Source: Alphaproteobacteria bacterium (GTDB lineage Bacteria; Pseudomonadota; Alphaproteobacteria; MPNO01; UBA830). From it: DNA of 64,000 nt. Position numbers and translations under genes: made by a program. The stretch lies in assembly GCA_965243135.1 (NCBI GenBank), contig OZ251539.1, positions 1,664,001-1,728,000 of the forward strand. The letters are read 5' to 3'. Below the pieces are notes generated by a model. It was not told where the DNA came from, did not search any database, and saw only the letters and a program-made list of their open reading frames with translations. The number at the start of each line of letters is the position of its first letter. Positions within the stretch are counted from its first letter, which is position 1. This document shows positions 1 through 64,000 of the stretch, piece by piece.

Positions 1-454
1 CGCCCTGGTACCGGGCGACCTCCTCGCCCATCAGGAACACGTCCGGATCCGCCCGCATTTCTTCGGCCATGGCGTCGCGGAGGGCTTCGCGCACGGTTTG
101 CCGGAGCGGGGCCTCCGCCTGAACTTTCGCCTCGGCTTCGGCCTCCGCCTGCACTTTCGTCTCCGCCTGGCTTTCGTCCCGGTCCGGGCCGACGACGGGC
201 GGAGCGGCCTCGCCGTTCTGAAGCAGGACGCCGATCACCGCGTTCACCTGAACGTTTTCGCTGCCTTCGGCGACCAGAATCCGGCCGAGGACGCCGTCGT
301 CGACGGCTTCGACTTCCATTGTCGCCTTGTCGGTTTCGATTTCGGCGATCACGTCGCCGGCGTTTATGCGGTCGCCTTCCCGTTTGCGCCATTTCGCCAG
401 GTTGCCCTCGGTCATGGTCGGCGACAGGGCTGGCATGCGGATTTCGATCGACAT
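1..454 (-). CDS. pdhB: Pyruvate dehydrogenase E1 beta subunit with N-terminal lipoyl domain (partial, runs off window start)
   Basis: My translation from ATG at 454 gives MSIEIRMPALSPTMTEGNLAKW...IETDKATMEVE (lipoyl motif), an Ala/Glu linker, then TVREALRDAMAEEMR..DVFLMGEEV. It lies directly downstream of pdhA. Confidence 0.95.
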   Translation of the reverse strand, partial: MSIEIRMPALSPTMTEGNLAKWRKREGDRINAGDVIAEIETDKATMEVEAVDDGVLGRILVAEGSENVQVNAVIGVLLQNGEAAPPVVGPDRDESQAETKVQAEAEAEAKVQAEAPLRQTVREALRDAMAEEMRADPDVFLMGEEVARYQG

Positions 455-464
455 GTTCCGCGCC

Positions 465-1466
465 TCAGACAAGGACGTCCGTGTAGAGTTCCGCAGGGTC
501 CGGTTCCGGGCTGTCGTGAGCGCACTGCGCGGCCTCGGCGACGACGGCGCGGACCGTCCTGTCGATTTCCTTCAGTTCGTCCTCCGTCTTGTCGCCGCCG
601 TCGACGATGATCGCGCTTAGAGCGGCGATGGGGTCGTGTTTTTCCCGCATTTCCGAAACCTCCTCTTTCGTCCGGTACTTCGCGGGGTCCGACATGGAAT
701 GGCCGCGGTAGCGGTAGGTCAGCATCTCGAGCACGCATGGACCCTTGTCGGCGCGGCAATTCGCGACGGATTCCGCGGCCGCGTCGCGGACCGCGAGCAC
801 GTCCATTCCGTCGACCTGTTTTCCGGGTATGCCGTAGGGCTCGCCCATTCGGTAAAGTTCCTTGGCCGCCGACGCCCGGTCGACCGACGTGCCCATGCCG
901 TAGCGGTTGTTCTCGATGACGTAGACGACCGGAAGGTTCCAGAGGCGCGCCATGTTGAACGCCTCGTGCACCTGCCCCTGGTTGACCGCGCCGTCGCCGA
1001 AGTACGTCAGGCAGACCCCGCCCGTGTTCCGGTATTTGCTCGCGAAGGCGAGTCCGGTTCCGATCGGCACCTGCGCGCCGACGATGCCGTGCCCGCCGTA
1101 GAAATTCTTCGCGCGGGAGAACATGTGCATCGAACCGCCCTTCCCTCGCGAGTATCCGCCGCTGCGGCCTGCGAGTTCCGCCATCACGCCGTTGGGATCC
1201 ATGCCGCAGGCGAGCATATGACCGTGGTCGCGATAGCTGGTGATGACGGAATCCCTCTCGTCGATAGCCGTCTGCATGCCGACGACCACGGCCTCCTGCC
1301 CGATGTAGAGGTGACAGAAACCGCCGATCAGGCCCATGCCGTACATCTGCCCCGCGCGTTCCTCGAAACGGCGTATCAGAAGCATGTCGCGGTAAAGCGC
1401 GAGAAGCGCCTCGGCGTCCCGCTTCCTGCGGGACGCCTTCCCGGTCTTGCCCGCCGCTGCGGCCAT
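465..1466 (-). CDS. pdhA: Pyruvate dehydrogenase E1 alpha subunit
   Basis: GFCHLYIGQEA, GKGGSMH, TPP motif GDGAVNQG...N, and YRYRGHSMSDP. Confidence 0.97.
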   Translation of the reverse strand: MAAAAGKTGKASRRKRDAEALLALYRDMLLIRRFEERAGQMYGMGLIGGFCHLYIGQEAVVVGMQTAIDERDSVITSYRDHGHMLACGMDPNGVMAELAGRSGGYSRGKGGSMHMFSRAKNFYGGHGIVGAQVPIGTGLAFASKYRNTGGVCLTYFGDGAVNQGQVHEAFNMARLWNLPVVYVIENNRYGMGTSVDRASAAKELYRMGEPYGIPGKQVDGMDVLAVRDAAAESVANCRADKGPCVLEMLTYRYRGHSMSDPAKYRTKEEVSEMREKHDPIAALSAIIVDGGDKTEDELKEIDRTVRAVVAEAAQCAHDSPEPDPAELYTDVLV

Positions 1467-1726
1467 GGGCTTCTCCCGAATTGCGTGTATATGCGCGTTT
1501 CCGAATGCCGAAGCAAGAATATAGGAACGACCCGCCTTCGCAACACCCGATTTTCCAGGGGTTCGCGCAGCGCCGGTCTTGCCGGTTGCCGTCCGCGCTC
1601 GTCGCCGCCTTTCGGCCGCCCGAACGGACGGGCGGCCCGGCCAAGGCTCCGGTTTCCCGCGACCGAGTCGAGGCGCCCGCCCCCGAAAGCCGTCCGCGTC
1701 TCAAAGGCGAACCGTCCGTTTCCGGG

Positions 1727-2035
1727 CTACTCCGTCAGGAGATATTCCTTGGGATGCATGAGGCCGGTCATGACGCGCGTGCGTTCGTCGAGCATGTCCG
1801 AATCGATCCCTGCCGAACGCAGAAGGGAGATGCGCCTTTCCATTTCGGCGCGCATGGCCTTGGCCGTCTCCAGTTCCTTTTCGGCCTTCGCCGCTTCCTT
1901 GTGGATTTGCATCCAGGCGATTATGCCGCGGTCGCCGTGAAAGGCGTGCACGCCGAAATAGCACAGCAGAAGCGTGCCGACGATGGGCGCGATCATGCGG
2001 CGCGCTCGCCGCCTGATTTCGAAACCGGTATTCAT
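1727..2035 (-). CDS. ftsB: Septum formation initiator, FtsB/DivIC family
   Basis: One TM segment, G.RG motif, coiled coil and DxDMLDERxR. Canonical position after eno. Confidence 0.85.
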   Translation of the reverse strand: MNTGFEIRRRARRMIAPIVGTLLLCYFGVHAFHGDRGIIAWMQIHKEAAKAEKELETAKAMRAEMERRISLLRSAGIDSDMLDERTRVMTGLMHPKEYLLTE

Positions 2036-2068
2036 CGAGACGATCGAATTACATTTCGCACCGGAATG

Positions 2069-3367
<1,299 letters not shown>

Positions 3368-4206
3368 TCAAACGCTTTCCGGCGGCACCGGCTTGGCGAT
3401 CCGGTCTATTTCGATCAACGTCTCAAGAAGCGGCTGCAACTCTTTCAAATATATCATGTTCGGTCCGTCCGATGGCGCGGCGTCGGGATCCTGGTGGGTT
3501 TCCATGAAGACCGCCGCGACGCCCACGGCGACGGCCGCGCGCGCCAGGACGGGCACGAACTCCCGCTGTCCGCCCGAAACCGCGCCCCTGCCGCCCGGCT
3601 GCATGACCGAGTGCGTCGCGTCGAAGACCACCGGGCAGCCGGTGCGGGCGAGTTCCGGCAAGGCGCGCATGTCGGAAACCAGCGTGTTGTAGCCGAAGGA
3701 GACGCCGCGTTCGCACAGCATCACCCGCTCGTTGCCGGCCGCTCGCGCCTTGTCGGCGACGTTCGCCATGTCCCACGGCGCGAGGAACTGCCCCTTCTTG
3801 ATGTTGAGCGCCCTGCCCGTTTTCGCCGCGGCCACGATCAGATCGGTTTGGCGGCAAAGAAACGCGGGAATCTGGAGCACGTCCGCCGCCTCGGCCACGG
3901 GCGCGCACTGATCCGGAAGGTGGACGTCGGTGAGCACCGGACAGCCGCGCGTCTCCCTGATCTCGGCCAGGATGGGCAGGCTTTCCTTCAGGCCCAGGCC
4001 GCGGGGGCTGCCGATCGAGGTCCGGTTCGCCTTGTCGAAGGACGTCTTGTAGATCAGCCCGATGCCGAGCGAGGCCGCCGTCTCGGCCAGCGCCGCCGAC
4101 ATTTCCAGCGCGTGAGCGCGGCTCTCGAGGGCGCACGGACCCGCGATCAACGCCAGCGGCGCGTCGTTCGCGACGGAGACGCCGCCGATATCGACCCGCG
4201 CCGCCA

Positions 4207-4207
<1 letters not shown>
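3368..4207 (-). CDS. kdsA: KDO-8-phosphate synthase
   Basis: [43 protein letters not shown]. Confidence 0.98.
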
Positions 4208-6193
<1,986 letters not shown>

Positions 6194-6236
6194 TGCCTGT
6201 TGACCTCCTGATTCCCCGCGCGGGAAAGGCCCCGCC

Positions 6237-6983
6237 TCACGGACAGCATTCCGCGATCTCCCAGAACCGGTCCGCCGCCAGACTCGCGCCGCCGACCAGC
6301 GCACCGTCGACATTGTCCAGCGAAAGGATGTCGCCGGCGTTGCCGGGGTTGACGGAGCCTCCGTACAGAATGCGGACGAGATGCGGATCCGGAACCCTGT
6401 CGCGAAGCGCGGCGCGGATTGCGGCATGGACTTCCGCGATGTCGTCCGCGGCGGGCGTGCGCCCGGTCCCGATGGCCCACACCGGTTCGTAAGCGACGAT
6501 TGCGGTCGCGGCGGACGATTCGTTCGGCAACGAACCGGCCAGCTGGCCGGTCACGGTCGCGACGGTTGCGCCGGCGTCGCGCTGTTCCGCGGTTTCTCCG
6601 ATGCAGATCACGGTCACGAGGCCGCCGGCCTGCGCCGCCGCCGCCTTCGCGCGGACCAGCGAATCGCTTTCTCCGTGTCCGGCGCGGCGTTCCGAGTGTC
6701 CGACGATAACGTGGCTGCATCCCGCGTCGACCAGCATCGGCGCCGAGACGTCGCCCGTATGCGCCCCTTGCGGCTCGGCGCGGCAATCCTGGGCGCCGAG
6801 CGCCAGCGGCGCGGCGCCGATGGCGGATCGGGCCGGTGCCAGCAATGGCGTCGGCGGACAGATCAGCATGTCGAACCGGCGGGATTCTCGCTCTGCCAGC
6901 CTGGATGCGAGCGAACCGGCGAGGGCGGCGGCGAAGGCCGCAGTGCCGTTCATTTTCCAGTTGCCGACGATCAGGGCGTTCAT
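6237..6983 (-). CDS. tpiA: Triosephosphate isomerase
   Basis: From ATG 6983: GNWKMNG, GHSERR, AYEPVWAIGTG, YGGSV, GALVGGASL. This is the C-terminal part of the long ORF 6237..9680. Confidence 0.98.
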   Translation of the reverse strand: MNALIVGNWKMNGTAAFAAALAGSLASRLAERESRRFDMLICPPTPLLAPARSAIGAAPLALGAQDCRAEPQGAHTGDVSAPMLVDAGCSHVIVGHSERRAGHGESDSLVRAKAAAAQAGGLVTVICIGETAEQRDAGATVATVTGQLAGSLPNESSAATAIVAYEPVWAIGTGRTPAADDIAEVHAAIRAALRDRVPDPHLVRILYGGSVNPGNAGDILSLDNVDGALVGGASLAADRFWEIAECCP

Positions 6984-7241
6984 GCCAAGTGCCTTTACGG
7001 GAAAAGCGAAGCTGATGTCGGCGCGCGGGATGGTCGGCCCTGCGTCCCGACGGGCCGACTGTCTACCACAGGCCGAGGCTTTCGGAAACCGCTTCGAAGG
7101 CCGCAGCGACCGCCTTTCAGGCGCCGCGCAGCTGCGGGCGGAGACCGCCGCAAGGGTTGCCGCGCGGCGGCCTGCGTTGCAATATGCTCCGAGTGCGCTA
7201 TCTGACCGTTCCGAACCCATAAGCTGCCGGGAACGACCGCC

Positions 7242-7859
7242 ATGAACGACAATTTCGACAAAAAACATGACGACGCGTACGACAAGCTGGGCGAAAAGCT
7301 GGATAAAGCGCTTCCGCAAGACTGGCCGACGAAAAAGGGCGCTCCGGAATTCTGGGAAGAGCTCGGCAAGACCGTGGCCTCCTTCGCAGTTCTGGAAGAC
7401 ATTGTCGCCCGCGTTCTCGTCGCCATCACCGGCAGCAGCGAATACGAAGACGAGGAGTTGAGCGAGGAAGACTTGCACGGAATGATGGGGCAATTGAATG
7501 CGGGGCTCGGACAGCCCGTGTACGACAATCTGGCGTTCCTCATCGATCGCCTGGAAGAGACGCCTTTTCCCGACGAAAAGAACTTCGGCCCTATGCGCGC
7601 CGAACTCGTCCGCCGCATGAGATTGGTCAATCCCTGGCGGCACGCCATTTCTCGCGGCGCATGGGTGGGATTCGAAACGGGGCTCGGTCCTGTGCGGATG
7701 AAGTACGTTCGAAGAACGCGCGACGGTCTGGAGGGATTCTCCGACATTATGTCGCGGGACGACCTCGTGGGCATTCGGCGGAACGTCAACCTCGTGACGG
7801 ATTGCTTGCTCGTCACGATGCAGCTGCAGAAAATCAAGCTTCCCGATATCGGGCCGTAG
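7242..7859 (+). CDS. Hypothetical alpha-helical protein, possibly HEPN-like with a degenerate Rx4H motif
   Basis: 205-aa ORF with protein-like composition, inserted between divergent tpiA and ppiD. Contains FWEELGKTVASFAVLE and WRHAISRGAW. Confidence 0.7.
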   Translation: MNDNFDKKHDDAYDKLGEKLDKALPQDWPTKKGAPEFWEELGKTVASFAVLEDIVARVLVAITGSSEYEDEELSEEDLHGMMGQLNAGLGQPVYDNLAFLIDRLEETPFPDEKNFGPMRAELVRRMRLVNPWRHAISRGAWVGFETGLGPVRMKYVRRTRDGLEGFSDIMSRDDLVGIRRNVNLVTDCLLVTMQLQKIKLPDIGP

Positions 7860-8018
7860 GTTTGGCGCCGCTCGGGAACGCGGCCGCGTTTCGCGAGTCC
7901 GGCATCTCCGGCGGCGTGCCGTTCGGGAGCGGCGAAGCCGCGCGCCCGGACCCTCCCTTGCCGTTCGCGAACGCTCTCCGTATGATGCCGCTTCCGCATA
8001 TCCGAACAGAGAACGCAC

Positions 8019-9896
8019 ATGCTCCTTGAAAGCATGAAGAAGGGCGTCAGCAAGATCCTCATTCAGGTGCTTGCGGTTCTTCTCATCATCAGCTTTGCCG
8101 CGTGGGGCGTCGGCGACATGGTCGGCGTCATCGCGACGCCCGACGAAGTCGCGACCGTGGACGGCGAAAAAATCTCGCAGCGCGAATACCAGGAACAGTT
8201 CAGGCGGACGATGAACCGCCTGCGAAGCCAGATGGGAGATATCGACGCGCAGCAGGCGCGGACGCTCGGAATCGCCCGGTCGACCCTCGACGGCATGATT
8301 TCCCGCCGGCTTCTCGGCCGCGAGGCGGACGGGCTCGGCTTGCTCGTGGGCGACGAGCAGGTCGTCCGTCGCATACATGCGCAGCCGGGATTCCAGAACG
8401 CTCTCGGCCGATTCGACCGCGCCGCCTTCCAGTCGGCGCTGGCCAACAGCGGATTTACGGAAGCCGCCTACGTCGAGTCGCTCCGCCGGGACCTGCAGGA
8501 GGAATACCTGAGCGGAGCCCTCCGGCAAGGCGTCAGGGCGCCGCCGCAACTCGCCGACGTCATATTCCGCCACAGCCGCGAGCGCCGAACCGCGGAGGTG
8601 ATCAGGATCGAGCGGCCGGCGGCGTCGCCGACCCCCTCCGAACGGGATCTCGCCGCCTTTCTCGAAGAGAACCCCGAACCGTTCATGGCGCCGGAGTACC
8701 GGAGCCTGACGTTGCTGCATCTCGATCCCGAGAGAGTCGCCGGCGAGATGTCGCCGGCCCCCGAGCGGGTTCGGGAGGAATACGACAACAGGATCGATTC
8801 GATTACCGTGCCCGAGAAACGCCGTCTCGAGCAGATCCTTTTCAAGTCCGAAGAAAACGCTCGAAAGGCCTACGCGGCCCTCTCCGAAGGCCGCGCCTTC
8901 GAAGCGGTGGCCGCGGAGTTCCCGGAACGGCCGGCGACCGACCTCGGGCTGGTCGCCGAGACCGACCTTACCCCGGAAATCGCCGGCGCGGCCTTCGCCC
9001 TGAGCGCCGACGGCTTCACGGAGCCGGTCGAGACGCCCTTCGGCTGGCACCTCGTCAAGGTGCGGGAAATCGCGCCGGGACGAACGCCGACGTTCGCCGA
9101 GACGGAGGTGGAAATCCGCGACGAGCTCGCGCTGGAACTCGCGCTCGACGACATCGTGAAGCGCGCGAACAGGGTCGAGGACGCGTTCGCCGGCGGCGCC
9201 GGCGTCGAGGAGGCGGCAGCGGAGATCGGCGCAAGCCTTCGGCGGCTGGAGTCCGTCGACGCGGCGCTGAAATCCCGGGCCGGAACCGAAATCGAGGGAT
9301 TGCCCAAGGACTTGCGTTTCGTGGAAACCGCGTTCGATACGAAGAAGGGCGAGACGAGCGATCTCGTGGGAACCGACGCGGGCGGTTTCTTCGCGTTGCG
9401 GGTCGACGACGTCGCGGAGGCGGCCATGCGGCCGCTGGGCGAGGTGCGCGAGGCGGTGGCGGCCGCGTGGCGCAGGAGCCATCTCGACCATCTGGCGAGG
9501 CGGACCGCGGAGGAAATCGCGAAGGAAGCCGAAGCGGGCCGGTCGCTCGCCGGCATCGCGGAGACGCGCAACCTGGAGTTCGAGAAAATCGGCCCCGTCG
9601 ACCGCGCGGGAACGGAGGCGGAGTTTCCCCCTGCCCTGTTGCCCCGGTTGTTCGAGGCCGCGCGGGGCGCCGTCTTCCACGGCCCGACGGAAAGCGGAAA
9701 CGCGGTCGTTCGCATCGTGGACATCGAGACGACCGAGCCCGACAGGAGCGGCGACGACTACAGGGGCCTCGAAGAGGATCTGACGAGCGCGATGTTCGCC
9801 GACCTGCTCGAGGAGTACGTCCGCGCTTTGCGTCAGGAATACGACGTGGTCGTCAACCAGGCGGCCCTCGACGCGTTTTTCGCCAGCCAGAGATAG
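8019..9896 (+). CDS. ppiD: PpiD-like periplasmic folding chaperone (SurA N-terminal + parvulin)
   Basis: N-terminal anchor LLIISFAAWGVGD, VATVDGEKIS, parvulin segment EPVETPFGWHLVKV. Divergent from tpiA. Confidence 0.9.
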   Translation: MLLESMKKGVSKILIQVLAVLLIISFAAWGVGDMVGVIATPDEVATVDGEKISQREYQEQFRRTMNRLRSQMGDIDAQQARTLGIARSTLDGMISRRLLGREADGLGLLVGDEQVVRRIHAQPGFQNALGRFDRAAFQSALANSGFTEAAYVESLRRDLQEEYLSGALRQGVRAPPQLADVIFRHSRERRTAEVIRIERPAASPTPSERDLAAFLEENPEPFMAPEYRSLTLLHLDPERVAGEMSPAPERVREEYDNRIDSITVPEKRRLEQILFKSEENARKAYAALSEGRAFEAVAAEFPERPATDLGLVAETDLTPEIAGAAFALSADGFTEPVETPFGWHLVKVREIAPGRTPTFAETEVEIRDELALELALDDIVKRANRVEDAFAGGAGVEEAAAEIGASLRRLESVDAALKSRAGTEIEGLPKDLRFVETAFDTKKGETSDLVGTDAGGFFALRVDDVAEAAMRPLGEVREAVAAAWRRSHLDHLARRTAEEIAKEAEAGRSLAGIAETRNLEFEKIGPVDRAGTEAEFPPALLPRLFEAARGAVFHGPTESGNAVVRIVDIETTEPDRSGDDYRGLEEDLTSAMFADLLEEYVRALRQEYDVVVNQAALDAFFASQR

Positions 9897-9971
9897 CGCG
9901 CGTCGCCGGCCGCGCGCGGAACCGCTTTCTCCCGTCGGCGCGCTGTCGCTGCAACAAGACGGAATTTTCGC

Positions 9972-11009
9972 GTGGACTTCAAGGACATACTCGGGTTAGT
10001 CGCAGACGGCGCCGCGCTCGATCGCGGCCAGGCGGAAACGGCGTTCGACATCATCATGTCGGGAAACGCCACGCCCGCGCAGATCGGCGCGTTTCTGATG
10101 AGTCTCAGGATTCGCGGCGAGACCGTCACCGAAATCGCCGCGGCCGCTCGCGTGATGCGCGCGAAGGCGGCCCGCGTCGCCGCGCCGCCGGACGCCATGG
10201 ACATCGTCGGGACCGGCGGCGACCGCAGCGGCACGCTCAACATCTCGACCGCTTCCGCGCTGACGGTGGCGGGTTGCGGAATCCCCGTGGCCAAGCACGG
10301 GAACCGCGCCCTTTCCTCGAAGGCCGGCGCCGCGGACGTCCTCGCCGCCCTCGGAGTCGACATAGACGCCGACATGCGGCTGATCGAGCGGTCGATCTCG
10401 GAGGCGAAAATCGGTTTCATGATGGCGCCGCGGCATCACAGCGCGACGCGGCATGTCGCGGGTCCGCGAGTCGAACTCGCGATCAGGACGGTCTTCAACA
10501 TGCTCGGGCCGCTTTCCAACCCCGCGATGGTCGACCGGTTGCTGGTGGGCGTGTTCGCGCCCGAATGGGTCGAGCCCCTCGCTCGCGTGCTTCGCGAGCT
10601 CGGAGCGCGGCGCGCCTGGGTCGTCCACGGCGCCGGACGGCTCGACGAGCTGGCGACCAACGGGCCGGCCGCCGTGGCCGCACTGGAAAACGGCGAAGTC
10701 AGGACCTTCGAGGTCGCGCCCGAGGAGGCGGGCCTTCCCGTCTGCGATCTGGAGGAATTGAGGGGCGGGGATGCGGAATACAACGCGGCGGCGCTGCGGA
10801 GCCTTCTCGCCGGAGAGCCCAGCGCCTATCGCGACACGGTGCTCCTTACCTCGGCCGCCGCGCTGGTCGTCGCCGAACGCGCCGGCGACCTCAGGGAGGG
10901 CGCGTCGATCGCGGCGGAGTCGATCGATCGCGGAGAAGCGCGCGAAGCGTTGCGGCGAATGGTGGAGATATCCCGCGAGCCCGCGCCCGACGAGGAAGAG
11001 GATGGTTGA
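9972..11009 (+). CDS. trpD: Anthranilate phosphoribosyltransferase
   Basis: [40 protein letters not shown]. Confidence 0.97.
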
Positions 11010-11796
11010 CGCGCTGACCGGCATCTGCGCGACGAAGAGGGAACATGTCGCGGCCCGCAAGTCGGTCATGCCGCTGGCGGAGGTGGAGGCTGCCGCTCGG
11101 CGAGCGCCGCCGCCGCGCGGCTTTCTGCGCGCCCTGCGGTCCCGCGCCGGACGGTACGGACTGATCGCCGAAATCAAGAAGGCGTCGCCCAGCAAGGGCC
11201 TGATCAGGGAAGATTTCGATCCGCCGGACCTCGCGGAAGCCTACGAGCGCGCCGGCGCCGATTGCCTGTCGGTGCTGACCGACGCTCCCTACTTCCAGGG
11301 AGCGGACGAGCACCTGGCCGCCGCCCGCGGCGCCGCGTCGTTGCCGGTCCTGCGCAAGGACTTCATGATCGATCCCTACCAGATCGCCGAAGCGCGTATG
11401 CTCGGCGCCGATTGCGTTCTGCTAATAATGGCCGCTCTCGAGGACGGACTGGCGGCGGAGCTCGAAGTCGCCGCGACCGCTTGGGGAATGGATGCTCTGG
11501 TCGAGGTGCACGACGAGGAGGAGATGGAACGCGCTTTCCGGCTGAACTCGCCGTTGCTGGGAATAAACAACCGGAATCTCAAGACGTTGAAGACGGATCT
11601 CGATACCACGCGCAACCTTGCGCCGCGCGCCGGCGGCCGGTTCGTCGTGAGCGAGAGCGGACTCCGGACGGCGGCGGATCTCGACTCCATGTACGAGGCC
11701 GGCGCCCGCTGCTTTTTGATCGGCGAATCCCTGATGAGCCGCCCCGACGTGGAAAGCGCGACCCGCGCTCTGGTCGCGGGACCTGCGGATTCATGA
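11002..11796 (+). CDS. trpC: Indole-3-glycerol phosphate synthase
   Basis: [37 protein letters not shown] at 11002 overlaps the trpD end. Confidence 0.97.
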
Positions 11797-12269
11797 CCGG
11801 GAAACTGACGCACCTCGACGACAGCGGCTCGGCGCGCATGGTGGACGTTTCGGACAAGGAGGTCAGCGACCGGACAGCGACCGCGCGAGGCAGCGTGTTG
11901 ATGTCACCCGCGACCCTGAAGCTGGTGGCGGAGGGAGCGATGAAGAAGGGCGACGTGCTCTCGGTCGCGCGACTTGCGGGGATCATGGCGGCGAAACGCG
12001 CGTCCGATCTGATTCCGCTCTGCCATCCGCTGCCGCTGAGCGGGGTCGACGTGAAGCTCGATTGCGATTCCGCGCGCGGCGCCGTCGACATCGAAGCGAC
12101 CTGCCGCGTTCGCGCCCGGACGGGCGTGGAAATGGAGGCGTTGACGGCCGTATCCGTCGCGGCGCTCACGGTTTACGACATGTGCAAGGCGGTCGATCGG
12201 GGCATGCGCCTTTCGGAGATCCGGCTGGTCCGCAAGGCTGGCGGCCGATCCGGCGAGTACGCGGCGTGA
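11793..12269 (+). CDS. moaC: Cyclic pyranopterin monophosphate synthase accessory protein
   Basis: [38 protein letters not shown]. Confidence 0.97.
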
Positions 12270-13483
12270 GCGGCTTGCTGTCCGTAGCGGAGGCGCAGCG
12301 GCGCATTCTCGATGCGATGCCGCTGTTGCCGGCCGAACAGATCTCGGTGGCCGACGGCCTCGGCCGGGTGCTCGCCGCGGACGTGGCGGCGCGCCGAAGC
12401 CAGCCTCCGATGCCGGTCTCGGCGATGGACGGCTACGCCGTGCGCGCGGCCGACGTCGCCGCCCTTCCCTGCGAACTGCGGATCGTCGGCCGCGCGCCCG
12501 CAGGACACGCGTTCGACGGCGGAATCGGGCCGGGCGAAGCCGTCCGCATATTCACCGGCGCTCCGCTCCCGGACGGCGCGGACGCGGTGGTGATACAGGA
12601 AAACGCGGAGCGGAGCGGCGACCATGTCCGCGTGACCGGCGGCGGCGCGCCGCCGAGCGGCCGTTTCGTGCGTCCCGCGGGCCTCGACTTCGCCGAGGGC
12701 GACGTTTTGCTGAAGGCCGGACGCGCGCTGACCGCACGGGATGTCGGGCTGGCGGCGGCGATGAACGTTCCTTGGTTGATGGTTCGCCGGCGGCCGCGGA
12801 TTTCCATTCTTGCGACCGGCGACGAGATCGCGATGCCGGGCGACCCCGTCGGTCGCGACCAGATCGTGAGCTCCAACGCCCTGGCGCTGCGGGCGTTCGT
12901 ATCGGCCCAGGGAGGCGTCCCGGTCGATCTCGGCATCGCCCCGGACAACGAAGAGGGCCTTCGCGCGCTGGCGGCCGGCGCGAGCGGCAGCGACCTCCTC
13001 GTCACCACCGGAGGCGCTTCGGTCGGCGATCACGACCTCGTGCGAAACGTTCTCGGCGAACTCGAGTTCTGGCGCATCGCGATGCGCCCGGGAAAACCCT
13101 TGATATTCGGGGCCGTGGACAAGACGTTCCTGATCGGATTGCCGGGCAATCCGGTTTCGTCGCAGGTCTGCGCCGTGATGTTTCTCGCGCCGGCGATTCG
13201 CCGGATGTCGGGGGCGGCGGACGCGATGCCGCGCAAGGTCGCGGCGAAACTCGGCAAGGAACTTGACGCGAACGACGAACGGGAAGATTATCTTCGAGCG
13301 ACCCTCCAGCGGGACGAGAGCGGCGATCTGGTCGCCCTTCCCTTCCGTCGGCAGGACAGTTCCATGTTCGCACTCATGGCCGCCGCCGACGCGCTCGTCG
13401 TCCGGGCGCCGTTCGCGCCGAAGAGCCGCGTTGGCGAGATCGTCGATGTCGTGGCCCTCGACGGCAGCATATTCAGCATTTAG
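12266..13483 (+). CDS. moeA: Molybdopterin molybdotransferase
   Basis: [53 protein letters not shown] start overlaps the moaC stop. Confidence 0.96.
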
Positions 13484-13565
13484 GGGGCCGCCGCGCCGCT
13501 TCGCCGGAAAACGGACCGGCCCGAGCCGCCGCGAAGGCTTCGCCAACTTTCGCTTCAAGTGATTC

Positions 13566-13594
13566 TTGACACGAAAAGTGAACCAAACTAGAAC
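13566..13594 (+). promoter_or_regulatory. lexA promoter (-35 TTGACA) with alphaproteobacterial SOS box GAAC-N7-GAAC
   Basis: TTGACA at 13566-13571 and GAACcaaactaGAAC at 13580-13594, which matches the known alpha LexA direct repeat. A degenerate half-site follows near 13606. Confidence 0.85.
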
Positions 13595-13629
13595 AAGGGA
13601 GATGCGAACCAAAAACGGGAAATCAGGAC

Positions 13630-14307
13630 ATGCTGACAAAAAAGCAACACGAACTGCTCGTCTTCATCGATGCGTACCTCAAGGAGAAAGGCATCGCTCC
13701 GTCCTACGAGGAGATGAAGGTAGCGGTTAACCTCACCTCGAAATCGGGCATCCACCGGCTGATCGCCGGACTGGAAGAACGCGGTTTCATTTACCGGCTT
13801 CCGAACAGGGCGCGCGCCCTGGAAGTCCTCAAGCTTCCGCTCGACCGTCAGGCGAAGGGCTTCACCCCGCGCCTCGTCGACGACGAATTCGAGAGCGAGC
13901 AAGCGGAACCCGCGCCGTCGGACGAAACCGTCGCCCTGCCGTTTTACGGCAAAATCGCGGCCGGAACCCCTATCGAGGCCTTGAGCGACAACTCTCGCGT
14001 TTTCGAGGTCCCGCCCGCCCTCCTCGGAAGCGGAACTCACTACGCTCTCGAAATCGAGGGCGATTCCATGATCGATGCCGGCATCCTCGACGGAGACGTG
14101 GTGTTGATCAGGAGGTCCGATAAGGCGGAAAACGGAGACATCGTGGTCGCCCTCGTGGAGGATAAGGAAGCCACGCTCAAGCGATTCCGCAAGCGCGGCG
14201 CGTCGATCGCGCTGGAACCCGCGAACTCCGCGCACGAAACGCGGATATTCGGACCCGATCAGGTCCGTGTACAGGGCCGCCTCGTCGGCCTTGTGCGCAG
14301 ATATTGA
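13630..14307 (+). CDS. lexA: SOS repressor LexA
   Basis: [25 protein letters not shown], cleavage site IAAG, catalytic GDSM and TLKR. Confidence 0.98.
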
Positions 14308-14357
14308 CGGCGTTCGCCGCGCGGCAGGCCGCCTCGGTTCCCGCCAGCGAGAACGCG

Positions 14358-15770
14358 ATGAGCGTCGTCACCCGTTTCGCGCCCTCGCCGACCGGGCTCC
14401 TCCATATCGGAGGCGCCCGGACGGCCCTGTTCAACTGGCTGTACGCGCGGCACGCCGGCGGCAGTTTCCTGCTGCGCATCGAGGATACGGACCGCAAGCG
14501 CTCCACTCCGGAAGCCATCGATGCGATTCTGGACGGGCTCTCTTGGCTCGGACTGCATTGGGACGGCGAGCCGGTCTATCAGTACGGCCGCCGCGCGCGC
14601 CATGCGGAAATCGCGCTGGCGCTGGTCGAACGGGGCCTGGCCTATCGTTGCTACTGCACGCCCGAAGAACTCGCCGCCATGCGGAAACGGGCCAAGACCG
14701 AAAAGCGTTCCATGCGTTACGACGGAACCTGGCGCGACCGGGATCCTTCCGAAGCGCCGCCGGGAATCGATCCGGTCGTACGGTTTCGGGCTCCTGAAGG
14801 CGGGACGACGACGATCGACGATGCCGTCCAGGGCCGGGTGGAACTTGCCAACGCGGAACTCGACGATCTCGTTCTGTTGCGCGCTGACGGAACCCCGACC
14901 TACATGCTTTCGGTCGTCGTGGACGATCACGATATGGGCGTCACCCACGCCATTCGCGGCGACGATCACCTCACGAACGCCTTTCGGCAGACCGGGATAT
15001 TCCGGGCGCTCGGATGGACGCCGCCCGTCTACGCGCACATCCCCCTGATTCACGGTCCCGACGGCGTCAAGCTCTCCAAACGGCACGGCGCTCTCGGGGT
15101 CGAGGCTTATCGCGAAATGGGAATTCTGCCCCATGCCCTGCTGAACTACCTCTGCCGTCTGGGCTGGAGTCACGGCGACGACGAGACGTTCACCGTCGAG
15201 CAGGCCGTGGAATGGTTCGATGTCGCCGACGTAAACAGGGGCGCGGCGCGCTTCGATCCGGCGAAACTCAGGAATCTGAATGGCCTCCATATCTCGACGG
15301 CGGATGGGGCGGACTTGGTGGCGCTGATCGTTCCGCATATCGAGAAACGCTTGGCGAAGTCGTTGCCGGAAATGGCGATGGATCGCCTTCGCGCGGCGAT
15401 GGATTCATTAAAGTCGCGCGCTAAAACGATGAATGATCTTGTTGATTCATCGCTGTTTTATGTCGCGGAGAGGCCTCTGGAGTATTCCGAAAAGGCGGCG
15501 CGGCTGCTCGACGACGCGGCGCGCCGCCGATTGGCGGAACTGGGCGGCGCGTTTCTCGATCTGGACCGCTGGACGCAGGAAGAGATCGAACGGGCGGTGC
15601 GCGCGTTCTGCGATTCGCGCGAAATCAAGCTCGGCAAGGTGGCGCAGCCGCTCAGGGCGGCGCTTACCGGGACGGATGTCTCTCCCGGAATTTTCGAGGT
15701 GGCGGCGATCTTGGGACGCGACGAAACGCTGGGCCGCATCGACGATGCGGCATCCGGATCCGCAAACTGA
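14358..15770 (+). CDS. gltX: Glutamate--tRNA ligase
   Basis: [15 protein letters not shown] (HIGH), LRIEDTD, IRGDDH, KLSKR. Confidence 0.97.
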
Positions 15771-16387
15771 GCCGTTTGCAAGGGTTTCGGGACGCGAGGG
15801 ACTTCATTGTCTTTTCGGTCCGTGTGCCCCCCGACGCGCTCCCGAAACAGGCTTTCAACAGGCCAGCCGCGGCCGTCAGGGAGGTTCCCAAACCGTCTCT
15901 CCCGCCTCGGACGTGAACGCCCGTCCCGTCGCAAGCGGCACGAAGCGTTTCTTGCCGCGAACGAGCCGAGGCGCCCGTCTAAATCCGGAAGTTCCAAGGC
16001 CGGGACGGGACGGCGCTTTTCAGGCTTGACGAGCTGCCGCCCGACCGCAACCCGAAGAGCTGGCGCACTCCGCGCCTGAGCCGAGACCGTCGCTCTCCGC
16101 CTCTTCGAGCGCCATGGCAAGCCGCCCCGGCCGGCCCCTTCTGCGACCGGCCGCCTGCGTTCGGGCCCCCGGATCCGCCGCGCCGCAGAGGCATTCGCCT
16201 GCTTCCCGACGGTTGGCCGTCCATGCGCCCTCGCGGATCCGGGTGGGCGGAGAGATCAGCGGCGCGCAGGACGGACAACAACCGGCGAAGGACAGCGCGG
16301 CGCGAACGCCCCGCGTTTGAAACGGGTTCGGAAAAGCGCTATTTTCCGCTTCCGTCGCCACGCAGGAACGACAACCGAGGAACATAC

Positions 16388-17698
16388 ATGACCCGGGTCA
16401 ACGCGCCAAAAAACAGCGTCACGCTGATCGACCACTCGACCGGCAGGGAACTCGATCTGCCGCTGGTGGACGGCACTGTCGGCCCGAAGGTAATCGACAT
16501 AAGGCAGCTGTACTCCGAACTCGATTACTTCACGTTCGATCCAGGGTTCATGGTTACCGGGAGCTGCAATTCCAGAATCACCTATATCGACGGAGACGAG
16601 GGCGTCTTGCTCTACCGGGGCTATCCGATCGAGGATCTCGCGGCCCAATGCGACTTCATGGAAGTCGCTTATCTTTTGCTGAAGGGCGAACTGCCGAACC
16701 GGGAAGAGAGCGCTCAGTTCGTGCGCGACATAACCTATCACACGATGGTGCACGAGCAGCTTCACAAATTCTACGACGGTTTCCGCCGCGACGCGCATCC
16801 CATGGCGATCATGTGCGGCGTCGTCGGGGCGCTGTCCGCCTTCTATCACGATTCGACCGACATCTCGGATCCGCACCAACGGATGATCGCCTCCTACCGG
16901 CTGGTGGCCAAGATGCCGACCATCGCGGCGTGGGCCTTCAAATACGCGCTCGGGCAGCCCTTCATGTACCCCCGCAACAACATGTCATACGCCGAAGATT
17001 TCACCCACATGATGTTCGCGACGCCGTGCGAAGACTACGAGGTCAATCCCGTTATCGCGCGGGCCATGGACCGGATTCTTACCCTGCATGCCGACCACGA
17101 GCAGAACGCTTCCACGTCCACGGTCAGGCTCGCGGGCTCTTCGGGAGCGAATCCGTTCGCCTGCATCGCCGCGGGCATCGCCAGTCTCTGGGGCCCGGCT
17201 CACGGCGGCGCCAACGAGGCGGTGCTTTCGATGCTGAGGCAAATCGGCGACTTCGACAAGATTCCGGAATACATACGCAAGGCCAAGGATCGGAACGATC
17301 CTTTCCGCCTGATGGGTTTCGGCCATCGCGTCTACAAGAACTTCGATCCCCGTGCGACGATCATGCGCGAAACCTGCCATGAGGTTTTGGGCGAACTCGG
17401 AATGGAGAACGAACCGCTTCTGAAGCTCGCGATGGAACTCGAACGGATCGCGCTGGAGGACGACTACTTCGTCGAGCGGAAGCTTTACCCCAACGTCGAT
17501 TTCTACTCCGGGATAATCTTCCGGGCGATCGGCATTCCCGAAACCATGTTCACCGTTCTGTTCGCCGTCGCCCGCACCGTCGGCTGGGTCGCGCAGTGGA
17601 ACGAGATGATCGAGGACCCCTATCAGAGAATCGGTCGGCCCCGCCAGCTCTACACGGGTCGCGAGCGGCGCGAATTCGTGCCGCTCGACGCCAGATAG
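16388..17698 (+). CDS. gltA: Citrate synthase (type II)
   Basis: [60 protein letters not shown] before ATG 16388. Confidence 0.98.
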
Positions 17699-17708
17699 GG
17701 CCGCCCGC

Positions 17709-18110
17709 TCACTTCCGTTCGATCAGTTCGATCTTGTAGCCGTCGGGATCCTCGATGAAGGCTATGACCGTCGTTCCGTGCTTCATCGGACCCGGCGGGC
17801 GCGGAACGTTGACTCCATCCGCCTTCATCCGCTCGCACGCGGCATGGATGTCGGGCACGGCGATCGCGATGTGGCCGAACCCCGAGCCGTGCGTGTAGGC
17901 TTCCTCCTGATCCCAGTTATGGGTCAGCTCGAGCACGGTGTGGCCGCTCTCGTCGCCGTATCCCATGAACGCGTTGGTGAACCTTCCGCCCGGAAAATCC
18001 TTTTCGCGCAACAGTTCCATCCCCAGGTGCCGGGAATAGAAGTCCTTCGATTTCTCGAGATCCCTGACGCGGATCATCGTGTGCAGCAGTCGGTGGTCTT
18101 CGGTGCTCAT
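17709..18110 (-). CDS. gloA: Lactoylglutathione lyase
   Basis: LLHTMIRVRDLEKS, LELTHNW, GFGHIAI, EDPDGYKIELIE. Confidence 0.95.
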   Translation of the reverse strand: MSTEDHRLLHTMIRVRDLEKSKDFYSRHLGMELLREKDFPGGRFTNAFMGYGDESGHTVLELTHNWDQEEAYTHGSGFGHIAIAVPDIHAACERMKADGVNVPRPPGPMKHGTTVIAFIEDPDGYKIELIERK

Positions 18111-19282
18111 CCTGGCGTTCTCTCCTGGTTGCGGGCCGTCCCGATCAGGCTTGTCACGACCCTGGCCGCGGCGTCGCCCGGGGAGCCGCCCTCGGGCCGC
18201 AGAAGGTTCAGCGCTTCCTCCGCGTCCGTCAACTGGGCGTTCCGGGCGTTCTCGTCCCGGAGCAGCCGCAACGTCTGCGCCGCGATAAGATCGCCGCGGC
18301 AATTATCCTGAATAAATTCCGGCACCGCTTCCCGGTCAAGCAGAATGTTGACGAGGTTGGCGTATCGCTGCCGCGTTCCGCGCAGCATCCTGAAGACCGC
18401 GACCGTGAGAGGATTCATGCGGTAGGAGATCGCGTGCGGCACGCGCGCCATCGTCAATTCGAGCGACACCGTGCCGGACGCGGCCATCGCAACGTCGCTG
18501 GCCGCCATGGCGTCGAACCTTCGCCCGGTCGTCGCGATCGCGCGTCCCGGCCAGCCGCGAATTCGATCCGACAACTCCTCGGCAAGATAGGAGATCGTCG
18601 GAAAAACGAACGCGACGTTCGGCAAGGACTTCGCGATCCTGCGCGCCGCGTCCCGGAAAACCGGCTCCAGACGGCCGATCTCTCCGCGCCGGCTGCCCGG
18701 CAGCACGCATACCACGGTCGCGTCCCGCTCGATGCGGTGATCGATCCGGAAGCGCGCTCCGTCCCCGTTTTGCGCCCCGCTTTCCAGGACGGGGTGCCCG
18801 ACGAAGGTGCACGGCAGCCCTTCCCTTTCGAAATACGGCGGTTCGAACGGCAGCAGAGCCATCAGGTGATCCAGCCTTGCGGCGAACTTGGCGGCGCGTC
18901 CGGGATTCCACGCCCAGACCGAAGGCGCGACGTAGTGAACCAGCGGTATGCCGGCATCGTCGAGGCCCTTCCAGACCCGATAGCAGAAGCCGGGAGCGTC
19001 GATCGACACCACGACGCTCGGACGTTCTTCGAGGATCTGGCGGACGGTCTCGCGGATGCGCCGGCGCACCAGCCGGATGCGCGGGAGGATTTCGACGACG
19101 CCCATAACCGCAATGTCGGAAATCGGAAATCGGCTGACCACCCCTTGCCCGGCCATCGCTTCGCCGCCGATCCCGGCGATCCGAATTTCGCCGCCGGTCA
19201 GAGCGGTCAGCGCGGAAGCGAGTCGGGCGCCGATCAAATCGCCGGAGGGTTCGCCGGCGATCAGCCAGATCAGCGGGGGCAT
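18107..19282 (-). CDS. lpxB: Lipid-A-disaccharide synthase
   Basis: AGEPSGD, HYVAPSVWAW, LLPFE, FVGHP, LPGSR, ASGT. Confidence 0.96.
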   Translation of the reverse strand: MPPLIWLIAGEPSGDLIGARLASALTALTGGEIRIAGIGGEAMAGQGVVSRFPISDIAVMGVVEILPRIRLVRRRIRETVRQILEERPSVVVSIDAPGFCYRVWKGLDDAGIPLVHYVAPSVWAWNPGRAAKFAARLDHLMALLPFEPPYFEREGLPCTFVGHPVLESGAQNGDGARFRIDHRIERDATVVCVLPGSRRGEIGRLEPVFRDAARRIAKSLPNVAFVFPTISYLAEELSDRIRGWPGRAIATTGRRFDAMAASDVAMAASGTVSLELTMARVPHAISYRMNPLTVAVFRMLRGTRQRYANLVNILLDREAVPEFIQDNCRGDLIAAQTLRLLRDENARNAQLTDAEEALNLLRPEGGSPGDAAARVVTSLIGTARNQERTPG

Positions 19283-20106
19283 TCCCGACGTCCGGGAACG
19301 CCGACGACGAAAAGGCCGGCGGCGTCGGCCGCCGCGGTCATCGCGCTGCGCTCCGCGACCAGAGCGCCGCCGGCCGCCACCGCCACGCCCCGCAACCCTG
19401 CCCGCTCGGCGCGCCTGACCGTCGTGACCCCGATCGCGGGCAAGTCGATTCTCCGGTCTTGGCCAGGTTTGGCCGCTTTCACCAGAACGCCGCCCGGCGT
19501 GTCGGGTCTAACGAATTCCGCGCAGCGGTCCATCAGGCAGTCCGTGCCCTCGACGCCTTCGACCCCGAGGACCGTCCCGTTCTGGACGATCACCGCCTGG
19601 CCGATGTCGAAGCTGCCGATCGCGTCGGCGACGGCCAATCCGCGCTCGATGTCGGAACGACAATCCGCGTCGGGCTCCACGGCGCCGTAGCGCCCTTCCA
19701 CGGCCAGAATGTCGCCCAGTAGGTCGTCCGGAGCGACGACCCGGAACCCTTCGGCGCTTTCGAGCTCCCGGATAACGGCGGACAGAACGTTGTCGTCTCC
19801 CAGCATGCGCACGCCGATCTTCGCGATGAAGCGGGCCGATCGCGGATCCCTCATGAGTTCCGTCAGCGAAGGCTTGGGAATCTTGCCGACGAAGACCAGT
19901 TCCTCGATGCCCTGGTTCCGGGCGGCGGCCAGCGCCTTGTCGAGGGCGCCCATGCGAATCCATGTCGTCTCCGCGCCGGCGATCACGGCCGGATCCGCGC
20001 TTTTTTCGAATGCCAACACGCGAAAGTCGCGGCCCGACTGGCGGCACGCCGAAACGATCTGTCCGGGCAGCGCGCCTGCGCCTGCGACGATTCCCAGCCT
20101 GGCCAA
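19270..20106 (-). CDS. lpxI: UDP-2,3-diacylglucosamine diphosphatase
   Basis: GIVAGAG.LP, DIGQAV, EGTD, KPGQDRRIDLPAIG. Located between lpxA and lpxB. Confidence 0.93.
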   Translation of the reverse strand: MARLGIVAGAGALPGQIVSACRQSGRDFRVLAFEKSADPAVIAGAETTWIRMGALDKALAAARNQGIEELVFVGKIPKPSLTELMRDPRSARFIAKIGVRMLGDDNVLSAVIRELESAEGFRVVAPDDLLGDILAVEGRYGAVEPDADCRSDIERGLAVADAIGSFDIGQAVIVQNGTVLGVEGVEGTDCLMDRCAEFVRPDTPGGVLVKAAKPGQDRRIDLPAIGVTTVRRAERAGLRGVAVAAGGALVAERSAMTAAADAAGLFVVGVPGRRECPR

Positions 20107-20107
20107 G

Positions 20108-20902
20108 CTACTCCGGCCTCGGCTGGCACATGGCGCGGTTCGAGTCCGACCGGATGAAGTTCACGATTTCCATCACGGCTTCGTGGCTGCTGTAGGCTTC
20201 GACGACGTCCTCCAGCCGTTCGGCCATCGTGCCTTCCGCCGCGAACATGAGCCGGTACGCTCTGCGGAGCGCCGAAATGTTCGTCCGGGAAAATCCGCGA
20301 CGCTTGAGTCCGACGATGTTGAGGCCGCTCAACCTGGCCCGATCCCCCATCACCGAGCCGTAAGGTATGACGTCGCATTCGACGCCCGACATTCCTCCGA
20401 CCATCGCATGCTTTCCGATGCGGCAGAACTGGTGGACAGCCGACAATCCGCCGATGATCGCGTAGTCTTCGACCGTGACATGGCCGGCGAGCGTCGCGTT
20501 GTTGGCCATGATCACGTGGTCTCCCACCGTGCAATCGTGCGCGACGTGCGCGCCGACCATCAGGAGGCACTCGTCGCCGACGCGGGTGACCATGCCGCCG
20601 CCGCGCGTGCCCGGATTGATGGTCACGTGTTCCCGGATGACGTTCTCGGCGCCGATCCTGAGCGTCGACGGCTCGCCGTCGTATTTCTGGTCCTGCGGCG
20701 CGAGGCCGATGGACGCGAACGGGAAGATCTGCGTGCAGGGACCGATATCGGTCCGGCCGTCCACGACCACATGGGACGCGAGCTTGCAGCCGTCCCCGAG
20801 GGCGACGCCGCCGCCGACGACGCAATAGGGGCCGATCGATACGCCCTCTCCGAGGCGGGCTTTCCCGTCGACGATCGCCGTGGGATGGATGTCCGCCATC
20901 AT
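20108..20902 (-). CDS. lpxA: UDP-N-acetylglucosamine acyltransferase
   Basis: IHPTAIV hexapeptide repeats, PQDQKY, HVAHDC, LAGHV, VHQF. Confidence 0.97.
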
Positions 20903-21348
20903 CTGTCCAGGATCATGGCGGAATAGGTCGCTTCGGCCACGAGGGCGCCCTCCACGATCGCGCGGCCTTCGAACCTCCAGACGTTGCGGCGTTTCTGCTG
21001 CTTGACGACCTCGACCCGCATCTGGTCTCCCGGCCTGACCGGCTTGCGAAACCGCGCGCCGTCCACGGACATGAAATAAACCAGCTTTCCCTCGAATTCC
21101 GGCCCCAGGGTGTGGACGACCAGAACCGCCGCCGTCTGGGCCATGGCCTCGATTATCAGCACGCCCGGCATGACGGGCTGTTGCGGAAAATGACCGGCGA
21201 AATAGTTTTCGTTGACGGTGACGTTCTTCAAGCCCGTCGCCTTGACGCCGGTAACGATGTCCACCACGCGGTCGATCATGAGAAAGGGATAGCGATGAGG
21301 AATCATTTCCATGATCCGTTCGATATCCAGCTCATCGATCGTCTTCAT
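20899..21348 (-). CDS. fabZ: 3-hydroxyacyl-ACP dehydratase
   Basis: [28 protein letters not shown]. Confidence 0.98.
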
Positions 21349-22372
21349 GTTCCCTCCCCTTCTGCGACAGGCGCGACAGCGTGACCTGCTGCCGGAAGAA
21401 CTGCTTGATCGGCATGGCGGGCAGTCCCATGACGGTTGCGCCGGGCGCCACGTTTCGCATCACGCCCGACCTCCCGGCGATCCGGGCGTCGTCGCCGATG
21501 GACAGGTGGCCGGCGATCGCCGCCTGTCCGCCGACCATTACGCGATTTCCGAGCGTCGTGCTGCCGGCGACGCCGGCCATCGAGACGATTACGCAGTCGC
21601 GCCCGACGCGGACATTGTGCCCAATCTGGACCAGGTTATCAATCCTGGTCCCCGCCCCGATGACCGTGTCGCGGACGGCGCCGCGGTCGATAGTGGCGTT
21701 GGCGCCGACCTCCACGCCGTCTTCGATCAGCACGCGGCCGACCTGCGGGATCGTCACCGCGCCGTCCGGCGAGAGCGCGAAACCGAAACCGGCTTCTCCG
21801 ACCCGCGCGCCGGCGTAAAGCGTGACGCCGTCGCCGATCAGCGCGAAGCGGATCGAAGCGGAAGGGCCGATGCGGCAATCGTCGCCGATTTCGACCGCGT
21901 CTCCGATATAGACGTTGGGCGCGACCCGGCAGCGCTTGCCCAGGCGGGCGCCGGGCCCGATCACGGTTCCGCTGCCGATCTTCGTTCCCTCCCCGATGGC
22001 AGCGTCGGCATGAACGTTTTCGGCGGCGTTCCGAGGCAGGTACGAGTCTTCGCTATCGGGATGGAAGGCGGTCGCGACCTTCGCCCAGGCCAGGTACGGA
22101 CGATCCGTCAAGAGGAGGTCCGTTCCCGTTGGCGCCTGGTCCGCGTATTTTTCCTCGACGAGGCAGCATCCCGCCCCGGTCTTGCGGAACTGAGCGATAT
22201 ACGCCTTGTTGCTAAGGAATCCGATCTCGTCCGCTCGCGCGCAGTCGAGCGGCGCGATGCCGCTTATCAGTTTTCCGGGATCGGCTGCGGCGGCCGGCGA
22301 CGCGTTGGCGATCTCCGCAAGCCGGGATACGGTGAACGGCCCCGCTGGCGGAAAGAACCGGGCGTCGGGCAT
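21332..22372 (-). CDS. lpxD: UDP-3-O-acyl-glucosamine N-acyltransferase
   Basis: Hexapeptide repeats, GFGFA, IDRG, IDNLVQIGHNV. Confidence 0.96.
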   Translation of the reverse strand: MPDARFFPPAGPFTVSRLAEIANASPAAAADPGKLISGIAPLDCARADEIGFLSNKAYIAQFRKTGAGCCLVEEKYADQAPTGTDLLLTDRPYLAWAKVATAFHPDSEDSYLPRNAAENVHADAAIGEGTKIGSGTVIGPGARLGKRCRVAPNVYIGDAVEIGDDCRIGPSASIRFALIGDGVTLYAGARVGEAGFGFALSPDGAVTIPQVGRVLIEDGVEVGANATIDRGAVRDTVIGAGTRIDNLVQIGHNVRVGRDCVIVSMAGVAGSTTLGNRVMVGGQAAIAGHLSIGDDARIAGRSGVMRNVAPGATVMGLPAMPIKQFFRQQVTLSRLSQKGREHEDDR

Positions 22373-22375
22373 GGT

Positions 22376-22924
22376 TCAGTTTTTCGCTTCCAGCTTGTAG
22401 TCGGGAAGCGAGACGCTCGGCAGTCTCTCGTCAAGGCGCGCGACGATTTCCGGCGTCAGGTCGAGCGAGTTGGCGGACAGGAACACCACCCGCTTTTCCA
22501 GCACGACATCGAGTTTCCTCTCGTTGGCGATCGCGCCGACGACCTCCAGCAACTCCTTCAGGATGACGTCCTTGGTTTCGTTGAAGATGCGGTCGAGCTT
22601 GCGCTTGCGCTCCTGAACAGCCTTCTGGGCCTTCCTTCCCTCTTCCTCGAGCGCGCGGCGCCTCTCGTCGAAGGTTTCGGCCGGCAGCAGGGCGCGCTCC
22701 TCGCCAAGATCCTTGCCCGCGTCCCTCAATTCGCGTTCGCGTTCGCGGATCTCCATCTGGAAGGCCCGCCGCTGCCGCTCCATTTGCGGACGAAGCGCCT
22801 TGGCCGCCTTCGCGTCGCGCAGAACCCGCTGAACGTCGACGATTCCGATCCGCGGCGGGTCCGCATGGGCGGCGGCCAGCGTCAGGAACAGGGTCGCGGC
22901 GCACCAAGCGGCGATCCGCAGCAT
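22376..22924 (-). CDS. skp: OmpH/Skp outer membrane chaperone
   Basis: Signal peptide, IGIVDVQRVL, long coiled coil, DLTPEIVARL. Located between bamA and lpxD. Confidence 0.88.
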   Translation of the reverse strand: MLRIAAWCAATLFLTLAAAHADPPRIGIVDVQRVLRDAKAAKALRPQMERQRRAFQMEIRERERELRDAGKDLGEERALLPAETFDERRRALEEEGRKAQKAVQERKRKLDRIFNETKDVILKELLEVVGAIANERKLDVVLEKRVVFLSANSLDLTPEIVARLDERLPSVSLPDYKLEAKN

Positions 22925-25176
22925 CAGAATCTCGTGCCGAAACTGAACCGGAACGACTGGGTCTGGTCGTATTCTTCCTTCCTGACGACCCGGGCGATGT
23001 CGATATTCACCGGCCCGATCGGAGACAGCCAGGACAGGCCGACGCCTACGGACGATCGCAGAGAGCCGTCGTCCGTGTCTCCCGCCTTTTCGTTGCCGCC
23101 CACGCTGCCCGCGTCGGCGAATACGCGCCCTTTCACCCCGAATTCGTTCGGAAGCCCCAGCGGCAGCGAAAGGCCGGCCGAAAGCCGATAGAACCATTCG
23201 CCGCCGAGAGCGTCGTCCGTCGCCGTGTCGCGCGGTCCGACGCCCGCCGGCTCGAAGCCGCGAAGACTGCCTCCGCCGAGGAAGAAGCGGTCGACGATGC
23301 GGATGTCTTCGCCGAGTTCGAAGATGTATCCCGCGCCGGCGTCGAGATTCACGATCCAGTTCTCGGCGATGGGCAGGTAGAAGGCGCTGTCCCACCTGTT
23401 CCGAAGATACCGGCTGTCGCCCCCGATGCCGGCGACCGCGTTGTCCATCTGCAGGAAATAGCCTTCCGTCGGATTGAAGCGGTTGTCCCTGACGTCGTAC
23501 AGCAAGGTCTGGGACAGCGCCGAAGTGACGAAGGCCCCCCTTTCCTCCTGAACCGCGAGCGAAGCGTCGGCCCGGATGTCGGTGACTTCGTCTTCCCGAA
23601 GGGCGTATTTCCAGGTTTGCGACAGGGGTTCGGTGATCCTGTAGCCCATCCGCAGCGAGAAGCCGGTGGCCTCGCGGTCGTAGGAGCTTTCGTCCTGGAG
23701 ATCCCGCTGGGTATTGAAAATGTCGATGCCGGCGGAGAGCTCCCTGTCCATGAAATACGGCTCCGTAAAGGAAAGCTCGCCCTGGCGTTCCTTCGTTCCG
23801 AACCTCAGGTTGAGGCGCAGGTCCTGCGCCCTTCCGAGAAGATTGCGCTCCCTGACGCCGATTTCTCCGAGAACGCCGGACGCGGTGGAATAGCCGGCGC
23901 CGAAGGAGATTTCGCCGGTCGCCTGCTCCTTCACGGCGACGCTGACTATCGTCCTGTCTTCGGCGCTGCCGGGCTCGTTCTGGATGTTGACGTCCTCGAA
24001 GAAGCCGAGATTCCTGATGCGCCGCAGGGAACGCCGCAGCTTGGAAGTGTTGAACGCGTCGCCTTCGACCAGCAGCATCTCGCGGCGAATGACTTCGTCG
24101 GTAGTGCGAACGTTGCCGGTGATCCGGACGCGTTCGACGAACACGCGGGGACCTTCCTCGACGGCGAACGTCACGTCGATGGCGCGCGTCTCGCGATCCC
24201 GATTGACGTTCGGGACGATTTCGACGAAGGCGTATCCGAGAACGCCGACCGAGTCCGTCAGGTTGCCGATCGACTCCTCCAGCTTGTCGGCGTCGTACCA
24301 GTCGCCTTCCGCGACCGTCAGTTCGGAGCGCAGTTGGTCGGCTTCGAGATCCTTGAACTCCGTCTCGATGCCGATTTCGCCGAACTTGTAGCGCGGTCCT
24401 TCGCTCACGGTGAAGGTCACGAAGAATTCCTTGTCGTCCGGGGTGAGTTCCGCGGCGGAGGAAACGACGCGGAAATCGGCATATCCGTTCGCAAGATAGT
24501 GGCGCCGCAACAGTTCGCGATCGAAAGCCAGCCGGTCCGGATCGTAGGTGTCGTTCGAAGTCAGGAACCTGTACCAGGCCGATTCCGTGGTCTGGATGAC
24601 TTCGCGAAGATCGCCGTCGCTGAACCTTTCGTTGCCGATGAAGGAGATTTTGCGAATCGTCGTCAGATCGCCTTCCTCGATCTCGAAGATCAGATCGACC
24701 CGGTTCTGGGGAAGGCGCACGACCTTGGGTTCGACGACCACCGCGAACCTGCCGCTGCGCCGGTAGATCTCCATGATGCGCTGGGCGTCCGCCTGCACCC
24801 GCGCGCGCGTGAACACGATGCGGGGGCGCAGCGTCACCTCGTCGGTCAGGATCTCGTCGGTGATGCGGTTGTTTCCCTCGAACGCCAGCCGGTTGATGAT
24901 CGGGTTTTCGACGACGCGGACGACGACGTCCGCGCCTTCTCGGCGTATCGAGACGTCGGAGAACAGGCCCGTCGCGAACAGGGACTTCAGCGCCTCGTCG
25001 AGATCGCGATCGGTCGGACTGTCTCCTGGCCGGAGCTTCGAATACGAGCGCACCGTCTCGACCTCGATGCGCTGGGTTCCTTCGACGCGCACCTCCCCTA
25101 TCTGCTGGGCCGCGGCGTCGGCGACGCCGGCCGCGGCGATCGCGGCCAGCAACATCAAATTGCGGAAATAGCGCAT
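22924..25176 (-). CDS. bamA: Outer membrane protein assembly factor BamA
   Basis: POTRA repeats (VEGTQRIE, GNVRTTDEVIRRE), LRGF motif, C-terminal FSFGTRF. Confidence 0.97.
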   Translation of the reverse strand: MRYFRNLMLLAAIAAAGVADAAAQQIGEVRVEGTQRIEVETVRSYSKLRPGDSPTDRDLDEALKSLFATGLFSDVSIRREGADVVVRVVENPIINRLAFEGNNRITDEILTDEVTLRPRIVFTRARVQADAQRIMEIYRRSGRFAVVVEPKVVRLPQNRVDLIFEIEEGDLTTIRKISFIGNERFSDGDLREVIQTTESAWYRFLTSNDTYDPDRLAFDRELLRRHYLANGYADFRVVSSAAELTPDDKEFFVTFTVSEGPRYKFGEIGIETEFKDLEADQLRSELTVAEGDWYDADKLEESIGNLTDSVGVLGYAFVEIVPNVNRDRETRAIDVTFAVEEGPRVFVERVRITGNVRTTDEVIRREMLLVEGDAFNTSKLRRSLRRIRNLGFFEDVNIQNEPGSAEDRTIVSVAVKEQATGEISFGAGYSTASGVLGEIGVRERNLLGRAQDLRLNLRFGTKERQGELSFTEPYFMDRELSAGIDIFNTQRDLQDESSYDREATGFSLRMGYRITEPLSQTWKYALREDEVTDIRADASLAVQEERGAFVTSALSQTLLYDVRDNRFNPTEGYFLQMDNAVAGIGGDSRYLRNRWDSAFYLPIAENWIVNLDAGAGYIFELGEDIRIVDRFFLGGGSLRGFEPAGVGPRDTATDDALGGEWFYRLSAGLSLPLGLPNEFGVKGRVFADAGSVGGNEKAGDTDDGSLRSSVGVGLSWLSPIGPVNIDIARVVRKEEYDQTQSFRFSFGTRF

Positions 25177-25186
25177 AGCGTCTCGC

Positions 25187-26299
25187 TCAGGTTGCAAATC
25201 CGATCAGAAAGTCGACCACGCGAAGGTGGATCAAGTCGTTCCAGGTAGCCAACACCATCAGACCCAGCAACATCCCGAGGCCGATGCGGAGGCCGTATAT
25301 TCGCGCGCGCGCGCCGAGGGGCCGGCCCCGGAGCGCTTCCGCAGCGTAAAACAGCAAATGGCCGCCATCAAGGACCGGTATCGGAAGCAGGTTGACGAGG
25401 CCCAAATTGATCGAAAGGACCGCCGTGAACAGGATGACGTTTGCGGCGCCGCTCTGCCACATGTCGCCCGAAAGCTGCGCGATCCGAATGGGGCCGCCCA
25501 GTTCTTTCGTCGTTCGCGTGCCGTCGATGATCTGGCCGATCGCCTGGAAAATGGTGAGCGTCAGGTCCCATGTTTCGTAAACCGCCCGCCACAGCGCGGT
25601 CGCGGGGTCGTGGCGAACGTACTTCTTTCCCGCTGCGGACCGGGCGATGCCCAGCCGACCGATTCGCTGGGGGTTTCCAAACCGGTCTTCCGTGTCGAGG
25701 ACCTCGGGAACGGCCGTCAGCGAGATTTCCTCGCCGTCGCGGAGCACCCGGAAATCCAGCCGTTTTCCCGGGTTGAACTGAACGATGTAGACGACCTCCT
25801 CGAACCGTTCGATCCGGGTGGAGTCGATTCGGGTGATCGTGTCGCCGGCCCGGAAGCCTGCGCGCTCGGCGACGCTGCCGGGCAGAACGCTGCCGACGTC
25901 GGAAGGCGTGAACGGCTGGCCGACCGACGCGAACATGCCGGCGAGGATGACGACGGCCAGCAAGAAGTTGGCGGCCGGCCCCGCGGCGACGATGAAGGCG
26001 CGCTCCCGGACGCTTTTCGTCTCGAAAGAGTCCGGATTCGACGACGGCGTCCCCTCGCCCGGCTGCATTTCGCCGAGCATCCTCACGTAGCCGCCGAGGG
26101 GGACGGCGCTCACCCTCCAGCGCGTCCCGGCGCGGTCCATCCAGCCGAGCAGTTCGGGACCCATGCCGATGGAAAAGACCTCGACCCGGACGCCGCAATG
26201 CCGCGCCGCGAGGTAATGGCCCATCTCGTGCACGAACACGAGAACCGTGAACACCGCGAGAAACGGGATGACGTATTCGATCAACGCGGAAAGAATCAT
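25187..26299 (-). CDS. rseP: RIP metalloprotease RseP
   Basis: HEMGH, PLGGYVRM, AGPAANF, PDZ domain, NLLPIPVLDGGH. Confidence 0.97.
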   Translation of the reverse strand: MILSALIEYVIPFLAVFTVLVFVHEMGHYLAARHCGVRVEVFSIGMGPELLGWMDRAGTRWRVSAVPLGGYVRMLGEMQPGEGTPSSNPDSFETKSVRERAFIVAAGPAANFLLAVVILAGMFASVGQPFTPSDVGSVLPGSVAERAGFRAGDTITRIDSTRIERFEEVVYIVQFNPGKRLDFRVLRDGEEISLTAVPEVLDTEDRFGNPQRIGRLGIARSAAGKKYVRHDPATALWRAVYETWDLTLTIFQAIGQIIDGTRTTKELGGPIRIAQLSGDMWQSGAANVILFTAVLSINLGLVNLLPIPVLDGGHLLFYAAEALRGRPLGARARIYGLRIGLGMLLGLMVLATWNDLIHLRVVDFLIGFAT

Positions 26300-26311
26300 C
26301 GAAATTCGCCG

Positions 26312-27469
26312 CTACTTCATCCGGGAAATGATCTCGCCCGCCGCCCGCCGCGCGGCGCGGTCGACCGCTGCGACTTCCGCCACGGAACGCGCCGCCGGCT
26401 CCTCGAACCAGGACAAGGTTTCCTCGACGACGCGCGCGACGTCGAGAAATCCGATTCTCTCGGCGAGGAAACCGTCCACCGCCGCCTCGTTCGAGGCGTT
26501 GAGCACAATAGGCGCATTGCCGCCCTCCCGCAAGGCTTCGCGGGCCAGCGACAGGGACGGAAATCTCTCGGCGTCGGGCGGTTCGAAGGTGAGCGTGGCG
26601 ATCCGTCCCAGGTCGAGCCGCGCGCTCGGGGCGCCGATGCGCTTCGGCCAGCCCAGCGTGTACGCGATTGGCGTCCGCATGTCGGGCGCGCCGAGCTGCG
26701 CCAGCACCGAGCCGTCGACGTAGCAAACGAGGCTGTGAACGATGGATTGCGGGTGCACCAGTATGTCGATCCGGTTTTCGGGCATTTCGAACAGGTAGTG
26801 GGCTTCGATGAGTTCCAGCCCCTTGTTCATCATCGTGGCCGAATCCACCGAAATCTTGGCGCCCATCCGCCAGTTCGGATGCGCGACGGCCGCCGCCGGA
26901 GTCGCGGTCCGCATTTCCTCGCGCCCGGCCGTGCGGAAAGGGCCGCCGGACGCGGTGAGTATGATCTTCTCGACGTTCTGGCGCTGCTCGAATTCGAACA
27001 CCTGGAAGATCGCGTTGTGTTCGGAGTCCACCGGCAGAAGAACGGCGCCGCTTCGCGCCGCTTCCTCGAGCAGGAGGCGGCCGGCGCAGACGAGGCACTC
27101 CTTGTTGGCGAGGGCGACCACCGCGCCCTGGCGCACCGCTTCGAGAGTCGGTTCCAGTCCGGCCGCGCCGACGATGGCCGCCATCACCCAGTCGGCCCTT
27201 CTACCGGCCGCCTCGGCGACGGCCGCCGGGCCGGCCGCGGCCTCGACGCCGGATCCCGCGAGCGCGCGCTTCAGGTCGGCGTAACTGTCCTCGTCGCCGA
27301 CCACGGCGAGAGCGGCCGTCACGCGGCGCGCCTGCGCGGCGAGCAATTCCGCGTTGCGATTGGCCGTGAGCGCCTCGACGCGGTAGGCGTCGGGCCGACG
27401 TTCGATCAGTTCGATCGTGCTCGACCCCACCGAGCCGGTAGAACCCAGGATCGACACGCGCTTCGTCAT
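26312..27469 (-). CDS. dxr: 1-deoxy-D-xylulose-5-phosphate reductoisomerase
   Basis: ILGSTGSVG, LANKE, PVDSEH, HPNWRMG.KISVDSATMMNKGLE. Confidence 0.97.
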   Translation of the reverse strand: MTKRVSILGSTGSVGSSTIELIERRPDAYRVEALTANRNAELLAAQARRVTAALAVVGDEDSYADLKRALAGSGVEAAAGPAAVAEAAGRRADWVMAAIVGAAGLEPTLEAVRQGAVVALANKECLVCAGRLLLEEAARSGAVLLPVDSEHNAIFQVFEFEQRQNVEKIILTASGGPFRTAGREEMRTATPAAAVAHPNWRMGAKISVDSATMMNKGLELIEAHYLFEMPENRIDILVHPQSIVHSLVCYVDGSVLAQLGAPDMRTPIAYTLGWPKRIGAPSARLDLGRIATLTFEPPDAERFPSLSLAREALREGGNAPIVLNASNEAAVDGFLAERIGFLDVARVVEETLSWFEEPAARSVAEVAAVDRAARRAAGEIISRMK

Positions 27470-28248
27470 GCGCCGCAGATCGTCAGCGCGGCCGCCGCCG
27501 GGCCGGTCAGCAGCATACCGTCCAGGCGGTCCAGCATTCCGCCGTGCCCGGGGATCATGCCGCCGGCGTCCTTGACGCCGCATCGGCGCTTCGCGGCGGA
27601 CACGGCGAGATCCCCCGCCTGCGCAAGAAGCGCCGCCCCCGCCCCCGCCGCGGCCGCCCGCGCCGGATCGGCGGAAAGCCAGGACAGGCTCCACACGGCG
27701 GACGCGGCGACGCCGCCCGCAAGGCCGGCCCACGTCTTTCCGGGGCTTACGAGCGGCGCGAGTTTCGGTCCGCCGAGCAGGCGTCCGGCGGCATAGGCGC
27801 CGACATCGGTGCACCAGACCGCGCCGACAATCCAGAACACGAGGTCGCGGCCGCCGTCCAGCCCGCGCATCCACAGGAAGACGGTTCCGAACAGGCCGAT
27901 CGACAAGCCTCCGAGCGCGAAGAAGGCGGCGGCGCGAATTCCTTCGTTCTTGCGGAAACCTGCCGCGACCGCGGCCGCGGCGGCGGTCGCCGCGAGAGCC
28001 GGGGCATGCGCTCCGGCCGCGGCTGCCGAAGCGGACGCCGTCAGCCCCGCGGCCAGAATCCATCCGGCCGCCCCGAGTTTCCCGCCGCCGCACATCCGGC
28101 CCCATTCCCAGGCCATCGCGAGGACGCCGGCAATTATGCAGATCTCGAACCACGGCGAGCCGAAATGCACCGCGGCCAGCACGGGCGGAGCGAGCACCGC
28201 GGCCGAAAGCGACCGCAGCGCCAATCCGTCAGGCTGAAATCGCGCCAT
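27466..28248 (-). CDS. cdsA: Phosphatidate cytidylyltransferase
   Basis: D.GAY.AGR, SPGKTW.G, KR..GVKD, PGHGG.LDR.D. Confidence 0.95.
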   Translation of the reverse strand: MARFQPDGLALRSLSAAVLAPPVLAAVHFGSPWFEICIIAGVLAMAWEWGRMCGGGKLGAAGWILAAGLTASASAAAAGAHAPALAATAAAAAVAAGFRKNEGIRAAAFFALGGLSIGLFGTVFLWMRGLDGGRDLVFWIVGAVWCTDVGAYAAGRLLGGPKLAPLVSPGKTWAGLAGGVAASAVWSLSWLSADPARAAAAGAGAALLAQAGDLAVSAAKRRCGVKDAGGMIPGHGGMLDRLDGMLLTGPAAAALTICGA

Positions 28249-28963
28249 AGCGTCTTTCGCGTCTCCGGAACTCGGAGATCGAGCGTTCAAGGTCGTCCTG
28301 CGTGAAATCCGGCCAGAGCACGTCGGTAAAGACCAGTTCGGCGTAAGCGGCCTGCCACAGCAGGAAATTGCTGATGCGCTGTTCGCCGCTGGTCCTGATC
28401 AGAAGGTCGGGATCGGGGATTTCCGACGTGAACAGCCGGGCCGCGACGGTTCGCTCGTCGATCGCCGCCGGTTCGAGCCGGCCCGCGACCGCATCTTCGG
28501 CGACGCGGCGAATGGCCTCGGTGATTTCCTGTCGGCCGCCGTAGCTGAGCGCGACCGTCACGTCGAGCTTCGCGTTGCCGCATGTCCGGCGTTCGGCCAT
28601 TTCGATCAAGGCTACGATGTCGGGATCCAGTTGCCGCCTTTCTCCGATGAAGCGGAGGCGCACCCCCTCGGCGTCGAGTTTCGCCACTTCCTCGCGCAGA
28701 TAGAGACGCAGGAGCGACATCAGGGCGGAGACTTCCGTCGCCGGCCGCTTCCAGTTTTCCAGGGAAAAGCCGTACAGGGTCAAATAACGGATGCCGAGTT
28801 GGCCTGAGGCGCGAATCGTTCGGCGAACCGCTTTCGCGCCCTCGCGGTGCCCGGCGATCCGCGGAAGGTCGCGAGACTGCGCCCAACGTCCGTTGCCGTC
28901 CATGATGATGGCGACATGAACGGGAAGACAGCCGGAATCTGCGAAGGAACGGGCAGTGTCCAT
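28229..28963 (-). CDS. uppS: Undecaprenyl diphosphate synthase
   Basis: HVAIIMDGNGRWA, FSLENWKRP, IRTSGEQRISNFLLWQ. Confidence 0.98.
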   Translation of the reverse strand: MDTARSFADSGCLPVHVAIIMDGNGRWAQSRDLPRIAGHREGAKAVRRTIRASGQLGIRYLTLYGFSLENWKRPATEVSALMSLLRLYLREEVAKLDAEGVRLRFIGERRQLDPDIVALIEMAERRTCGNAKLDVTVALSYGGRQEITEAIRRVAEDAVAGRLEPAAIDERTVAARLFTSEIPDPDLLIRTSGEQRISNFLLWQAAYAELVFTDVLWPDFTQDDLERSISEFRRRERRYGAISA

Positions 28964-29521
28964 CTAGACCTGCAGGATTTCGGCTTCCTTGGCGGCGAAC
29001 GCATCGTCGATGGTCTTGATCGCCGCGTCGGTCAGCGTCTGGATTTCGTCCGTCCAGGCGCGCTGTTCGTCTCGCGACATCTCGCCGTCCTTTTCCATCC
29101 TCTTCAACTTGTCGATTCCGTCGCGCCGGACGTTCCTTACCGCGATCCGGGCCTGTTCGGCGTACTTGCCCGCTATGCGGGTCATTTCCACCCGCCGCTC
29201 TTCCGAAAGCTGCGGTATCGGGACCCGAACCGTCATCCCGTCGGTCTGCGGATTGAGGCCGAGATCGGCCTCGCGTATCGCCTTTTCGACCGCGGCGACC
29301 AGAGACTTGTCCCATACCTGGACCGTGAGCAGGCGCGCGTCCGGGGCGTTGATCGTGCCTACCTGGTTCATCGGCATGCGGCTTCCGTACGCGTCGACGT
29401 TGATCGGCTCCAGCAGCGCAGGCATCGCGCGTCCCGTGCGCAGGCCCGCGAATTCGTCTCCGAGCACCTGGACCGCTCCGTTCATGCGCCTCTTGAGGTC
29501 GTCGATATCAGGATCGGGCAT
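28964..29521 (-). CDS. frr: Ribosome recycling factor
   Basis: [25 protein letters not shown]. Confidence 0.97.
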
Positions 29522-30257
29522 CGCTGTTCGGTTCCCCGCATGGTTTCTCGGAAATGATCGTAAAGGCGCCGGCGCCTTTGACGACATCGGCGAACGCGTC
29601 GGGATTGTGTATGGAAAAAACCAGAATGGGAATGCCGTTCTCCCGCGCCAGAGAGATCGCCGAGGCGTCCATGACACGAAGATCCCTCGACAAGACCTCC
29701 ATGTAGCTGAGGCGATCATAGCGTTCCGCTCCGTCGACCTTATGCGGATCGGCCGAGTACACGCCATCGACCTGCGTCCCCTTGAAGATGCCGTCGCAGT
29801 TCATTTCGGTCGCGCGCAGAGCCGCCGCGGTGTCGGTCGTGAAATACGGATTGCCGGTTCCCGCCGCGAAAATCACCACGCGGCCCTTTTCCATGTGGCG
29901 CGCGGCGCGGCGGCGGATATAGGGTTCGCAGATGGTGTCCATCGGTATGGCGGACTGCACCCGGGTCGCCACGCCTTCCCTTTCGAGCGCCCCCTGGAGG
30001 GCCAGCGCGTTCATGATCGTGGCCAGCATGCCCATGTAATCGGCAGTGCCCCGCTCGAGGCCCGCCGCCGCTCCGGAGACCCCGCGAAAGACGTTGCCGC
30101 CGCCGATCACCACGCAGACCTGGGTTCCCAGCCCGGTAACGGCGCGAATTTCCTTCGCCACGCGGTCGACGGCTTCGGCGTCGATCCCGAACGGCTGTCG
30201 GCCCATGAGGGCCTCGCCCGATACCTTCAGCAGGACCCGTTTGTAGCGCACGGTCAT
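29508..30257 (-). CDS. pyrH: UMP kinase
   Basis: [26 protein letters not shown]. Confidence 0.98.
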
Positions 30258-30265
30258 GGCGCGTC

Positions 30266-31198
30266 CTAGCGGCCGGCCTTCGTCGCGGCGACCTCTGCGG
30301 CGAAATCGGTTTCATTTTTCTTGACATCCTCGCCCAGTTGGAACCGGACGAAGCCCGCGACGGAGACCGGAGCGCCGAAGTCCTTGGCCGCCGCGTCGAG
30401 CACGGCCGACACTTTGGATTCGCCATCTATGGAATAGGTTTGGTCGAGAAGGCAGAATTCCTCGTAGAACTTGCGCAACCTGCCTTCGACCATTTTCTCG
30501 ACGACGTTGTCGGGCTTGCCGGTCGAACGGGCCTGTTCGGCAAGAATTTCGCGTTCGCGCTCGATGTCCGCCGGATCCGCATCGCCGCGCGACACCCACC
30601 GGGGGCTGGCCGCGGCGACGTGCATTGCGAGTTTCCTGCCGACTTCCCGCAAGCCGTCCGGGTCGCCGCTCGATTCCAGGGCGACGAGGACGGCGATGCG
30701 CCCCATCCCCGATCCGGGCGCGACCGCGTTGTGCACGTAGCTCGCGACGCAGCCCTCTTCGACGCTCAGGCCTGCGGAACGGCGCAGGTTAAGGTTCTCG
30801 CCGATCACGCCGATCATCTCGACGACCGCCTCGCGAACCGGCTTTCCGCCTCGGGCGGAGGCTTCCATCAGATTGTCGAGGCTGCCGTCCGTCGCTAGCG
30901 CGACCTGCGCAATTTCATCGACGAACGCCTGGAAGTCCGAATTGCGGGCGACGAAATCGGTTTCCGAATTCAGTTCGATCGCGACGCCCTTGCGGTCGCC
31001 GGCCGCGACGGCCACGAGGCCTTCGGCAGCGATGCGGCCGGCCTTCTTGGCAGCGGCGGCCATTCCCTTCTTGCGCAACCAATCGACGGCGCTTTCGACA
31101 TCGCCGTTGGTCTCGGTCAGCGCCTTCTTGCAATCCATCATTCCGGCGCCGGACTTTTCGCGCAGCTCTTTGACCTGCGCGGCCGTTACCTGAGCCAT
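30266..31198 (-). CDS. tsf: Elongation factor Ts
   Basis: [31 protein letters not shown]. Confidence 0.98.
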
Positions 31199-31226
31199 GT
31201 TTCACCTGCGTTCCGTGTTCGCAAAT

Positions 31227-32369
31227 TCAGGTCTGCGTTTCCGCGGCTTCGCCTGCCGCCGTCTCCGCCGCGCCGGATAGACTGTCGGGCGCTTCCGCGG
31301 CCTCGCCTGCCGCCGCTTCCGTCTTGCCGGACGAGGCTTCGGGCGCTTCCGCGGCCTCGCCTGCCGCCGCTTCCGTCTTGCCGGACGAGGCTTCGGGCGC
31401 TTCCGCGGCCTCGCCTGCCGCCGCTTCCGTCTTGCCGGACAAGGCTTCGGGCGCTTCCGCCGCCTCGCCTGCCGCCGCCTCCGTCGCGCCGGATAGACCG
31501 TCGGGCGCTTCCGCGGCCTCGCCTGCCGCCGCCTCCGTCACGCCGGACAAGGCTCCGGGCGTTTCCGTTCCCGTCGCTTCCGTTTCACCGGACGCGTCCG
31601 CGGGCGCGCTTTCCTCGTCAACCGCCAGGGCTTCGACGGGCCCGTCCTCCGATTCGCCTATGTCCGTACCCGATCTGATCGCCTCCTGCTGCAAGCCGTC
31701 GAGAACCGCCGCCGCAACCAGATCGCAGTAAAGCGCGATCGATCGAATCGCGTCGTCGTTGCCGGGTATCGGGTAGGTGATGCCGTGCGGATCGGAATTA
31801 CTATCGATCACCGCGATCACCGGTATGTTCAGCTTCTTCCCTTCCGCCACCGCGATCGCTTCCTTGTTGGTGTCGATGACGAAAATGATGTCCGGGAGGC
31901 CGCCCATTTCCTTGATGCCGCCGAGTGACCGCTCCAGCTTGTCGCGTTCTCGGGTCAGGTTGAGGAGTTCCTTCTTGGTCAGGCCTTCCGCGACTTCGGC
32001 CGCGGTCAACCGTTCGTCCAGTTCGCGCAACCGCTTTATGGACGCCGTGATCGTCTTCCAGTTGGTCAGCATGCCGCCGAGCCAGCGATGGTTGACGTAG
32101 TATTGACCGCAGCGCTTCGCGGCGTCGGCAACGAGTTCGCTCGCCTGGCGCTTGGTGCCGACGAACAGAACGCGGCCGCCTTGGGCGGTCACCTCGCGAA
32201 CCGTGCCCAGCGCGGCATGCAGCAGAGGCACCGTCTGCCGCAGGTCGATGATGTGGATCCCGTTGCGTACCCCGAAAATGTAGGACTCCATCTTGGGGTT
32301 CCAGCGGCGAGTCTGATGTCCGAAGTGAACGCCGGCTTCCAGCAGCTGACGCATCGTGAATTCAGGCAT
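31227..32369 (-). CDS. rpsB: 30S ribosomal protein S2 with long acidic repeat tail
   Basis: [39 protein letters not shown]. Start ATG at 32369. Confidence 0.98.
31240..31560 (-). repeat. 54-bp tandem repeat (about 6 copies) encoding the 18-aa unit [18 protein letters not shown]
   Basis: gtcttgccggac recurs at 31321, 31375 and 31429 (period 54). The central copies are near-identical and the flanking copies are diverged. Confidence 0.95.
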
Positions 32370-32378
32370 GTTTCCTTC

Positions 32379-32490
32379 TCCGGTTAGCCTCCGCGGGAAA
32401 GGCCGGGAACGAAGGCGGGCAGCCTTTCCGCTTCCGGCACCGGATCGAGTTAACGGCCGCAAAAACGACCGACCCCGCGACCCCGCGTGC
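32379..32490 (-). promoter_or_regulatory. rpsB leader (t44 / S2 autoregulatory leader-like RNA)
   Basis: Minus strand reads TCCGGTGCC...CGGAGGCTAACCGGA just before the rpsB RBS, resembling the GGTGCC...GGAGGC.TAACC pattern of proteobacterial rpsB leaders. Boundaries are approximate. Confidence 0.5.
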
Positions 32491-32542
32491 AGATTGACGG
32501 GAGACTACATAGCGTCGGACGTTCCGCTTCGCAAGCGAAACG

Positions 32543-35500
32543 TCAGCCTTCCAGAACCTGCGCGACGCCGGGGACGTCTCCGACGGCCCTCCTGAAGTCG
32601 CCCGTCAGGGCGATGCGGCGAGGAAGGCTCAGCTCCACCTGCTGCCGGTCTCCGATATCCAGGATCAGGGCGACTTCGCCCGCGCCGTTTTCCCCCGCGT
32701 CCACGACCCGCTTGATGCCGTCGATGGCGACAGGATCCGCGACGACGATCTTGATCCCGCTCGCGGCGTTCGCGAGCGCGGCCTCCAACGGTTCGATGGC
32801 GGACGCCGAAAGCCGGGCGCCGTCGCCGTCGGAACGGACATCGAGTTCGATGAGCAGTCGCTTGCCCGGTTCGAGCAACTCGCGGCACTGGGCGAGAAGC
32901 TCGGAGAAAACCACCACTTCGTAGGTGCCCGAAGCGGCGTCCGAAAGCTGGAGGAAGGCGAAGCGGTTGCCCTTCGCCGTCGTCCGATCCTGCCTGGCGA
33001 TGACGACGCCGGCCGCCTTCGGCGACATGCCGGCCATGTCCGAACGGATTTCGTTCGCCGGAACGACCCCCATGCGCCTCAGCAGTTGGGCGTCCGCGTC
33101 GAGCGGATGCGCCGAAAGATAGGATCCGACAGCGTCGAACTCATGATTGAGCCGTTCCATCGAGGGCCAGTCGACGACCTCGGGAAGGCGCAGCCGGGCG
33201 TCGCCGCCGGCTTCCAGCCCGCCGAAAAGATTCGTCTGGCCGCTGGTTCGCTCCTCGGCGGCGCTATTCGCGAGTTGCATCACGCTGTCCGTGCCCTCGA
33301 ACAGCCGCCTGCGGTTCGCGTCAAGGCTGTCGAACGCTCCGGCGCGCGCGAGGTTCTCGAACTGCCGCTTGTTCGCGCCGGACGCGCCGACCCGAGTGGC
33401 GAAATCCTCCATGCTCTTGAATTCTCCGTTCGCGCCGCGTTCGGCGACGATGTCGTCCATGGCCTGCCGCCCGACGTTCTTGATGGCGGCGAGCGCGTAC
33501 CGGATGGCAGGTTTTTCACCGCCGGTCCTTTCCACGGCGAATCTGGCGCGCGACCGGTTTATGTCGGGCGGCAGAAGGGCGATGCCGACCCGATCCAACT
33601 CCAGGCGAAAAACGTTCAGCTTGTCGGTGTTGCCCAGATCGAAGGTCATGGAGGCGGCGAAGAATTCGACGGGATAGTTCGCCTTGAGGTAGGCTGTCTG
33701 GTGCGCGATCAGCGCGTAGGCGGCGGCATGGGACTTGTTGAATCCGTAGCCGGCGAACTTGTCGACCTGTTCGAAGATTCGCGCCGCCTGCCCCCTGTCC
33801 GCTCCGCGTTTCGCGGCGCCTTCGATGAAGGTCTCGCGCTGCGCGTCCATCTCCGCCTTGATTTTTTTGCCCATGGCGCGGCGCAGCAGGTCGGCCCTGC
33901 CCAGCGAATAGCCGGACAGAACCTGGGCGATCTTCATCACCTGTTCCTGATAGATCATGACCCCGAAGGTCTCTTCGAGGATGGGCTTCAGGTCCGGATG
34001 AAGATAGTCCGGCTCCTCCAGGCCGTGCTTGCAGGCGATGTACCGCGGGATGTTGTCCATCGGTCCGGGCCGATAGAGCGAAACCAGCGCTACGATGTCG
34101 TCGAACGAATCGGGCCGGAGCTGGCGCAGCACGTCGCGCATGCCCGCGCTTTCCAACTGGAAGACGCCGACCGTGTCGCCGCGACCGAGCATCTCGTAGG
34201 TTTTCTCGTCGTCCAGCGGCAGCCTCAAAAGATCGGCGTCGGGCATGCCGATCAGCTCGCACGCCTGCTTCAGCACCGTAAGCGTCTTCAGTCCCAGAAA
34301 GTCGAACTTCACCAGGCCCGCGGCTTCCGCGTACTTCATGGAAAACTGGGTCACGGGCATGTCGGATCGGGGGTCGCGGTACAGCGGAACCAGCTGCCTC
34401 AGGGGGCGGTCGCCGATGATGAGGCCGGCGGCATGGGTCGAGGCGTGCCGATACAGGCCTTCGAGCTTGAGGGAGATGTCGACAAGCTGCGCGACGGTTT
34501 CGTCGTCCCTGCGCATCTGCTGGAGTTCCGGCTCGCCGTCGATCGCCTCCTGAAGCGTCGGCGGATGCGCGGGGTTGTACGGCACGAGCTTCGAAATCTT
34601 GTCGACCTGGCCGTAGGGCATGCCGAGCACCCGCCCGACGTCGCGCAGCACGGCGCGAGCCTGGAGCTTTCCGAAGGTAATGATCTGCGCGACGAGTTCC
34701 TGCCCGTATTTTTCCTGCACGTAGCCGATCACCTCGTCCCTGCGGTCCTGGCAGAAATCGATGTCGAAGTCTGGCATCGACACGCGCTCGGGGTTGAGAA
34801 AGCGTTCGAAAAGCAGACCGAAGCGGAGAGGATCGAGGTCGGTGATGGTGAGCGCCCAGGCGACGACCGAGCCGGCTCCCGAACCGCGCCCCGGGCCCAC
34901 GGGTATTCCCTGCCCCTTCGCCCACTGGATAAAATCCGCGACGATCAGGAAATATCCCGAGAACCCCATTTCGACGATGACGCCGAGTTCGAACTCGATC
35001 CGTTCGCGGTACGGTCGGGCCGCAGCCTCGCGCGCGTCCGGGTCCATGCCGGACGCGAACACTTCGGCCTCCAGCCGCTCCTCCAGCCCTGACCGCGCGG
35101 AATCCCGCAGCTCTTCGGCCTCGTCCTTTTCTCCCCGGAACGGAGGCAGGATGGGATGGCGTTCCGGCGGCGCGTAGGCGCAGCGGCGGGCGATGATCAC
35201 GGTATTGTCGACGGCTTCCGGGAGGTCGCGGAACAGCTCGCGCATTTCCGCCGCCGAACGGAAGCAATGATTCTCGGTGAGGCGGCGGCGATTTTCTTCC
35301 GCCAGCAGGACGCCCTCGGAGATGCACAGCAGCGCGTCGTGAGCTTCGTGCATGTCGGGGCCGGAAAAATAGCAATCGTTGGTCGCCGCGAGCGGCAGGT
35401 CAAGATCGTAGGCGAGCCGCAGCAACTGGGGTTCGATTCGCTTCTCCAGCTCGAGTCCGTGGCGTTGCAGCTCGACATAGAAGCGGCCGGGAAACATTTC

Positions 35501-35971
35501 CGAAAGGCGGCGGCACAGGGACTCCGCCGCCGGTCCCTGCCCTTCCGCGAGGAGACGGCCAAGCGGCCCGTCCGGTCCGCCCGACAGGCAGAGCAGCCCG
35601 TCCGAGCGCTCCGCGAGTTTCTCCAGAGTCGTGCGGGTTTCTCCGTCGGCGGCGAAATAGGCGTCCGACGAGATCTCGAGCAAGTTGCGGTAGCCCGTTT
35701 CGTTCTGAACGAGCAGCACCAGCCGGTCGCGAGGCAGTTGAGCGCCGTCTTCGTCCGGGGCGACGTCCATCTGGCATCCGATGATGGGCTGGATCCCGGC
35801 TGCGGCCGCGGCCATGGCGAATTCCATGGCGGCGAAGAGATTGTTGGTGTCGGTCACGGCGACGGCCGGCATGCCGTGCTTGCCGCACAGCGCAGCCAGG
35901 TCGCCCAGCTTGATGGCACCCTCCGACAGGGAGTAGGAGGAATGCACCCTGAGATGTATGAAATCGGCCAT
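32543..35971 (-). CDS. dnaE: DNA polymerase III alpha subunit
   Basis: PHP domain HLRVHSSYSL, GPGRGSGAGS, FERFLNPERVSMPDFDIDF, FAGYGFNKSH. Normal length, no intein evident. Confidence 0.98.
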   Translation of the reverse strand: MADFIHLRVHSSYSLSEGAIKLGDLAALCGKHGMPAVAVTDTNNLFAAMEFAMAAAAAGIQPIIGCQMDVAPDEDGAQLPRDRLVLLVQNETGYRNLLEISSDAYFAADGETRTTLEKLAERSDGLLCLSGGPDGPLGRLLAEGQGPAAESLCRRLSEMFPGRFYVELQRHGLELEKRIEPQLLRLAYDLDLPLAATNDCYFSGPDMHEAHDALLCISEGVLLAEENRRRLTENHCFRSAAEMRELFRDLPEAVDNTVIIARRCAYAPPERHPILPPFRGEKDEAEELRDSARSGLEERLEAEVFASGMDPDAREAAARPYRERIEFELGVIVEMGFSGYFLIVADFIQWAKGQGIPVGPGRGSGAGSVVAWALTITDLDPLRFGLLFERFLNPERVSMPDFDIDFCQDRRDEVIGYVQEKYGQELVAQIITFGKLQARAVLRDVGRVLGMPYGQVDKISKLVPYNPAHPPTLQEAIDGEPELQQMRRDDETVAQLVDISLKLEGLYRHASTHAAGLIIGDRPLRQLVPLYRDPRSDMPVTQFSMKYAEAAGLVKFDFLGLKTLTVLKQACELIGMPDADLLRLPLDDEKTYEMLGRGDTVGVFQLESAGMRDVLRQLRPDSFDDIVALVSLYRPGPMDNIPRYIACKHGLEEPDYLHPDLKPILEETFGVMIYQEQVMKIAQVLSGYSLGRADLLRRAMGKKIKAEMDAQRETFIEGAAKRGADRGQAARIFEQVDKFAGYGFNKSHAAAYALIAHQTAYLKANYPVEFFAASMTFDLGNTDKLNVFRLELDRVGIALLPPDINRSRARFAVERTGGEKPAIRYALAAIKNVGRQAMDDIVAERGANGEFKSMEDFATRVGASGANKRQFENLARAGAFDSLDANRRRLFEGTDSVMQLANSAAEERTSGQTNLFGGLEAGGDARLRLPEVVDWPSMERLNHEFDAVGSYLSAHPLDADAQLLRRMGVVPANEIRSDMAGMSPKAAGVVIARQDRTTAKGNRFAFLQLSDAASGTYEVVVFSELLAQCRELLEPGKRLLIELDVRSDGDGARLSASAIEPLEAALANAASGIKIVVADPVAIDGIKRVVDAGENGAGEVALILDIGDRQQVELSLPRRIALTGDFRRAVGDVPGVAQVLEG

Positions 35972-36440
35972 GCCGGCAGTGTAGAACGAATCGGTCGCGG
36001 AAACCCGGCCTGCGAGCGCGCGGTTCGGCTTTCCTGGAAAATTCTATTGACGCGGGGCCCGCATCCGCTCGTTCGCGCCGCGTCGGTCAGGTGCCGCATC
36101 GCAAGACGTCCGCGTCGCGCCGTTTTTCGCCGTCGACGCCCGCCTGCGGTTCGCTCTGCCGTCAGGGCCGGTCCACCCGCTCGTTCGCCTCAGGCCGGCA
36201 GCGCGTCTCCGTGCCGTCCGCGCGGAGCGGCGGCCGCCCGTCCGGCGCGGCGACCGGTTTCGACCGCCGGCGTAATCGCATCGGCTTTGCGCGTCCTTGA
36301 AAACGAGCGTTCGCCGCGTATTGTCAACGATCGAGCGCTCCGGCAGGTTCCGGCGGCATCGCGACCGGTTCGCGGACTTAGCCGGCCTTTTGGGCGGGCG
36401 GATCCGTCTCCTGTCGAACCATTGTCACAGGAGAACGGGG

Positions 36441-37055
36441 ATGAATGGAGCAGGAAGAAGCAGGGTCGATCTGGAGGGGCTGGACGCTCCCGAGACGAAA
36501 GCGTTGAAGAATATCCAGCCTCCCGGCGACGTTCCGTTCAGGGTCGGCAAGATCGGTCACGCCGTGTTGATGGTCCAGGACATCGAAGCCTCCGTCCGGT
36601 TCTACACGCAGGTGCTCGGGTTCAAGGTTTCCGACGCTTACCCGGACAGCATGACCGGGGGCCGAATGGCTTTCTTGCGGTTCAACGACGATCATCACGG
36701 AGTGGGTCTGATCGGCCGGGGAAAAGAGGCTTCCCGGCATCGGGAACTTGACCATATGGCGTTCGAGGTTTCGACGATCGACGAGGTGTTCCGAGCGCGA
36801 GACCATCTCGAAAGGCACGGCGTACAGGTGGATTTTCAGGGGCGGCGGCGGGCGGGCTGCCAGGTCGCCGTCGAGTTTCGGGATCCCGACGGGCATAGCC
36901 TCGAAATCTTCTGGGGGCTCGATCAAGTGGCATGGGAAGGAGATGCGCGCCCGCCCGAAGAATGGTCCCCTCAGCCTTCGCTGGAACAAGCGGTCGATCA
37001 CGCTCCGCCGGGTCAGGACACGACTCTTGGCGATCAAACCCTGCGCAGAACGTAG
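36441..37055 (+). CDS. VOC/glyoxalase-family protein resembling a single extradiol dioxygenase domain
   Basis: KIGHAVL, FY..VLGFKVSD, AFLR...DHH, LDHMAF, DPDGHSLEIF. GGAG RBS before ATG 36441. Confidence 0.8.
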   Translation: MNGAGRSRVDLEGLDAPETKALKNIQPPGDVPFRVGKIGHAVLMVQDIEASVRFYTQVLGFKVSDAYPDSMTGGRMAFLRFNDDHHGVGLIGRGKEASRHRELDHMAFEVSTIDEVFRARDHLERHGVQVDFQGRRRAGCQVAVEFRDPDGHSLEIFWGLDQVAWEGDARPPEEWSPQPSLEQAVDHAPPGQDTTLGDQTLRRT

Positions 37056-37078
37056 CTTGGCGGCCCGTTTTCGCGCAT

Positions 37079-37774
37079 TCAGCGAAGCAATATCTCCGTC
37101 AGTTCGTCCGGCATTTCGATCATCGCGTCGTGCAGACACGGCAACGCGAACGAGCGCCATCCGGGATGGTCGGCGTAGAGTTCGTGAAATTGCCGGAACG
37201 GCGAGGGTTCGTGCCTTTCGCAGAGAATGTAGTCCCTTCGGGCGACTTCGGCCTCCCTGCCCGATAGGGTTACGCCGTTCCCGAAACACGTCGCCGGATG
37301 CGGCGTGCAGCGGGACTTGAGCCATTCGATCCTTTCCGGATCGGATGTCCAACGATGAAATCCGGTCGGGTCGACGTGGCCGTCCGGTCGCCGGGCGGCC
37401 GCCACTTCCGCCGCGCGCGCCGGGGTCGACAGCGCGTTCGCCGGCGCGCCGCTGACGACCGGCACGAAAGCGTCGAGGTAAACGAGGCGGCCGATTCGTT
37501 CCGGGACGGCGGAGGCGACGCCCGTGATCACCATGCCGCCGTAGGAGTGTCCGACCAGAACGACGTCGTTCAGATTGCGCCAGCGGATCAGGTTTTCCAC
37601 GTCCTTGACGTGGGTGTCGGGTCCCGTCACGCAATCGATCAAGTGACTCCTCTCCCCCAGTCCGGTCAAGGTCGGCGCGAACGTCGCGCGGCCGCGGTTT
37701 CGGAGGCGGTCCGCCACTTCGTCCCAACACCAGCCGCCGTGCCATCCGCCGTGAACCAGGACGAACGCCGCCAT
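37079..37774 (-). CDS. Alpha/beta hydrolase (SABP2/methylesterase-like)
   Basis: FVLVHGGWHGGWCW, TLTGLGER, nucleophile motif GHSYGG, YLDAF, C-terminal HDAM. Confidence 0.9.
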   Translation of the reverse strand: MAAFVLVHGGWHGGWCWDEVADRLRNRGRATFAPTLTGLGERSHLIDCVTGPDTHVKDVENLIRWRNLNDVVLVGHSYGGMVITGVASAVPERIGRLVYLDAFVPVVSGAPANALSTPARAAEVAAARRPDGHVDPTGFHRWTSDPERIEWLKSRCTPHPATCFGNGVTLSGREAEVARRDYILCERHEPSPFRQFHELYADHPGWRSFALPCLHDAMIEMPDELTEILLR

Positions 37775-40095
37775 CAGGCCCTTCCCTTTCGCGCCCAATG
37801 CCATGCCAGGAACGCCGCGGCCGCGGCGATCGCGGGAACGTGCGCCATGCCGTCCCCGGCGATCACGAGGGCCGCCAGGACCAGTCTGACGGCGCATTCC
37901 CAAGCGGCGAGCCGATGCCGGTCGAAACGGGCGAGCGCGCTCGCCATGAGGTAGAGCGCGAGGACGAGGCGGGCGCCCAGAAAACCCAATCCGCCGAAGT
38001 CGATTTTCCCCGTGTAGCCTTCGAGGTAACCGCCGGCGCCGTCGGCGGGATCCAGCACCGCCGCGTCGATCAGGAGTAGTTCCGGATAGAAGGCGAAGAC
38101 GAACGGAATCACGAACATCACGATCCCCGATCGCACCGCGGAAAATCCGGTGGCCATCGGGTCGGCCTTGGTTATCGAAGCGGCGGCGAAGGCCGCGATC
38201 GCGACAGGCGGCGTTATGGCCGACGCCACGGCGAAGTAGAAGATGAACATGTGGGCGGTGAAGCTTGCGATTCCCAGCCCGACGAGCATCGGACCCATCA
38301 GGAGCGCGACGTTTATGTAAGCCGGGACGGTCGGCATTCCCATTCCCAGCAGAACCGCCATCGCCATCGTGACGAGCAGCGCGGAAAAGAGAAAAACGCT
38401 CGTGCTTCCGGCCTCCAGCTGGAAGCCTCGAAGCCAGATCAACAGGTCGCGCGCGATGAAGTCCGAGAGGCCGGTGAAGTTCAGGCAGAAGTCGATGACG
38501 GAAACCGCGAGAAACATCAGGTAAAGGGTCGAAACGAGAATCCCCGCGTCTCCCAAGGCTCTGGCGAGCTTTATCGGCGCCGCCCGGACTTCGCGGTCGA
38601 GAAACAGCAAGCCCATCAGGAAAAACATGGCCCACCAGCCCGCCGAACCGGCGTCGCCGGCCGAATTCTGCAGCAGCTGAAACGCCCACGGCATGTCTTG
38701 CACCCGGCAAACGCCGTCGATCCGGACTCCGTCCAACCCGAACAGCCAACCGAGCGCGCCGCAGCCGATCGCCTCCTTGGGGGTCAGCAGCAGAAGCAGA
38801 ATCAGCAATATGGGTCCGAAGATCATCAGCAGGTGCAATCTGTCGTCCCGCGTCAGCCGCATGTCGTCGGTCGCCTCGCCGACCGCTTCGATGCCCTGGC
38901 TGCGCGCCTGGAACGCCGCCGTCAGGAACAGGCACCCGAAATAAGCGATCGCCGGTATGGACGCGGCGATGATCACTTCGCGATACGGGACGAGAGTGAG
39001 CGCGGACAGCACGAAAGCCGCGACCCCCATCACGGGCGGCATGACCTGCCCGCCGGACGAGGCCGCCGCCTCGACGCCGCCCGCGAAAGTCCTGTTGAAA
39101 CCGCGCCGGATCATCATTGGAATCGTCAGCACGCCGGTGGACATCACGTTCACGATGGGACCGCCGGAGATCGTTCCGAACATGGCGGAAGACACGATCG
39201 CGGCGTGGGCCGGTCCGCCCCGCATGCGCCGCGTCCACAGGAACGCGATCTTGATGAGCGCCTGCCCGCCCGCGGAAATTCCGAACAGGCTGCCCAGTAC
39301 GATATAGGGGAAGACCGTGTTCATGAGGATGTCCATGAACCGGCCGAGAAGGCCCTGGCCATTGCTGACGAGGATGTCGTGAACTTTGGGCCTGCCGTCG
39401 ATCAGCTGGCGGGGTTCGCCGCCCAGCTTGGTCATCAGGTACTTGTTGATGTCGTCGGCGCCGTAGACGTACCAGACCAGCACGGTGAGCATCGTGTAGG
39501 CGGCGATGGCGATGGCCACCCCGACGAGCGGAAGCCCCCAGACCTTGACGTTGTACGCCAGGAAAACCGTGATCGCGACGCCCACGACCGCGAACAACCA
39601 TACTCCGAGCGTGTTCACGCACTGGGGATCTTCCACGCTGTTCGGAACGGGCAGTCCGAAGGATCTCGCGAATTCCTGTTCTTCCTTGAGAGACCTTGCG
39701 ATCAATTCCGCTCTCTCTCCCGTCAGCTGATCGACCAGGCAGACCGCTTCGATTTCCACGAGGTAAGTCATGCCGATCGCCAGCGCCATCGCGACGAGAG
39801 CGACGTCCATCGCCATGCTCGCGGCCTGGGTCGCGGCCGACCGGTTCCGGAACGACCGGAAAAAAGAGTGCTTGAGGGCCACGACCGTCATCATGATCAC
39901 GAACGCGGCCGGATGCAGATACTCGTACGAGAACTTCCGGATGGCGAACGTCGGATCGCCCGCCGCGTCGCGAACCCAATTGTCGAGACCCGGGAGAGCC
40001 GGGACGTTGTTCACGATCCCTATCGCCACGAGAAACAGCCCGAGCGCCAGGGCAGCGACTTCGCCGGTCGCCAGCTTCGGGTTCGGTAGCGACAT
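37774..40095 (-). CDS. TAXI-type TRAP fused 4TM/12TM permease
   Basis: GGPA..A.VSS..FGTISG, GGVEAAASSGGQ.MPPVMG, LGMGMPT, SAITPPVA. Confidence 0.92.
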   Translation of the reverse strand: MSLPNPKLATGEVAALALGLFLVAIGIVNNVPALPGLDNWVRDAAGDPTFAIRKFSYEYLHPAAFVIMMTVVALKHSFFRSFRNRSAATQAASMAMDVALVAMALAIGMTYLVEIEAVCLVDQLTGERAELIARSLKEEQEFARSFGLPVPNSVEDPQCVNTLGVWLFAVVGVAITVFLAYNVKVWGLPLVGVAIAIAAYTMLTVLVWYVYGADDINKYLMTKLGGEPRQLIDGRPKVHDILVSNGQGLLGRFMDILMNTVFPYIVLGSLFGISAGGQALIKIAFLWTRRMRGGPAHAAIVSSAMFGTISGGPIVNVMSTGVLTIPMMIRRGFNRTFAGGVEAAASSGGQVMPPVMGVAAFVLSALTLVPYREVIIAASIPAIAYFGCLFLTAAFQARSQGIEAVGEATDDMRLTRDDRLHLLMIFGPILLILLLLLTPKEAIGCGALGWLFGLDGVRIDGVCRVQDMPWAFQLLQNSAGDAGSAGWWAMFFLMGLLFLDREVRAAPIKLARALGDAGILVSTLYLMFLAVSVIDFCLNFTGLSDFIARDLLIWLRGFQLEAGSTSVFLFSALLVTMAMAVLLGMGMPTVPAYINVALLMGPMLVGLGIASFTAHMFIFYFAVASAITPPVAIAAFAAASITKADPMATGFSAVRSGIVMFVIPFVFAFYPELLLIDAAVLDPADGAGGYLEGYTGKIDFGGLGFLGARLVLALYLMASALARFDRHRLAAWECAVRLVLAALVIAGDGMAHVPAIAAAAAFLAWHWARKGRA

Positions 40096-40105
40096 CTATC
40101 GCATG

Positions 40106-40142
40106 GAAAAAGAGCGCCCGGGGGATGAATCCCCCGGGCTCG
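40106..40142 (-). terminator. Intrinsic terminator/attenuator between solute receptor and permease
   Basis: Minus strand reads GAGCCCGGGGGATTCATCCCCCGGGCGCTC followed by TTTTT, immediately after the receptor stop codon. Confidence 0.7.
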
Positions 40143-40145
40143 GCA

Positions 40146-41192
40146 TCATGGTTTGGCGCAATCGGGGATCTTGGAGCCGGCTTCCTCCCATGCCGCGATG
40201 GCGCCGGGATGGTATTTGAGCGGCATTGCGCCGCAGAATCCCGACTTGACCGCGTCCAACACGCCGAGATTGACGTTGACCATGAACGGCGCCTTGGCCT
40301 TCAGCCGATCCAACGACGCGATGTAGGTCGCGGTCAACGCCTTGGCCAGATCGAAGTCCATGTTCTTGTTGACGATTTCCGCCCCAGTGATGTTCACGCC
40401 GCGAAAGACCCCGTCCTCGGAGTATAGCCGGACGTCGTCGCCGTACCCCATCTTGCTCCCCGCCAACGTGACGGGCGCATTCCCGGGGGCTTTGGCCCAC
40501 TTCTGAAAGGGCGCGCTTTCGAAGGCCGCCTTCGGCACCGAGATCACGTTGACCTTGCCCGCGGAAAGCGCGGCGACGATTCGGTCCGACGGAAACGTGG
40601 CGGGCAACAGGTTCATGTCGCCGGTGCCGTCCATGATGGTCTTGTTGGCCTGAGGCCAGTTGACCTGGATGCCCTTGTAGCCTTCGCCTTCCTTCAGACC
40701 GGTGACGAGTTGCAGCATCTGGCGAGCGCCCACCAGCGCGCCTCCGCGGGGCGGGCCGTTGTAGATCGTCTTTCCCTTGAGTTGGTCCCAAGAGGTGATG
40801 TCCCGGGTCTGAAATCCGAAAAGCGTGTAGGAGCCGAAATTGTAGGGATAAAGCGCCCGAAGGTTTTCGACCATTTCGGCGCCGGCCTTGCCCTGCTTGG
40901 CGTACGGACCCCGGCCCACTTTCAGGAGGAACGGCAGAACGAGCGGAGCGACGCCGACGTCGGTCTTGCCTTGAGCCACGTTCATGACCGTGTTCGTAAG
41001 CGTCTGGCCCGCCTGGACCTGGAGATTGGCGACGCCGGCCTCGCCGGCCACTTCCGCCAGATGCGTCACGGAAAGGTGCGGCGCGCCTCCGGGAGAAGCC
41101 GTTTCGGCGGAAAGGTTTATTTGGGCCGAGGCTTGGGTCGCCAAAACGGCCGCAGCCAGCAGCGCAGCGCCTGTCGCTGGAATCGTTCGCAT
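40146..41192 (-). CDS. TAXI-family TRAP solute-binding protein
   Basis: Signal peptide, LRALYP, ITSWDQLKGK, C-terminal YHPGA. Upstream of the fused permease. Confidence 0.85.
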   Translation of the reverse strand: MRTIPATGAALLAAAVLATQASAQINLSAETASPGGAPHLSVTHLAEVAGEAGVANLQVQAGQTLTNTVMNVAQGKTDVGVAPLVLPFLLKVGRGPYAKQGKAGAEMVENLRALYPYNFGSYTLFGFQTRDITSWDQLKGKTIYNGPPRGGALVGARQMLQLVTGLKEGEGYKGIQVNWPQANKTIMDGTGDMNLLPATFPSDRIVAALSAGKVNVISVPKAAFESAPFQKWAKAPGNAPVTLAGSKMGYGDDVRLYSEDGVFRGVNITGAEIVNKNMDFDLAKALTATYIASLDRLKAKAPFMVNVNLGVLDAVKSGFCGAMPLKYHPGAIAAWEEAGSKIPDCAKP

Positions 41193-41589
41193 GCTCGTTC
41201 CTTTCTGTTGTCCGGGACCGGTGGACTCGGGAAGCCCTGCGTTTCGCCGCGACCGGTCGCGTGCCGTCATAACTGCCTGTTCGAGCGGGTTTCGTCGAGT
41301 CATATTTTCGGATCGCTTCGTGACGCGCGCGGCGCCGTTGCCGGCATTGCGTCGCAGGATGGCGGGCACCTCCAGACCGGGCATGGATAAAATCTATTAT
41401 TTCAAATGGTTATTTCGTGCAGCGAAACCGATTCGCGAGCGTTTTCCGAATCGCAAAATCCGCCGCCTTCGCGGCGGAGGCCGGCGACCGTCCGCGCTCC
41501 GGAGGGGCCGCGAAGATCCGCGGCCGGACAGCTGCCGTTCGGCTCGCGCCCTTCGGCAGGACCCTGCCGGCAAAGCCGACCGACCGCGG

Positions 41590-42495
41590 CTATGCGTTGG
41601 CTCCCATCGGTTCGTCGCGACCGACGACCCGGGTCGCCGGACCTGCGATCAGCGGGTCCGGACCGCATACCAGCTCGGTATTCTTGTCGGGATAAGGAAG
41701 CCTCGACAGGAAATGCTGCATGCAGGCGATACGAGCGCGTTTCTTGTCGTCGGACTTGATGACCGTCCATGGCGCGTCGGCGGTGTCGGTATAGAAGAAC
41801 ATCGCTTCTTTCGCTTGCGTGTACCCGTCCCACTTGTCGAGCGAAGCGAGGTCGATCGGCGAAATCTTCCACTGCTTCAGGGGGTCGGTCTTGCGCCGGT
41901 CGAAACGCCGCGCTTGTTCGTCCTGCGAGACCGAAAACCAGAATTTGAAGAGAAGGATGCCGCTGTTGACCAACATCCGCTCCAATTCGGGACATTGGCG
42001 CATGAACTCAAGGTATTCGGCCCCAGTGCAAAATCCCATGACCCGCTCCACGCCGGCGCGGTTGTACCACGAACGGTCGAAAAGGATTATTTCTCCGGCG
42101 GTCGGAAGGTGCGCGATATAGCGTTGGAAATACCAACAACCGCGCTCCTGTTCGGTCGGCTTCTCGAGCGCGACGACCTTCGCGCCGCGCGGATTGAGAT
42201 GCTCCATGAACCGCTTGATCGTTCCGCCCTTGCCTGCCGCATCGCGCCCTTCGAACAGAATGACGACCCTTGCGCCGGATTCCCTGACCCAGCGTTGCGC
42301 CTTCAGCAGTTCCACCTGAAGCTCGGCCTTGCGCTTCTCGTAAGCGGAGCGCGGCATCTTGTCCTGGTAGGGATAGACGCCTTCCTTGAAGACGCGTTCC
42401 AGGGCTTCCGGATCGTCGGCGCGCGCCGCGAAGGCTTCGCCCCCGGCTGAAACGCTCTCGTCGACGCCGTTCCGCGGGTTCGCCTCGTCGGTCAT
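41590..42495 (-). CDS. ppk2: Polyphosphate kinase 2 (single-domain, class I-like)
   Basis: FEGRDAAGKGG (Walker A), WYFQRY, FDRSWYNRAGVERVMGF, DPLKQWK.S, DKKRAR. Confidence 0.96.
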   Translation of the reverse strand: MTDEANPRNGVDESVSAGGEAFAARADDPEALERVFKEGVYPYQDKMPRSAYEKRKAELQVELLKAQRWVRESGARVVILFEGRDAAGKGGTIKRFMEHLNPRGAKVVALEKPTEQERGCWYFQRYIAHLPTAGEIILFDRSWYNRAGVERVMGFCTGAEYLEFMRQCPELERMLVNSGILLFKFWFSVSQDEQARRFDRRKTDPLKQWKISPIDLASLDKWDGYTQAKEAMFFYTDTADAPWTVIKSDDKKRARIACMQHFLSRLPYPDKNTELVCGPDPLIAGPATRVVGRDEPMGANA

Positions 42496-42616
42496 GGAGT
42501 GTCTCCTTCGATGGGCCGGAAGCGGGTTGCACGTTTCATGCCGCGCCGGCCCCGCGAACGGCGGCGCGGCGGAGACGAGCGGCCGGCCCGGTGACGCCCC
42601 GGGCCGGCCGGCGCGT

Positions 42617-43645
42617 TCAGCTGCCGCCGTCCTTGTACATCTTGGACTTGAGGATCTCGAAATCGACGCTGAATTTGCGTTTGGCGGCGTCGGCCCAGTT
42701 GGCAGAGAGAATCGTGTTGATGAACGCTTGGCCGTACTCGCCCTCCAAGGTGTAATCCTTGACGCCTTCCTTGAAGACCTTCTCGTTGTCTATCCGGGCG
42801 TATTCCTTGAGGAGCGCGCCGCTTTCGTTCTCGTATTTCAGACCGGCCGCGAGAAGCTGCTCCTGGGCTTTCTTCGGCAGCTTTTCGAACTTGTCCTTGT
42901 TCATCGTGGCCATCGTGGTGGAACGGAAGAAGCCCGGACCGACGCGGAACTTGATGAACCGTTGCCAGCCGCGCACCGTGACGCCGCCCTCCGGCCAGGC
43001 GAGGCCGTCCACGACGCCGCGTTCAAGAGCGGTGTAGACCTCCGCAGGCGAGATATTCTTGGTCGTCGCTCCCATCGCCTTGAAGAACGGCGTGTAGAGC
43101 GGCGTCGTGCGCATCTTCAGGCCCTTGAGATCGAGTCCGGTAACCTTGCTGGGCTTGGGCTCGTCCTTGAGCCAGATGAAAAACTGGTTGTATCCGTAGA
43201 AGTTGCCCCAACCGAGAAGAATGGCGTTCAACTTCTCGGCCCAGACCTTCGCAAGGAGGTCGTAGCCGCCGTTCTCGCGCCATTCCCGCGGCGAGACGTT
43301 GGAAATGCCGGTCAACCGAGCCTCGGGCACGACATTCGCGTAATAGGTGGTCGGCGACATGATGATGTCGATCAGTCCGCGCGCCATCGCCGGACCCTGC
43401 TTGCGGTTGGGCGTGACTTCGGGGCCGCCGATGTATTTCAGCTTGACGAGGCTTTCGTCCTTTTTCATCTCGGCGACGAACGTATCGAAGAAAGCCGTGC
43501 TCTGATCGTGCGTCTCCTGCAGGGCCGTGGATACCTTGAGTTCCTGCGCGGCATGGCTGTCGGCCCAGGCTGGCAATGCGAGCGCCGTCGACGCGGCCGC
43601 CCCCGCGACGCAGGCCGCGGCCAGTTTTCCAAACGACATCTTCAT
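42617..43645 (-). CDS. TRAP DctP-family solute-binding protein (orphan)
   Basis: Signal peptide, GGPEV, DLKGLKMR, EVYTALERGVVDG. Confidence 0.88.
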   Translation of the reverse strand: MKMSFGKLAAACVAGAAASTALALPAWADSHAAQELKVSTALQETHDQSTAFFDTFVAEMKKDESLVKLKYIGGPEVTPNRKQGPAMARGLIDIIMSPTTYYANVVPEARLTGISNVSPREWRENGGYDLLAKVWAEKLNAILLGWGNFYGYNQFFIWLKDEPKPSKVTGLDLKGLKMRTTPLYTPFFKAMGATTKNISPAEVYTALERGVVDGLAWPEGGVTVRGWQRFIKFRVGPGFFRSTTMATMNKDKFEKLPKKAQEQLLAAGLKYENESGALLKEYARIDNEKVFKEGVKDYTLEGEYGQAFINTILSANWADAAKRKFSVDFEILKSKMYKDGGS

Positions 43646-43812
43646 GGTTTAGTCTCTCCCTTGGTTGCTGCCCTTCCCGCTCGGTCGAACCGGAAAAGCT
43701 CGTCGCGGGTTTTCCGCTCGGGGCGCATTGTAGCAGCGCCGGGTCGTTCCGGTAAGCCTTCGGGAGCGCGGCGGGAATCCGTTCCGAACGGCGTCGCCGG
43801 CTGGGGAATTCG

Positions 43813-45054
43813 ATGCCTGCAAACGCTCCGCGCGCCATGCACGAAGAAGACAGTCCGCGCGGCTGGGTGATCGTCGGCGCGTTGTTCCTCATGCTGGGAT
43901 TCGTTATCGCAGCCCGCAACAGCATCGGGCTGATGATGCCGTTTTGGAAGGAGGATCCCGGCTGGTCCTACAAGTTCGTCGCGACCGTCGGCGGCGTAAT
44001 GATGGCGACCATGGCGGTCGCCGCTCCGGCGGCGGGCGCGATCGTCGATCGCTGGGGGTCGCGCGCCGTCTATGCGGCCGGCATGTCCGTCGTCGGCCTG
44101 GTCTATATCCTTTGTTCGCTCATGACCGAGGAATGGCAGCTCGTCGCGCTGTTCGGCATCGTTGGCGGCGTCGCGTTCGCGGCGATGTCGCCGTCGCTCG
44201 TCTCCACCACCGTCGCTCACCACTTCCGGACGCGTCTGGGACTTGCCACCAGCATCGCCACGTCGGGGAGCACGGGCGGTCAGTTCGCGCTGATGCCGTT
44301 GCTAGCCTTCCTGGTGACCGCGATCACCTGGCGCAACGCGTTCGCGGCAGTAGGCGTCGCGGTGCTCGTCGTCGGGCTCGTCGTCTACCTCCTGATCGGC
44401 CGGGAGCCGCCTCGGCCCGTTCCCTCCCGGGGCCGGCAATCCTCCATTTGGGTTACGCTGCGCATGCTTTCAAGGCGTCCCGTGTTCTGGCTCCTCGGGG
44501 GCGGGTTCTTCGTTTGCGGCTTCACGACAGCCGGCACAGTCAAGATCCACCTCATTCCCTACGCCGTGGCCTGCGGATTTCCGCCCATGCAAAGCGCGAC
44601 CGCCTACGGCGTGCTGTCGTTGTTCAGCCTGATCGGAATGATCGTCTACGGCGCGCTTTCCGACCGGTTTCACAGGCCGGCGCTGCTGGCGAGCTGCTAC
44701 TTCATGCGCGCGTTGACCCTGATCCTTTTACTCCACATCGCGGGCAGCGCCCCCCTGCTCTACGTCTTCGCCGTACTATTCGGCGTCTTCGATTACGCGA
44801 CCTTTCCGATCGTCGCCAGCCTCGTCGCGACCCACATCGGCCGGGCGGTAATGGGCGTCACCATGGGTTTGATTTTCTCGCTTCATTCGCTCGGCGGCGC
44901 GCTCGGCTCGTTCATCGGAGGCTATCTGTTCGACCTGTTCGCCCGCTACGACTGGGTATGGGTGGTTTCGGTGGCGCTTGCGCTGCTGGCGGCGCTTCTC
45001 ACCATCTTCATCAGGGAAAACCGCGAAGCAGCCCACGCCCCGGCTCTCGCTTGA
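43813..45054 (+). CDS. MFS transporter
   Basis: About 12 hydrophobic segments. Motif A appears twice: GAIVDRWGSR and GALSDRFHR. Confidence 0.92.
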   Translation: MPANAPRAMHEEDSPRGWVIVGALFLMLGFVIAARNSIGLMMPFWKEDPGWSYKFVATVGGVMMATMAVAAPAAGAIVDRWGSRAVYAAGMSVVGLVYILCSLMTEEWQLVALFGIVGGVAFAAMSPSLVSTTVAHHFRTRLGLATSIATSGSTGGQFALMPLLAFLVTAITWRNAFAAVGVAVLVVGLVVYLLIGREPPRPVPSRGRQSSIWVTLRMLSRRPVFWLLGGGFFVCGFTTAGTVKIHLIPYAVACGFPPMQSATAYGVLSLFSLIGMIVYGALSDRFHRPALLASCYFMRALTLILLLHIAGSAPLLYVFAVLFGVFDYATFPIVASLVATHIGRAVMGVTMGLIFSLHSLGGALGSFIGGYLFDLFARYDWVWVVSVALALLAALLTIFIRENREAAHAPALA

Positions 45055-45878
45055 GCTGGCGAGACACGCGGCGCGGGCGCCTCGTTTGACTATAGATTTC
45101 GAATTTGCGGAGCGGCGGGATGTAGGGCCCGGAAAATGGAAGGCTGGAACGCTGCCGAACATATTTTGCGCATTCGTGAACAGCCACTTCTTTGAGAAAG
45201 ACAATGCGGATGAGGAAAAGGCGAGCCGGTTTTGCGCCGACGCTTTTCTGATATCGAGCTCTCTTGAGCTGAGTTTCGAATTGTCCTCCCTTTGTCGATT
45301 CTGAAACGCAATGTTCCGCCCTGGACCGAAGCCGACGCGGCTTGGCGCAAGCCGGACAATGATCCGTTGTGGACGGAAGGGAACATGCCCCATGTTTCGC
45401 CCCCGGGAACCGGCAGTCGCAACATACTGCTTATTTACAGTCCCGTTATTCTCTTCGATCAGTGACGGTCGCAGTTTCTTCAAGAAGAGGGACGATCTCG
45501 ATTTCAGCGTTCCGGCCTAAGGTGTTTTGGTTCTTGGCTTACACGACGCTTAGCAAACGAACGGATTGCCCTAGCGTGAACGTGGTTCGGAAGTACTGTC
45601 TGAACAGCGGTCGGATTTCGTTCGTAGGGCAAGATTCCGCATCGCGGCACTTGTGGAACGTGCCCACTCCTACGGACATTCGTTTGGTGTGGTCAATGTG
45701 GTCGATGTCGATGCCTTTCCAAGAAATTCGAAAAATTGCTAAGTGTCTCTACTTCGTGGTTGCAGCGACCTAGCTAATTGCTACGTCAACTTGGACGGCT
45801 TTCGGAGGCAGAAAAAGCCTATAGATGATAGCTTATTGATAATAAGGGTTTTGAAATAGGCTCGGACCTGCGGTCGAA

Positions 45879-46311
45879 ATGCGAGCGAACGCAAGCCTCA
45901 ACACAGGCGATGTGAAGCTGCTTCTCTCAAACCGAGGAGAAACCGCCAACGGTCGGAAAGTGACGAAGTGTGTGCGCATTTCAAACAGATATCTATGGGA
46001 TGAATTGAGCCTTGCATATCTTGATCCGAGAACGAAAAGTTATGCGCGGGCGAAGGCATGATTACGGCCGAAAGCCGGATGCGGGACTTCCGTATGTCCG
46101 GCTTAGCGAGTAGGGATAGCGCTTCATCAAAATAAAATTTTAGTTTTTTCGCGCAGTATTCGCCTACGAGGATCCCAACTCAGCTTATGGCCTCATCCAA
46201 AGACTGCATTGTGATGAAGCACTAGAAACGTGGGCGTAGGATTGGGCCTGGAGCGAAAGCGACGGAACATCCACCGGACCCTACCGCTAACGCGCCAGTC
46301 CTCGACTCTAC
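45879..46311 (+). mobile_element. 5'-truncated group II intron remnant (IEP C-terminus + domains V and VI)
   Basis: The ORF tail RISNRYLWDELSLAYL...ARAKA* resembles intron maturase C-termini. About 10 nt later comes a domain V hairpin AAGCCGGATGCGGGACTTCCGTATGTCCGGCTT (46072-46104, AGC triad, 2-nt bulge). The 3' end CGCGCCAGTCCTCGACTCTAC finishes at 46311. Confidence 0.85.
46119..46222. mobile_element. 104-bp MITE with 15-bp imperfect TIRs and TA duplication (IS630/Tc1-like)
   Basis: TA|GCGCTTCATCAAAAT ... ATTGTGATGAAGCAC|TA, a 13/15 inverted match. Its removal restores an intron-like D5-D6 junction. Confidence 0.75.
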
Positions 46312-46413
46312 TCCACGTCCGACAATCCGAATCCATTTGTGTTGTAATTCGACAACATCAGCGCGGATGCCGCCGAGGACCTCCAGCCCATCGGCATTTG
46401 AGAAGTCATCCTG

Positions 46414-46977
46414 TCAGTTTGGATCTTTATTGGAACATGCATGCCAGCATCTTTCCTCACAATCGTGCCAGCAGTTTTGCTCGCCCGTCCGATCCATCCT
46501 TTCCCTGAACGTTTCCTTGTATAAGAGCTTTGTTTTTTCGAAGGCCCTTTTCAGGTTTGCGGCATCCTCTTCTCCTCTCATGCCAAAATAAGGGAAGTGA
46601 TGAAAATATCCCCCAAAAATGTTATCACTATCACGGCAATAAGCACGTGTATCCAAGATGTGATAATGCCACATTGTGTCCATGATTTTGTTTGGGACAA
46701 TTGAGTGATCTGGGTAAGGAAATCTGCGGCACAAAGTAAGATATCTCTTGTACTCTATCTCTCCATCATCACATTGTTCTTTTGTCCAACTAACACCTTC
46801 CTCAACTTCCATCATCTTCGTTTTCACCATTTCAAGATCGATTTCAGCAATATCAGCATCGATGCGTTTGGATAGAAGAAATTCTATTCTTGGCATACTG
46901 ATCTTGTTCGTCATGAACACCGGATTGGGCAAGGAATTTCGGGTTTCCGTTCCGATTTTTTGAGTTAGTCCCGTCAT
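46414..46977 (-). CDS. GRDP-like (DUF1399-type) His-rich protein with C-terminal CWHDCEERCWHAC tail
   Basis: W....D..E.EYKRYL.L, IVPNK.MD.MWHYHILDT..Y, FG.YFHHFPYFG. GGAGA RBS directly after the upstream gene stop. AT-rich. Confidence 0.8.
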   Translation of the reverse strand: MTGLTQKIGTETRNSLPNPVFMTNKISMPRIEFLLSKRIDADIAEIDLEMVKTKMMEVEEGVSWTKEQCDDGEIEYKRYLTLCRRFPYPDHSIVPNKIMDTMWHYHILDTRAYCRDSDNIFGGYFHHFPYFGMRGEEDAANLKRAFEKTKLLYKETFRERMDRTGEQNCWHDCEERCWHACSNKDPN

Positions 46978-46989
46978 GGTTCATTCTCC

Positions 46990-47634
46990 TTAGTTAGACA
47001 GGTTGCTAGATGGGTAACGAGTGATCCAATAGCGCTTCAAAAAACGCTTCGGATCAGAAAACGCGTGACGACCATGCAATATTCTTCCGTTATCGACTAC
47101 CAACACATCGTCTGTAAGCATTTTAAACTCTGCAATCTTACATTCAGGCAAATTTTCATGAAACCGTGTGACCGATTCCTTTTGTAAAGGCGACAAATTA
47201 TGTTCCCGAACTAACCAGAAACTATAATAGATTTTAACCACTCCGTTCGCTATCTTTACCAGCGGGTGGTTCCCCTCATCATTTGCAAATACTTTATGTT
47301 CAAATAGATATATACTGGACAAGGCTTGCCGTTGTATTGGCGACAATTTTAGATACGCTGCTCGGGCATCTGCAAGGACAGTTTCACCACCTTCTTTTGA
47401 CGATCTAATGCAGATCCAAGCGACGTAATCTGCCTTCGGATGATCTGTATGGAAGCCTAGTGCCCGATTAGAGGTAACCAGATTCTCATTTTTCAAGTTT
47501 ACTTTCACATCAGTGATGTAGATTATTTCGCCCAATTGATTTGCAATGATATCCAATCCTTCCTGTCCCACACGCTCAAGAAGTGCGTACCCCATTTCAT
47601 GTAATTGTGCCATTGTACCATTTATCTTCATCAA
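46990..47634 (-). CDS. TauD/TfdA (clavaminate synthase-like) Fe(II)/2-oxoglutarate dioxygenase
   Basis: HTD facial-triad start, GGETVLAD, VVDNGRILHGR, and RFLKR (2OG-binding Arg). AT-rich, compact 214 aa. Confidence 0.88.
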   Translation of the reverse strand: MMKINGTMAQLHEMGYALLERVGQEGLDIIANQLGEIIYITDVKVNLKNENLVTSNRALGFHTDHPKADYVAWICIRSSKEGGETVLADARAAYLKLSPIQRQALSSIYLFEHKVFANDEGNHPLVKIANGVVKIYYSFWLVREHNLSPLQKESVTRFHENLPECKIAEFKMLTDDVLVVDNGRILHGRHAFSDPKRFLKRYWITRYPSSNLSN

Positions 47635-48449
47635 TTTCTCGTTAGCTCAGTTAATGTCCGTTCGTGAAGTGACAGCCTATTCGTCGAGGGGTCGCTTTCG
47701 ACCCCTTCAAAGATCTGGCGGCGTCTTGGATCGGGAGAGGGCGTTCGTTCCGGGCATCGGATTTGTTCGGTCCCCCCATGCACGGCTCCTCCGTCGGGCA
47801 GGCCCGGCAACGGAAGGTTTCGAGCGGTATTCCGCACGGAAGGTCTCGGGCGGATCGGACGCGATGCGCAGGGATCGGTGTCGATCGCCGGGCAGTCGTC
47901 GTTCGAACGGAGCGAGGAGTAGGCGAGAGCGGTGCCCCGGGATCGGCTCCCATCAATCGTCAGGGTCGGGTTACGACAGTGTGCTCCGAGGTCACCGAGC
48001 CTGTCCGGTAGCGCGCTCTTCCGAGTCGCGATGCCGGAGCCGGAGACAGCGAGCGATGAACTCGTTCCGGCGAGGGTCGACAGCGACGAGTTCGGACATC
48101 GGCAAGACGTTGGGGTGGGCAGGAAAGGCTGTTGGTCGGTCGCGGACGCGCTGACCTCATGCACACCCACCCTTGACGACAGCCGTTCAAAATCGCTCAA
48201 CACTGTCCGCATAGAATCACTTTCGACCCGTGTAGATGGAAAAATAGCACAACCGCTTCGTGGAAGTAACAATTATTTGGCGGGAACCTTGGTACGGTCC
48301 CTCCTGGAAACGCGACTACGACCGTCGCCCTACATGGAGCGGATTTACAGCTCCGCCAACAACGCTTAGGATAGGAACGTTCGTTCCGGCAGGGAACGAT
48401 GCCCGCGACAGAGTCGCCGAACTCGCCCACCGAGCAGGGATCCCGGGAC

Positions 48450-50792
48450 ATGGAGCACAAAGGCGTCGGCGGCAGCGTTCCGCGAAAGGAGGACGACCGG
48501 TTCCTTAACGGCGCCGGCCAGTACATCCCCGATCTCAAATTCCCAGGCATGTGGCATGCCGCCTTTTGCAGGAGTCAGCTCGCGCATGCGCGGCTGGTCC
48601 GGGTAGCGCCGCCGAAAGAGGCGCAGAAGCAGGTCTTCACGGTCAAGGACTTGGACGGCGTCAAGCCCATTCGGTCGACGGCCGCGCTTCCGGGTTTCCA
48701 GGGAGCGGATTTTGCGGTTCTCGCGGGAGAAAAGGCGCGTTACGTCGGCGAGCAGATCGCGATGGCGGTCGCCCCCACCCGCGCCGAAGCGGAAGACATC
48801 GCGGAGGCCATCGAGGTCGAATACGACGAATTGCCGGCAATCGTCACGACCGAGGACGCGCTTTCGCCCGACATGCCGCTCGTTCACGAACATTGGAACA
48901 GTAACGTGGTCTGCGAGACGGTGTTCGAAAACGGCGACATGGACGCCGCCAAGGCGGCGGCGGATCACGTAATCACCCGGCGCTTCGACATGGCGCGGCA
49001 AACGCCGATGCCCATGGAGGGACGAGGCGTCTGCGCGCAGCCCGACCGACGCACGGACGAGTTGATGGTGTGGATGTCGAACCAGTTGCCGCATCCCATG
49101 CAGCGAGGGTTGGCGAAGTTTCTCGGACTCGACATCAACCGCGTGCGCGTGATCTGCCCCGACGTCGGAGGCGGCTTCGGCCTCAAGACCTATCTCGACG
49201 GCGAAAGCGTCGCCGTCGCATGGGCCGCCCTGCATCTCGGGCGCCCGATCAAGTGGGTGCAGGACCGATTCGAACACCTCGTCACCGACGCCGACTGCCG
49301 AGAGCACGAAGTGTCAATCAGCATGTATGTCGATAGCGAGGGTCGCATTCTCGGGATCGAAGGCGAGTACCTCGTCGATGCCGGCGCGTACTCGCCGTGG
49401 CCGTGGCCGGTCGGCGTCGAGGCCGCCACCGGCATCGGAAACCTCCAGGGGCCCTACGACGTGCCGGCGTTTCGAGGGCGCTCGATCACGATCTGCACCA
49501 ACAAGCCTGCCAGCCAGCCGTTCAGGGGAGTCGCTCGCCCGGGCGTCTGCTTCTCCGGCGAACTGACGCTGGACGCCGCCGCGCGCAAGGTCGGCCGGGA
49601 ACCGTGGGACGTGAGACTGGACAATCTCGTGAAGCCCGAGCAGATGCCCTACGAAACCGTGACGCGCAAGCGCCTCGACAGCGGCGACTATCCTGAAGCC
49701 ATGCGGCGTTGCATGGCCGCGATCGACGTCGATGCCGTCCGTCGGCGCCAGAAGTCGAAGGAGCCGGACGGCCGCAGGATCGGCGTCGGCTTCGCGGCGT
49801 TTTACGAGCAGACCGCCTACGGCACGGGCCCGCAGGGCTATTCCGCCTGGGGCATCGAACTCGTGCCGGGCATGGAGATGGCCAGCGTAAAGCTGACGGC
49901 GGACGGGGGGATCTGGGCGTCCGTCGGCATCCACTCCCACGGCCAAGGCCTCGAAACGACGCTGGCGCAGGTCGTGACGTCGGTGCTCGGCGTCGACCCT
50001 GATCGGGTGGCTATCCGCTACGGAGACACCGCGACGGCGTATGCCGGCACCGGCACCTACGCATCGCGCAGCATCGTCGTCGCCGGCGGCGCCGTCGCCC
50101 AGACCTGCCGGGAACTCATCCCCCGCCTCGAGCGCATCGGCGCGCACCTGCTTCAGTGCGAAGAATCCGAGGCGAGAGTCGAGGGCGGGCGGGTTTTCGG
50201 GCCAGGCGGCTCCGTTGGATTCGACGCCATTGCCGAGGCCTTCTACCATCATCCGGAAGATCTTCCGGACGACGCTGATCGCAACGGGCTTACCGCCACG
50301 ACGGGTTACAACGACGAAGTGCACGGCGGCGTATTCGGTTTCGGCGCGCACGGCGCGGTCGTCGCCGTCGACACGGAGACGGGACAGGTCGAAATTCTCG
50401 ACTACGCGATCGTCGGAGACTGCGGCACGATGGTCAATCCGGCGATCGTAAAGGGTCAGGTCATCGGCGGTTACGCCCAAGGCATCGGCAATGCGCTGTA
50501 CGAGGAATCGAGATACGACCCGAACGGCCAGCCCCTTTCGGTGACGCTCGCCGACTACCACGTTCCCGCCGCTCCGATGATTCCGGACTGCAAGTACGAA
50601 CACATGGAGACTCCGTCTCCATACACGACCTTCGGCGTGAAGGGCGTCGGCGAATCCGGCGCCATCGGCCCGCTCGGCGCCGTCGGCAACGCGATCAACG
50701 ACGCGCTTGCCGACCTCGGCGCGGAGGTGAACGAGACGCCGATCACGCCGCGTCGGCTCTGCGCGGCGATCGCCGGGGGAGCGCGCCCATGA
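48450..50792 (+). CDS. Xanthine dehydrogenase-family molybdopterin-binding large subunit (CoxL-like, not a true CO dehydrogenase)
   Basis: RKEDDRFL.G.G.Y, PDVGGGFGLK, HSHGQGLETT, GTYASRS, GVKGVGESG. The active-site loop is QPFRGVAR. Confidence 0.92.
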   Translation: MEHKGVGGSVPRKEDDRFLNGAGQYIPDLKFPGMWHAAFCRSQLAHARLVRVAPPKEAQKQVFTVKDLDGVKPIRSTAALPGFQGADFAVLAGEKARYVGEQIAMAVAPTRAEAEDIAEAIEVEYDELPAIVTTEDALSPDMPLVHEHWNSNVVCETVFENGDMDAAKAAADHVITRRFDMARQTPMPMEGRGVCAQPDRRTDELMVWMSNQLPHPMQRGLAKFLGLDINRVRVICPDVGGGFGLKTYLDGESVAVAWAALHLGRPIKWVQDRFEHLVTDADCREHEVSISMYVDSEGRILGIEGEYLVDAGAYSPWPWPVGVEAATGIGNLQGPYDVPAFRGRSITICTNKPASQPFRGVARPGVCFSGELTLDAAARKVGREPWDVRLDNLVKPEQMPYETVTRKRLDSGDYPEAMRRCMAAIDVDAVRRRQKSKEPDGRRIGVGFAAFYEQTAYGTGPQGYSAWGIELVPGMEMASVKLTADGGIWASVGIHSHGQGLETTLAQVVTSVLGVDPDRVAIRYGDTATAYAGTGTYASRSIVVAGGAVAQTCRELIPRLERIGAHLLQCEESEARVEGGRVFGPGGSVGFDAIAEAFYHHPEDLPDDADRNGLTATTGYNDEVHGGVFGFGAHGAVVAVDTETGQVEILDYAIVGDCGTMVNPAIVKGQVIGGYAQGIGNALYEESRYDPNGQPLSVTLADYHVPAAPMIPDCKYEHMETPSPYTTFGVKGVGESGAIGPLGAVGNAINDALADLGAEVNETPITPRRLCAAIAGGARP

Positions 50793-51634
50793 AGCCCGCG
50801 CCGTTCGAGTTCGCCCGTGCGCGAAATCTGGACGAGGCGGTTCGCCTTCTCGGCGCGAGCGCCGGGGAAGCGCGCCCCTACGCCGGCGGACAATCGCTCG
50901 GTCCGATGTTGAATTTCAGGCTCGCGCGGCCGCGGCTGCTTGTCGATATATCGAAAATCGACGCGCTCGGAGCGGTCGAGGCGGACGAAGGAGGCGTGAC
51001 CGTCGGGGCGACGACCGTGCATGCCGATTTCGAAGACGGCGTCGTGCCGGACGTCGCCAACGGCCTGTTGCGCCGGGCGGCTTCGGGCATAGCGTATCGC
51101 GCGGTGCGCAATCGGGGGACCCTGGGCGGCAGCCTCGCCCATGCCGACCCGGCAGCCGACTGGCCGCCGGTCATGATCGCGCTCGACGCGTCGATCCGGT
51201 TCCGCAACGCCGCCGGAGACCACGAAACGACCGCTTCGGAATTCGTCACGGGCAACTTGACGACGGTGCTGGAACAGGGCGACGTCATCCGGTCGATCCG
51301 GATTCCGCGCCTGTCGCCCGGCGGGCGCTGGGGGCACTGCAAGATCTGCGTGAAGCCGGGAGATTTCGCGGAATCGCTCTGCGTCGTCGTTTTGGATCCG
51401 CCTCGGCATCGCGTCGTGCTCGCCGGTCCCGCAACCCCTCCCCTCCGTCTTGCCGGCGTCGAGGAGCTGATCGTCGGCGCCGAAGGCTGGTCGTCCGCGC
51501 TTGCGGAAAGCCTCAAGGCGAAAGCCGGCGAGGAAGTCCGGCGAAGCGGGTTCGTCGAAAAGGACGACCATTATGCTGTCAATCTTCACGGGACCGCCGT
51601 CGCGCGCGCGGCGCGGGAGGCCATGAACCGATGA
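50789..51634 (+). CDS. Molybdenum hydroxylase FAD-binding medium subunit (CoxM-like)
   Basis: MKPAPFE, AGGQSLGPMLNFRLARP, VRNRGTLGGSLAHADPAAD. Confidence 0.93.
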   Translation: MKPAPFEFARARNLDEAVRLLGASAGEARPYAGGQSLGPMLNFRLARPRLLVDISKIDALGAVEADEGGVTVGATTVHADFEDGVVPDVANGLLRRAASGIAYRAVRNRGTLGGSLAHADPAADWPPVMIALDASIRFRNAAGDHETTASEFVTGNLTTVLEQGDVIRSIRIPRLSPGGRWGHCKICVKPGDFAESLCVVVLDPPRHRVVLAGPATPPLRLAGVEELIVGAEGWSSALAESLKAKAGEEVRRSGFVEKDDHYAVNLHGTAVARAAREAMNR

Positions 51635-52098
51635 TTCGGACCTCGTTCACGATCAACGGCCGGCATCTGTCCGCCGAGGTGGAGCCGCGCCTGTCCCTCG
51701 CCGACTTCCTTCGGGATCGCGAGGATCTGACCGGAACTCACACCGCTTGCGAACACGGCGTTTGCGGCGCGTGCACGCTGTTGATCGACGGCAAGCCCGC
51801 CCGTTCCTGCATAACGCTGGCCGCCGCGGTCGACGGAAGCGAGATAAGGACCGTCGAAGGCTACGACGGCGATGCGGAGATGGCCGCCATCCGCAAGGCC
51901 TTCAAGGAAGCGCATGCGGTTCAGTGCGGATACTGCACGCCTGGCATGCTTGCCACCGCCTACGACATCGTAAACCGGTTGCCCGATGCCGATCGCGATC
52001 GCATCAAGCGCGAACTGGCGGGCAATCTTTGTCGTTGCACCGGCTACCTTCAGATCGTCGACGCAATCCAGCTGGCGCTTCGCGAAATTCACGGCTGA
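51631..52098 (+). CDS. Molybdenum hydroxylase 2Fe-2S small subunit (CoxS-like)
   Basis: CEHGVCGACT, QCGYCTPG, NLCRCTGY. Confidence 0.95.
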   Translation: MIRTSFTINGRHLSAEVEPRLSLADFLRDREDLTGTHTACEHGVCGACTLLIDGKPARSCITLAAAVDGSEIRTVEGYDGDAEMAAIRKAFKEAHAVQCGYCTPGMLATAYDIVNRLPDADRDRIKRELAGNLCRCTGYLQIVDAIQLALREIHG

Positions 52099-52109
52099 CA
52101 GCCCCGCGA

Positions 52110-52137
52110 CGCCCGCCGCCGAAATCGGCGGCGGGCG
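52110..52137 (+). terminator. GC-rich hairpin after the Mo-hydroxylase operon
   Basis: Perfect 12-bp stem CGCCCGCCGCCG-AAAT-CGGCGGCGGGCG, with no immediately adjacent U-tract. Confidence 0.5.
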
Positions 52138-52693
52138 CTACCGAACCGACGGCAACCTCGTTTTTTCGCAGCCCGGAGCGGCGCTTCGAAAGTTAATTTT
52201 TCAGGTCATAATTGGTATACAGCCATTTGAATTCGATGATTTTCTGTCCGGTTCGAAGATCTCGTTCCGTATGCGGACTGGCTTGGTTTGAATTATGCAC
52301 GCTTCCCTTGCGCAGAGTTGTTCGACGACGCGAAGGAACGGTGCGGTTCCGAGAACGATAAAAATCGGCATTACATCAAAAAATTAGGGACAATCTCTGC
52401 GCCCGCTGGTCATCGCGTGCCCTACGCGAATCGACCCTTCGAATTTCGTAAACGAAGGTCTCGCGCGAACGGGCGAGCGCGCCGTCGCAGTCGCAGGCGG
52501 CCCCGGTCGCGCACGATTCCGGTCGTTTTTCTCGCGCGCCGGCCAATGGGCCGGCGGTCTCGAAGCGAGTCTCCTCGAGCGTTCCGGAGCCTCGCTGGAA
52601 CGCATCCGCCCGGACGCGCAAGGGCGCGCTGGAAAGTGGCGGAGGAAGCGCTTACGCTGTATAATATTGGACGCCGCAAGCTGGGAAAGATAA

Positions 52694-53419
52694 ATGCCGC
52701 TCTGGAGCAAGCGCATCGGCGGAATCAGTCCGACCGTCATGGAGGTCGTGACGTGGGATTACTATCGCATGGCGCCCGCGGAGATTGGTTTCGTCGGCAT
52801 CACCTCGAACATCGATTTCTGGGACGACAAAAACTTTGACCGGGCGCTCGATTCGCTCTCGCGGGCGGCCGACTATCTCGCGGCGCGGGCGGTCGACTTC
52901 ATCGTTCACTTCGGGACGCCGCTCGTGGTCAGCCGCGGACCTGGCTACGATGCCGAAGTCATCGGAATGATCGAAAAAGGCACGGGCGTTCCGGCGACGA
53001 CCTCGATCCGCTCGGCCATCGACGCGCTCGGTTTTCTCGGCGTGGAGCGGATAGCCGTCGCGTCGCCTTATCCGAGCGAAATCAACGACAGGGTTGAAAG
53101 CTATCTGACGGCCGCAGGTTTCTCCGTCGCCGCCTGCGCCACCATGGATGTCCGCTTTCGCGGGCTGCACGACACCGATCCGTCGTCGATCCGCGATTTC
53201 GCGATTCGCACGCTGGAGGACGCGGCCGACGCCGACGCGCTCTATATCCCCTGCCCGCAATGGCCGGCCGCCGACGCCGTCGTCGCCATCGAGGAGGAAA
53301 CGGGCAAGACGGTGGTCGCGAGCGACCCTGCCGACTTCTTCGCGGCGTTCCGCGGGGTCGGCATGACCCGGCCGATTTCCGGCTTCGGCCGCTTGTTGGA
53401 CCGCCTGGGCGCGGCGTAA
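52694..53419 (+). CDS. Asp/Glu racemase superfamily protein (maleate isomerase / arylmalonate decarboxylase-like)
   Basis: TGVPATTS..SA..AL..LG..RIAVASPY, ADALYIPCPQW, IEEETGKTVVAS. Confidence 0.85.
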   Translation: MPLWSKRIGGISPTVMEVVTWDYYRMAPAEIGFVGITSNIDFWDDKNFDRALDSLSRAADYLAARAVDFIVHFGTPLVVSRGPGYDAEVIGMIEKGTGVPATTSIRSAIDALGFLGVERIAVASPYPSEINDRVESYLTAAGFSVAACATMDVRFRGLHDTDPSSIRDFAIRTLEDAADADALYIPCPQWPAADAVVAIEEETGKTVVASDPADFFAAFRGVGMTRPISGFGRLLDRLGAA

Positions 53420-53441
53420 GGCCGACCACCCCGAAGGGAAA

Positions 53442-53518
<77 letters not shown>

Positions 53519-53524
53519 ACCGGC

Positions 53525-53920
53525 TCAGGCAAGGCTATTCTTCAACATATCGCGCAAGTTTTCAAGCTCGTCGAGCGCGTTTTTTACGGCTTCGCGTTTT
53601 TCGTCGGAAAGGCTCGCGGCCGCTGCCGCCCTGCTGCGAACGTCGGCTTCGTCGTCCTCCAGAAGCTTCTGAACGCCGCGAATCGTGTATCCTTCGGTGT
53701 AAAGCAGTTCTCGAATGCCGCGCAACAGTTCGATGTCCTCCGGCCGGTAGTACCGCCGTCCGCCGTTCTGCTTCACCGGCTTGATATGCAGAAACTTTTT
53801 TTCCCAGAACCTCAATACGTGAGGCTCAAGATCAAGCTCCGCCGCCGCCTCGCTGATGGTCCGGAACGCTGTCGGAGACTTGTCGGCGCGCCGCTTTCCG
53901 GACGTCTCCGGCATCGTCAT
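53525..53920 (-). CDS. MerR-family transcriptional regulator
   Basis: AFRTISE...[28 protein letters not shown]. Canonical ihfA-merR-tRNA-Pro position. Confidence 0.93.
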
Positions 53921-53947
53921 CGCCCCCTGCCCGCATCTGGCCGATCC

Positions 53948-54262
53948 TCATTCCTCGGACGGGGGCTCGGCGGCATCGTTGACTCTTTTCTTCAGCACGG
54001 TGGAGGGGCGAAACTTGAGAACCCGGCGCGGCCTGATGACCGCTCCTTCGCCCGTCCTCGGGTTGCGGCCCATTCGCTCCCCCTTTTCGCGGACGGAAAA
54101 GGTTCCGAACGAGGAAATTTTCACGCTCTCCCCGTCGACCAGGGCGTCCGCGATTTCCTCGAGCATGTCCTCGACGAGCCTGTTCGACCAATTTCGCGAC
54201 AATCCGAGTTCCTGATACACCGCTTCGCTCAGATCGGCCCGCGTAACCGTTTTTTCCTCCAT
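53948..54262 (-). CDS. ihfA: Integration host factor subunit alpha
   Basis: [39 protein letters not shown]. Confidence 0.95.
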
Positions 54263-54367
54263 GACGCTCCCCTGCTTCATGACCTCGGAAGGATACGCCC
54301 ACAAGGTAATTCGGTCAACGAGATACCGGCTGCGGCAAGGTCTCCCGCGAAAGCGGTCGCCCGGCGG

Positions 54368-55342
54368 TCACCATCGCAAAACGCTGGCGCCCCACGTGAA
54401 ACCGCCGCCCATCGCTTCGAGCACGACCACGTCGCCTTTTTCGATCCGGCCGTCGGACACCGCTTCGTTCAGAGCCAGCGGCACCGACGCGGCCGAAGTG
54501 TTGGCGTGGCGATCGATGGTCACGACGATATTCTCTTCCGCCAGTTTCAGCCTGCGCGCCGTCGAAGCGATGATGCGCCTGTTCGCCTGGTGCGGAACCA
54601 GCCAGTCGACGTCTTCGTGGCCGAGTCCGGCCGCGGTCAGGGCCTCGTCGATGACGTCCGACAGATTCTTGACCGCGTGCCGGAAGACTTCCCGGCCGTC
54701 CATTCTCAGATGGCCGACGGTCCGGGTCGAGGACGGGCCGCCGTCCACATACAGAAGATCGTGCAATCGCCCGTCCGAATGCAGGCAGTTCGACAGAACG
54801 CCCCGGTCGGCCGAGTCGCCCTTGCCTTCCGAGGCGCTGAACACCAGCGCCCCGGCTCCGTCTCCGAAAAGGACGCAGGTGGACCGGTCGGTCCAGTCGA
54901 GTATGCGGGAGAACGTTTCCGCGCCGATCACCAGCACGTTGCCGGCCTGCCCGAGGCGTATGAAGTTGTCCGCGAGGTTCACGGCGTAGACGAAGCCCGA
55001 GCATACGGCGTGCACGTCGAAGGCGGCGCCCCGGCTCATCCCGAGCGCGGCCTGCACGACCGTGGCGGTGGACGGAAAGGTTTCGTCCGGAGTGGCCGTG
55101 GCGAGGACGATCAGATCGATGTCGTCGGCTGCGAGTCCGGCGCCGTCGATCGCCGCCTGCGCCGCCGCGACCGCCAGATCGGAGGTCTTCTCGCCCTCTC
55201 CGGCCAGGTGCCGACGATGAATGCCCGTCCGCTGCACGATCCATTCATGCGAGGTGTCTACGCGCTGCGCAAGCTCGTGGTTGGTGACGACGCGAGCGGG
55301 CAAATGGGCGCCGCACCCCGTGACGACCGCGCGCAACGCCAT
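54368..55342 (-). CDS. fabH: 3-oxoacyl-ACP synthase III
   Basis: [42 protein letters not shown]. Confidence 0.97.
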
Positions 55343-56382
55343 CAAGAGACGGCCGCCGCGGCGGGCGTCGACCGAAAACCGCCGGACGCCTTCAGCCCCT
55401 CGGTGATCTTTTGGTTGAAGCCGTTCGCCGCCATGTCCACCGCGACTCCGATCGCGTTGGCGAAGCCGAAGGCGTCGGTTCCGCCGTGGCTCTTGACCGC
55501 GATGCCGGTCAGTCCGAGGAACATGGCGCCGTTGTATCGCCGCGGGTCCAGGCGCGCGCGCATCTTGCGCACGCCCCGGCGAGCGAGCAGATATCCGATG
55601 CGGGCGGCGAAGGAACTGCGGAACGCCTCTCCCACGAACCGCGTGATCAGTTGCGCCGCCCCTTCGGTGGTCTTGAGGGCTATGTTGCCCGTGAAGCCGT
55701 CCGATACGATCACGTCCGTCGTTCCCGCCGCGATGTCGTTGCCTTCCACGAAACCTTGGAAATTCAGCGTCAGATCGCGCAGGCAGGCGGCGGCCTCCTG
55801 GATTTCCGCGTGCCCCTTGATTTCCTCCGAGCCCACGTTCAACAGGGCGCAGGAGGGATTTACGGTTCCCAGAACGGTGCGCGCGAAGACGTCGCCCATG
55901 ATGCAGAACTGAACGAGATTCCCGGCGTCGCATTCGAGGTTCGCGCCGAGATCGAGCATCACGCTCTCGCCGCGCAGCGTCGGAAAGATCCCCGCGATCG
56001 CCGGCCTGTCGATCCCCGGCATTGTCCGCAGCGCGAGTTTCGCCATTGCCATCAGAGCGCCGGTGTTGCCTGCCGACACGATGCCGGCCGCCTGACCGTC
56101 GCGGACCGCGTTGATCGCCAGCTGCATGCTCGATGCGCGTCCCTTGCGCAGCGCGACGGAAACCTTCGTGTCGTTGCCGACGACGTCGTCGGTGTGGGTG
56201 ACCTCGGTGATCTGCGCGAGCTTTTTCCGGCGCCGGAGCAACCGCCCGATCTGCTGCTCGTCGCCGAACATGAGATAGCGGACTCCCGGAAAGCGCCGCC
56301 GTGCGAGCTCGGCGCCGCTGATCACGATTCGCGGCGCGTTGTCGCCGCCCATGGCGTCGAGGGCGATCGTCAGGGAATCCAC
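55342..56382 (-). CDS. plsX: Phosphate acyltransferase
   Basis: [34 protein letters not shown]. Confidence 0.97.
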
Positions 56383-56409
56383 AGGGTTTCTCCGCGCGCC
56401 ACGAACGTC

Positions 56410-56592
56410 TCAGGGACCGGCAGCGTCCGTAACTTCCTCGCCGTCGTAGTAGCCGCAGGCCGCGCAAACGTGGTGCGGACGCTTGAACTCGCCGCAGGCC
56501 GGGCACTCCGAGTAAGCGTTGCTCGGAAGCGCATGGTGCGCCCTGCGCATGTTCCGTCGCGACTTCGACACCTTTTTCTTCGGTACAGCCAT
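56410..56592 (-). CDS. rpmF: 50S ribosomal protein L32
   Basis: [19 protein letters not shown] and a CxxC...CxxC zinc-binding form. Confidence 0.97.
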
Positions 56593-56669
56593 AACCGTGT
56601 CATTTCGAACGTTCAGGGAAAGCCCGGAGACTGATATGCCATACCGCCGCCGGAAGCAACCTGAGGATA

Positions 56670-57170
56670 CTATAACTTCGGCTTGAGTTTCGCCAGCACG
56701 TCGAACGGACTTTCGCGCGGAGCCTCGCGGTCGGCGGATTCCGGCCGTTCGGCGTCCGGCAGCCGGGGATAGGGGTCGAGCGCGAGCGAAAGCTCTTCCG
56801 CGACCAGTTCCCCGATGTCGAGGACGTCGCCCGTCAGGGGCTCCGCATCGTCGAGGCCGACGGTCTCGTCCGGCCTTTCGCGCGTGAACGCGAGCTCCAG
56901 ACGCTCTTCCAGACGCGATTCGACCGGCGCCAGCGTCACCACGCAGGACTGCACGACGTTCGCCCGCAGGTCGCCGTCGACGCGAAGCGTTTCGCCGCGC
57001 CAGACCACCCGGAGCCGGGCCTCGAGCCTGCTCATCGACACGAGGTCGAATCGAGCCGCGAGCGCCGCGCGTTCGTCTTCTCCGGCGGACAGATCGTAGA
57101 TGCGGCCGCCGTTCGGCAGATCGGCCAGATCGACGATTCGGGAAAACTCGGGCGCGGGCCGGTCAATCAT
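56670..57170 (-). CDS. YceD / DUF177 family protein
   Basis: [30 protein letters not shown]. Upstream of rpmF. Confidence 0.9.
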
Positions 57171-57708
57171 CGGCAACGCGCTGGAACCGCAATTTCGCGG
57201 ACAGGATGTCGTCGGCCCGCAGGCCGGAAAGATGCGCGTCCTGCTTCCGGACGTAGCGGGCCAGCGCTTCCGCGCGATCCCGCTCCGGAGCGGCGGTGCC
57301 GAACGCGTTTCGCGCCAGCGCGTCCGTCAGGGCGCCGCCGCCCTTGGCGAGGGCGTCGTCGTAGGAAGCGATTCGGCCATAGAACGCCTGAACCATCGTC
57401 TTGACCCGCTTCCCCACCCCCATGTCGCCGGCGCCCATTTCCCGAAGCGCGACGTCCATGTCGTCGAACATCGCGTCGAACAGCGCCTGGGCGAAACCGG
57501 GCGCCCGTCCGCCTTCCCCCTTGAGGCGGCGCAGCACTAGATGAACATGCAGGGCGACCATTTCGAAACGGCCGTCGACGGTGTCGGGCACGCCGAAATC
57601 CCGATAGAATTCGGGCGTTCGCGCCTGTTCCACGATCTTCGCGTAGACGGACCGGGCGCTCCCGCCGGACGACCGCCCTAACAGGGCCGAAACGAAGCCG
57701 ATTGACAT
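57163..57708 (-). CDS. Ubiquinol-cytochrome c chaperone (Cbp3 family)
   Basis: GVPDTVDGRFEM..LH, LREMG.GD.GV.K, FYGR..SYD. Confidence 0.92.
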   Translation of the reverse strand: MSIGFVSALLGRSSGGSARSVYAKIVEQARTPEFYRDFGVPDTVDGRFEMVALHVHLVLRRLKGEGGRAPGFAQALFDAMFDDMDVALREMGAGDMGVGKRVKTMVQAFYGRIASYDDALAKGGGALTDALARNAFGTAAPERDRAEALARYVRKQDAHLSGLRADDILSAKLRFQRVADD

Positions 57709-57762
57709 GATCGACGCGGGGAGTCAATTTCCGGCATCGGAATTCCGGCGGCGGGAAGCGGC

Positions 57763-58245
57763 ATGAAGACTTCGACACGATGGGCGCGGCAATGGCCGCT
57801 GATAGCGATCGCGGCGGCGCTCGGCGCCTGCTCTCCCACACTCGACATCCACGGCAACATTCCGAAACCGGAGATCGTGGAAGGGATTGCCGTCGGCGAA
57901 ACCACCAGAGACCAGGTTTCCGGGATGCTCGGCACGCCGTCGGCCGTCGCCACGTTCGACCAGGACGCCTGGTATTACGTCGGCAAGCGCACCAGCCGCG
58001 TCGCTTTCCTCGAGCCCGAGATACTGGAGCGCCAGGTGCTGGTGATTCGCTTCGACGAGAACGGCGTCGTCAGGCAGGTCGAAAAGCTCGACAAGGAAGA
58101 CGGGCGCGCCGTGGCCATCGTCGCCCGCGCGACGCCGACGCGCGGGCGCGAACTCACGATCATCGAGCAACTGATCGGCAACATCGGGCGCTTCGGCGGC
58201 GGCGGGACCGGAGCCGGGCCCGGCTCCGCGCCGGGCGGAGGTTGA
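57763..58245 (+). CDS. bamE: Outer membrane lipoprotein BamE/SmpA
   Basis: Lipobox LGAC, LGTPS, WYY, EQLIGNIGR. Confidence 0.92.
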   Translation: MKTSTRWARQWPLIAIAAALGACSPTLDIHGNIPKPEIVEGIAVGETTRDQVSGMLGTPSAVATFDQDAWYYVGKRTSRVAFLEPEILERQVLVIRFDENGVVRQVEKLDKEDGRAVAIVARATPTRGRELTIIEQLIGNIGRFGGGGTGAGPGSAPGGG

Positions 58246-58261
58246 CGACGGCGGCACGTTC

Positions 58262-60370
<2,109 letters not shown>

Positions 60371-60476
60371 TGGCTGGATTCCTCGTTTGTCGGGGAGAAC
60401 TGCGGAGGGCGGGTTTCCCTTCCCGCGTGAAGCGCGCGAAAAATGCCAGAAGACTCGGGATCGGGCAAGCGGGCGA

Positions 60477-61670
60477 TCAGGCCGTCTGCCGCGCCGCCCT
60501 CCATGCCGCGAGGCGAAGCCAAAGCGTCGCCGCGAGCACGACGATCACCAAAGGCGCCATGACGAGATTAACGGCTTCCCATCCGACCGTGTGCTGCACA
60601 GCGCCCGCCGCTACGGCGCCGACCGAGATCGTTCCCCAGATGATGAAATCGTTCAATCCCTGCACCTTCGCCTTCTCCTCGGGCGTGTAGGTTTCGGTGA
60701 CCAGCGCCGTGCCGCCGGTGAACAGGAAGTTCCAGCCGACGCCGAGCAGCAGCAGAGCCGACACGAAGTTGAGGAACTCCACGCCGGCGAGATTTATCGC
60801 GATGCACGCGAGGGTCAGAAGCGCGCCGGCGATCAGCACGTTGTGGACGCCGTAGCTCGAGATCAAATGGCCGGTGAAGAAGGCCGGCGCGTACATGCCG
60901 AGAACGTGGACCTGGATGACGTACGACGAATCCGAGAACGTGAAGCCGCAAACGCTCATGGCGATGGGCGTCACCGTCATCAGGAACGACATGACCAGAT
61001 AGCCGAACGTCGCGGCGCAGACCGCGATGAGGAACTTGGGCTGCCGCGCGATCTCCCAAAGCGGCCTGCCGCCGCTCTTGCGCCGCTGTCCCTCCGGGCG
61101 CGGGATGTCGATGAAGCTGACGACGCAGGCCACCAGCAGATAGACGGCGATCAGCGAGAGGTAGACGCCCGCGAACTGCGCCGGAAGCAGTTCCGCAGTG
61201 TTGCGGGCGAGCATCGGGCCGAGGAAGGCCGCCGCGACGCTGCCCGCCAGGACGTAGGATATGGCCTTGCTGCGAAACGCCTCGGTCGCGGTGTCGGCGG
61301 CCGCGAACCGGAAATAATGGGAGAAGCCGTTGAAGCTGCCCGTGAGCATCGACGCGATGCAGAACAGCGCGAAATCCCCTCTGACGATCGCCCAGGCGCC
61401 GACTGCGCCGCCCGCGGCTCCAATGACGGAACCGGTCACGAAGCCGGTTCTGCGGCCGACGCGCCCCATGTAGAGCGACGCGGGAATCGTGGTCAGGGCC
61501 ATCGCCACGAATTGCAAGGCGAGCGGCAACGTCACCAGAGCCTTGTCCTCGACGAGAAGAATGCCGCCGATGATCGGGGCCGTGGCGATGATCGCCGACG
61601 TCGAGGTCATGAAGAGCGCCTGACAGACGGCGAGGAGCAGGACGTTCCTGCGAACGGAAGAAGCGATCAT
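60477..61670 (-). CDS. MFS transporter
   Basis: Multiple TM segments, [29 protein letters not shown]. Confidence 0.9.
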
Positions 61671-61881
61671 GATGCCGCAACATACGCCACGCCGTGCGGA
61701 CGGAAAACCCGCCGTGCGGAAAGCCGGCGCATTCGATCACGCGGGGTTCCCGTCCGCTCCTTCGACGGAGACCCCTTTCCCATTCCGGTAAACGACGCCG
61801 GCGAATCGCGTAGGCCTGACGAAATTCAGCGTAGAAATCTGGAAATTCGACATAGAGTTGGCGCGGGACGCTCCTGCGGAC

Positions 61882-62184
61882 TTAGCAATGGGAAGTCGAA
61901 AAGGCCGTGTACTCGCCTTCCTTGAGGTCGGACTTGGAGATGAAGTGAACCTGCGGCCAACCAGGGGAGTCTTCCGCCTCCCATATTTTGTCGACGAGAT
62001 CCGAGATCACGGCCAGTATGCCCTCGCCGCCCAATTGCTCGACCTCGCCATCGTAGATGATCCTTACGTCCACCAAAGGTTCGTCGTAATGGTCGAAACC
62101 AGGCTTGACGCTGATTCTAACAATGTCGCTGAAGCGGGCCTTGAAAGCCGTCTCAGCAATCTCGCGGACTTCTTGGTTGTTCAT
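61882..62184 (-). CDS. Small hypothetical protein, possible degenerate nucleotidyltransferase-fold partner of the HEPN-like gene
   Basis: 100 aa starting MNNQEVREIAE. Its ATG overlaps the upstream stop (ATGA) and is preceded by a GGAGG RBS. Confidence 0.6.
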   Translation of the reverse strand: MNNQEVREIAETAFKARFSDIVRISVKPGFDHYDEPLVDVRIIYDGEVEQLGGEGILAVISDLVDKIWEAEDSPGWPQVHFISKSDLKEGEYTAFSTSHC

Positions 62185-62685
62185 GTCGGACCTCCTGCCC
62201 GTTGCCGGAACAGTACGTGCGCTGCGAAACCGCGTCTGGCAGCAATGTCCGCCTGCTCGAAATGGCGGATGGCCAATTCCGCGGAAGCGATGTGCCCCAG
62301 AACGTCGGACTTCTGGTATGCGTCCGTATCCAGTGCGTAGTCCGCCTGCTGCCGCTCGGTCTGCAACATGACGAACGCTTTGGCGAAGTTGCGGATTTCC
62401 GTGGGAAACTCCTGCATTGCCTTCCCTTGCAGGCATGCGTTTCTGGCCCTGCCGTGCTCCAATGCGCGGTACGCCCGGTGCCACGCCGGGGTGCGTGCGG
62501 CCCCGATGAACAGGTCGGCCGCCGACGCAGCCAAGGTATGGAACATCGCGTGCAGTACTGACGGCGCGGCGCAGCCGCGCCTGCGTGGGTGCCGCGTCAA
62601 CGGTTTCCGCAAGGGCGCGTGCGGCTTCCGTCGGGTGAATTCGCGAGGTGGAATCTCCAAGGGCTGGTTTCTGGCTGTTCCGCAT
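62181..62685 (-). pseudogene. Frameshifted HEPN-like gene
   Basis: One frame gives QARLRRAVSTA and another continues AMFHTLA...YRALEHG...LQTERQQADY. The frames switch near 62550. The start position is uncertain. Confidence 0.75.
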
Positions 62686-62770
62686 TTTGCCGCGCACTGC
62701 TGCCGTTTCAACATATCCCGCGCCGCCCGGAAGGAAAACATGCGTGCTCCCGGGCAGAAAGCCGTCGCGT

Positions 62771-63736
62771 TCAGAAGTGTCGGTAGCCAGCGCGCTCGAT
62801 TGCGAGAGGGCTCCCGTCGGCATCTTCGACGGAGACACCTTCTCCGTTCTGGTGGACGACTCCGATCCGACGAATTGCGACGTCGGCATGCCGCGCCGCG
62901 GCGGCCGCTGCCTCTTCGCGATCTGGCGGAATGCAGAAAACCAGTTCGTAATCGTCGCCGCCCGCGAGCAGGGCCGCAAGGTCGGCCTCTCCGTTCCTGA
63001 TGAGTTCGAGGGCATGGGCCGACAGCGGGACGGACGCGGCGCCGACGGTCGCTGCGACGCCGGAGGCGGCGCAGATGTGGCCGAGATCGGCGATCAGGCC
63101 ATCCGAAACGTCGGCCATCGCCGACGCGACCCCACGAAGGCTCCTGCCGAGCGCGACGCGCGGTTCCGGCAGCTGAAAACGCTTCGCCAACTCCGTTTGT
63201 CCTCGGCGGAGCGCCTCCAGGCCAAGGGTCGCGTCGCCGATCGTGCCCGAAACCATGACGAGATCGCCGGCCGCCGCCCCGCTTCTCGTCACCGCCGCTC
63301 CGGAAGGAACATGTCCCATCGCGGTGGCGGACATCGTCAGGGAACCCGGGGTTCGAGTCAGGTCGCCCCCCAGCAGGACGACGCCGAACCGTTCCTGATC
63401 GCTTCGCAGGCCGCCGGCAAAGCCCTCCAGCCACGAGCCGTCGATGCCGTCCGGCAACGTCAGGTTGAGAAAATAGGCGTCGGGCGTCGCTCCCATGGCC
63501 GCCAGATCGGACAGGTTGACCCTGAGAAGCCGCCGGGCCAGCGTGTCGGGCGTTTCGTCCGCCAGAAAATGAACGCCGGAGACCATCGTGTCGGTGGTGA
63601 CGACCGTATCCTGCCGTTGCCGCTGAGGCAGAACCGCGGCGTCGTCGGCGAACGCCAGAGACCGCGGATCGTTCCTGCCGAGAGGCGCGAGAATTTCCGC
63701 GATTATCGCGAACTCGTCCCGCGTTTCACTCTTCAC
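62771..63736 (-). CDS. thiL: Thiamine-monophosphate kinase
   Basis: [40 protein letters not shown]. Confidence 0.96.
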
Positions 63737-64000
63737 GGGCTTCCGCCGCTTCGAACTCCCCCGGCCGCATTCCTTGCGCGAGGCGATCGAGCACGCCGTT
63801 CACCATTCCGGGTTCGGGGCCGTCGAAAAACGCATGCGCGACATCCACGTATTCGTTGATGATCACCCGCGCCGGCGTCTCCGGCCGTTCGCCGAGTTCG
63901 TGGACGGCGGCGCGCAGAATCGCCCGCAAGACGTAAGCGAGCCGCTCCGGAGTCCAGCCGCCCGCGAGCGACGGGCGCAGAACGTCGTCGAGTTCGCGTT
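63726..64000 (-). CDS. nusB: Transcription antitermination factor NusB (partial, C-terminus)
   Basis: [30 protein letters not shown]. Upstream of thiL. Confidence 0.93.

Follow-up and report, generated by a model that had tools for sequence, protein, structure and literature searches.

A sizeable folded domain fused to a short peptide that becomes modified is a feature of the BURP-domain peptide cyclases, as well as of precursors with nitrile-hydratase-like or Nif11 leaders, and the BURP domain is itself a metal-dependent catalyst. Another group that bears on the locus described here is formed by the methanobactin operons, some of which carry a dioxygenase gene whose product is presumably the one named 'MbnD' in reviews. 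The literature searched yielded no paper joining methanobactin, MbnD or MbnF, and a dioxygenase, a looser search listed nothing about such an operon enzyme among its top 15 results, and the 2013 methanobactin genome-mining paper does not mention the dioxygenase. A similar layout is that of the SmaO/SmaX pair, which comprises an Fe/2OG Asp hydroxylase and a helical His-ligated iron enzyme acting sequentially on peptide Asp; in the accessible part of the report, this cascade leads from Asp through beta-hydroxy-Asp to aminomalonate in both RiPP and NRP pathways, and its two enzymes are sometimes fused and spread over many cluster types (PMC12186529). With respect to the GRDP-like proteins, the accessible portions of the plant DUF1399/GRDP papers report developmental and stress phenotypes, and no enzymatic or metal-binding role. 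Literature searches on DUF1399, GRDP-like and PF07173 returned no title on a bacterial protein (PF07173 led to soybean), those on UCP032817, PIRSF032817 and PF27765 returned nothing, and no bacterial characterisation of a GRDP-like protein was found in the literature searched, in agreement with the first-pass annotation, which had described the family of gene 2 as lacking established biochemistry.

In the window, the whole stretch of 64,000 nucleotides that was analysed, a gene for a TauD-like oxygenase (gene 1) is followed on the reverse strand by a gene for a GRDP-like protein (gene 2; Table 1). Judging from sequence comparisons, we tentatively propose, granting the idea slightly less than an even chance, that the gene 1 product hydroxylates the tethered Cys/Trp/His/Asp tail of the gene 2 product, which would give a metal-binding or redox-active protein or peptide. 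The two genes are real, intact and translationally coupled. The TAA stop of gene 1 (46992-46990) and the ATG of gene 2 (46977) leave a gap of 12 nt, and the likelier start of gene 1 is an ATG at 47631, one codon inside the TTG. The GC content of the cassette is 0.39-0.47 versus about 0.62-0.68 in the host, and its genes have GC3 values of 0.40 and 0.45 versus 0.75-0.88 in 46 host ORFs. The picture drawn earlier of two intact, tightly coupled and AT-rich ORFs separated by 12 nt containing GGAGA agrees with these coordinates and with both measures of composition.

Table 1. Features of the two-gene cassette and its flanks, in positions of the window
Feature	Position	Strand	Remarks
Downstream flank, 1.36 kb	45055..46413		GC about 0.47-0.56; without convincing gene
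Gene 2	46414..46977	(-)	Intact ORF, 187 aa
Four-cysteine tail motif CWHDCEERCWHAC, gene 2 residues 169-181	46435..46473	(-)	Conserved; proposed target of gene 1
His/Asp cluster codons, gene 2 residues 100-132	46582..46680	(-)	Invariant in 61 orthologs; candidate metal site
GGAGA ribosome-binding site	46985..46989	(-)	Read from the sequence; in the 12-nt gap between gene 1 and gene 2
Gene 1	46990..47634	(-)	Intact ORF, 214 aa from TTG 47634
H187, R189, R197 and R201 codons of gene 1	47032..47076	(-)	All four invariant in 45 orthologs
H62-T63-D64 codons, HxD of the gene 1 putative iron triad	47443..47451	(-)	H62 and D64 invariant in 45 orthologs
Upstream flank, 0.76 kb	47635..48398		GC host-like to intermediate; without recognisable gene

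The cassette had also been placed in decayed mobile DNA, a description that its surroundings do not bear out. The flanks are non-coding-looking DNA of intermediate or host-like GC, and none of their 31 stop-to-stop fragments (>=45 aa; 45055-46413 and 47635-48398) matches any Pfam family at E<=0.05. An Rfam search gave no match, a repeat search found no pair clearly bounding the cassette, and blastn against a plasmid collection was likewise without match. No tRNA lies near the cassette (the sole one is at 53442-53518), and a second copy is absent from the rest of the window and from related loci. Beyond the flanks, an MFS transporter gene ends at 45054 and a molybdenum hydroxylase large-subunit gene starts at 48399, leaving the cassette isolated among chromosomal housekeeping-type genes. 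The two genes form a self-contained unit that is horizontally mobile and was recently imported into the host genome. It might be a silent passenger in this host, so freshly acquired that it is intact only because the time for decay has been too short, an explanation that we take seriously and yet hold to be rather unlikely. The GC3 contrast and the isolated position fit it, as does the lack of a sigma-70-like promoter in 46100-48000, although that scan used one consensus type only. On the other hand, neither ORF has lost any of the residues that are invariant, or nearly so, in its family, and silence would bear on expression in the host, not on what the unit does. An identity as a defence system was rejected: with the PADLOC 2023 defence models gene 1 matched only PDC-S05 (E 0.045) and gene 2 none, though several related loci sit amid defence-type or mobile genes.

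Strong evidence for a joint function comes from the distribution of the two genes across reference genomes, in which the best 80 of 502 gene-2 relatives were surveyed. A gene-1 homolog adjoins the gene-2 homolog in 63 of these 80 loci, and in 61 of the 63 it lies directly upstream on the same strand. By record title, the paired loci belong to Pseudomonadota, Bacteroidota, Spirochaetota, Cyanobacteriota, Verrucomicrobiota, Myxococcota, Calditrichota and Chloroflexota. Five of the 80 (L025, L051, L059, L069 and L071) carry both genes fused into one ORF, and these fusions group into two distinct clades on the gene-2 tree, which was built without L067 and L054 and in which the badly extracted row of L077 forms a very long branch. 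In addition, the distance matrices of gene 1 and gene 2 are correlated over 40 loci with a Mantel r of 0.884, a value reached by none of 2000 permutations. Gene 1 and gene 2 evolved together, and both the earlier view that they act together and the association with dioxygenases sought in the neighbourhoods of gene-2 homologs are thereby upheld. Prediction of a complex between the two proteins, each entered as an alignment, scored 0.00 where the mark was 0.32, which speaks neither for nor against binding. As for other genes within 6 kb on either side of the 80 loci, 12-13 Bacteroidota loci have genes for a LytS-type kinase and a LytTR-type regulator upstream, and every other neighbour family is confined to at most 7 loci. 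A Pfam scan of 116 flanking proteins returned housekeeping, mobile-element and defence-type genes. Neither within these 6 kb nor among the 116 scanned proteins was a recurrent exporter, transporter or protease found, the single MatE-like neighbour of the survey being that at L054.

The pairing is mirrored in the C-terminal tail of gene 2, which comprises 23 residues, is disordered in the structure model and is joined to the folded domain by a linker of variable length. In the window it holds CWHDC-x2-R-CWHAC, and the consensus is C-W-H-D-C-x2-R-C-[W/H]-[H/N]-x-C. Among the best 80 of the 502 relatives, a CWHxC tail is found in 63 of 63 oxygenase-linked loci versus 1 of 17 oxygenase-less ones, and an Asp as the fourth residue of the first repeat occurs in all 63 oxygenase-linked tails versus none of 9 alignable tails from loci without the oxygenase. 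In the one exception (L029), which has a CWHxC tail without an oxygenase, an ISL3 transposase abuts the gene where gene 1 would be expected. Absence of the oxygenase requires at least two changes, on the starred branches of the gene-2 tree; few independent evolutionary events (2 to 4) underlie the association of the tail with the oxygenase, which could reflect subfamily history rather than function. The oxygenase-less relatives retain the entire His/Asp core together with a Cys-rich tail, so that the core has a role independent of hydroxylation. Together with a homolog of gene 1 in a methanobactin operon (see below), the tail pattern lends indirect backing to the first-pass proposal that the dioxygenase modifies the tail; the association is observed, and from it we infer the modification itself.

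Four regularly spaced cysteines, accompanied by histidines, suggest metal or redox chemistry, and they would also suit a gene 2 product that serves the oxygenase, that is, a small metal-binding or thiol-redox protein delivering iron or electrons to the gene 1 product or switching it, with the substrate encoded elsewhere. Tight coupling, fusions and co-evolution fit any obligate partnership, and the Atlas cluster nearest gene 2 bears the automatic name '4Fe-4S ferredoxin-type domain-containing protein'. However, TauD-family enzymes do not, to our knowledge, depend on a dedicated donor of electrons or iron. Of the 17 relatives lacking the oxygenase, 16 stand alone with no partner that recurs, and it would be left unexplained why W, H and D in particular have been lost from their tails. 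We consider such a helper role distinctly improbable.

Gene 1 appears from its sequence to encode an intact, unusually compact (about 210 aa) Fe(II)/2OG oxygenase of the TauD/TfdA fold. It scores 62.3 bits against Pfam TauD (PF02668; cut-off 27, E 8.9e-17, profile positions 85-267 of 267), and its HTD aligns with that of gamma-butyrobetaine dioxygenase (BBOX1) in a PDB profile search. The complete HxD...H...R site read earlier from the sequence stands, with H62, D64, H187 and R197/R201 invariant among the orthologs; by family resemblance, H187 would be the third iron ligand and R189, R197 and R201 are candidate 2OG-binding arginines. The AlphaFold2 model (pLDDT 92.5) predicts a minimal TauD/CSL-type barrel, a double-stranded beta-helix of the clavaminate-synthase-like type, and Foldseek retrieved 266 PDB matches to it at E<=1e-3. 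The top matches are TmpA (6npb, TMq 0.80), BBOX1 (3o2g, 0.77), AsnO, KDO1 and clavaminate synthase, at TMq 0.75-0.80, and the amino-acid beta-hydroxylases AsnO, KDO1, VioC and OrfP are among the close structural neighbours. TmpA and BBOX1, the closest solved structures and sequence families, have the iron triad and the C-terminal arginines in common with gene 1. Nevertheless, they are 366-388 aa long versus 214 aa, so that gene 1 corresponds to no more than about 45% of their length (TMt 0.45-0.47). The NCBIfam equivalogs, which are models of 366 positions with an N-terminal domain, leave it outside both families (45.7 bits versus a cut-off of 400, and 39.6 versus 414.75). The neighbourhood of Rhizobium orphan homologs of gene 1 was uninformative.

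Gene 2, likewise intact, encodes an all-helical protein of the GRDP-like type (DUF1399 / UCP032817-like), which ends in a disordered tail rich in Cys. The GRDP/DUF1399-like assignment, which had been made from the sequence, holds for the family rather than for the window protein taken alone: the latter scores 18.8 bits against Pfam GRDP-like (PF07173), under the cut-off of 22.7, whereas the profile matches 51 of 61 gene-2 orthologs at E<=1 (best 2e-5) and three plasmid homologs exceed the cut-off (25.0, 23.9 and 23.4 bits). HMM searches of the two proteins thus put gene 1 above the TauD threshold and gene 2 below that of its own family. The nearest Atlas clusters belong to PF27765/PF07173 (0.92-0.93), the relation to PF27765 being known from these clusters only, and a second Atlas search without the two Pfam families gave no usable match. 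In the AlphaFold2 model the core has a pLDDT mostly >90, and the tail (pLDDT <50) is docked nowhere. A fold search with this model against the PDB returned 0 matches at E<=1e-3 and a PDB sequence search nothing under E 0.3. In BFVD, the top match is a Harvfovirus 'Glycine-rich domain-containing protein-like' entry (E 2.2e-4, TMt 0.67, rmsd 3.0), followed by more GRDP proteins of giant viruses, which have the fold in common with gene 2. The core motif W-H-x-H-x-L-D-T...Y...D is common to gene 2, plant GRDP1/GRDP2, other DUF1399 (PF07173) proteins and PF27765 'UCP032817-like' (Pfam 38.1). While plant GRDP proteins have Gly-rich domains, the bacterial GRDP-like proteins consist of a single domain and a Cys-rich tail. 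The residues invariant in the 61 orthologs are D100, W103, H104, H106, D109, T110, Y113, D116, H126, H127, P129, Y130 and G132; this His/Asp cluster is mostly kept in 7 distant plasmid homologs also, and the core it belongs to may bind metal. A Cupriavidus homolog contains repeated PAYCAR-like units.

Two other identities were considered for gene 2 and rejected. An HD-domain or SmaX identity fails on the Pfam side, as HD, DUF6817 and HD_4-like families have no match in gene 2 or in any of the 61 orthologs at E<=1, and equally on the empty PDB fold search. CoiH, a sulfoxide-forming family with a TauD-linked subgroup, is unrelated: in the accessible part of the preprint its active-site residues reach position 332, and its authors describe no obvious metal or cofactor binding site (bioRxiv 10.64898/2026.08.26.747419).

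Among NCBIfam models, PDB sequences and folds alike, gene 1 comes closest to TmpA and gamma-butyrobetaine dioxygenase, and its partner carries invariant His and Asp residues clustered in a helical domain, as HD-domain oxygenases do. This combination recalls two-step small-molecule pathways in the manner of PhnY/PhnZ or TmpA/TmpB. In such a pathway, the gene 1 product would hydroxylate a metabolite that the gene 2 metalloenzyme oxidises next, the tail serving for metal loading or redox support. An Fe/2OG enzyme with a helical His/Asp enzyme, sometimes fused, is indeed the layout of known cascades, as far as the accessible part of the SmaO/SmaX report describes them (PMC12186529). The nearest characterised relatives of gene 1 act on small molecules, free quaternary-amine metabolites in the case of TmpA and BBOX1, and this weighs against the tail as substrate. 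Against the small-molecule pathway, gene 2 has no HD or DUF6817 Pfam match and no HD-domain oxygenase is among the PDB fold matches listed. Moreover, no transporter, regulator or extra catabolic gene accompanies the pair, and neither the tracking of the oxygenase by W-H-D in the tail nor the small Gly-rich His-Cys peptides encoded beside distant relatives would be explained. Hence, we regard this pathway as unlikely.

The reading that we prefer is that the oxygenase would take the tethered tail of its partner as substrate. The likeliest reaction would be conversion of the Asp of C-x-x-D-C to beta-hydroxy-Asp, because this is the sole residue invariant in all oxygenase-linked tails; alternatively, the adjacent Trp or His could be hydroxylated. 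The helical His/Asp core would bind a metal and either present the tail or perform cysteine chemistry on it. The product would be a metal-binding or redox-active tail of Cys, His and hydroxy-acid residues, which would be retained on the protein since neither a protease nor an exporter gene accompanies the pair.

It could also be imagined that the tail is released. In that case, the product would be a RiPP or chalkophore in the strict sense and the GRDP-like domain a long leader or recognition domain. Host machinery encoded elsewhere would cleave off the modified tail and export it, to serve as a peptide that binds copper or another metal, or as a signal. The best plasmid homolog of gene 1, a TauD/TfdA protein of 215 aa, is 30% identical to it across 198 residues (E 3e-28; probability 99.9% in hhalign). 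Its gene is the last of an mbnA-B-C-M-F operon on plasmid pMSC49c of Methylosinus sp. C49 and overlaps the end of mbnF, and this operon includes a MATE exporter. On Halomonas and Pseudomonas savastanoi plasmids, distant GRDP-like genes are flanked on one side by a gene for a Gly-rich His-Cys peptide of 42-44 aa and on the other by one for a protein of ~440 aa whose MatE similarity is at most weak and below the cut-off. The LytS/LytTR-type genes upstream of the Bacteroidota loci would also be in keeping with a secreted peptide. By contrast, no protease or exporter recurs beside the oxygenase-linked pairs, the tail is strongly conserved across phyla and not variable, no double-glycine or other cleavage motif is evident ahead of it, and the supposed leader carries invariant His and Asp residues of the kind expected where catalysis or metal binding takes place, all of which makes secretion of the tail very doubtful. 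The plasmid peptides can be accommodated by a bolder version of the preferred, protein-tethered reading. The GRDP-like/DUF1399 core would be a metalloenzyme domain for Cys-containing peptides, acting on its own tail in cis and on the plasmid Gly-rich His-Cys peptides in trans; jointly with the compact TauD-like hydroxylase, it would assemble a protein-derived metal or redox cofactor of Cys, Trp, His and hydroxy-Asp, comparable to a chalkophore that stays tethered to a protein. This broader scheme is speculative, and we think it more probably wrong than right by a good measure.

Should the tail prove to be hydroxylated or cross-linked, this would establish both a new class of substrate for TauD-family enzymes and a new protein-derived metal or redox site. 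Likewise, a GRDP-like core that acts as a metalloenzyme would be the first biochemical function for a domain of bacteria, giant viruses, fungi and plants. The unit occurs in MAGs named as sponge and ascidian symbionts, plus many Bacteroidota, and its movement between phyla suggests a portable trait, possibly metal handling. As two small soluble proteins, or as one naturally fused protein, with a motif of 13 residues to follow, the pair is tractable by mass spectrometry.

Compared with known systems, gene 2 shows no sequence or fold relation to BURP-, nitrile-hydratase-like or Nif11-type precursors, and its tail, unlike theirs, is conserved and neither variable nor repeated, the Cupriavidus homolog being an exception. 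The fused-precursor RiPP scheme put forward in the first-pass annotation fits poorly: a disordered 23-residue tail does follow a folded domain next to an adjoining oxygenase, but the supposed core peptide is strongly conserved and no leader protease or exporter recurs among the scanned neighbours. With regard to SmaO/SmaX, as the accessible part of the report presents it, SmaX is an HD-domain (DUF6817/HD_4-like) protein whereas gene 2 matches neither HD nor DUF6817 by Pfam or fold. Furthermore, the SmaO/SmaX substrate is a separate precursor with a double-glycine leader, whereas the putative substrate of gene 1 is the tail of its own partner, and unlike those clusters the cassette has no class-defining RiPP enzyme or PCAT nearby (PMC12186529). 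Nonetheless, the gene 1/gene 2 layout is similar, with an Asp in 63 of 63 tails of the putative substrate and five fusions.

The methanobactin operon of pMSC49c encodes MbnA, B, C, M and F without a GRDP-like gene. Conversely, MbnB (DUF692), MbnC and MbnA are absent from the NCBIfam-annotated neighbours of the cassette (32.5 to 60.4 kb of the window), and the general neighbour-cluster survey of 80 gene-2 loci revealed no recurrent partner of that kind. The resemblance lies in the oxygenase and the genes beside it. The annotated dioxygenase of pMSC49c, whose function is predicted, has 215 aa versus 214 aa and the same HTD, H-G-R and R-x3-R-W motifs as gene 1, its gene is accompanied by those for the maturation of a short, metal-binding peptide that contains Cys, and the MbnA of this operon ends in a core with Cys, Trp and Asp. 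The gene 1/gene 2 pair may further explain the unassigned dioxygenase gene of some methanobactin operons.

Across genomes, the TauD/TfdA-type Fe(II)/2OG oxygenase (gene 1) and the GRDP-like protein with a Cys-rich tail (gene 2) form a recurrent pair. When one genome per species was scanned, 502 stretches encoded gene-2 relatives, and the best 80, at 44-68% identity, were fetched. Of these 80 loci, 63 also have a gene-1 homolog, which lies directly upstream on the same strand in 61, as in the window, and downstream in two (L011 and L016). In five loci (L025, L051, L059, L069 and L071) the two genes make up a single ORF (391-447 aa) that begins with the oxygenase, and these fusions fall into two separate clades of the gene-2 core tree. 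Moreover, the pairwise distances of both proteins correlate (Mantel r 0.884 over 40 loci, reached by 0 of 2000 permutations), and therefore the pair has moved as one unit. Pairing that looks obligate, fusion and co-evolution all bear out the first-pass annotation, which had the two genes acting together and proposed a search for TauD-like enzymes around gene-2 homologs. By record titles, the oxygenase-linked loci span at least eight phyla, a count that binning errors in MAGs could inflate.

Coordinates of the cassette and of other features (window positions, or positions in fetched loci, numbered L; L002, L005-L007, L090 and L092 are plasmid loci)
Feature	Location	Strand	Remarks
Gene 1	46990-47634	-	ORF, 214 aa from TTG; ATG one codon in, at 47631
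Gene 2	46414-46977	-	ORF, 187 aa
MFS transporter gene	ends 45054		
Molybdenum hydroxylase, three subunits	start at 48399		
213-aa ORF	47631-48272	-	abuts gene-1 start
tRNA-Pro (GGG)	53442-53518	-	
ISL3-family transposase gene	L029:9-1031		ends 11 nt before gene 2
Gene-1 homologs, split or partly matched	L020:7287-7961, L054:7290-7799		
Radical SAM with B12-binding domain	L037:5816-7081, L048:5816-7081, L056:8479-9795		
Radical SAM	L032:2709-3593		Pfam-confirmed
Radical SAM-cluster ORF, shorter	L018:6803-7417		same similarity cluster; no Pfam match at E<=1e-5
Tyrosinase-domain protein	L076:6781-7716		Chitinophagaceae MAG
Compact TauD/TfdA gene	L090:3953-4600 (= L092:1078-1725)		Methylosinus sp. 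C49 plasmid pMSC49c
42-44 aa ORFs	L002:4650-4778, L005:4643-4777, L006:4512-4646		Halomonas and two Pseudomonas savastanoi plasmids
Gene-2 homolog with repeat tail	L007:4935-5549		Cupriavidus pinatubonensis plasmid
Weak GRDP-like match	LR756511.1 158886-159143		595-kb uncultured phage genome

In the window, the tight coupling of two intact ORFs described at first pass is confirmed: gene 1 ends in TAA, followed immediately by GGAGA, and the gene-2 ATG lies 12 nt past the stop. The marked AT-richness of the cassette also holds, with a GC of 0.39-0.47 vs ~0.62-0.68 in the surroundings (200-nt windows), a GC3 of 0.40 and 0.45 vs 0.75-0.88 in 46 host ORFs, and sharp compositional breaks at ~47650 and ~46400. 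The supposed setting in decayed mobile DNA, on the other hand, is not supported. The two flanks yielded 31 stop-to-stop fragments, not one of which matched a Pfam family, the cassette flanks gave no Rfam match, the cassette is not clearly bounded by any repeat pair, its DNA has no match in the plasmid collection, and the window holds no second copy. The neighbours are ordinary chromosomal genes, and genes further off encode DnaE, PPK2, TRAP transporter parts, PlsX and a membrane pyrophosphatase. A 213-aa ORF of intermediate GC3 (0.63) abuts the gene-1 start; it has no match in NCBIfam or Pfam and is probably not a gene. The tRNA-Pro gene, the sole RNA gene found in the window, lies ~6 kb from the cassette with no evident link to it. 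Among 72 loci with enough flank, cassette GC is generally near that of the host (median difference -0.014) and at least 0.08 below it in nine, the window's gap of about -0.2 being the largest. In the tree, the window copy groups with marine Gammaproteobacteria, Leptospiraceae, Prochloron-like cyanobacteria, a Calditrichota and an alphaproteobacterial MAG in one mixed clade. The cassette may be silent in its present host, as the compositional freshness of the import and the failure to find a promoter-like site would both allow, and this would be independent of the three other alternatives considered here.

Gene 1 is an intact Fe/2OG oxygenase. It matches Pfam TauD at an E-value of 8.9e-17, and the complete HxD...H...R site recognised at first pass is conserved, with H62, D64, H187, R189, R197 and R201 invariant in an alignment of 45 orthologs. 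The best PDB matches of its AlphaFold2 model (pLDDT 92.5) are TmpA (TMq 0.80), BBOX1, asparagine oxygenase AsnO, lysine hydroxylase KDO1 and clavaminate synthase, while the NCBIfam models for TmpA, gamma-butyrobetaine dioxygenase and several amino-acid beta-hydroxylases are matched far under their cut-offs. Those PDB enzymes measure 320-390 aa, whereas gene 1 and all its orthologs measure ~205-220 aa; gene 1 therefore represents a minimal form that has been conserved, rather than a truncated one. The split or partly matched homologs at two loci may be pseudogenes or sequencing errors. The nearest characterised relatives of gene 1 would suit a two-step small-molecule pathway in the style of TmpA/TmpB or PhnY/PhnZ, but such a pathway appears unlikely given that no transporter or regulator comes with the pair, that the gene-2 fold is non-HD, and that the oxygenase is associated with a particular gene-2 tail.

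The assignment of gene 2 to the GRDP/DUF1399-like proteins is supported by its relatives and its fold, although its own score against Pfam GRDP-like PF07173 (18.8 bits) falls just below the 22.7-bit cut-off. Its place in the family is supported by 51 of 61 orthologs matching PF07173 at E<=1, by three distant plasmid homologs above the cut-off, by ESM Atlas neighbours in clusters with PF27765 'UCP032817-like' and PF07173, and by the only significant fold matches of its model, giant-virus proteins named GRDP-like in BFVD. These viral relatives come from Harvfovirus, Orpheovirus, Gaeavirus and Terrestrivirus, and one weak sequence match lies in a phage record. Among solved structures, Foldseek gave no match at E<=1e-3 (best TM ~0.25) and none resembles gene 2 by sequence. 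The core is all-helical and confidently modelled (most 10-residue blocks in 21-160 have pLDDT >90), and the tail (165-187) is disordered (pLDDT <50). The His-rich core pointed out at first pass proves to be a His/Asp cluster invariant in the 61 orthologs, including D100, W103, H104, H106, D109, T110, Y113, D116, H126, H127, P129, Y130, G132 and D138, most of which are also kept in seven plasmid homologs of 32-39% identity. By their pattern, these residues look like a metal or catalytic site. That gene 2 acts as a metal or redox helper for the oxygenase seems improbable to us.

Presence of the tail motif also tracks that of the oxygenase. Oxygenase-linked orthologs all terminate in C-W-H-D-C-x-x-R-C-[W/H]-[H/N]-x-C, followed by a few more residues, after a linker of variable length. 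The CWHxC unit occurs in all 63 of these loci, and so does Asp at position 4 of the first unit, including in L072, where this unit reads CKRDC. Only one of 17 oxygenase-less loci (L029) has the same tail (CWHDC...CWHAC), and there a transposase gene directly precedes gene 2, an apparently recent disruption. In nine others the C-x3-C-x3-C-x3-C spacing is retained with K/T/N-R replacing W-H and A/N/S replacing D, and seven carry other Cys-rich tails. The association is perfect in the sample, yet it represents few independent events, because oxygenase absence amounts to four changes on the tree, at least two of them forced by well-supported branches. In the proposed mechanism, the oxygenase would hydroxylate the tail of its partner. 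The invariant Asp would be the best target; beta-hydroxylation of Asp and Asn is classic chemistry for this fold, and the top structural neighbours of gene 1 include AsnO. The GRDP-like core would more likely work on the cysteines or on a metal, and less likely on the residue that is hydroxylated, because oxygenase-less relatives retain both the core and a Cys-rich tail. The product would remain on the protein as a metal-binding or redox site, which is favoured because no protease or exporter accompanies the pair. Overall, this reading is plausible but tentative.

The pair is self-contained. When all ORFs within 6 kb were clustered across loci, only two neighbours recurred, both in Bacteroidota and directly upstream of the pair: a histidine kinase of LytS type in 13 loci and a response regulator of LytTR type in 12 (L027, L028, L030, L032, L036, L042, L053, L056, L060, L067, L074 and others). 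The kinase is short (PF06580), the LytTR domain of the regulator is weak, and both lie ~0.7-2.3 kb upstream of the pair. A small uncharacterised ORF (95-115 aa) is found downstream in five loci. The 116 immediately flanking proteins scanned with Pfam comprise housekeeping, mobile-element (integrase, transposases, reverse transcriptases, Mu F-like protein) and defence-type genes (GmrSD, HNH, ParE, SymE, DUF4011 helicase-nuclease), with no recurrent protease, transporter or further enzyme, and PADLOC has no model for gene 1 or gene 2. Radical SAM genes, also suggested at first pass as possible neighbours, do adjoin the pair in five loci, too few for calling them a partner. In another locus, the gene just before an oxygenase-less gene-2 relative codes for a protein with a tyrosinase (copper oxidase) domain.

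On plasmids, relatives of both genes can lie near genes for short peptides. Eight records of the plasmid collection match gene 1, with the best match in Methylosinus sp. C49, a TauD/TfdA protein of 215 aa (30% identity over 198 residues, E 3e-28; hhalign probability 99.9%). Its gene shares 4 nt with the end of mbnF, in an operon annotated as mbnA-mbnB-mbnC-mbnM-mbnF that has a TonB-dependent receptor beside it, and the 27-aa MbnA has Asp, two Cys and Trp among its last nine residues. The other seven are stand-alone Rhizobium genes in uninformative surroundings. A methanobactin-operon dioxygenase has been named in reviews, but the papers searched gave no confirmation of this, and a 2013 genome-mining paper does not mention one; in the papers searched, no role in methanobactin maturation appears to be assigned to the Methylosinus gene. 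Gene-2 homologs occur in 11 plasmid records, and the contexts of nine were examined. On the Halomonas and two Pseudomonas savastanoi plasmids, the GRDP-like gene and then a ~440 aa protein come after an ORF of 42-44 aa, whose end is a glycine run with His-Cys-Gln embedded in it and a terminal Trp. Only the Halomonas version of the ~440 aa protein gave a MatE match, weak and under the cut-off; the arrangement looks like a precursor-peptide module. The Halomonas module adjoins an AHL synthase/LuxR pair. Maritalea likewise has the GRDP-like and ~440 aa pair, the latter with no MatE match, and in Azospirillum the order is GRDP-like, methyltransferase and a different, longer TauD protein. The Cupriavidus pinatubonensis homolog is extended at its C-terminus by a long stretch in which PAYCAR-like units containing Cys recur several times, resembling multi-core fused precursors. 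These contexts therefore indicate that, in the wider family, the GRDP-like domain accompanies short Cys-containing peptides, fused or separate. The methanobactin link and the small-peptide loci would agree with a true secreted RiPP or chalkophore, which is nevertheless quite improbable given that the 'core' is conserved and that genes for export and cleavage are missing.

The families concerned are already catalogued (PF02668, PF07173 and, as seen via the Atlas, PF27765); the literature searched contained no paper on bacterial GRDP-like proteins or their oxygenase pairing. There is a small chance that the GRDP-like core represents a novel type of metalloenzyme that modifies peptides, and we rate the pair, read as hydroxylase and partner tail, within a known kind, in which an Fe/2OG hydroxylase has a protein or peptide as its dedicated substrate. 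In a published precedent, the Fe/2OG enzyme SmaO forms beta-hydroxy-Asp on a peptide, which the small helical His-ligated iron enzyme SmaX, sometimes fused to SmaO, converts further (PMC12186529). The two systems share an Fe/2OG enzyme with a helical partner and fusions of the two; gene 2 is neither SmaX nor an HD-domain protein, and the likeness is therefore one of layout and not of family membership.
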